Positions 1 through 31,247 of a DNA stretch of 31,247 nucleotides are shown in pieces. The DNA comes from Promethearchaeota archaeon. Its GTDB lineage: Archaea > Asgardarchaeota > Lokiarchaeia > Sigyniarchaeales > SOKP01. The position numbers and the translations under genes are program-made. Under the pieces are notes generated by a model. That model saw only the letters and a program-made list of their open reading frames with translations, was not told where the DNA came from and ran no database searches. The DNA lies in NCBI GenBank assembly GCA_011364975.1, contig RDOE01000041.1:1-31247 (forward strand), given 5' to 3'. Numbering within the stretch: the first letter of the stretch is position 1; each line of letters starts with the position of its first letter.

Positions 1-69
1 GTAGTAAATGAAATGAATTTAACGGAAAAAGAATTCGCCGAACGACTAGATAATTTAGGAAAACGATAA
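1..69 (+). CDS. 3' end of a gene truncated by the window edge (VVNEMNLTEKEFAERLDNLGKR*)
   Basis: Frame 1 is open from base 1 to TAA at 67-69, has protein-like composition and is followed by a T-tract. Confidence 0.6.
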   Translation, partial: VVNEMNLTEKEFAERLDNLGKR

Positions 70-84
70 GTACTGTTTCAATTT

Positions 85-109
85 TCTTTTTTTTTTAAAA
101 AAAAAAAGA
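85..109. terminator. Bidirectional oligo-T terminator (TC-T10-A11-GA) between convergent genes
   Basis: A T10 run (87-96) is directly followed by an A11 run (97-107), giving a U-tract on each strand just after each stop codon. Confidence 0.7.
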
Positions 110-110
110 T

Positions 111-512
111 TTACCAAAAAGGAATAGCTAAACTTTTTCCACTCATAAGTCCTAATATGAATGTAATCAGGAAATAAATAAAAAAGATCACAGTTGTAAC
201 TAAAAATGCATTAAGAAAGCCGATCCTATGGCGCAAATTTATGATTGCAATTGATATTATTAGAATGAGTATCCAAGCTATGAATGTATAAACAAATAAA
301 CTAAGTAGAACATAACATAGAGCTATAATTGAGGCCGTTATCAAAACTTTTAATGGTTCCGCTTTTTCAGATTTATCGAACATTCCGAGACCTACTTTTA
401 AAAGCAAAGCAATGATTAAGAAAAAGATTGCATATGCAAGTATAAACCAAATAATATTTTCGAACGAACTTAGAGATTGGTCCCAATAAGGAATAATAAA
501 TTGAAAAAACAA
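111..512 (-). CDS. Hypothetical membrane protein (about 4 TM helices)
   Basis: 133-aa ORF with four hydrophobic segments; GAGGT lies 8 nt upstream of the TTG start. Confidence 0.7.
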   Translation of the reverse strand: MFFQFIIPYWDQSLSSFENIIWFILAYAIFFLIIALLLKVGLGMFDKSEKAEPLKVLITASIIALCYVLLSLFVYTFIAWILILIISIAIINLRHRIGFLNAFLVTTVIFFIYFLITFILGLMSGKSLAIPFW

Positions 513-668
513 TCATTTCGACCTCTTATTAAATCAAAAATATGAATTTTTAAAGATATCCCAAAATTTAAACTTTTTTTCGAATTCAGTATCATTATTA
601 TAATATTTTGATTAGAGTGGAACATAATTATTTTAGAAACTTTATTTTCACCAAAAAAAATTGGAAAT

Positions 669-1760
669 GTGCAGATTAAAAATAGGATTGTACGTTCAGC
701 AACTTTAGAGGGATTAGCTGAAAAATATGGGTATGTAAGTTCTCGATTAATTAAATTTCATGAAGAATTAGCTCGGGGAGGTACTGGTCTTATAATTACT
801 GGTGCTGCTGCTGTCGATCCAAGCGGATCTGGAGGACCCTATCAAGTAAGAATCGATAATGAATCTTATTTAGATGGGCACAGAAAGTTAACTAATAAAA
901 TACATGAATATTCTGATATTAAAATCGCAATTCAACTCATTCATGTAGGACGACAAGGTTATCATCCAAAATATCATCCTATCGCCCCCTCCGCAGTGTT
1001 GTATCCAATTACAAATATCATGCCAAGAGTATTACGAACTGACGAGGTTGATCAATATATTAAAATGTTTGTTGACGCGAGTGTAAACGCTTATGAATGC
1101 GGATATGATATGGTACAATTGCATGGTGCCCATGGATATCTCCTCAGTAACTTTCTTTCTCCTTATACTAATAAGCGAAATGATATATATGGAGGAGATA
1201 TTGAAAATAGAGTTAGATTTATAATCGATATCTATAATCAAACTCGAGACAAGTTAGGAAAATCTTTTCCAATAATTATCAAATCTCAAATTAATGATTT
1301 TGTTCCAGGTGGATTAGAGGATGATGATGGAATAAGTATTGTTGAGAAACTTGTTGAGACTGGATTTGATGGGGTTGAACCAAGCGGTGGCATAGGAGAA
1401 ACTCCTATAATTACAAAGCAAGCTTATCCAAGTAAATTTATTAAAAAACCTGAAGATGAAAATTATTTTTTACCTCTCGCAAAAAAATTAAAACCAATTA
1501 TGAAGAACTCTGCTCTTATATTAGTTGGAGGAATCAAAAATCCAGTTTCAGCAGAAGAGATTCTTAAGAATAGATGGGCTGATTTTATATCCATGAGTAG
1601 ACCTTTAATATACGAACCGGATCTTCCTAAGCGATGGCAAGAAGGTGATTTAACCCCCGCAAAATGCACGAGTTGCAATTCATGTTTAGAAACTATGGGA
1701 ACAGGATTATATTGTGTAATTAGAAAAAAATTAGAGGAAAAAGATAGTAAAAATATATAA
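669..1760 (+). CDS. NADH:flavin oxidoreductase, Old Yellow Enzyme family, with C-terminal Cys motif
   Basis: Motifs KNRIVRSAT, ARGGTGLIITG, IQLIHVGRQ, QLHGAHGYLLSNFLSPYTNKRNDIYGG and SRPLIYEPDLP; C-terminal CTSCNSC...C is a likely Fe-S site. Confidence 0.92.
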   Translation: MQIKNRIVRSATLEGLAEKYGYVSSRLIKFHEELARGGTGLIITGAAAVDPSGSGGPYQVRIDNESYLDGHRKLTNKIHEYSDIKIAIQLIHVGRQGYHPKYHPIAPSAVLYPITNIMPRVLRTDEVDQYIKMFVDASVNAYECGYDMVQLHGAHGYLLSNFLSPYTNKRNDIYGGDIENRVRFIIDIYNQTRDKLGKSFPIIIKSQINDFVPGGLEDDDGISIVEKLVETGFDGVEPSGGIGETPIITKQAYPSKFIKKPEDENYFLPLAKKLKPIMKNSALILVGGIKNPVSAEEILKNRWADFISMSRPLIYEPDLPKRWQEGDLTPAKCTSCNSCLETMGTGLYCVIRKKLEEKDSKNI

Positions 1761-1794
1761 GAATTTATATAGAGTTTAATGCTTTAAATTCACA

Positions 1795-3672
1795 TCAATA
1801 AAGATCTTTAATGACAAAATCTAATTCCAATTCCTTTAAAGTTTCTTTAAGTGGATAAGCATTCTCTGGATTCCATCCCATTTTTGCACAATAACCCAAG
1901 AAATCTGCTTTGTAATCAACTGTTTTTCCTCTATTTGGACCTTCCTCAAATGGAGGATCTCCAACAACTCGACCAGGGAGGGTATTATTCGCGAGATCTA
2001 TGCCTTCTCTTAAAGTAAAAGCTTGTCGTAAATTTTGAATTCTTAAGCCGATTTTAATAATTTCATCAATATTCACATCCCATCCAGTTACAGCTTTAAT
2101 ACTCTCTAAAAAGGGATAAGTTTGAAACCAATAGGTGAATAGACACATACCTAAGGAATTAAGGCTTTGGTGTAATCCTGCGCACATCTTCATAGCTTCG
2201 TAGCGATCATCCCCAGGTTTTCGATACCGCTTTGGGAGGGTAAACTCTTTAATAAAATTATTTCGTGGTAGTACTCCTGTAATAAAGTGGTCCAGGCTAG
2301 AAGCCGTATGTCGTCCAGGTGTAGGCTCAAAAGCATAAGTTCGCCCCATCGAATTAAAAAATTTTGGATCGTGCATCGGCAGGGGTTGACCTAATGAATG
2401 CATTGCATATTTTTCACTATTTTTTCCAATCTTTTTTGTAGCAATTATGGGACCATCCGCTAAAATATCTCCAAAACCTTCTCTTTTGATCATATTCTCA
2501 ACTAGTTTAAATATTGCGTCTGAATTTCCCCAGTTTAGTTCAAGTCCATTAGTATCACTTTTGTTAATTAACCCATTTTCAAAACATTCGATTGCAAAGG
2601 CAACCATTCCTCCAACAGATATAGTATCTAATCCTGAACGATTACAAATATCATTTAGTTTAAAGAGTGAAATGAGATCATCATTAAGCAACATGTTGCC
2701 AAATGCAGCGCAAGTCTCATATTCGGGAATATGGGTTTCTTCAATGTTAGCTTCTGGCACCTTCATAATAGCACCACACTGAACAGAACAGGAAAAACAG
2801 CCATAATCTCTTAGTTTATATTTATTTATCTCCGCGGCAGAAATCTTATTCAAACGTTCCACAGGAAAATCTTGTGGACCATTTCCACCCCAATTTTTTA
2901 TAGGTGTGTCTCCCGATAAACCTGCAGATACATTGAGACAACTCAATCCCAATGTATGATATAAAAACATTGCTCCACTTTGATCGTTCTTAACTCCAGA
3001 ATTATAAGCTTTTGTATGCTCTAACAAACTCTCGCTATTTGCTACATTAACTTTATCATTCCCTTTAAGTACAATTGCTTTAAGTTTCTTTGAACCCATA
3101 ACCGCTCCAAGACCAGATCTTGCAGCAACTCTATGCTTATCGTGAACTATTCCTGATATAAGAGATAAATTCTCTCCTGAAGGCCCTATAGAAATAATAT
3201 TGACATTATTATGAGTTGATTTCAATTTATCTTCCGTTTCTGAAGTGTCCTTTCCCCATAAACTTGAAGCATCTAATACTTCTTTTGTATTATCTATTAT
3301 TGCCACATATTTAGGATTTTGTGCCATTCCTTTTATTAATATTCCATCAAATCCACATTTTTTAATTTCTGCTCCAATATAACCACCGACACTAGCATCT
3401 CCCCATGTACCAGTTAAAGGTGACTTACCAGCAACCATACATCTTCCAGTTAAAGGAGCAATTGATCCGGTCAATAATCCTGGAAAGAAACCAAGTATTG
3501 ATTCAGAACTAAGAGGGTCAGTTTTTTTCGGCATATGGTCATATATTAGTTTTGAAGCTAAACCATAACCTCCTAGATATTTTCGATATATTTCTTCGGG
3601 TAAAATTTCTACTGTGAATTCTTCTTTCGTTAGATCAATCCATAATACTTTTCCAAAAAATCCGTTTGACAT
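1795..3672 (-). CDS. aor: Aldehyde:ferredoxin oxidoreductase family (tungstopterin, 4Fe-4S)
   Basis: Motifs YLGGYGLA, KSPLTG, GAVMGSKKLKAI, CFSCSVQC, PEYET, GLDTIS and SLGMCLF; 625 aa is typical for the family. Confidence 0.95.
   Translation of the reverse strand: MSNGFFGKVLWIDLTKEEFTVEILPEEIYRKYLGGYGLASKLIYDHMPKKTDPLSSESILGFFPGLLTGSIAPLTGRCMVAGKSPLTGTWGDASVGGYIGAEIKKCGFDGILIKGMAQNPKYVAIIDNTKEVLDASSLWGKDTSETEDKLKSTHNNVNIISIGPSGENLSLISGIVHDKHRVAARSGLGAVMGSKKLKAIVLKGNDKVNVANSESLLEHTKAYNSGVKNDQSGAMFLYHTLGLSCLNVSAGLSGDTPIKNWGGNGPQDFPVERLNKISAAEINKYKLRDYGCFSCSVQCGAIMKVPEANIEETHIPEYETCAAFGNMLLNDDLISLFKLNDICNRSGLDTISVGGMVAFAIECFENGLINKSDTNGLELNWGNSDAIFKLVENMIKREGFGDILADGPIIATKKIGKNSEKYAMHSLGQPLPMHDPKFFNSMGRTYAFEPTPGRHTASSLDHFITGVLPRNNFIKEFTLPKRYRKPGDDRYEAMKMCAGLHQSLNSLGMCLFTYWFQTYPFLESIKAVTGWDVNIDEIIKIGLRIQNLRQAFTLREGIDLANNTLPGRVVGDPPFEEGPNRGKTVDYKADFLGYCAKMGWNPENAYPLKETLKELELDFVIKDLY
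3336..3402 (-). repeat. Left arm of a 67-bp inverted repeat (inside aor, encoding GDASVGGYIGAEIKKCGFDGIL)
   Basis: Its reverse complement matches 4707-4773 at 63/67 nt, including a 43-nt perfect run (3345-3387 vs 4722-4764); aligned by hand. Confidence 0.95.
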
Positions 3673-3811
3673 AATTACTAATTTTCATTTTGTTCTTAAA
3701 TAAGTAACTCTATTTGACGAATTTGTGAATAAGAATCTACAATAAGGAATAAAAAATTTTAAACATCAATTCATCTTTTATATCTCAAAAAAGTCAAATA
3801 AGACTACTTCT

Positions 3812-4672
3812 ATGAAAGATTTTACTAATAAAGTTGCAGTCATTACTGGAGCGGCAAGTGGGGTTGGGAGGGGGCTTGCTAATCAATGTGCTGTTGAAGG
3901 TATGAAGATAGTATTGGCAGACATTGAAAAGGACCCGTTATTGAAAGCTGAAAATGAATTAAGGCAAACTGGAGCCCAAACCATATCAGTATTAATGGAT
4001 GTATCAAAGTTAGAAGATGTAGAACGCCTAGCAAATACAACAATTAAGGAATTTGGGGAAGTAGATTTACTTTTTAATAATGCAGGAGTAGGCACAAGAG
4101 AAAATATTTGGGAAAGCACTATAAATGATTGGAAATGGGTTTTAGGAGTGAATCTCTGGGGAGTTATCCATGGAGTAAAAATATTTACCCCAATTATGCT
4201 TAAACAAAACAAAGAGTGTTTTATTTTAAATACTGCATCAGGATTTGCTCTAATAAATGGAAGTAGTATATATGGTGTGACTAAACGTGGAATTTTAAGT
4301 TTATCTGAATCTTTAAGCATACAATTAAAACAAATTAAATCAAAAATAAAAGTTGCTGTATTAATTCCAGGGTTTGTAAATACTAATATTGCAAATAGTG
4401 CACGTAATAGACCATCCGAATTACAAAATAAGAAAACCTTTTTAGAGGGGGATTTAGAAGATAAAGAGGAAGGTTTAAGATATAATGCTCAAAGTTTAAT
4501 ATCGCAAGGAATGAATCCAGATTATTTTGCTAAAATTGTGTTTCATGGTATTAGAAAAAATAAATTTCATATTATTGGAGACCCTGCAATAAAATTTCTT
4601 TTTAATACACGAGTAAGCAGGATTTTAAGAGATATTAAATATTTTGAGAAACATATTAGTGAGATAAAATGA
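3812..4672 (+). CDS. Short-chain dehydrogenase/reductase (classical SDR)
   Basis: TGAASGVG nucleotide-binding motif, NNAG, NTAS, catalytic YGVTK and PGFVNT. Confidence 0.95.
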   Translation: MKDFTNKVAVITGAASGVGRGLANQCAVEGMKIVLADIEKDPLLKAENELRQTGAQTISVLMDVSKLEDVERLANTTIKEFGEVDLLFNNAGVGTRENIWESTINDWKWVLGVNLWGVIHGVKIFTPIMLKQNKECFILNTASGFALINGSSIYGVTKRGILSLSESLSIQLKQIKSKIKVAVLIPGFVNTNIANSARNRPSELQNKKTFLEGDLEDKEEGLRYNAQSLISQGMNPDYFAKIVFHGIRKNKFHIIGDPAIKFLFNTRVSRILRDIKYFEKHISEIK

Positions 4673-4790
4673 CAAAGGATTATGAAGAAAAGTTGCCGTT
4701 ATTACTGGAGCTGCTAGCGTTGGTGGTTATATTGGAGCAGAAATTAAAAAATGTGGATTTGATGAAATATTAAAAGTATTTGAAGATTGA
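4669..4790 (+). pseudogene. Chimeric remnant: frameshifted SDR N-terminus fused to an AOR fragment
   Basis: ATG overlaps the SDR stop (ATGA). Adding one A to the run at 4688-4691 gives MTKDYEEKVAVITGAAS-VGGYIGAEIKKCGFDEILKVFED*. The first part parallels the SDR start (MKDFTNKVAVITGAAS) and the second parallels AOR. Confidence 0.8.
4707..4773 (+). repeat. Right arm of the 67-bp inverted repeat (copy of aor coding sequence)
   Basis: GGAGCTGCTAGCGTTGGTGGTTATATTGGAGCAGAAATTAAAAAATGTGGATTTGATGAAATATTAA differs from the aor copy only at 4711, 4718, 4721 and 4765. Confidence 0.95.
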
Positions 4791-4806
4791 GTTAAAAATA
4801 GTTAAG

Positions 4807-4821
4807 CTAAAAAATTTTTAG
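4807..4821. terminator. Putative bidirectional terminator CTAAAAAATTTTTAG
   Basis: Palindromic A6/T5 tract between convergent units, just past the stop of the minus-strand gene. Confidence 0.4.
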
Positions 4822-4822
4822 A

Positions 4823-5626
4823 TTAAATTTTGATATCCCATTTTAAAAAGGAATATGGAATAAATTTTTCATGTTCTAATTCTGCTACAACATAACCTTT
4901 CAACATTGAGTTAGTACCTTTTAAGTAAATTGCTCCTAAGATTTCTTCAATCTCAAGTTCCCCCCAAGGATCACTTTCTGATGATTGCAAAATCAATTGC
5001 GCACTCCCTAACTTCAATTCACTTGGTCGGAATACCACTTCTTCCCGTATTAGTCTTGGTTTGTAATCAAAATAATTACCATCTGGGGAAGGAAAATGCT
5101 TATAATTATAACATACTTGGATAATATCTTTACTACCACCAGGGGTTCCTCCAGTCCTCTCAGCAACTAATTGAATAAATTCTGGTGAGTTAGGTCTTCC
5201 ATTTAATTTTGCTTTAACTTCAAAATATCGTGTTCCATGACGCTCAGACCAACCTTCTACATCTCTTTTCTCTTTGCGAAAGTGAATATTGGCTAATTTT
5301 TTAGGGTATCCAAAAACTTCCCTCCCAGCTACTAATGCCATATCATCAGTCACTGGCATAGCTAAGCAATATCCTCCTTCAATACCTTCGTATTCACAAG
5401 AAAGGAACACTGCGGCTTCTTTATAAATTGACCCAAAATTGGTACGTGGATAATCAGCTACAAATGCGAATATAATTGGCATTTCTGCAGGTTTTAAAGG
5501 AGGTGGAAGTAATCTTTTAATGATATCGGGTTTTGTTTGCCAATATACAGCTAGCATCTCAGCATCATAAAAGTCGGCGGTTTCTCTATTAGACATGAAC
5601 CCTCCAGAAGTTCTTAAAAAACTCAT
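4823..5626 (-). CDS. Acetoacetate decarboxylase-like superfamily protein
   Basis: RLLPPPL, Y.EAAVFL, and GREVFGYPKKLA containing the Schiff-base lysine motif PKK. Confidence 0.88.
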   Translation of the reverse strand: MSFLRTSGGFMSNRETADFYDAEMLAVYWQTKPDIIKRLLPPPLKPAEMPIIFAFVADYPRTNFGSIYKEAAVFLSCEYEGIEGGYCLAMPVTDDMALVAGREVFGYPKKLANIHFRKEKRDVEGWSERHGTRYFEVKAKLNGRPNSPEFIQLVAERTGGTPGGSKDIIQVCYNYKHFPSPDGNYFDYKPRLIREEVVFRPSELKLGSAQLILQSSESDPWGELEIEEILGAIYLKGTNSMLKGYVVAELEHEKFIPYSFLKWDIKI

Positions 5627-5710
5627 AATCTTATAATCTCATTCTTTTAATTTATTGAATTAATATTGGTAGATTTAATCTAAATATAAAAATAACTAAT
5701 TTTTTTTAGG

Positions 5711-7240
5711 TTAATCCTCATCTGTTACAATATGTTCTATTGGATCATGGTCATAATTATACATATGAAATTTTTTAGGGCTTAAAAGGAAATTTGGATC
5801 TACCGCTTTCTTCATTTTTTTAAAAAATTGTATAAACTCAGGAGTATATGCTCCTGCCTCGACAATTGATTGCGAAATTGCTTCCCCAAGCCAATAATGA
5901 ACACCACCATATTTTACTTGATGTCTTAATTTTTTATGCCACATATTCATTGATTGTTCTCTTTGTTCATCTAGATTATCTGCATTGAATCCTCCTACAA
6001 TTACACAATTGCCGTTTGGTAATAGAAAGATAACTGTAGCAAATAATGACATACTTCCTGGAGGAAATTCACCTCTATATTTTATATCGAATTCCTCTGC
6101 TGATTTTGCTGCTTGAGGAATTACACTTATAGGGATCTTATGACAGGTTGTACAGGATATCTTAGGAGGAGATATGGAAATATATTTATTAAAATAATTA
6201 TAGGCATATTTTAAATTAAAACGCCACTCTTTTGAAATAGTTGCAGTACTATCAATTTCTTGCCATTCAAACGGTCTTGCCTCATCCTTCATAATATTTT
6301 CAACTTGTTCAAGATAGATCTCTAGAATTCGCTCATCCATTGCTTCTGTTAAAATTGAAAATACTGGTCCTTTTAATCGAGGGCGTTTTTCTGGTTTATT
6401 TTCTGTCATAGTAGATAATAATTGCACAACAATAAGTGGAACAACTAAGACATCATGCAATCCATCTCTTACTTCTTTTCTTAATTTATAGAGTAACTCA
6501 TAGACTTTAGTGTAATCATTTTTATTTAATATATAGTATCGTTGTTGTTTGAAGGGAGTCTCAGGAAATAAGCGCAAAAAGGCTTTGGTTTTAATGCCCA
6601 TGGTACCCACATCTCCCATAAAAAGCCCTGTAAAATCAGGAGCAACACCATAACGGCAAAATGGTTTCGCATATTTACTTGCTGCGGCTCCCGTTCTGAT
6701 GATAGTGCCTTGAGGATTTGGGAGTACCACTTCTACTCCAAGGCATATATCAGGAACCAAACCATATTTTGTTGACCCAAATCCAGCTGTACTATTTGAA
6801 AGTCCTCCCCCTATAGTAGCAGAATACCCACTTCCAGGTCCCAAAACCCCTGTAGTCAATTGTTTTTGATGTAATTGGGAAATTAGCGAACCCCAAGTAA
6901 TTCCGCATTCTAGTTCACAATAATAATTTTCCTCGTCAATTTCGAGAATTTTATTCATTCTGGTAAGATCTATTAAGATTCCTCCATCAGCTACAGAACC
7001 ACCAACTAGATCTGCACCACCACCTCGAGGAACCATAGGAATTTTAAATTTATTTGCAATTTTAACTATATTAGATACTTCTTTTGAATTTTGAGGTCTT
7101 ACTATAAAATCAGCCCATCTATCTGGGAATGCCGGATCAACATTTCTTGAATAAGCCGCTCTCATGAAATCTTTATCGGTAATGTAATCGGAACCAATTA
7201 TATCTTCAATTTCTTTATATGCTTCTTTAACTTTTGACAT
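5711..7240 (-). CDS. FAD-linked oxidoreductase (GlcD / D-lactate dehydrogenase-like, VAO/PCMH family)
   Basis: VRPQNSKEVSNIVKIAN, PRGGGADLVGG, ATIGGGLS, KYG, GTMGIKTKA and C-terminal KKAVDPNFLLSP. Confidence 0.9.
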   Translation of the reverse strand: MSKVKEAYKEIEDIIGSDYITDKDFMRAAYSRNVDPAFPDRWADFIVRPQNSKEVSNIVKIANKFKIPMVPRGGGADLVGGSVADGGILIDLTRMNKILEIDEENYYCELECGITWGSLISQLHQKQLTTGVLGPGSGYSATIGGGLSNSTAGFGSTKYGLVPDICLGVEVVLPNPQGTIIRTGAAASKYAKPFCRYGVAPDFTGLFMGDVGTMGIKTKAFLRLFPETPFKQQRYYILNKNDYTKVYELLYKLRKEVRDGLHDVLVVPLIVVQLLSTMTENKPEKRPRLKGPVFSILTEAMDERILEIYLEQVENIMKDEARPFEWQEIDSTATISKEWRFNLKYAYNYFNKYISISPPKISCTTCHKIPISVIPQAAKSAEEFDIKYRGEFPPGSMSLFATVIFLLPNGNCVIVGGFNADNLDEQREQSMNMWHKKLRHQVKYGGVHYWLGEAISQSIVEAGAYTPEFIQFFKKMKKAVDPNFLLSPKKFHMYNYDHDPIEHIVTDED

Positions 7241-7307
7241 AACTCTCGGTTATAACCTTATTCTACTAAATAATATACCTAAATTATTAAACTTTAGAAT
7301 AAATATT

Positions 7308-8096
7308 TTATTTTAATTTATTCACTCTTTTCTGAATTTTCTTTTTTATTGCTTCATAAGTAGGAGGAGGCCCAGTTCTAATCGATTTATCATCGATAAA
7401 TAATGCATCTCCTATTCCCCATTCTAAAAAGACTTGACGATTGGATGTATCAATCTCTTTAAATATAACCTTATCCCCAAATTCAGAAGCTGCTTTTTTA
7501 GCTCTTTCATATATTGAATTTTGAGCAGGACACCATCCATTTATAAAGGAAGTTACTGTCACCTTTCCAGGGATCTTCTTTGGCTTTTTTTTTAACTTGA
7601 TCCATTTTGGAGGCTTAGCATTGGGATTAAAAGGTTTCCAGAGTAATACACCCATACCATGTTTATCCACTTTAAGATATCCTTGCTTTTTAAACCAAGA
7701 AGCTTTCATCCAGAAAGGTAATGATACACCCCAAGCACTTATACCGTTAAAGTTTAAGGATTTTACATCCTCTTCAGCAGCTTTAAGAAGCAGTTTTCCA
7801 ATTCCTCTCTTCTGAAAATTTCCTACACCTTCATTATAACCATGGACCCAAATGCACAATATATGATATAAATTTTCTCCTTGAGCAAAAGATTGCTCAA
7901 TGGGAATGTATTGTATCATTCCAACAGCGTTTTCCTTTTCATCAATAGCTACTTTTACTCTGAGACCTTTATCTTTAACTTTTTCATACCATATAGTTTT
8001 ACGATCCCCCGCTTGCTTCATCTCATCAGACCACTCTTCTAAACACATTAAATATGCCGGTTTATGTAATTCAGATAGATTTTTAATTTCAATCAT
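7308..8096 (-). CDS. GNAT N-acetyltransferase with C-terminal thioredoxin-like (YoaP-like) domain
   Basis: GMIQYIP, ILCIWV, acetyl-CoA motif QKRGIGKLLL and WFKKQGY; C-terminal GWCPAQN...ALFIDDK. Confidence 0.82.
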   Translation of the reverse strand: MIEIKNLSELHKPAYLMCLEEWSDEMKQAGDRKTIWYEKVKDKGLRVKVAIDEKENAVGMIQYIPIEQSFAQGENLYHILCIWVHGYNEGVGNFQKRGIGKLLLKAAEEDVKSLNFNGISAWGVSLPFWMKASWFKKQGYLKVDKHGMGVLLWKPFNPNAKPPKWIKLKKKPKKIPGKVTVTSFINGWCPAQNSIYERAKKAASEFGDKVIFKEIDTSNRQVFLEWGIGDALFIDDKSIRTGPPPTYEAIKKKIQKRVNKLK

Positions 8097-8200
8097 TTTG
8101 TTCCCCTTAATTATATAAGATTGGATTATTAATAATCAAAATTAAGAAATTGTGATATTTATAGTTTGTAATATAAGACTAATTTAAAAAACTTAGAGTA

Positions 8201-8542
8201 TTAAATCCACGAAGCTATAATTGGAGTAGTCGCAATAAGATCTACCAAATCCTCATACTGAATACATTTAACTTTTTGATGGATATCTTCTATATCTATT
8301 CCTCTTGCAGCAATATCTGGAATTAATCCGTAAACCTTTATTGGGAGGTCAAGAAGCTCATTAACTAGGATTGGAAGATTTATCTTCCTTGATAAACCAA
8401 TTACACCATCATGAATTAGAACTACAGCGATTCTTTTATGATTGATAATTTGCACTTTCAAAATCATTAATAAGTTTTTTAATTGCATCACTTTATTAGG
8501 ACTAAATCCAAAAAGATATAAAATTTCATTTTTTTCTTCCAT
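8201..8542 (-). CDS. dsrH: DsrH/TusB-like sulfur-relay subunit
   Basis: VVLIHDGV and VYGLIPDIAARGI, then I.YEDLVDLI...IASW. Start moved to ATG 8542, 5 nt after a GGTGA RBS. Confidence 0.8.
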   Translation of the reverse strand: MEEKNEILYLFGFSPNKVMQLKNLLMILKVQIINHKRIAVVLIHDGVIGLSRKINLPILVNELLDLPIKVYGLIPDIAARGIDIEDIHQKVKCIQYEDLVDLIATTPIIASWI

Positions 8543-8560
8543 AAAGTTCACCAAATTAAT

Positions 8561-8929
8561 TTAGTAGCGAAATATGGTATCTGCTTGTATAATAAAATCC
8601 GATATTTCTTCTATATTCGCTATCTTCACATTTTCAAAATTGATTAATTCATCTCGTTTAATACCAGCATTTTCCAAAGCAGTATCTAATGCAAAGATCT
8701 CAATATCTGACATTTCTATCATTCGATGAATATTTTCAACACTTTCCATGTGTATCACTTCTGGATTAAGTTTTTTACTCAAAAAGTAAACAGCATCACC
8801 CATAAAAATTATTTTACATGATTCAATATCTCCTAAAACCGTGATACCAGCACCCATTCGAATCGATTCGGTGGTTGAATTTTTACCTATTGGAGAATCT
8901 TCACAAATTATAACCACTGACTTTACCAT
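8561..8929 (-). CDS. dsrF: DsrF/TusC-like sulfur-relay subunit
   Basis: DsrE/F fold motifs (SPIG, ESIRMGAG, IIFMGDAVYFL) without the active-site Cys. Start moved to ATG 8929 downstream of GGAGGA (8942-8937). Confidence 0.75.
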   Translation of the reverse strand: MVKSVVIICEDSPIGKNSTTESIRMGAGITVLGDIESCKIIFMGDAVYFLSKKLNPEVIHMESVENIHRMIEMSDIEIFALDTALENAGIKRDELINFENVKIANIEEISDFIIQADTIFRY

Positions 8930-8933
8930 TTTA

Positions 8934-9302
8934 TCATCCTCCAGGACCAAACATTATTACTCTGTCAGAGGCCGCCATCCATTCAGATAAACCTCCTAAA
9001 CCATCTTGGCATACACCGGGAACGAACTTTTCACCCTTTAATCCCGTAAAGTTGATCCATGTACTACATGCGCTTATATTTAAATTGTATTTCTTCATGA
9101 AATCTTCTAATCGCTTTGGTAAGTTTCTTATTGCCGAACCGACATTGACATCTTTATTTATATTATATACTCCACTACCATAAAAGAATATACCTAAAAT
9201 TTGATGCCCTTTGCTTAATAATGCTTCTCCTAAATTTAATAAGGTATCAATTGCCTCAAATTTATAAGGTTCAGCACAAACTACAAAAGAAACAGTTACC
9301 AT
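8934..9302 (-). CDS. dsrE: DsrE/TusD-like sulfurtransferase
   Basis: EPY, ALLSKGHQILGIFFYGSGVYN, conserved Cys in ISACSTW, and GLGGLSEWMAASDRVIMF; first gene of an E-F-H trio. Confidence 0.85.
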   Translation of the reverse strand: MVTVSFVVCAEPYKFEAIDTLLNLGEALLSKGHQILGIFFYGSGVYNINKDVNVGSAIRNLPKRLEDFMKKYNLNISACSTWINFTGLKGEKFVPGVCQDGLGGLSEWMAASDRVIMFGPGG

Positions 9303-9440
9303 ATTAGTAAAATCCTATTTTTTTAAATTTTTTATTAATGATGATTTTTAAAATAAAGCTTAATATATTCAAATTAGGAACTTATATTAATGTTATTGGA
9401 TTTTGATTTACAAGTTGTTAATTGGAAATTATAAAAATAT

Positions 9441-10376
9441 TTGGTGAGGATTATAGAAAGAACTCAAACTCAAAAATCAGCTACAAGTCGTTTATTTGAA
9501 TTTCGGTCAGTAGAGAAAAGAAGGTTAATTCTTTCCCTAACTATTACTTTAATAGTAATGGTAATTGAAATCGTTGGTGGAATCCTAACATTCAGCATAG
9601 CCTTAATCAGTGATGCAGGACATATGTTCACACATGCCTTCGCTCTGAGCTTGAGCTTATTAGCTTTAATTATTGCCAGTAAACCTGCTTGTAATCATAA
9701 AACTTTTGGATTATATCGTGCAGAAGTATTAGCTGCATTTTTAAATGGAATTTTTCTTCTTCCAATTGTAGGGTTTATTATTTTTGAGGCAATTGAAAGG
9801 TTCTTAAATCCCGAAGAAATTCTTAGTTTATATATGTTTATAATTGCTTTATTAGGATTGTCTGTAAATGTTGTTAGCATATTAATTTTACGTGGCTCTC
9901 AAAAATCGAATATCGGTATTAAGAGCGTTTTCTATCATATGATTGCGGATGCAGCATCTTCAATTGGTATAGTAATCGTTGCAATCATAATATCCTTTAC
10001 TAATTGGAACTTTCTCGACCCTTTAGTAAGTTTAGGGATCTCAGCAGTTATAATTTACTGGGCTTGGGGTATATTAAGAGATTCATCTAGAATTCTACTC
10101 GAGATGACACCAAAGGGATTGGATATTGATAAGATTATAGAAGATCTTAAAAGTAAATTTAAGGTGATATCAGAGGTATTCCACGTACATTTATGGACAA
10201 TTACACCAGATATGTTAGTCTTCTCAGCCCATTTAAAATTAAATGCATGTGAAAATCCTAAGGAACTAGAGGATCTAGTTTTAGATGTAAGAAAATATCT
10301 TCATGAAAAATACAACATTTTAGAATCTACATTTCAAACAGTATGTAGTGAAGAAATGTTAGCTTGTAATTTTTAG
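9441..10376 (+). CDS. Cation diffusion facilitator (CzcD/ZitB-like Zn/Co/Cd exporter)
   Basis: ALISDAGHMFTH, TFGLYRAEVLAAFLN, HMIADAASS, DPLVS, ILLE.TP and HVHLWTI. The true start may be ATA at 9453. Confidence 0.93.
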   Translation: MVRIIERTQTQKSATSRLFEFRSVEKRRLILSLTITLIVMVIEIVGGILTFSIALISDAGHMFTHAFALSLSLLALIIASKPACNHKTFGLYRAEVLAAFLNGIFLLPIVGFIIFEAIERFLNPEEILSLYMFIIALLGLSVNVVSILILRGSQKSNIGIKSVFYHMIADAASSIGIVIVAIIISFTNWNFLDPLVSLGISAVIIYWAWGILRDSSRILLEMTPKGLDIDKIIEDLKSKFKVISEVFHVHLWTITPDMLVFSAHLKLNACENPKELEDLVLDVRKYLHEKYNILESTFQTVCSEEMLACNF

Positions 10377-10499
10377 GCTTAAATATTTCTTTCTTTTTAT
10401 TTAAATCTTTAACTTAGTTATAAATATTTTCGTTTAAACTAAGAAGGGTTTTTGTTTTGTTTAATTAACTTTTTCTGAACAATAATTAATTTTCTTATA

Positions 10500-10513
10500 T
10501 TAGATAAACCTAA
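10500..10513. promoter_or_regulatory. Putative DtxR/MntR/SirR-type metal-repressor operator TTAGATAAACCTAA
   Basis: One mismatch to TTAGG-N4-CCTAA, 59 nt upstream of an iron permease, next to a TTTATA box (10518-10523). Confidence 0.5.
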
Positions 10514-10572
10514 ATTTTTTATATTTTTCTTTTTTTATTTTCCATGATAGTATATTAAAGAAGGTTCTCTTT

Positions 10573-11451
10573 ATGTTAAATCAAATTTCGTTAGTTGATC
10601 TTGCAGTCCCCCTTTTTTTAGCAGTTAGAGAGGGATTAGAAGCCGTATTAGTGGTAATAATAATTCTCTTATATCTTAAGAAGACTCAGAAAAAAATTTA
10701 TTATAAATTTGTATACCTCGGGATTATTTTAGCAGTCATTAGTAGTATAATTTTTTCAATTCTATTTAATATGTTATTGGGAGGGTTTTCTGGATTGGCT
10801 GAAGAGGTTTTTGAAGGTTTTACCTTTGTCATATCGGGAATTTTTATAGTCACTTTGATACTTTGGATAAGTCGAGAAGGTCCGAAAATTAGAGAAACAT
10901 TAGAAAACAAAATTGAGGTATCTATTAGCACTCAAAAAATCTTATCAATAACTAGCCTTACTTATGTTATTATTATACGAGAAGGTATTGAATTGGTTCT
11001 TTTATTAACAGGCACTTCTTCGGTTGGTTCATTGAATCAAATAGATGTAGTAATAGGATCTATAATAGGTTTAACAATTGCTATTATTATCGGAATAATA
11101 ATATTTTTCGGATTTAGGAGTATAAATCTATCCAAATTCTTTAAAGCAACAAATTTAATTCTAATTTTATTCGCTGCGGGGTTAATAACTTATGGAATTC
11201 ATGAATTTATCGAAGGTGGAGTAATTAATCCTATTATTGAAGAAGTATGGAATATAAAACACATTCTTCCTGAAGTATTTCCAGATGGAAATACCGCTAC
11301 GCCTGAATTTCTAGAAATAATTGGGTCATTACTGAGAGCATTATTTGGATATAATGCTAACCCAGCTTTGCTAGAAGTGATTATTTATCCAATCTTATTG
11401 ATATCTATTGGTTTAATCTCTTTATATATTTGGAGAAGAAATAATAAATAA
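10573..11451 (+). CDS. FTR1/EfeU family iron permease
   Basis: Two REGxE motifs (REGLE, REGIE), about 7 TM segments and LFGY near the C-terminus. Confidence 0.93.
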   Translation: MLNQISLVDLAVPLFLAVREGLEAVLVVIIILLYLKKTQKKIYYKFVYLGIILAVISSIIFSILFNMLLGGFSGLAEEVFEGFTFVISGIFIVTLILWISREGPKIRETLENKIEVSISTQKILSITSLTYVIIIREGIELVLLLTGTSSVGSLNQIDVVIGSIIGLTIAIIIGIIIFFGFRSINLSKFFKATNLILILFAAGLITYGIHEFIEGGVINPIIEEVWNIKHILPEVFPDGNTATPEFLEIIGSLLRALFGYNANPALLEVIIYPILLISIGLISLYIWRRNNK

Positions 11452-11474
11452 ATTCCCTAATTTTTATCCTATTT

Positions 11475-12407
11475 TTAATAATGTGGCATTTCAGGATGGA
11501 TTTCTTGAACAAACTTAAGGTTAAAGATATCATCCACTCCAATTAGTTGGTTAATATAACCCAATTTATAAAGTAATTCCACAAATTTCATTGTCGCATT
11601 AATATAACCTTCTGATAGAGCAATACAATATTTAGGCGAGATTTTTAAAACAGATTCAACATATTCTTTACTCAATATGGTAAAGGTTTTTGAAATGATT
11701 TCTGCCGCTTTCGATGGGTCTTCTCTTAATAAATAAGATGATTTTTTATGATATTTAAGAAATTCAAATACTAATTCGGGATTTTCTTTTATCAATTTTT
11801 CAGTAAAAAAGATACCATAACTAGGATTATCTGCCCAGAAATAGTTCGAAGGTACAACAATTTTTGATTTTACTAAAGTTGAAGCAAAAATGGCTAATGA
11901 GGGTGTCCCAACCCCTGCTTCTAATTTATTATTCTTCATATCAAGAGCGATAAATTCTGCTTGTTTATAGTTATGAATTTTAACCCTAACTTCTTTACAA
12001 TATTCTTCCATTAAAGATTTCAGAATAACATCATGGATAGAACCTTCACTTGGTACTCCTACAGATTTATTTTTAAATTGCTTAAAAAATTTATAAAAAT
12101 CATTATCTAAATCCATAATGGTCTTATAATTCTTTCTTGCGATCATAATTGTACCTTCTACGTGACCTCCCGCGACACATTTTAATGGTAAACCTTTACT
12201 TATTCCAATAATTGCGGGGGGTAATCCCATATACCCTATATCCAATTCATTTTCTCGAAATGCTTGTATCATTGAAGGCCCTGTTCCATATAATTTCCAT
12301 ATCACTTCCCTCTTCATACTTTCTGCTAAACTATTATCAGCCATGAGAATAAAATTAGTGTGATATGCTGTTGAAAGGTGGCCAATTCGTATTTGTAACT
12401 TTTTCAT
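11475..12407 (-). CDS. NitT/TauT (SsuA/NMT1-like) substrate-binding-fold protein, no evident signal peptide
   Basis: IRIGHL, GPSMIQAF...LDIGYMGLPPAI, VGVPSEGSIHDVIL, LIKENPELV and DPSKAAEII. Confidence 0.8.
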   Translation of the reverse strand: MKKLQIRIGHLSTAYHTNFILMADNSLAESMKREVIWKLYGTGPSMIQAFRENELDIGYMGLPPAIIGISKGLPLKCVAGGHVEGTIMIARKNYKTIMDLDNDFYKFFKQFKNKSVGVPSEGSIHDVILKSLMEEYCKEVRVKIHNYKQAEFIALDMKNNKLEAGVGTPSLAIFASTLVKSKIVVPSNYFWADNPSYGIFFTEKLIKENPELVFEFLKYHKKSSYLLREDPSKAAEIISKTFTILSKEYVESVLKISPKYCIALSEGYINATMKFVELLYKLGYINQLIGVDDIFNLKFVQEIHPEMPHY

Positions 12408-12553
12408 AATTTTTTCAAAATAAGGTTATAAAATAATAATTAATTAACTGATTTTTTAAGTTTTTATAATAAAAAGTATTATTTTTATGACTAGATAACC
12501 ATATCTTGTTATTACAAGATAATTATAGATATCTTCTAAAACAATTGATTATT

Positions 12554-12841
12554 ATGGCTAAGATAAAGATTACTTTTTTATCAATTTTGAGCGATATTAT
12601 TGGAAATAGAGAAATATCCCTTAAAATAGGAGAAAATTCCTCCGTTAGAGATATATTAGAAAATTTAAAAAAATATCTTGGGCATAATTTTGAATTAAAT
12701 TTCTTTAACCCCGATGAGTCATTAAAAGAATATATTATTATTGCACTAAATGGAAAAGATATTCGTCAGGATGAAAATCTTGGAACCATCATACATAATG
12801 GAGACAATATCTCATTCTTGCCAGCAATAGCAGGAGGTTGA
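12554..12841 (+). CDS. MoaD/ThiS/SAMP-like ubiquitin-fold sulfur carrier
   Basis: 95 aa from ATG 12554; IALNGKDI...GDNISFLPAIAGG ends in a free Gly-Gly. Confidence 0.92.
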   Translation: MAKIKITFLSILSDIIGNREISLKIGENSSVRDILENLKKYLGHNFELNFFNPDESLKEYIIIALNGKDIRQDENLGTIIHNGDNISFLPAIAGG

Positions 12842-12853
12842 AGAGAAAATTTT

Positions 12854-13084
12854 TCATAATTTTTTTAATACCATTACCCAAGTTTTTTTAGGGGGGTCAA
12901 CTTCCTTTACATTTATTACTTCTGCTAGATTTTGTCGTTTAACGCTCTCGGGGATATTTTTGAGAGCAGACGGAAAATCTAAGATAACTTCTAATAATTC
13001 TCCCTTTTTCAACTCTTCAAGAGCTAATTTTGTATAAACAAATGTCATAGGACACATTTTACCGCGTATATCTAACCTATTCAA
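12854..13084 (-). CDS. tusA: TusA/SirA family sulfurtransferase
   Basis: LDIRGKMCPMTFVYTKLALEELKKGELLEVILD; CPxT variant of the CPxP motif. The frame stays open 9 more codons to a CTG. Confidence 0.92.
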   Translation of the reverse strand: MNRLDIRGKMCPMTFVYTKLALEELKKGELLEVILDFPSALKNIPESVKRQNLAEVINVKEVDPPKKTWVMVLKKL

Positions 13085-13101
13085 ACGATCATCTTTCCGA
13101 T

Positions 13102-13917
13102 CTATTGACAGGAATTATCATCTCCATATGTTAAATAATCAAGTAAATTTTTTGCATTGACACCGCAAGCAATACAATTGTCATCATGTTTAACATCAAT
13201 GAAATCAAACCTATTTTCTAAAAGATCAACGTACAAAATCTTATTCTTAATTAGATCACCAATATTTAGGATGTATTTAATAGCTTCGTTTGCTTCTAAG
13301 CATCCTAATATCCCTGGTACAAATCCTATTACTCCTGCTTGTGAACAAGACATACTGGAATCCCCCTGGATGGCATCACCAAAGATACATCTATAACATG
13401 CGGTTTTCTCTTCCGGGATTACAGTTATTATTTGGCCATGAAATCTTAACACTCCAGCAATAGTGAATGGTATCTTCAAATGAATACAAGTATCATTAAT
13501 TAGCATCTTGGTTTGGAGATTATCTGAACCTTCGATTACAAAATTAGAATCTTTAAGTAATTTTTTTGAATTATTTTTAGTTATCTGCTCACTCACAATT
13601 TCAATTTCACAATCGGGGTTGAGCTGAGTTATTTTTTCAAAAGAACTCTCGGTTTTTTTTCTACCTATATCTTTAGTGAAGTGAAGGATTTGCCTGTGTA
13701 AATTAGAGATTTCTACTTCATCAAAGTCTATTAATTGTAGTTTTCCAACACCTGCTGCGGCTAGATAATATGTAACTGGAGATCCTAAAGCTCCAAGACC
13801 TACAATGGATATTTTTGAGTTTAATAATTTTACTTGTCCTATTCCACCTACTTCTTTTAGTAGTATTTGACGAGAATATCTTTTAATCTGTTTTTCAGTC
13901 AATTTCATTTTATCCAT
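13102..13917 (-). CDS. ThiF/MoeB/UbaA family E1-like adenylyltransferase
   Basis: RYSRQILL, GLGALGS, DFDEVEISNLHRQ, SDN, CYRC, CSQAGV and CIAC; no rhodanese domain. Start moved to ATG 13917. Confidence 0.95.
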   Translation of the reverse strand: MDKMKLTEKQIKRYSRQILLKEVGGIGQVKLLNSKISIVGLGALGSPVTYYLAAAGVGKLQLIDFDEVEISNLHRQILHFTKDIGRKKTESSFEKITQLNPDCEIEIVSEQITKNNSKKLLKDSNFVIEGSDNLQTKMLINDTCIHLKIPFTIAGVLRFHGQIITVIPEEKTACYRCIFGDAIQGDSSMSCSQAGVIGFVPGILGCLEANEAIKYILNIGDLIKNKILYVDLLENRFDFIDVKHDDNCIACGVNAKNLLDYLTYGDDNSCQ

Positions 13918-14020
13918 ATTAGTAAAAACAAATTTATTATAGAAATAAATTAAGATTATAGAACAAAAGATAATGTTCAAAGAAATTTATATTATATATG
14001 AAAAAAGTATCGAAATGCTA

Positions 14021-14566
14021 TCATAATCGTTTCAATCTCCCGATTTTACCCCCGATCTTTTGTCTGGAATTTCCCTCTATTACTTCAAAAATTTCCTCCT
14101 CAAGAAGATCATAAACAGCATGTTTAAGAGTAACCAGTGGTATTTTTTGTATTTCTTTAAGTTCGATTAATTCATCAATAGAAATTGATTCTCCAGGTGA
14201 AAGCAGAGACCTTATAAACTTTTTAATATCTGATAAATTACTAATAACTGTAATTATATCACTGTCTTTTTCTTTCGAGAGGGTTACTTCTGATACTGAT
14301 ATTTTTGACATTAAAAATTTTATCTGATCTTCAAGTAATCTTACTCGTCCCTTTAATTCGGAAAGTTCATCCTTAGATTTTTTCTTAGTTTTCCCTTTCT
14401 TTTCTAAATATTTTAAAGTTAATTCTTCAAGCGTTTTTTGGTCTATTCCAGCATTCTCTATTAATGCAATTTTTTCTTTTTTAGATAACTTTCCTTCAAA
14501 CTTAATATTGCATTCCTTAGCTAAATCATTTATTAAAGTAATTGTCAATTTTTCTAATCTAATCAT
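14021..14566 (-). CDS. Hypothetical protein: SAP/Rho-N-like helix-extension-helix, coiled coil, winged-helix-like C-terminus
   Basis: LEKLTITLINDLAKECNIK...KLSKKEKIALI; heptads LSELKGRVRLLEDQIKFL; ISIDELI...LKHAVYDLLEEEIFEV. Domain calls were made by eye. Confidence 0.6.
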   Translation of the reverse strand: MIRLEKLTITLINDLAKECNIKFEGKLSKKEKIALIENAGIDQKTLEELTLKYLEKKGKTKKKSKDELSELKGRVRLLEDQIKFLMSKISVSEVTLSKEKDSDIITVISNLSDIKKFIRSLLSPGESISIDELIELKEIQKIPLVTLKHAVYDLLEEEIFEVIEGNSRQKIGGKIGRLKRL

Positions 14567-14783
14567 ATAAAGTAATCATCTCTTATATCGGTGAGATTCA
14601 GAATAAAAAAAATATTCTTAGTATATATAAGAAGGTTATAATAAATTTTAAAAAAATCATTATTAACTACAGAATTAGATTAATATAAATCCTAAGACCT
14701 ATAATTTCCACAAATTTTATTACGCGAAAAACTTTCTTTATTTTGAAATTGAAAGTCATCTTTATTAAAGTTGATTACAGTTA

Positions 14784-15974
14784 ATGAGTAAACTCTTAAA
14801 TGCCCTTTATATAAAACGTAATATCGGCAAAATCTACCTTTTTAGCTTTATTTTAGGGATTCATACTGTAAGGGGGGTATTTATCCCGTATTTTACTGAT
14901 TGGGGAGGCTTGACCTTTTTTGAAATTATGCTTTTGCAAAGTATCTTTACTATAGCCATCTTTCTCTTAGAAATTCCTTCAGGAGCGATTGCAGACAAAA
15001 TAGGACGTAAAACAGCAATTTCTCTATCCGCACTGTCAGTAGCAGTTGCAGCAATATTTTATAGCACGATTCCAGCATTCTTTATGTTTGCAATCGCCGA
15101 GATCATTTGGGGATTCGGTGTAGCTTTATATTCTGGAACAGATGAAGCATTTATTTTTAATACACTGAAAATTCTTGGACGAGAGAAAGAATTACCAAAA
15201 ATCATGGGGAGAGAACAAACGATGAGGTTGATTGCATTGACCGTTTCGGCACCTTTAGGCTCAATAATTGCCGAATACATTTCTCTACAATTTACGATGA
15301 CCTGTTTAGCGTTCATATATTTTGGAGGTTTTTTAATTTCCCTAACGTTTAAAGAACCAAAAATAGTAAATAATAACAAGTCAGAGCGATACTTGACTAT
15401 TTTGAAAGATGGATTTAAACAATTTAGGAAAGTTAAAGTTTTAAGAATATTGTGTTTTGATCGATTATTTATTGGGGTGCTGATCTATTCCTTATTTTGG
15501 ACGTATCAAGTATATTTTGAAGTATTATCAATTCCTATTTTATGGTTTGGATTCCTAACATCATTAATGAATATTATCCAGGCTATATTCATGAATTTAT
15601 TACCTCGGATTGAAAGTTCAGTCAAAAAGAAACTAATTTTTTTGATAATCGTGGACATAATTAATGGTATTACTTTTATTTTTATGGGATTTACTTCCAA
15701 TACTTTTTTAGGAGTTTTTTTGGTGCTCATAATTGTGGGAATTGGGTATCCTCGGTACTTACTTTACATGAATGGAATCAATAAATTTATTGAATCAGAA
15801 AATAGAGCAACAGTTTTGAGTACTATTAATATGTTTGCGAGCATTTTAAGGGCTATATTTAATCCAATAGTGGGAATATTAGTGATGTGGAACATCAATG
15901 TGTTTTTTTTTATTATAGGAATTGGAATTCTCAGTTTTACATTATTAACTAGAGTAAAGAACGAATACTTATGA
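14784..15974 (+). CDS. MFS transporter
   Basis: Motif A-like EIPSGAIADKIGRK, SGTDEAFIF and RATVLS; about 12 TM segments. Confidence 0.92.
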   Translation: MSKLLNALYIKRNIGKIYLFSFILGIHTVRGVFIPYFTDWGGLTFFEIMLLQSIFTIAIFLLEIPSGAIADKIGRKTAISLSALSVAVAAIFYSTIPAFFMFAIAEIIWGFGVALYSGTDEAFIFNTLKILGREKELPKIMGREQTMRLIALTVSAPLGSIIAEYISLQFTMTCLAFIYFGGFLISLTFKEPKIVNNNKSERYLTILKDGFKQFRKVKVLRILCFDRLFIGVLIYSLFWTYQVYFEVLSIPILWFGFLTSLMNIIQAIFMNLLPRIESSVKKKLIFLIIVDIINGITFIFMGFTSNTFLGVFLVLIIVGIGYPRYLLYMNGINKFIESENRATVLSTINMFASILRAIFNPIVGILVMWNINVFFFIIGIGILSFTLLTRVKNEYL

Positions 15975-16084
15975 GATGGATGATATTAGAAAAGAGCCTT
16001 CCTTAATTTATTCATAATTATAGTCAACTTCATCTAGAAAAAAGATTAAGTATATATATTTATCAAGAACAACCTTATCGAACT

Positions 16085-16097
16085 AAAAAGTTTATTA
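16085..16097 (+). promoter_or_regulatory. Putative BRE/TATA promoter of the cold-shock gene (AAAAAG TTTATTA)
   Basis: Purine run followed by TTTATTA, about 80 nt upstream of the ATG; matches the archaeal promoter layout. Confidence 0.4.
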
Positions 16098-16170
16098 GAT
16101 ATCGTATATTTAATTATAACTGAAGAGTGCTAGTTTGATAAGTGCTCTAAAGGTTTCACAAGGTTTTTTT

Positions 16171-16428
16171 ATGCCAACCGGAATAATTAAATGGTTTGAT
16201 GGAAAAAAGGGTTTTGGCTTTATATCTCAAGATGACGGTTCCAATGATGTATTCATTCATTATTCTGCGATTAAAGGAGAAGATGGTAAATTTAGGACTG
16301 TTTATGAAGGAGATAAAGTTGAATATGAAATTACTACGGGCGAAAAAGGGCCTCAAGCAGTAAACTTAATAGTTACTGAAAGAGCTCCCCGTAAAAAGGG
16401 TAAAAGACCACGTAAAAACGAGGAATAA
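16171..16428 (+). CDS. Cold-shock domain protein with basic C-terminal tail
   Basis: GIIKWFDGKKGFGFI (RNP1), DVFIHYSAI (RNP2) and GEKGPQAVN; tail RAPRKKGKRPRK. Start moved to ATG 16171 (85 aa). Confidence 0.95.
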   Translation: MPTGIIKWFDGKKGFGFISQDDGSNDVFIHYSAIKGEDGKFRTVYEGDKVEYEITTGEKGPQAVNLIVTERAPRKKGKRPRKNEE

Positions 16429-16553
16429 CCTAAATTTGATTAAAGCCACCTTATAAGAAAAATAATTAATAAAGGAAGTATCAAGAAAAGTAAAAGAATG
16501 TGAAAAATCCTGGATTAAGGTTTTTAGAATTTTATTATTTCGCGATTTTCCCG

Positions 16554-16569
16554 TTTTTTTCTTTTTTTT
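16554..16569 (+). terminator. Oligo-T terminator after the csp 3' UTR
   Basis: T7-C-T8 tract immediately after a long imperfect hairpin. Confidence 0.55.
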
Positions 16570-16670
16570 ATTATTTATAAAAAAACAATGAAATTCTATA
16601 ACATTATTAGGTAGTATTATTTGTATAAAGTAAAATTATATATTCTCAAATTATTATTATTGGTCTGAGA

Positions 16671-17702
16671 ATGCCAACCCATTTTGAATCTTTTGGTAAT
16701 TTCACAACAGGAATGAGCTCATACTGGGCATTAATTTCAAAAAAGTCCCGAGGAACGATACAATTATCTGAAAAATCCTTTTCATTTAAATCAGAAAAAG
16801 ATAAGATTTTATTTGATATTAAAATTTCAAATATTCAAAATTTTTATCTGATAAAACGGTTTAGGTTTCTTAGTATAGAATTAATCACAGATCAAGGTGT
16901 TTATTACAATTTATATCCTCGTACCCAACAAAATAAGATGTTTGGCGGATCCGAAAAATTAGCCAAAGAACTTTTCACAAGTCTTGTTCGAGTTGTATAT
17001 AAAGGAGATTATCCAATTTTATTTGAAACAAAAGGTTCTTTTATTAAAAAAAAAGTTAAAGAGGGTATTCTTCAAGAAAAAAGACATAATGGGATTGTAA
17101 TTCTTACAGAAGAGTATATCCTATTCAAAGCATATAAAAAAAAGCCAAATAAAAAAATTCCTATTCTCGAAATAGAAGATACTATTCTTCATAATAATAA
17201 TTCAGAAATGTATTTACAAATAAAACTAAAAGATAAAAACGTATTTTCAATAATAGCACTAAAAAATAAACGTAATAGAAATCGTAAAGATAAAGTAAAA
17301 ACTGCTCAACTATATGAGATGTTAATTCAAGCTAAACAATATAAAATTTCTGAAAATATTAAAAAACAAGAAGAAGATGAGATGCGGATTAAGCGCTTAA
17401 AATCAATGTTCGAAGTTTCTAATAAGGTAAGGTTAGATATGGTACGTTTAGCATTAGACATGGAGGAAAAAACTTTTACAAATAAAATCTTTCAATGGGC
17501 AAAAAAGTTTAAATTCATTATAGATGGAGATTACCTAATTGTTAATACGGATACCATCAATAAATTTATAGAGGATTTAAAATTGGGATTCGATCTCACT
17601 ATTAGAGGAGAATTAAAAACAAACTGTATAAATTGCGGTAAATCTTTTGATTATACTGCTAAAATTTGTCCTTACTGTGGAAAAGAACAAGTAGAAATTT
17701 GA
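16671..17702 (+). CDS. Multidomain protein: two PH/GRAM-like repeats, PCI/winged-helix-like domain, zinc ribbon
   Basis: Internal repeat FES.G.F...GTIQLSEKSFSFK vs FET.G.F...GIVILTEEYILFK; then IFQWAKKFKFIIDGDYLIV; then CINCG...CPYCG. Confidence 0.65.
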   Translation: MPTHFESFGNFTTGMSSYWALISKKSRGTIQLSEKSFSFKSEKDKILFDIKISNIQNFYLIKRFRFLSIELITDQGVYYNLYPRTQQNKMFGGSEKLAKELFTSLVRVVYKGDYPILFETKGSFIKKKVKEGILQEKRHNGIVILTEEYILFKAYKKKPNKKIPILEIEDTILHNNNSEMYLQIKLKDKNVFSIIALKNKRNRNRKDKVKTAQLYEMLIQAKQYKISENIKKQEEDEMRIKRLKSMFEVSNKVRLDMVRLALDMEEKTFTNKIFQWAKKFKFIIDGDYLIVNTDTINKFIEDLKLGFDLTIRGELKTNCINCGKSFDYTAKICPYCGKEQVEI

Positions 17703-17780
17703 TTTAATACGTAAAAATTCTGATTTTAATTAACTATTCTTGTGTTTAATATGATTATTAAAAATCTATTAAATAGTATT

Positions 17781-18686
17781 TTAATCTTGATTTAATATCA
17801 CTTTTGCAAGCTCTTTGGCAAATTCGGCTTGATAATTTAGAATATTATTTGAATCAAGCGTCAGAATTCTAAATTTCAACGAAATCTCATATCCGAAGTT
17901 CAAAATATGAAACCGAGGTGTATATCCAAAATTCTCTTTGTATTTATTACAAATTTTCTTTAGTTTATTTATTTTAATTCTAAATTTTTTATAATCAACA
18001 CGTAATATAAAATTATAAGAATACACTTCTGACAGGTTATGATCTACGACATTTTTGAATAACTCACGGAGTTCATAATCTTCCTGAACTTTTAACGAAT
18101 CATCATAAAAATCAATATCTAAACGAGCAATCCCCCTATCTTGTGGTGATAAAATTTGTTGTTTAAATTTATTGAACCTCTTTCTTGTCGTTAATTTGAT
18201 AGTATAATTAATTATCTTTGAAGAAACAACTTCCGAGTTTGAAATTTCTACGATGATTCTATCCAGGGTTTCAATAACAACTTTCATTAAAGTAATTGAT
18301 TTTATTACTCCCTTATAGCTTTTTATCTTGACTACATCACCAATATCTATTGGATCTACAACCCATAATAACAGTCCGGCGATGAAGTTAGAAAAAATAC
18401 CACTAGTAGCAAATGCTAAAGCTGTGCTTGCTAAACCAGATATTATAGCTAATAATCCAGGGTCAATATCAGAAATTGAAGGAAAGCCATTCAATATTAA
18501 AAAAAGAAGGATAAGGATGTATAACACTCTTAACGAGAAATTAATTTTATTTTTATTTGATTTGGGTATCTTCTTAATTTTTTCTAAGAGAATTTTTAGA
18601 ATAAATAAGATAATATAAAACGAAACCGCTATTAGTGCAATAATAAAAAATGCCTCAATATCACTTGCAAATATCTGGTCTATTAT
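17781..18686 (-). CDS. MscS-like mechanosensitive channel (301 aa if started at ATA 18686)
   Basis: ALAFATSGIFSNFIAGLLL...PIDIGDVVKI..YKGVIKSI. The frame is open 53 codons upstream of the tracked GTG and adds a TM helix; AGGTGA RBS at 18698-18693. Confidence 0.85.
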   Translation of the reverse strand: MIDQIFASDIEAFFIIALIAVSFYIILFILKILLEKIKKIPKSNKNKINFSLRVLYILILLFLILNGFPSISDIDPGLLAIISGLASTALAFATSGIFSNFIAGLLLWVVDPIDIGDVVKIKSYKGVIKSITLMKVVIETLDRIIVEISNSEVVSSKIINYTIKLTTRKRFNKFKQQILSPQDRGIARLDIDFYDDSLKVQEDYELRELFKNVVDHNLSEVYSYNFILRVDYKKFRIKINKLKKICNKYKENFGYTPRFHILNFGYEISLKFRILTLDSNNILNYQAEFAKELAKVILNQD

Positions 18687-19633
18687 TGTGGGTCACCTAC
18701 CTTATTAATTTCTTCCTTTTGAATGTTTTCCTTATATGTTTCCCATCCATCAAAGATTATTCCGGGATAAAGCTGAAAAATGATATCACGTAAAAAACTA
18801 TCCGTATTAGATAGAATAAGCCTTGGATCATCAGATTTTATATAAAGGCTAATTCCTAATCTTCCAAATTCTATTGAATCAACTGCATAATCGGGTTTAA
18901 TTCCAAGAATGCTTTTATACTTATCAAATACTGGAGCTAGTAAATTATCCAAATTTTGTAGTTTAATATCACTTAGAATGAATACTTTCTTTACATAGGT
19001 AGTTGTTTTGATTTTTGAATTTAATAACTTATTTAATCGATTTAGATAAGCTTTATAATCCTTTTTTTTCCCAAATTCTTGTTCTGATAGCTGAGGATAT
19101 GTTCTAAATTTATTATGGGTAAATTTTACAATTGAGGATCCAAATACATTACTATTTGGTATAATTACGTTCACCCCGTCAAATTCCCTAATCTTTAAAT
19201 AATTTAAATTTATTTCTTCAACTATACCTTGCACACCATTAGTCTCAATAAGGTCTCCAATCTGGAACTGTTCAGAACCCAGCATTATTGCTCCTGCTGC
19301 GACATTATTTACGATTTTAGTGAAATTTAAGGAGACAGATATAATTAAGAAAGGTACTATTGCGAAGAATAAAGGGTTTGAAATTTCATATAATAACCAG
19401 AATATAAATATACTCCACACAAGATTAACAAGTATCGATACCACTGCTCGATAAAATCGCTTCTTAAAGAGAAACGTTGTTAAACTAAACAAGGGTTTTC
19501 GAATGATATATATAATAATGTTTATTATAGTTAAGTTGACCACTTCTTGCTTAAAATCGGGATTAAAGTAATAGATTAAAATTCCGATTGTTATTAGACT
19601 AATATAAATTAGAGCATAGTATTTTTTCTTCAT
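18683..19633 (-). CDS. MscS-like mechanosensitive channel
   Basis: VNNVAAGAIML...FQIGDLIETNGVQGIVEEINLNYLKIREFDGVNVIIPNS; several N-terminal TM segments. Confidence 0.88.
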   Translation of the reverse strand: MKKKYYALIYISLITIGILIYYFNPDFKQEVVNLTIINIIIYIIRKPLFSLTTFLFKKRFYRAVVSILVNLVWSIFIFWLLYEISNPLFFAIVPFLIISVSLNFTKIVNNVAAGAIMLGSEQFQIGDLIETNGVQGIVEEINLNYLKIREFDGVNVIIPNSNVFGSSIVKFTHNKFRTYPQLSEQEFGKKKDYKAYLNRLNKLLNSKIKTTTYVKKVFILSDIKLQNLDNLLAPVFDKYKSILGIKPDYAVDSIEFGRLGISLYIKSDDPRLILSNTDSFLRDIIFQLYPGIIFDGWETYKENIQKEEINKVGDPQ

Positions 19634-19686
19634 AATTTTATAATTAGATATATATATATTAAAAGATTATAGTTTTGAAGAGGCAT

Positions 19687-20403
19687 CTAACTAGAAATTT
19701 TCCACCAATATGGGGGATCTAATTTATAATATCGATTATTATCGTATAACTTAAATTTATTTTCGTCTAAACCAAATGCAAACCCTCCTAAAAAAGGTAT
19801 CCAGTTATTATCTGGAGGAAGTGAAAACCATCCAAATCTTAATGCGAGAATGAATAGATCATGAGTTATATAAATATTGAGACTTTTTTCTGGAGCTAGC
19901 TTGGTTTCATTCCATATATGATCTGCAGCTTTTTGACAATATTCTTGAAAGGGCATAATTAATTCAGGAGAGTAGTATCCTACGACCCATCGGTATATAA
20001 ATTGTATTGGAGGTTCTTTTTTGAAGATGTTTATGAAAAAATTGGGGGCTGCTCCAGCATGATGGAGTACCAAAAGATTCCCTTTAATTTCGGGGATACC
20101 ACCCACTTCACTAAAGCCTGCTGCAATATCTTCAGCCGTTTCTTGACAACGCCATACGATACTATGAAATAAATGAATATGTCTTTTAATTGGCAATAAA
20201 CTGCCAAATTTTTTAGCAATTTCATGGCCTTGTGTAGTTAATCTTAACCGGTACATCTCTTCTAATTCATTAGGTTCATCACGATGGGAATGTCTTAATA
20301 GAACTATTATTTTTGTCGTTTCGGGGAATTTCTTTATTGCTTGTATTATTCCTCTTGCTTGAGAAGTCCATTCAGCTTCTTGCCATACTTTTTCAACATC
20401 CAT
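19687..20403 (-). CDS. Histidine phosphatase superfamily protein
   Basis: LLRHSHR (RHG-like motif), LTTQG, HS..RCQETA and ITHD. Confidence 0.88.
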   Translation of the reverse strand: MDVEKVWQEAEWTSQARGIIQAIKKFPETTKIIVLLRHSHRDEPNELEEMYRLRLTTQGHEIAKKFGSLLPIKRHIHLFHSIVWRCQETAEDIAAGFSEVGGIPEIKGNLLVLHHAGAAPNFFINIFKKEPPIQFIYRWVVGYYSPELIMPFQEYCQKAADHIWNETKLAPEKSLNIYITHDLFILALRFGWFSLPPDNNWIPFLGGFAFGLDENKFKLYDNNRYYKLDPPYWWKISS

Positions 20404-20613
20404 TAATTATCAGTTTTAATTGTTAACTCTTTTTTTTTAATTAGAAACAAAAATACTCACTTAATAAGGTAATCCTTTTTTAACTAAATATCAATCCTAA
20501 TTAAACCTTTATATAGAATTTTTAGATAAATATGATCTATTACTATTATAAATAGAAGGAATTTAGGGGAATTAATCAGCCCTAAAAAAAAGATTATCTG
20601 GAAATACTTTAGG

Positions 20614-20691
20614 ATGGCATATTGGATTGAAATTTTTATATTAGTGTTTTACTTTATTTTATTGATTGTATCAGGGTGTTTCTCTAAATAA
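20614..20691 (+). CDS. Candidate 25-aa single-TM small ORF (MAYWIEIFILVFYFILLIVSGCFSK) or gene remnant
   Basis: ATG...TAA translated by hand, with an uninterrupted hydrophobic helix; below the ORF-track size cutoff. Confidence 0.3.
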   Translation: MAYWIEIFILVFYFILLIVSGCFSK

Positions 20692-20902
20692 CTAAACTAA
20701 TTAAAAGCGGATTTTTTTATTTTCTAATTTTCTATTAATTATTATACAAAAATAGATAGTAGGGTAGAACTTACGATTTTGAATTTGCGAACAAGTAATT
20801 ATTAAGGTGAGGAGGTCTTATTAAAAATGTTTAAATTGTTAACCTACTAGGTTTAATGTAACTAATTATATTCCTTCAAAAACTTAAGAATCGAAAATTC
20901 AA

Positions 20903-21334
20903 ATGTTCAACAATATTGAGGATTTTATTGATGACTGGGAAAGAAGGATCAACCAATTATCAGATTACATAGCTGAATTAGAAGCTAAAGTCTATCAATA
21001 TCAGAATTTGCTTAATGAAAAGGAGGCTCAAATAGCAAGATTGTTAAATGAAAATTCACAACTTAAAAGTCAAATTCAATCAGTACAAAAGCAAGCAGTA
21101 TCACCCGTGTATTCAAATCAATACACTCCATCTATCTTAGCATCAAATCAACCAGTATTAAGCTCAATTTCTTCTGAAGATATATCTACAATTAATAAAA
21201 GAAAATGCCCTAATTGCGGAGCAATGGGATTTGCGATTAAAGAAGTTGAAGATAGAAATCATATTCTAAGTTATGTACCAAGAAGAATATACGCCAAAAA
21301 GAAAATATGTACAAAATGTAGATTTGAATTTTAA
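20903..21334 (+). CDS. Coiled-coil protein with C-terminal zinc ribbon
   Basis: Heptad region over roughly aa 10-65, a Ser/Pro-rich linker, then CPNCG...CTKC. Confidence 0.8.
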   Translation: MFNNIEDFIDDWERRINQLSDYIAELEAKVYQYQNLLNEKEAQIARLLNENSQLKSQIQSVQKQAVSPVYSNQYTPSILASNQPVLSSISSEDISTINKRKCPNCGAMGFAIKEVEDRNHILSYVPRRIYAKKKICTKCRFEF

Positions 21335-21380
21335 TAACCATTTACACAATTAACTCCGTTTAAATTTCGAATAATCAAAT

Positions 21381-21460
21381 TGGAAATTAAAGTAGATATT
21401 CCCCTTAAGAAAGGCTATTATCGAAATTAAAGTAGGTATTCCCCTTAAGAAAGGATATTA
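21381..21460. repeat. Two-copy 40-bp tandem repeat
   Basis: TGGAAATTAAAGTAGATATTCCCCTTAAGAAAGGCTATTA / TCGAAATTAAAGTAGGTATTCCCCTTAAGAAAGGATATTA, 37/40 identical, with no spacer. Confidence 0.93.
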
Positions 21461-21553
21461 TTTCATTCTGAGATATGTTGATATCATAGATGATGAGTAT
21501 TTTTTCCCTATTTGTACAGTACTGATGAATTCCTATATATTTAAATCAGTATC

Positions 21554-21715
21554 TTATTGGTGAAGTAATTTATCTAACTCTTCTCTCAATGAATTTAAAT
21601 CTTCTACAATACCTGATTTTTCGTCCATGCAATCGATAATAGTATCGCAGGCTATTAATGTTTTATAAAATTGTCTTTCTCTTAATAGTTTCAAAATATC
21701 TCGTTCTAAAATTAT
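21554..21715 (-). CDS. Candidate small helical protein missed by the ORF track (about 53 aa, start uncertain)
   Basis: The frame is open from 21796 to 21554. The distal part reads IILERDILKLLRERQFYKTLIACDTIIDCMDEKSGIVEDLNSLREELDKLLHQ*. Possible starts are ATA 21715 or TTG 21694. Confidence 0.45.
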   Translation of the reverse strand: MILERDILKLLRERQFYKTLIACDTIIDCMDEKSGIVEDLNSLREELDKLLHQ

Positions 21716-21901
21716 AGTTTTATTTATTTGGAAAAAATTCTGTACACTTTTTAAATAGAATTGAGATAATAAATAAAACTGAGAATGAATATACTTTTAA
21801 AATTTAATCTTAATGTATAAATTTAATAATTCTACGGAAACCTGCTTCACTTTATAAATTATAAGTTAACAACAAATAATTTTAGTATAAATAGAGTGTG
21901 C

Positions 21902-22378
21902 TCACCAACAGCTAGGATCAAAATATTGTTTATAGTCTTCTAACCAACTACATTTAGTATATTTACAGTAGTTTTCAGTAATTTCTTCTCCTTTTTGAAT
22001 ATCCCTAAGAGCAACAGAACAAAATCCGTTCTCATCTTCAGAGGCACCAGAATTATCATCAAACGAGTGGTTAACATATCTTGAATCATCTAAGCAGAAA
22101 ACCAAAGCATCAAGATCTCTTTCATAATAAGAATAAGTCAACAATCCTTGAAAAAAATTTTCTAAGATATTTGATTTAGATGATTTTTCTAAGGTTAAAA
22201 ATTGAATTTTCGAAATGATTAATACATCTTGAGGTCTTGCATGCCACCAAATAGTATTTTTTGGGATTAGTTGTTTTGCAAATAAACCTAATCCATGAAT
22301 ATTGCTTTTCTTTACTTCACAATATATATCAATAGGATTTTTTGAGGTTAAATTATAAGGTATTTGTTCTTGCTCCAT
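21902..22378 (-). CDS. Stand-alone SET-domain protein (putative lysine methyltransferase)
   Basis: SNIHGLGLFAK (SAM-binding GxG), RYVNHS and ALRDIQKGEEITENY. Confidence 0.9.
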   Translation of the reverse strand: MEQEQIPYNLTSKNPIDIYCEVKKSNIHGLGLFAKQLIPKNTIWWHARPQDVLIISKIQFLTLEKSSKSNILENFFQGLLTYSYYERDLDALVFCLDDSRYVNHSFDDNSGASEDENGFCSVALRDIQKGEEITENYCKYTKCSWLEDYKQYFDPSCW

Positions 22379-22569
22379 AAGTTATATCTCATCCGAATCA
22401 GTTATTTTAATATTAAAAGCCCATATTTTTTCCGTTCATACTCGATTCTAATTACACGGAATATTAATTTTTATCTCTTATAATTTAATAAATCATCTGA
22501 TTTCTTACCGGTTTTTTACTTTAAATTTTACCAGAAAACTTCAAATATTCATTAATGCTTATCTCTAAT

Positions 22570-24360
22570 ATGGTAGAAGCTCTTAAGGTCTGGGATTTAA
22601 GTGATTTTTATGAAAGTATAGCTGATCCTAAAATAGAACAAGACATTCAAAATTTATTAAAGTCTTCCGTAGCTTTTAATGAAACAATTAAAGGAAAACT
22701 TACTCAATCTTCACTTACTGCCAATAAACTTAAAACTTGGTTTGAGCAATACGAATCAATTACAGAAAAAATGTTTTATTTAGACACATTCTCTCAATTA
22801 ATCTATAGAATTAGATCTTTAGATGATGAAGTCAAATCTTTTCGATCAAAAGTAGAGGAAATCGTAGTAAAAGTACAAGAAAATTTACTTTTTTTCTTTT
22901 TAGAACTCAATGAAATTAATGAAGAAAAATTTAATGATTTAATAAAATCTAAAGATTTAGCCTCCTATTCTCATGCAATTAAATTTAACAGACTACTAAA
23001 GCTACATCAATTGACTGAAAAAGAAGAACAAATTATATTGATGAAAGATATAACTGGAGTAAACGGATTTATAAAACTATATCGAGAAATAAAAAGTAAT
23101 TTCACATACGAGTTTGTAATTGATGGAGATTTGAAAACATTAACTGCCGCTGAAATTTACTCTTTTATCTATAGTGAAGACAAAGAATTACGTTATAAGG
23201 CACTAAAGAAATATCTGGAAAGATTTAGAGAAAATGAAATGGTTTTTACCCATATTTTTAATAATATCTTAAAAGATTGGAATCTAGAATCAAAACGAAA
23301 AAATTTCAAAAGTCCAATTTCTCAAAGAAATCTTCAAAATGAGGTAAGTGATGAGATCGTCGAAATTCTTGGTAAAGTAACTACAAATAGTTACTATATT
23401 GTTGAAAAATATTATAACCTAAAAAAGAAGATATTGAATTTACCAGAACTTCACATTTCAGATTTATATGCCCCAACGGGAACTATAGGTAAAAAATATG
23501 CATACCAAGGAGCAATTGATCTAATTAAAGCAATAGATAGTAAATTTTATCCAGAATTTGGGGAAATTGTTGGCTCTATGGATAAATTAAACCATATTGA
23601 CGCTCAACCAAGAAAAGGGAAAGATAGGGGGGCATTTTGTTCTCATGGAAAACAAAAGCATTACCCATTTGTATTTGTAAACTATACGGAATATATAGAT
23701 TCTATACTCTCATTAGCTCATGAACTAGGACATGCTTTTCATGCTTATTATATTCAGCAAAATCAAAATTTTATAAATATAGATATTTCGTTAGTAATTG
23801 CAGAAATCGCTTCAGTTTTTAACGAAATTCTTACTTTTGACTATTTAATGAATAGCGATTTATCTAAGGAAGAAAAAGTTTCCTTATTATGCATTTTTAT
23901 AGAAAATAATTTCGGAAAATCTCATCGGCAAAATGCTTTTTATAATTTTGAGACAAAAATGCATGAATTGTTGGACCGAAAACTGCTAACAACTAAAGAA
24001 ATTAAGCAAAATTTTGTTGAAGAAATGAAGTTAATGTTTGGTAATTCAATAGTCAATATTGAAGACGACTATGCTGATTTCTGTTTTGTAGTATCTCATT
24101 TCCTCGAGGTTCCATTTTATGTCTACGCTTATAACATGTCAAATCTATTAGTAATTTCAATCTATCAGCTTTACTTAGAACAAGGGGAGAAATTCGTGCC
24201 GAAATATTTGAAACTACTTTCTCAAGGGAGCTCTCTCTCACCTGAACAGATGCTTAAAGGAATAGGGATTGATTTGAATGATGAATCCTTTTGGGAGAAA
24301 GGGATTAAATACCTACAACAAAAAATTGATGAGCTTGAAACATTATTAGAAACAAAGTAA
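22570..24360 (+). CDS. pepF: Oligoendopeptidase F (peptidase M3B)
   Basis: WDLSDFY, GKDRGAFC, zinc motif HELGHAFH, AEIASVFNE and HF...PFYVYAY. Start is 22570 or 22555. Confidence 0.93.
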   Translation: MVEALKVWDLSDFYESIADPKIEQDIQNLLKSSVAFNETIKGKLTQSSLTANKLKTWFEQYESITEKMFYLDTFSQLIYRIRSLDDEVKSFRSKVEEIVVKVQENLLFFFLELNEINEEKFNDLIKSKDLASYSHAIKFNRLLKLHQLTEKEEQIILMKDITGVNGFIKLYREIKSNFTYEFVIDGDLKTLTAAEIYSFIYSEDKELRYKALKKYLERFRENEMVFTHIFNNILKDWNLESKRKNFKSPISQRNLQNEVSDEIVEILGKVTTNSYYIVEKYYNLKKKILNLPELHISDLYAPTGTIGKKYAYQGAIDLIKAIDSKFYPEFGEIVGSMDKLNHIDAQPRKGKDRGAFCSHGKQKHYPFVFVNYTEYIDSILSLAHELGHAFHAYYIQQNQNFINIDISLVIAEIASVFNEILTFDYLMNSDLSKEEKVSLLCIFIENNFGKSHRQNAFYNFETKMHELLDRKLLTTKEIKQNFVEEMKLMFGNSIVNIEDDYADFCFVVSHFLEVPFYVYAYNMSNLLVISIYQLYLEQGEKFVPKYLKLLSQGSSLSPEQMLKGIGIDLNDESFWEKGIKYLQQKIDELETLLETK

Positions 24361-24526
24361 AATAACTTTCATTTTCAAATCTTTTCTTTAATAGTTTAAT
24401 CTAATTTTATTATTATTTTTTAAAATATCGTTTTTACTATTATGTCTAATGGGGAATATTATTCCCGATTTCTTTTTATTATGTTTGTATTCTTTTCAAC
24501 CACACATTTTTAATTGGTTAATAAAA

Positions 24527-26632
24527 ATGAAGAAATCTAACAAAATTTTAACAATTTTAGTACTCCTAATCGGATCTGTTTCGTTTGGATTTTTGAATCA
24601 ACCTAATTTATTTACTTTGACTGATAGTATCATAGATTACGATCCTATCGACATTGGCCCAATTTTGAGGAGCTCAGAATTACCAATTAGAGGGGCACTC
24701 TCTCAAAGTGATACAGCTCAATTGAAATCCGCAGATAGCAATGAATATTATCAAATCAATGATACACTAGAATGGTTACTTCTTGATGATTATACTGGAG
24801 TTACAAATCTAACTTCTTTTAAATTAAAAGCATTTAACGACGGTGCAGAAATCTGGTTACAGGAAGATTTAAGTTACCTTGACAATCGAGAGACTCCTGT
24901 GGTCACTCAAGAGCAAATAAATTATTTTCTTGAAGAATTTAAAACCAATATTAATAAAACATGCGTTGATTATTTTGGAATGCCAAATTTTCACAATGGT
25001 AGCAATGCAGCATTACTAGGCGCAACTCCAGATACATATTTTGAGAAGAATGGAAGAATGGTTATCTTATTAGCAAACATACGTGATGAGATGTATTATG
25101 ACGATAAGTATCCTTATTATATTGTAGGGTATTACTGGGGCTTTATTGAAAGAATGCACGATAGAAATATTGTCACGATTGATGTCCATGATTGGGAAAA
25201 TAGAGTTGGAGATGATGCCGCAAGAGCAAATCTTTATGAAGCTACTTTAGCCCATGAGTATCAACACTTAATTCATGATGATTACAATCCTTATGATGAT
25301 CTTTTCATGAATGAAGGATGCTCTATGTATGCAGAACCCTTATGTGGATATCCTATTGACTGGGGCTCAATAAATAGTTTCCTATTTACTCCGGATAATT
25401 CACTTACTGAATGGGGTGATCAAGGAGATATAAATATTTTAGCAGATTATGGTCAAGCACTTCTCTGGACAATGTATCTAAGCGATCATTATGGCGGGGC
25501 GGACTTAATTAGTTATTTTGTAAAAACTGGAATTCCTGGCATTACAGGTATCGAGAATGCTTTAAAGCATTATGAACATTATTTTACTTTTGATGAAATC
25601 TTTCATGATTGGAGAATTGCAAATCTTATTCACACAAATCAAATAGGAGAGGGAAAATATAATTATACATCAATAGATTTAGGTTCAGAAGATGCAATCC
25701 AAACTAGAATCTATGATTTAAAAAATGCTAATATCCAACCAAAACAGGGATCAGATTTTGGATTTACCAAGACAATATTAAACTATAACACACACCTATC
25801 ATTGTTGGGATCATATGGTACTGATTATATATTGTTCAGTAATTTAACTACTGATTGCTGGGGTGGCTCTAACCAATTTGCTCTTAATTTCGCATTCGAT
25901 GGAGACAATAAGGCAACTATGCCTAAATGGGAAAGAACAGATCAAGATGGAGATGGTGATTTAGAGTGGTATTCAACGAGTGCTAAACCAGAATCAGATG
26001 TTTTATTATACAAATCTATCACCTTACCTTCTGAAGGTATGGTGACCTTATCATTTGATACTTTTTACCAAATTGAACCTTTATGGGATTATGGATTTGT
26101 TCAGATTTCCACAGATGGTGGAATGACATGGATTTCTCTTGCTAATGAATATACTACTGTAGAGCATGATCCTGATGCTTATCCCGCAATTGTAGATTAT
26201 CTACCTGGTTTAACTGATACGAGTGGAACTTGGATCAATATGGAATTTAATCTAACAGATTACATTGGTGAATCCTCAATAAGGCTTGGCTTTAGATATA
26301 TGACAGATTGGGGTACCGAAGATTTAGGATGGTTTATAGATAATATTAAGATTAATGGCGAGATGATTGATGATGCTGACGATTTAGTAACTTTCGAAAT
26401 TCCTGAAGATCCTGAAATTGACTTTATAGTTACACTAATTGATGTTGTAGATACAGAAGGTTATGTGGACTATAATGTAATTGGAACCATGAATCTAGAC
26501 GATATAGAAGAAACTGGTTTAATGGAAATTACTAACTATATCTCAGCAAATGAAAATATACTCGTAATAGTTAGTCCATCGAAAGGGCCTGCTGATTATA
26601 TTTTTGAGGTTGCCCGAACATTAGTAAAATAA
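24527..26632 (+). CDS. Secreted zinc metallopeptidase (M30 / immune inhibitor A-like) with C-terminal beta-sandwich
   Basis: From ATG 24527 there is a signal peptide MKKSNKILTILVLLIGSVSFG; AHEYQHLIH...NEG; then InhA-like YQIEPLWDYGFVQISTDGG...FRYMTD...GWFIDNI. Confidence 0.82.
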   Translation: MKKSNKILTILVLLIGSVSFGFLNQPNLFTLTDSIIDYDPIDIGPILRSSELPIRGALSQSDTAQLKSADSNEYYQINDTLEWLLLDDYTGVTNLTSFKLKAFNDGAEIWLQEDLSYLDNRETPVVTQEQINYFLEEFKTNINKTCVDYFGMPNFHNGSNAALLGATPDTYFEKNGRMVILLANIRDEMYYDDKYPYYIVGYYWGFIERMHDRNIVTIDVHDWENRVGDDAARANLYEATLAHEYQHLIHDDYNPYDDLFMNEGCSMYAEPLCGYPIDWGSINSFLFTPDNSLTEWGDQGDINILADYGQALLWTMYLSDHYGGADLISYFVKTGIPGITGIENALKHYEHYFTFDEIFHDWRIANLIHTNQIGEGKYNYTSIDLGSEDAIQTRIYDLKNANIQPKQGSDFGFTKTILNYNTHLSLLGSYGTDYILFSNLTTDCWGGSNQFALNFAFDGDNKATMPKWERTDQDGDGDLEWYSTSAKPESDVLLYKSITLPSEGMVTLSFDTFYQIEPLWDYGFVQISTDGGMTWISLANEYTTVEHDPDAYPAIVDYLPGLTDTSGTWINMEFNLTDYIGESSIRLGFRYMTDWGTEDLGWFIDNIKINGEMIDDADDLVTFEIPEDPEIDFIVTLIDVVDTEGYVDYNVIGTMNLDDIEETGLMEITNYISANENILVIVSPSKGPADYIFEVARTLVK

Positions 26633-26744
26633 ATTTCCAATAATTTTATCTAATTTTTTTTCTTTTACTTATTATTAGCTTTATCATAATCTTCTTAATT
26701 CTTGAAAAATGTTATAACCTTATTAGTTTAAGGGGTATCTAAAT

Positions 26745-27380
26745 ATGAAAGGAGATCAAAATCAAGGAGGATTTTTTCTCTCAAAAAAGGCTCATATTTC
26801 ACCAATAATTGCATTACAAGTGATTATTTTAATAATATCGATTGTAATCCCTCTACTTTTAGTAAATTTAAATCAATCAAGCAGTTGTCTTCACCATATA
26901 GAAGAGGAGGGTGGCACTTTATGGATCGTTGGCCGAGCTTTTGGTTTTACAACACTTACTTGGTTTATAATATCTTCCTTATATGGAATTAACACAAAAA
27001 AGCTTGCTCGTTATTTTAAATCCTACACTAAAGCACGAGATATACACTGTTTGAACGCAGGTATCACAATTGGAGTGTTTTTTATTCACTTTATAAGCCT
27101 ATTATCTTCAGAGCCATGGGGCAACTTAATTTTTGATGGGGAATATAATCATATCCCTTATTCTTTATTTATGACAAAATTATGGACAGGTGTTTTTTTT
27201 GGAATCATTATGTTTATGGTTTTTATAAGTGCATTTTATTTTAGAGATATGAACCGAATGAAAAAGTTTGGCTTTAAAAACTTTATAAAAATTCACTATA
27301 TTATGTTATCCTTATCAATAATCCTTGGAATTCATATTTTTTTAATTAATACCGAATTATTAGTAATGTTTTGGGGATGA
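26745..27380 (+). CDS. Ferric reductase-like transmembrane (cytochrome b-type) protein
   Basis: TM segments carrying paired His spaced about 13 residues apart (IHCLNAGITIGVFFIHF; IHYIMLSLSIILGIHI); no FAD/NAD domain. Confidence 0.65.
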   Translation: MKGDQNQGGFFLSKKAHISPIIALQVIILIISIVIPLLLVNLNQSSSCLHHIEEEGGTLWIVGRAFGFTTLTWFIISSLYGINTKKLARYFKSYTKARDIHCLNAGITIGVFFIHFISLLSSEPWGNLIFDGEYNHIPYSLFMTKLWTGVFFGIIMFMVFISAFYFRDMNRMKKFGFKNFIKIHYIMLSLSIILGIHIFLINTELLVMFWG

Positions 27381-27383
27381 TTT

Positions 27384-27668
27384 ATGAAAAAAGTATTATT
27401 AATAATTTTATTGGGCTTCATTTTGACATCCATACTTACAATCACTTATACGATACAAATAAGCAGCACTTTTTCTAATTTTTCGGATGATAATGGAGGA
27501 AATGGAGATAATGATCATGATTCTTTTGACAATCAAGTAAATCTGAGGGAATCTTTAAATCCATCCAAAAGCACAATTCATGGAAATAATCTATTGCTTC
27601 TTATTGAAATTCTAGTACCATTTGCTTCCTTTATAGAAAAGAAAAATAAGATAAATATGAGAAAGTGA
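27384..27668 (+). CDS. Hypothetical small membrane/secreted protein with a D/N/G-rich linker
   Basis: Signal-like N-terminus MKKVLLIILLGFIL, DDNGGNGDNDHD, a second hydrophobic stretch and a basic tail; starts 3 nt after the upstream stop. Confidence 0.55.
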   Translation: MKKVLLIILLGFILTSILTITYTIQISSTFSNFSDDNGGNGDNDHDSFDNQVNLRESLNPSKSTIHGNNLLLLIEILVPFASFIEKKNKINMRK

Positions 27669-27675
27669 AGTCAAT

Positions 27676-28605
27676 TTACTCTCGCAAAAAAACACCCAAG
27701 TTCCTTGGAAACACTTCAAAATACTTTGCTAAATCATATATATGTAACTTCTCTTTCAATTCCATAGGAAGATTATCTAAATTCTTTTCTCGAAGGAGCA
27801 GGGTAACTTCTTCTTCGTTAAACATCGGACCTGATTCAATCCAGTCTTTTACTTTCTTATTTGCGGGACATACTTTTTGACAATAAAGGCATCCCACAAG
27901 ACAATTATGCGATGATATGTGAATCCAATCGGGAAAAGGAATGTTGTTTGGCTGTTCATTGTGGTATGTGAGGCATTTTTCTACTCGTAAAAGAAAACGA
28001 TCAGTAGGGATTGCACCCGTAGGGCATTTATTAACACATGCATTACAGGTCTTACACATCTCCATCATTTCAAGTTCAAACCAATTATCTTCAATAGCAG
28101 GAAAATCAGAATAAAAAGCCATTAAACGATGAAAGCTTCCCATCCCTGGAACATATGTAATATTGTTTCTTCCATATTTTGCTAATCCGCTACGCACGGC
28201 TAGTGTTTTTTGAGGAATAATCGCGTAATTTACATTATAACCTTCGGGAGATAGCAAACCTTCTAAGAATTCTTTAGTATTATCCATGATTTCTCGACCA
28301 AATAGATATGTTGGGGGAACTAATAGAGAAATTTGTTTGCCCTTCCAATCTAATTTAACTTCAAACTGAGGTGCTGGTTTTGCAAGTATAATAATAGAGT
28401 TAATGTTTTTAAATTCCGCCTTTGGTTCAAATTCAAAATATGCTTTATACATTTCATATAAAGGAGCATATATCAGTTTTTTTTCACGATACTTTTTTAT
28501 ATCTTTTCTTAAATCAGGGATGTGACTCGCAGAGATTATTGAAACTTTATAGCCATTACTATCAAGAGATTTATACAATCTTTTTTGAGTATTTTCTTCA
28601 TCCAT
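27676..28605 (-). CDS. Epoxyqueuosine reductase (QueG)-like double 4Fe-4S protein
   Basis: KTLAVRSGLAKYGRNN...GMGSF, CKTCNACVNKCPTGAI, CLTYHNE and GCLYCQKVCPAN. Confidence 0.82.
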   Translation of the reverse strand: MDEENTQKRLYKSLDSNGYKVSIISASHIPDLRKDIKKYREKKLIYAPLYEMYKAYFEFEPKAEFKNINSIIILAKPAPQFEVKLDWKGKQISLLVPPTYLFGREIMDNTKEFLEGLLSPEGYNVNYAIIPQKTLAVRSGLAKYGRNNITYVPGMGSFHRLMAFYSDFPAIEDNWFELEMMEMCKTCNACVNKCPTGAIPTDRFLLRVEKCLTYHNEQPNNIPFPDWIHISSHNCLVGCLYCQKVCPANKKVKDWIESGPMFNEEEVTLLLREKNLDNLPMELKEKLHIYDLAKYFEVFPRNLGVFLRE

Positions 28606-28726
28606 TTTTATTTTACCTTATGTGATCTATTAATACATGTCAATTTATTAGTACAAAGATTAGATAAGGAAAGTTTTATTGTTGTTTTACGAATATTTTT
28701 TAATTGTCTTAATAAAAGTAATATCA

Positions 28727-29701
28727 TCATTTTTTTCTTAATGTCTCAAAAGTTCCATACCCCTCTTTAATTCCATCCAATTCAAAATCTCCAAATGATT
28801 GGATTAATATTGATTGATTTCCCTTATCATCAGTAAAAGGAACCGGAATAATTGGTCCAACTTCTGCCTTCAGAGAATGCAAGATCCCATCATTATCAAC
28901 AATTTCCAAAATTGAACTAATTGGATATATTCCATCAGCCTCAAATTGGTGATCAATTATTTTAATTGTCTTTAGAGGGATGTTCTTACCATTTTTAAAT
29001 AGAAATCCGCCAGTAGAAAGTCTTCCATCATCAGTAATTATTGCTGCAGGATTTATCGCTAAGTTTTTATTAAACCAAATCACATAATAAAACCAATTTC
29101 CTACTCCGGTCCAGTCTCTAACACCATATGTATGATCTCTCTGACCCAAACAATCTTTAATGGAGAATTTCTCATTATCGAGCCAAAGATTACCATTAAC
29201 TTCTCCTATTTGTTCCCAATGCTTGTCCCCAGACTTTTTTCCAATCTCTAAAGATTCAGGAGTCATATACTTGCTATATTCATAAGGCTCGTTTAATGGA
29301 TTAAATTTTAAATTTATTTCAACAGGTCGCACGTATTGTATTAACTTCGGATTAACCTTCACATCAGGTAAATTTCGTGAATTTTTAACAAAGATCATAT
29401 TGCCTTTAAAAGTATAATCCCAAGTTTTATCAAAATGCCATCCATGGCTCATTCCTTTCACTTTTAATCGATTAGTAAATTCTTTAAGCTTTATGGTTTG
29501 AAAATAACCTGCAGCAGAGCCATCAGGTAAAAATAAGAAAAAGAATGTCATTGCTTCATTTTTATTGGGTTTAAATCCAATTCTTGACATGCCTCCCAAT
29601 TTCTGGGTGTTATCATAAAATACAAAATAGTAACTTTCATTCCATTCTGGATGATTTGTGATGAGGTTATTATGTATTATTGGTTCTATTTTTATCGCCA
29701 G
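28727..29701 (-). CDS. Uncharacterised AttH/tocopherol-cyclase-like beta protein (324 aa if started at CTG 29701)
   Basis: HWEQIG.V.G.L...GQRDHTYGVRDW motif. The frame is open 34 codons upstream of the tracked start and contains PEWNESYYFVFYD, which I recognise as the N-terminal motif of this kind of protein. Confidence 0.65.
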   Translation of the reverse strand: MAIKIEPIIHNNLITNHPEWNESYYFVFYDNTQKLGGMSRIGFKPNKNEAMTFFFLFLPDGSAAGYFQTIKLKEFTNRLKVKGMSHGWHFDKTWDYTFKGNMIFVKNSRNLPDVKVNPKLIQYVRPVEINLKFNPLNEPYEYSKYMTPESLEIGKKSGDKHWEQIGEVNGNLWLDNEKFSIKDCLGQRDHTYGVRDWTGVGNWFYYVIWFNKNLAINPAAIITDDGRLSTGGFLFKNGKNIPLKTIKIIDHQFEADGIYPISSILEIVDNDGILHSLKAEVGPIIPVPFTDDKGNQSILIQSFGDFELDGIKEGYGTFETLRKK

Positions 29702-29707
29702 GTATTA

Positions 29708-31247
29708 TTATTTATGAATTTTTATTTCTCCATTAAATCCATTAAGGCTAACGAGTTGCCCGATCTTAAGAAGTTTACTTGCATTTTGAAGGTTTGTTAC
29801 CGCAGGGATACCATATTCTCTTGCAATCACGGCTCCATGAGAAAGTACTCCGCCCGTTTCCGTGATTAATCCCCCAATTTTGGAAAAGACTGGTGTCCAG
29901 CCTGGATCAGTACGTGGAACCACAATGATTTCACCACTTTTGATGTCAGGAATTTCACTGATATCTCTTAAAATCCGTATTGTAGCGGTAACTATCCCTT
30001 GACTAGCAGGAGTCCCATAGAAGATGGTACTGTTTGACTTATATTGCGATAAATCATCAAACTCCCGGTTATTTAAGATGAATTTGGGAGGGATTGTATC
30101 TTCATTAATCTTAAATTCTTTGTATCTATCATTAACTTCACGAAAAAGAATTTCTTTCTCATCTTTATCAAGTAAATCTTTAATAATTTTTCTTATTTCA
30201 TCCTTTTGAAAGAAAAAGATTTCTTCTGGCGCATCTATTAGGCCTTGTGAGGTGAAAATTCTTCCAATCTCTAAGAAAAGCTTCCGATGGCGAGTGATCC
30301 ATCTATCAAGATTAAATCTTTGATTTTCTCGAAAACTAATATACTTACGGCTATTTTTTAAAATACCGGAAAATAATTTCCATTTTATCATTCCTAATTT
30401 TTGATGTTTTATCTTAGATTTTACTAAATGTTCGACAATTATTCTTCGATCTTTAGAGTATGATTTTTTTTCATCTTTTGTGGAATCTGTATCCTTAACT
30501 AAGGATTTTATAACATCAAAAATTAATGAGGGTGATTCATTCCAACGAGGATAATACGGTTCCCGTGTAAAACCTCTTTCTCCATAATTATTTAAGAACT
30601 CATTAAAATTAAGTTTGAATTTTTGAATATTTGTAGAAGGATTTCTTGTTAAAATATTTAAAACCTGGTTTGACTCATTTTGTAATATGATTTTCCTTAA
30701 TTCATCAGAGGATTGGACCAGTTTGACTAAATCATGTATTCTTTCATTAGTTTCCGTTAATTTATGTTCTAAACCAGATATTAATATGGGATATATACTC
30801 ATCCCTTCGTCCTTACCTAAAAATCGGTTAAGAAGATACTGAGTCATTAAGTTCATGCCAAGATTATGAACAGGTATACCGTACCTTACCAATCGAAAAT
30901 GAGTTATCATTATTTTATCTAATTCCATTGCCAAAGATAGCAACGTTTTGGGATCGTTTTCGTTTGTAAGCGCTCGTAATTTTAAATCAAATTGGACACA
31001 ATAAGGATTAAAAACATCTTTAGTCCATTGCTCATATTTTTTAGCAGTTTTCGACATAGCACCATCAGGATCATGGAACATTATCCTTAATTCTGCTATG
31101 ATACGTTTAGTTAACCTGAATGGAAGATTTCTCATTGTTTCTTTGCCATGAGAGCCTGCTCCTTGTGGAAAATAATGGAGTAAATCTTTATTTCTTAAAA
31201 ATTTTGGAATTTCGAACTCAACCTTATTCTTCAAGACATTTAGATTG
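29708..31247 (-). CDS. PEP-utilising enzyme with C-terminal phospho-His swivel domain (rifampin phosphotransferase / PEP synthase-like), 5'-partial
   Basis: GTPASQG, TDPGWTPVF, ITETGGVLSHGAVIAREYGIPAV, FL..YGERG and PRWNE.P; the frame is open to the window edge. Confidence 0.9.
   Translation of the reverse strand, partial: NLNVLKNKVEFEIPKFLRNKDLLHYFPQGAGSHGKETMRNLPFRLTKRIIAELRIMFHDPDGAMSKTAKKYEQWTKDVFNPYCVQFDLKLRALTNENDPKTLLSLAMELDKIMITHFRLVRYGIPVHNLGMNLMTQYLLNRFLGKDEGMSIYPILISGLEHKLTETNERIHDLVKLVQSSDELRKIILQNESNQVLNILTRNPSTNIQKFKLNFNEFLNNYGERGFTREPYYPRWNESPSLIFDVIKSLVKDTDSTKDEKKSYSKDRRIIVEHLVKSKIKHQKLGMIKWKLFSGILKNSRKYISFRENQRFNLDRWITRHRKLFLEIGRIFTSQGLIDAPEEIFFFQKDEIRKIIKDLLDKDEKEILFREVNDRYKEFKINEDTIPPKFILNNREFDDLSQYKSNSTIFYGTPASQGIVTATIRILRDISEIPDIKSGEIIVVPRTDPGWTPVFSKIGGLITETGGVLSHGAVIAREYGIPAVTNLQNASKLLKIGQLVSLNGFNGEIKIHK

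Follow-up and report, generated by a model that had tools for sequence, protein, structure and literature searches.

A short segment from inside an aldehyde:ferredoxin oxidoreductase family gene (aor) recurs in inverted orientation on the far side of the neighboring short-chain dehydrogenase/reductase gene (SDR1) in the window, i.e., the whole 31,247-nt stretch of DNA analyzed here, raising the question of whether the two arms form an invertible switch or are the residue of a past rearrangement. Comparison with L038, a same-species contig from an independent metagenome, suggests that the repeat is very probably a strain-specific template-switch or microhomology-repair scar in an already dead gene, left by a one-off event and having no part in a switch. 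Among the readings offered by the initial annotation, the scar is thus strengthened by a pre-event allele (in L038), while neither the reversible switch nor a paralogous donor finds support.

The inverted repeat and its setting

A repeat search of the window returned the arms (Table 1) as 67-nt sequences, 94% complementary and 1304 nt apart. Base by base, arm A and the reverse complement of arm B match at 63/67 positions, with mismatches at 4711, 4718, 4721, and 4765 (arm-B numbering) and a perfect core of 43 nt (3345-3387 in arm A, 4722-4764 in arm B). With up to three mismatches allowed, this 43-mer has exactly two copies in the window, a result obtained in 0 of 100 dinucleotide-preserving shuffles. 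The 67-bp inverted copy and its 43-nt core, as originally described, are therefore confirmed. So is the gene context: aor and the SDR gene lie where they had been placed, arm A starts after aor codon 90, and the reading frame through arm B ends in ...GFDEILKVFED*, as had been predicted. The aor product matches its family profiles over their full length (AFOR_N 1-198/199, AFOR_C 10-385/385), and an acetoacetate decarboxylase (ADC) family gene is convergent with SDR1, the 150-nt spacer between them being the site of the candidate scar.

Table 1. Features of the locus in window coordinates; coordinates prefixed L038 refer to the same-species contig.
Feature	Position	Strand	Remarks
aor, aldehyde:ferredoxin oxidoreductase family	1795..3672	-	625 aa, intact; probable donor gene
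Arm A, internal aor segment	3336..3402	-	aor codons 91-113, ...GDASVGGYIGAEIKKCGFDGIL...
Probable donor tract, 39 nt	3351..3389	-	from arm coordinate mapping and window-versus-L038 breakpoints
SDR1, short-chain dehydrogenase/reductase	3812..4672	+	286 aa, intact; adh_short domain
psiSDR2 5' remnant	4669..4719	+	ends in left microhomology 4707-4719
Arm B as first described	4707..4773	+	left microhomology (13 nt) + 39-nt insertion + right microhomology (15 nt)
Probable templated insertion, 39 nt	4720..4758	+	inverted copy of aor 3351-3389; replaces 299 nt of psiSDR2 interior (L038 4910-5208)
psiSDR2 3' remnant	4759..4790	+	...DEILKVFED*, stop 4788-4790; first 15 nt (4759-4773) = right microhomology with aor
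Acetoacetate decarboxylase (ADC) family gene	4823..5626	-	PF06314, E 1.4e-51

The source genome is a MAG of 3.74 Mb in 200 contigs; a search of all of it with arm B, as proposed in the initial annotation, gave two matches only, arm B itself and the adjacent aor. Genome self-BLAST (at least 88% identity, word size 20) yielded only nine repeat pairs, of which the arm A/arm B pair is the third longest. The other two local inverted pairs in the genome, on contigs C151 (51 nt) and C180 (44 nt), were rejected as scars, as they are in-frame conserved motifs (GFGGSCFPKD; IEGPRFSTRAES) of opposite-strand paralogous genes. Terminal inverted repeats of a transposable element (IS or MITE) were likewise considered and rejected: the 3.74 Mb hold just two copies, arm A is part of the aor coding sequence, in frame, and what the arms enclose is the aor 5' end and an SDR gene. 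The exact 43-nt core had no match in JGI metagenome contigs, which fits the one difference inside the core in the L038 aor.

Short repeats can mis-join contigs, and the MAG carries an estimated contamination of 6%, so the repeat might in principle be an assembly chimera or artefact. This was examined in Logan contigs (k=31) from four runs of four studies, which break at the 43-nt core. One contig of run X1 (record 4, covering 3358-4751) and one of run X3 (record 27, covering 4265-4751) both cross 4707-4721 with 0 differences, while contigs from runs X1, X3, and X11 begin at 4735 and continue into the ADC gene; run contigs near arm B show 0-1 differences to the window. In X3, the 43-nt core is a separate contig at double depth (27.3 versus 13.2 and 14.9). 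At the right junction the run contigs hold only 24 nt of the insertion on its left, fewer than the 31 letters of the rule of thumb, but the junction is exact and absent from the L038 allele. Since runs of other studies reproduce both the left boundary of arm B and its continuation into the ADC gene, a chimera, which the initial annotation had raised, has almost nothing left to recommend it. None of the run pieces listed carries the L038-type allele. An apparent joint of 3366 to 3622 (X3, X11) was set aside: it belongs to a 2038-nt contig matching only 38 nt here, with two differences, and was judged to derive from a different aor gene or organism.

The same-species allele and a second, decayed SDR gene

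L038 is collinear with the window and 97-98% identical to it, with L038 187-4909 aligning to window 1-4719 (97.0% identity) and L038 5209-8938 to window 4759-8488 (98.0% identity). The sole allele difference at the scar is the 39 nt of the window against the 299 nt of L038 (Table 1). Arm B is absent from L038, where the aor, SDR, and ADC-family genes are all intact and in the same order as in the window. The L038 aor likewise encodes 625 aa and differs from that of the window at 17 aa and 54/1878 nt; its SDR1 is 98% identical, with 5 aa differences.

The 299 nt specific to L038 are the interior of a second, decayed SDR gene, designated psiSDR2. Together with their flanks, they match residues 1-52 and 188-284 of relatives' SDR proteins (tblastn, E ~1e-9 to 3e-10). 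The N-terminal part of psiSDR2 in L038 reads MITDYEDKVAVITGDASGIGYALAEKCLNE and the C-terminal part CPGWV...PANEAADRIFDDMRRGKFYILTH...VDEILKAFED*, with frameshifts and stops, and the SDR of one relative ends in ...DAILKAFDD. The window pieces RKVAVITGAAS and DEILKVFED* are thus the two ends of this one pseudogene. In the window, the psiSDR2 ATG overlaps the SDR1 stop (ATGA), and the 5' remnant, which forms a direct repeat with the start of SDR1 at 79%, encodes M-T-K-D-Y-E-E-K and then, past a 1-nt deletion following 4688 (a gap at window 4689 relative to L038 4878), VAVITGAAS.

Relatives at the genus and order levels were searched as well (41 genomes by DNA and 42 by SDR1 protein). The closest aor orthologue in the 41 genomes is 66% identical in amino acid sequence, and the closest SDR1 orthologue in the 42 is 52% identical. 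None of the loci examined (9 aor loci, 13 SDR loci, and, in species-representative genomes, 80 aor loci) shows the aor-SDR-ADC arrangement, and the locus therefore has no outgroup. The arm repeats are not conserved: the conspecific lacks arm B, and there is no synteny at the 13 SDR and 80 aor loci of other species. On C89, a small contig belonging to the genome of the window, an SDR paralog adjoins an ADC paralog, but the two are divergently arranged.

The L038-like allele is probably the ancestral one because its extra 299 nt carry SDR-homologous coding remnants. As only one pre-event contig was found, this polarity is drawn from the coding content of those 299 nt and not from an outgroup.

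Donor, junctions, and the proposed event

The 39-nt insertion matches aor only, as the reverse complement. At its left side lies the microhomology GGAGATGCTAGCG, identical at 13/13 positions between psiSDR2 and aor of L038, and at its right side TTGATG (6 nt exact), one mismatch, and then AATATTAA, 14/15 overall. Both junctions thus carry microhomology that, as seen in the L038 allele, was already present before the event, and because the junctions sit at these pre-existing microhomologies, the 67-nt arm resolves into the 39-nt insertion and two chance microhomologies. The one-off template-switch scar suggested earlier at GGAG.TGCTAG is supported, and its junction correctly named, the left junction falling exactly in that motif, with its 13-nt perfect microhomology in L038.

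The identity of the donor can be read from the mismatches. Arm B matches the L038 aor at 64/67 positions and the window's own aor at 63/67; at 4718 and 4721 it equals the L038 aor allele, at 4765 it has the base of psiSDR2 itself, and 4711 is unique to the window. The bases shared at 4718 and 4721 therefore point to the resident aor, and no paralog, as the donor. The window aor differs from the insertion at 4721 and the L038 aor differs at another position, leaving no perfect present-day donor, so the donor allele itself is a reconstruction. The four mismatches to the adjacent aor, two of them at synonymous third positions, had prompted the suggestion that the copy came from an aor paralog, or it might be from foreign DNA; however, the genome holds no other match of at least 88%, its best paralog (on contig C149) is ~72% identical over the arm region, relatives' aor segments reach 77-87% there, and it is precisely the two synonymous mismatches, 4718 and 4721, that equal the conspecific aor allele, with 4765 coming from psiSDR2. 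Such an outside donor is accordingly highly improbable. The resident gene appears to have been copied rather than cut and was kept unchanged, with 625 aa, full Pfam coverage, and an intact frame in both the window and L038.

A single template-switch event in the lineage of the window very probably accounts for these features, as follows. The ancestral state would have had a tandem second SDR gene, psiSDR2, downstream of SDR1 and already a pseudogene. DNA synthesis would have reached the left microhomology within the start of psiSDR2, and the nascent 3' end would have paired with the identical copy of that motif that aor, ~1.3 kb away, carries on the opposite strand; ~39-45 nt of aor would then have been copied in reverse-complement orientation. 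Synthesis would next have returned to psiSDR2 near the 3' end of the pseudogene at the second microhomology (TTGATG, 14/15 over TTGATGRAATATTAA). On balance, 299 nt would have been lost and a 39-nt inverted templated insertion gained. The molecular route may have been a template switch at the replication fork (four-point, FoSTeS, or MMBIR) or, following a double-strand break, synthesis-dependent microhomology-mediated end joining; both leave the same sequence, which therefore cannot separate a replicative from a break-repair origin. A two-step history, with the deletion first and the insertion afterwards, is possible. The 67-nt inverted repeat is a by-product with no designed function, and aor, SDR1, and the ADC-family gene are untouched.

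An antisense RNA from arm B is a speculative idea. Read-through from SDR1 on the + strand would put a sense copy of aor into the transcript, and a - strand transcript (from the ADC gene) encounters T6 and T5 tracts, located between 4823 and 4774, ahead of arm B; oligo-T runs terminate archaeal transcription.

Recombination between the arms and comparison with known systems

A programmed ON/OFF switch would require a site-specific recombinase to flip 3403-4706, an inversion that would cut aor short and turn around SDR1 and the divergent promoter region. The repeat, perfect over its 43-nt core, does flank a promoter-containing segment, and a single tyrosine recombinase (PF00589) is encoded in the genome; this enzyme, however, is on another contig (C52), not that of the window. 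No serine recombinase (PF00239) is present in the genome, and recombinase families are absent from the 32 window ORFs scanned, in agreement with the initial annotation. Moreover, the conspecific has its three genes in the same order without arm B, which is itself accounted for base for base as an insertion plus microhomologies in a dead gene, and flipping would do no more than truncate aor, giving rise to no other functional product. The reversible intragenic switch is thus unsupported, and its probability is close to nil.

An accidental inversion polymorphism is a less demanding alternative, in which the repeat would permit occasional RadA-dependent recombination and leave a minority of cells flipped and aor-broken. 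It has in its favor 43 nt of perfect identity 1.3 kb apart, RadA/Rad51-family recombinases encoded in the genome (best 322 bits), and run data that are compatible with it, as both orientations yield identical contigs at k=31. Set against these points, no flipped molecule was observed, the segment has the same orientation in the assembled contig as in L038, ~40 bp is a poor length for recombination, and aor would be lost from flipped cells; such a polymorphism is considered unlikely. Less likely still, the 43-bp perfect inverted repeat that the template switch made in one step around SDR1, the divergent promoter region, and the aor 5' end may in this lineage act as an incipient flip-flop that needs no dedicated recombinase (RadA-driven) and turns aor off in a subpopulation; if true, this would be a natural example of a replication error giving rise to an invertible switch in an Asgard archaeon.

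Read as an ordinary neutral scar in a pseudogene, the repeat matters little on its own, and one candidate phase-variation switch is struck off. It has modest value as a clean natural example, with both pre- and post-event alleles, of a microhomology-primed deletion with inverted templated insertion from an uncultured member of the Asgard archaea (Promethearchaeota); Asgard DNA replication and repair are of interest through kinship to eukaryotes. It also carries two warnings, namely, that short inverted coding-sequence copies in MAGs need within-species comparison before being labeled invertons, and that mismatches at repeat ends can reflect pre-existing microhomology rather than divergence after copying.

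Invertons are site-specific DNA inversion switches, such as Hin/hix, FimBE/fimS, and the invertible promoters of Bacteroides. The locus resembles them in that inverted repeats bracket a ~1.3-kb segment with a promoter region. Unlike invertons, it has no invertase next to it, conservation of the repeat fails even at the species level, and one arm lies in coding sequence and the other in a pseudogene.

The proposed event is closer to FoSTeS/MMBIR and to templated inverted insertions at double-strand breaks, sharing with them a microhomology-primed switch of a 3' end, a short templated insertion, and junction microhomology; in the accessible excerpts of the sources, such events are described in eukaryotes (yeast and human cancer), in part involving Pol theta or Pol delta (PMC8421209, PMC11724301). 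For Asgard archaea, no description of a templated inverted insertion was found in the source excerpts returned by a literature search that was not designed to prove absence. Archaea are known to join deletions at microhomologies by microhomology-mediated end joining, as described for Saccharolobus with its PriSL primase (PMC12019639) and for Haloferax self-targeting (PMC12281630). A primase/polymerase that anneals and extends microhomologies could make a templated insertion, although the archaeal products reported in these excerpts are small indels or deletions, versus the 39-nt inverted templated insertion here.

Template switching at quasipalindromes is classically known from the Ripley model and E. 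coli work, as outlined in part of PMC7202029. In the four-point model (Loytynoja and Goldman 2017, PMC5453318), as far as the excerpt sets it out, the reverse complement of a nearby stretch (points 2 to 3) supplants an ancestral stretch (points 1 to 4), creating an inverted repeat with dissimilar flanking sequence and an intact donor. Published short-range events, on which the model was based, span tens of base pairs and usually perfect a pre-existing near-palindrome (PMC5453318), whereas the scar has a jump of ~1.3 kb, a return that skips 299 nt, and, as pre-existing complementarity, only microhomologies of 13 and ~15 nt; the longer jump counts against this reading. The scar fits the four-point pattern exactly, with window 4720-4758 being the reverse complement of 3351-3389, taking the place of L038 4910-5208, and leaving its donor intact.

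An inverted repeat with one arm in aor and the other beyond SDR1

The inverted repeat proposed in the initial annotation was recovered, precisely at its coordinates, by both a repeat search of the window (67-nt arms, 94% complementary, 1304 nt between them) and a base-by-base comparison, in which 63 of 67 positions match and the mismatches fall at arm-B positions 4711, 4718, 4721, and 4765. Between SDR1 and the ADC-family gene is a 150-nt spacer, which contains arm B. Allowing ≤3 mismatches, the perfect core was found at two places in the window and in 0 of 100 shuffles. Self-BLAST of the metagenome-assembled genome (3.74 Mb, 200 contigs, 30.6% G+C; contig C141 is the window in its entirety) returned nine repeat pairs, the arm pair being the third longest. 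The only other local inverted pairs, on contigs C151 and C180, are in-frame conserved motifs in paralogous genes on opposite strands: GFGGSCFPKD, which we take to be a UDP-glucose-dehydrogenase-like motif, and IEGPRFSTRAES, presumably a nucleoside-phosphorylase-like one.

Features of the aor-SDR1 locus, the remaining window, and other loci
Feature	Coordinates	Strand	Description
aor	1795-3672	-	625 aa; AFOR_N and AFOR_C domains full-length
SDR1	3812-4672	+	286 aa; classical short-chain dehydrogenase, divergent from aor
ADC-family gene	4823-5626	-	convergent, next after SDR1
Arm A	3336-3402		inside aor
Arm B	4707-4773		between SDR1 and ADC
Perfect core	3345-3387 / 4722-4764		43 nt
Spacer ORF	4669-4773	+	34 codons
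DsrE/DsrE/DsrH-like trio near ThiS and ThiF family genes	8201-9302 (-) and 12506-13980		
POB3_N-like PH domain	16671-17702	+	weak match, E 2.7e-6, no stretch passing alone
SET-domain protein	21902-22378	-	E 7.5e-12
Inverted pair, same genome	C151:7622-7672 / 11553-11603		51 nt, 88%
Inverted pair, same genome	C180:12736-12779 / 13856-13899		44 nt, 93%
SDR1 paralog and ADC-family paralog, same genome (L033)	C89:1497-3310		about 43% and 48% aa identity; divergent; 4.2-kb contig
Tandem SDR genes, congeneric genome G015 (L032)	C22:7789-9560		33-37% and 46-47% aa identity to SDR1 (tblastn segments)

Strong RadA/Rad51-family matches encoded in this genome and the closest aor genes, all from Promethearchaeota (Asgard, Lokiarchaeia-type) MAGs, place it among the Asgard archaea. 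With the POB3_N-like and SET matches, this Asgard archaeon shows chromatin-associated domains of a eukaryote-like type. Elsewhere in the window, the DsrE/DsrE/DsrH-like trio together with ThiS and ThiF suggests a putative sulfur-relay or sulfur-carrier cluster.

Independent assemblies and a conspecific allele

The window's sequence occurs in 20 public runs from seven studies, which sampled metagenomes of marine sediment, estuary, mangrove, and "soil", and four runs from four studies were examined as independently built contigs (k=31). The left junction is crossed from SDR1 into the core in runs X1 (record 4, 3358-4751; possibly the sample from which the genome was assembled) and X3 (record 27, 4265-4751, 0 differences). 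Records in X1, X3, and a third run, X11, lead from the core into ADC, beginning at 4735 with 0-1 differences, such that the right junction is preceded by only 24 insertion-derived bases. In X3, the core forms a separate contig at 27.3x, compared to 13.2x and 14.9x for its neighbors, as fits a sequence present twice. An assembly artefact was rejected, as among the four runs examined the left junction is reproduced in independently built contigs of X1 and X3 and the right junction in those of X1, X3, and X11.

Within the genus, the species representatives are distant (closest aor 66% and closest SDR1 52% aa identity), and the window gene order was found in none of the 9 + 13 + 80 loci examined. 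Of the 25 loci that a protein-guided scan (query SDR1) recovered from JGI metagenome contigs, one, L038 (Ga0180438_10002500, 29.8 kb), is conspecific. L038 is collinear with the window over 187-4909 (window 1-4719, 97.0% identity) and 5209-8938 (window 4759-8488, 98.0%), and its copies of aor, SDR1, and ADC (625, 286, and 267 aa) are intact, differing from those of the window at 17, 5, and 1 residues, respectively. The sole structural difference is the presence of window 4720-4758 (39 nt) in place of L038 4910-5208 (299 nt).

A decayed second SDR gene and the donor of the insertion

Downstream of SDR1, L038 carries a decayed SDR gene (psiSDR2), whose ATG overlaps the SDR1 stop and which encodes MITDYEDKVAVITGDASGIGYALAEKCLNE... 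and, past frameshifts, CPGWV...PANEAADRIFDDMRRGKFYILTHKYPALKNYNKLR and VDEILKAFED-stop. Against SDRs from related genomes, these fragments align with residues 1-52 and 188-284 (E about 1e-9 to 3e-10), and in one of those proteins DEILKAFED corresponds to the actual C-terminus (...DAILKAFDD), so the species appears once to have had a tandem second SDR gene. Because residues about 32-190 are missing, psiSDR2 was already a pseudogene in L038. In the window, the left part of the spacer (4689-4726) repeats the beginning of SDR1 in direct orientation at 79%, and one frame reads RKVAVITGAAS-VGGYIGAEIKKCGFDEIL-KVFED-stop, namely an SDR N-terminus, an aor piece, and a short tail; RKVAVITGAAS and DEILKVFED-stop are the two ends of psiSDR2. 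An ATG at 4669 shares bases with the SDR1 stop (ATGA), a position that would suit the first codon of a second gene in tandem, but KVAVITGAAS lies in another frame; relative to L038, the window copy has lost one further base near the beginning of psiSDR2 (gap at 4689). From this old ATG to the exact end of arm B runs the spacer ORF, MTKDYEEKLPLLLELLALVVILEQKLKNVDLMKY-stop, which could encode a small hydrophobic peptide, a putative by-product of the scar, if translational coupling persists.

The tandem pair in G015 shows that an intact SDR-SDR arrangement, of the kind inferred for the ancestor of this locus, is present in the genus, and the C89 pair that SDR and ADC-family genes recur as neighbors in the window's genome.

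The 39 nt specific to the window correspond to aor 3351-3389 in reverse complement. On the left, GGAGATGCTAGCG is common to psiSDR2 and aor (minus strand) of L038 at 13/13 bases, for which the SDR codons give (T)GDAS and the aor codons (W)GDAS; on the right, both share TTGATG, one mismatch, and then AATATTAA. The 67-nt arm can therefore be divided into microhomologies of 13 nt (left) and 15 nt (right) with a 39-nt templated insertion between them. Mismatch 4765 is psiSDR2's own base (the same A in L038), 4711 has changed in the window alone, and 4718 and 4721 agree with the L038 aor allele, which arm B matches at 64/67 positions; the latter two may reflect either post-event synonymous drift of the window aor or allelic variation of the donor. 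Since the arm mismatches are accounted for in this way, the donor was, judging from these bases, the resident aor of this species rather than a paralog. The initial annotation had alternatively considered an aor paralog elsewhere; the best one, on contig C149, is about 72% identical over this region, and 4718/4721 equal the L038 aor allele. The genome search that it proposed with the 67-mer matched arm B only to itself and the adjacent aor.

An unsupported invertible switch and a probable template switch

A programmed switch, in which recombination between the arms would flip the enclosed segment, had been put forward alongside a one-off scar. The genome encodes one tyrosine recombinase, located on a different contig. 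No serine recombinase was found in the genome, and a scan of 32 window ORFs turned up no recombinase, as initially noted. The switch is not supported on these grounds and because arm B is missing in conspecific L038 and lies within a dead gene, and a flip would only break aor. Rare homologous inversion at the new 43-bp perfect repeat is a separate, improbable reading: RadA-family recombinases are encoded in the genome, and since the core (43 nt) exceeds the k-mer (31), both orientations of the inner segment yield identical run contigs. The one-off scar is supported by the likely pre-event allele in L038, the microhomology at both junctions, and the intact donor. The feature is a strain-specific template-switch scar in a decaying pseudogene and is probably neutral.

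As a proposed mechanism, a 3′ end lying near the beginning of psiSDR2 and terminating in the 13-nt motif would pair with its complement 1.3 kb back in the aor region, on either the nascent strand itself or a sister template. Extension by about 39-45 nt, dissociation, and re-pairing via TTGATG at the psiSDR2 3′ end would leave a 299-nt deletion and a 39-nt inverted insertion. The setting may have been a stalled fork or break repair, both of which give the same sequence outcome.

The scar belongs to an established type of mutation and is of low general interest, save that an Asgard archaeon here offers a clear case with both alleles at hand. It matches the four-point template-switch model (PMC5453318): a fragment swapped for the reverse complement of a nearby one, each switch point carrying microhomology and the donor remaining intact. 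FoSTeS/MMBIR or synthesis-dependent microhomology-mediated end joining also yield such patterns (PMC8421209, PMC11724301), and in another archaeon the replicative primase is documented to carry out microhomology-mediated end joining (PMC12019639).
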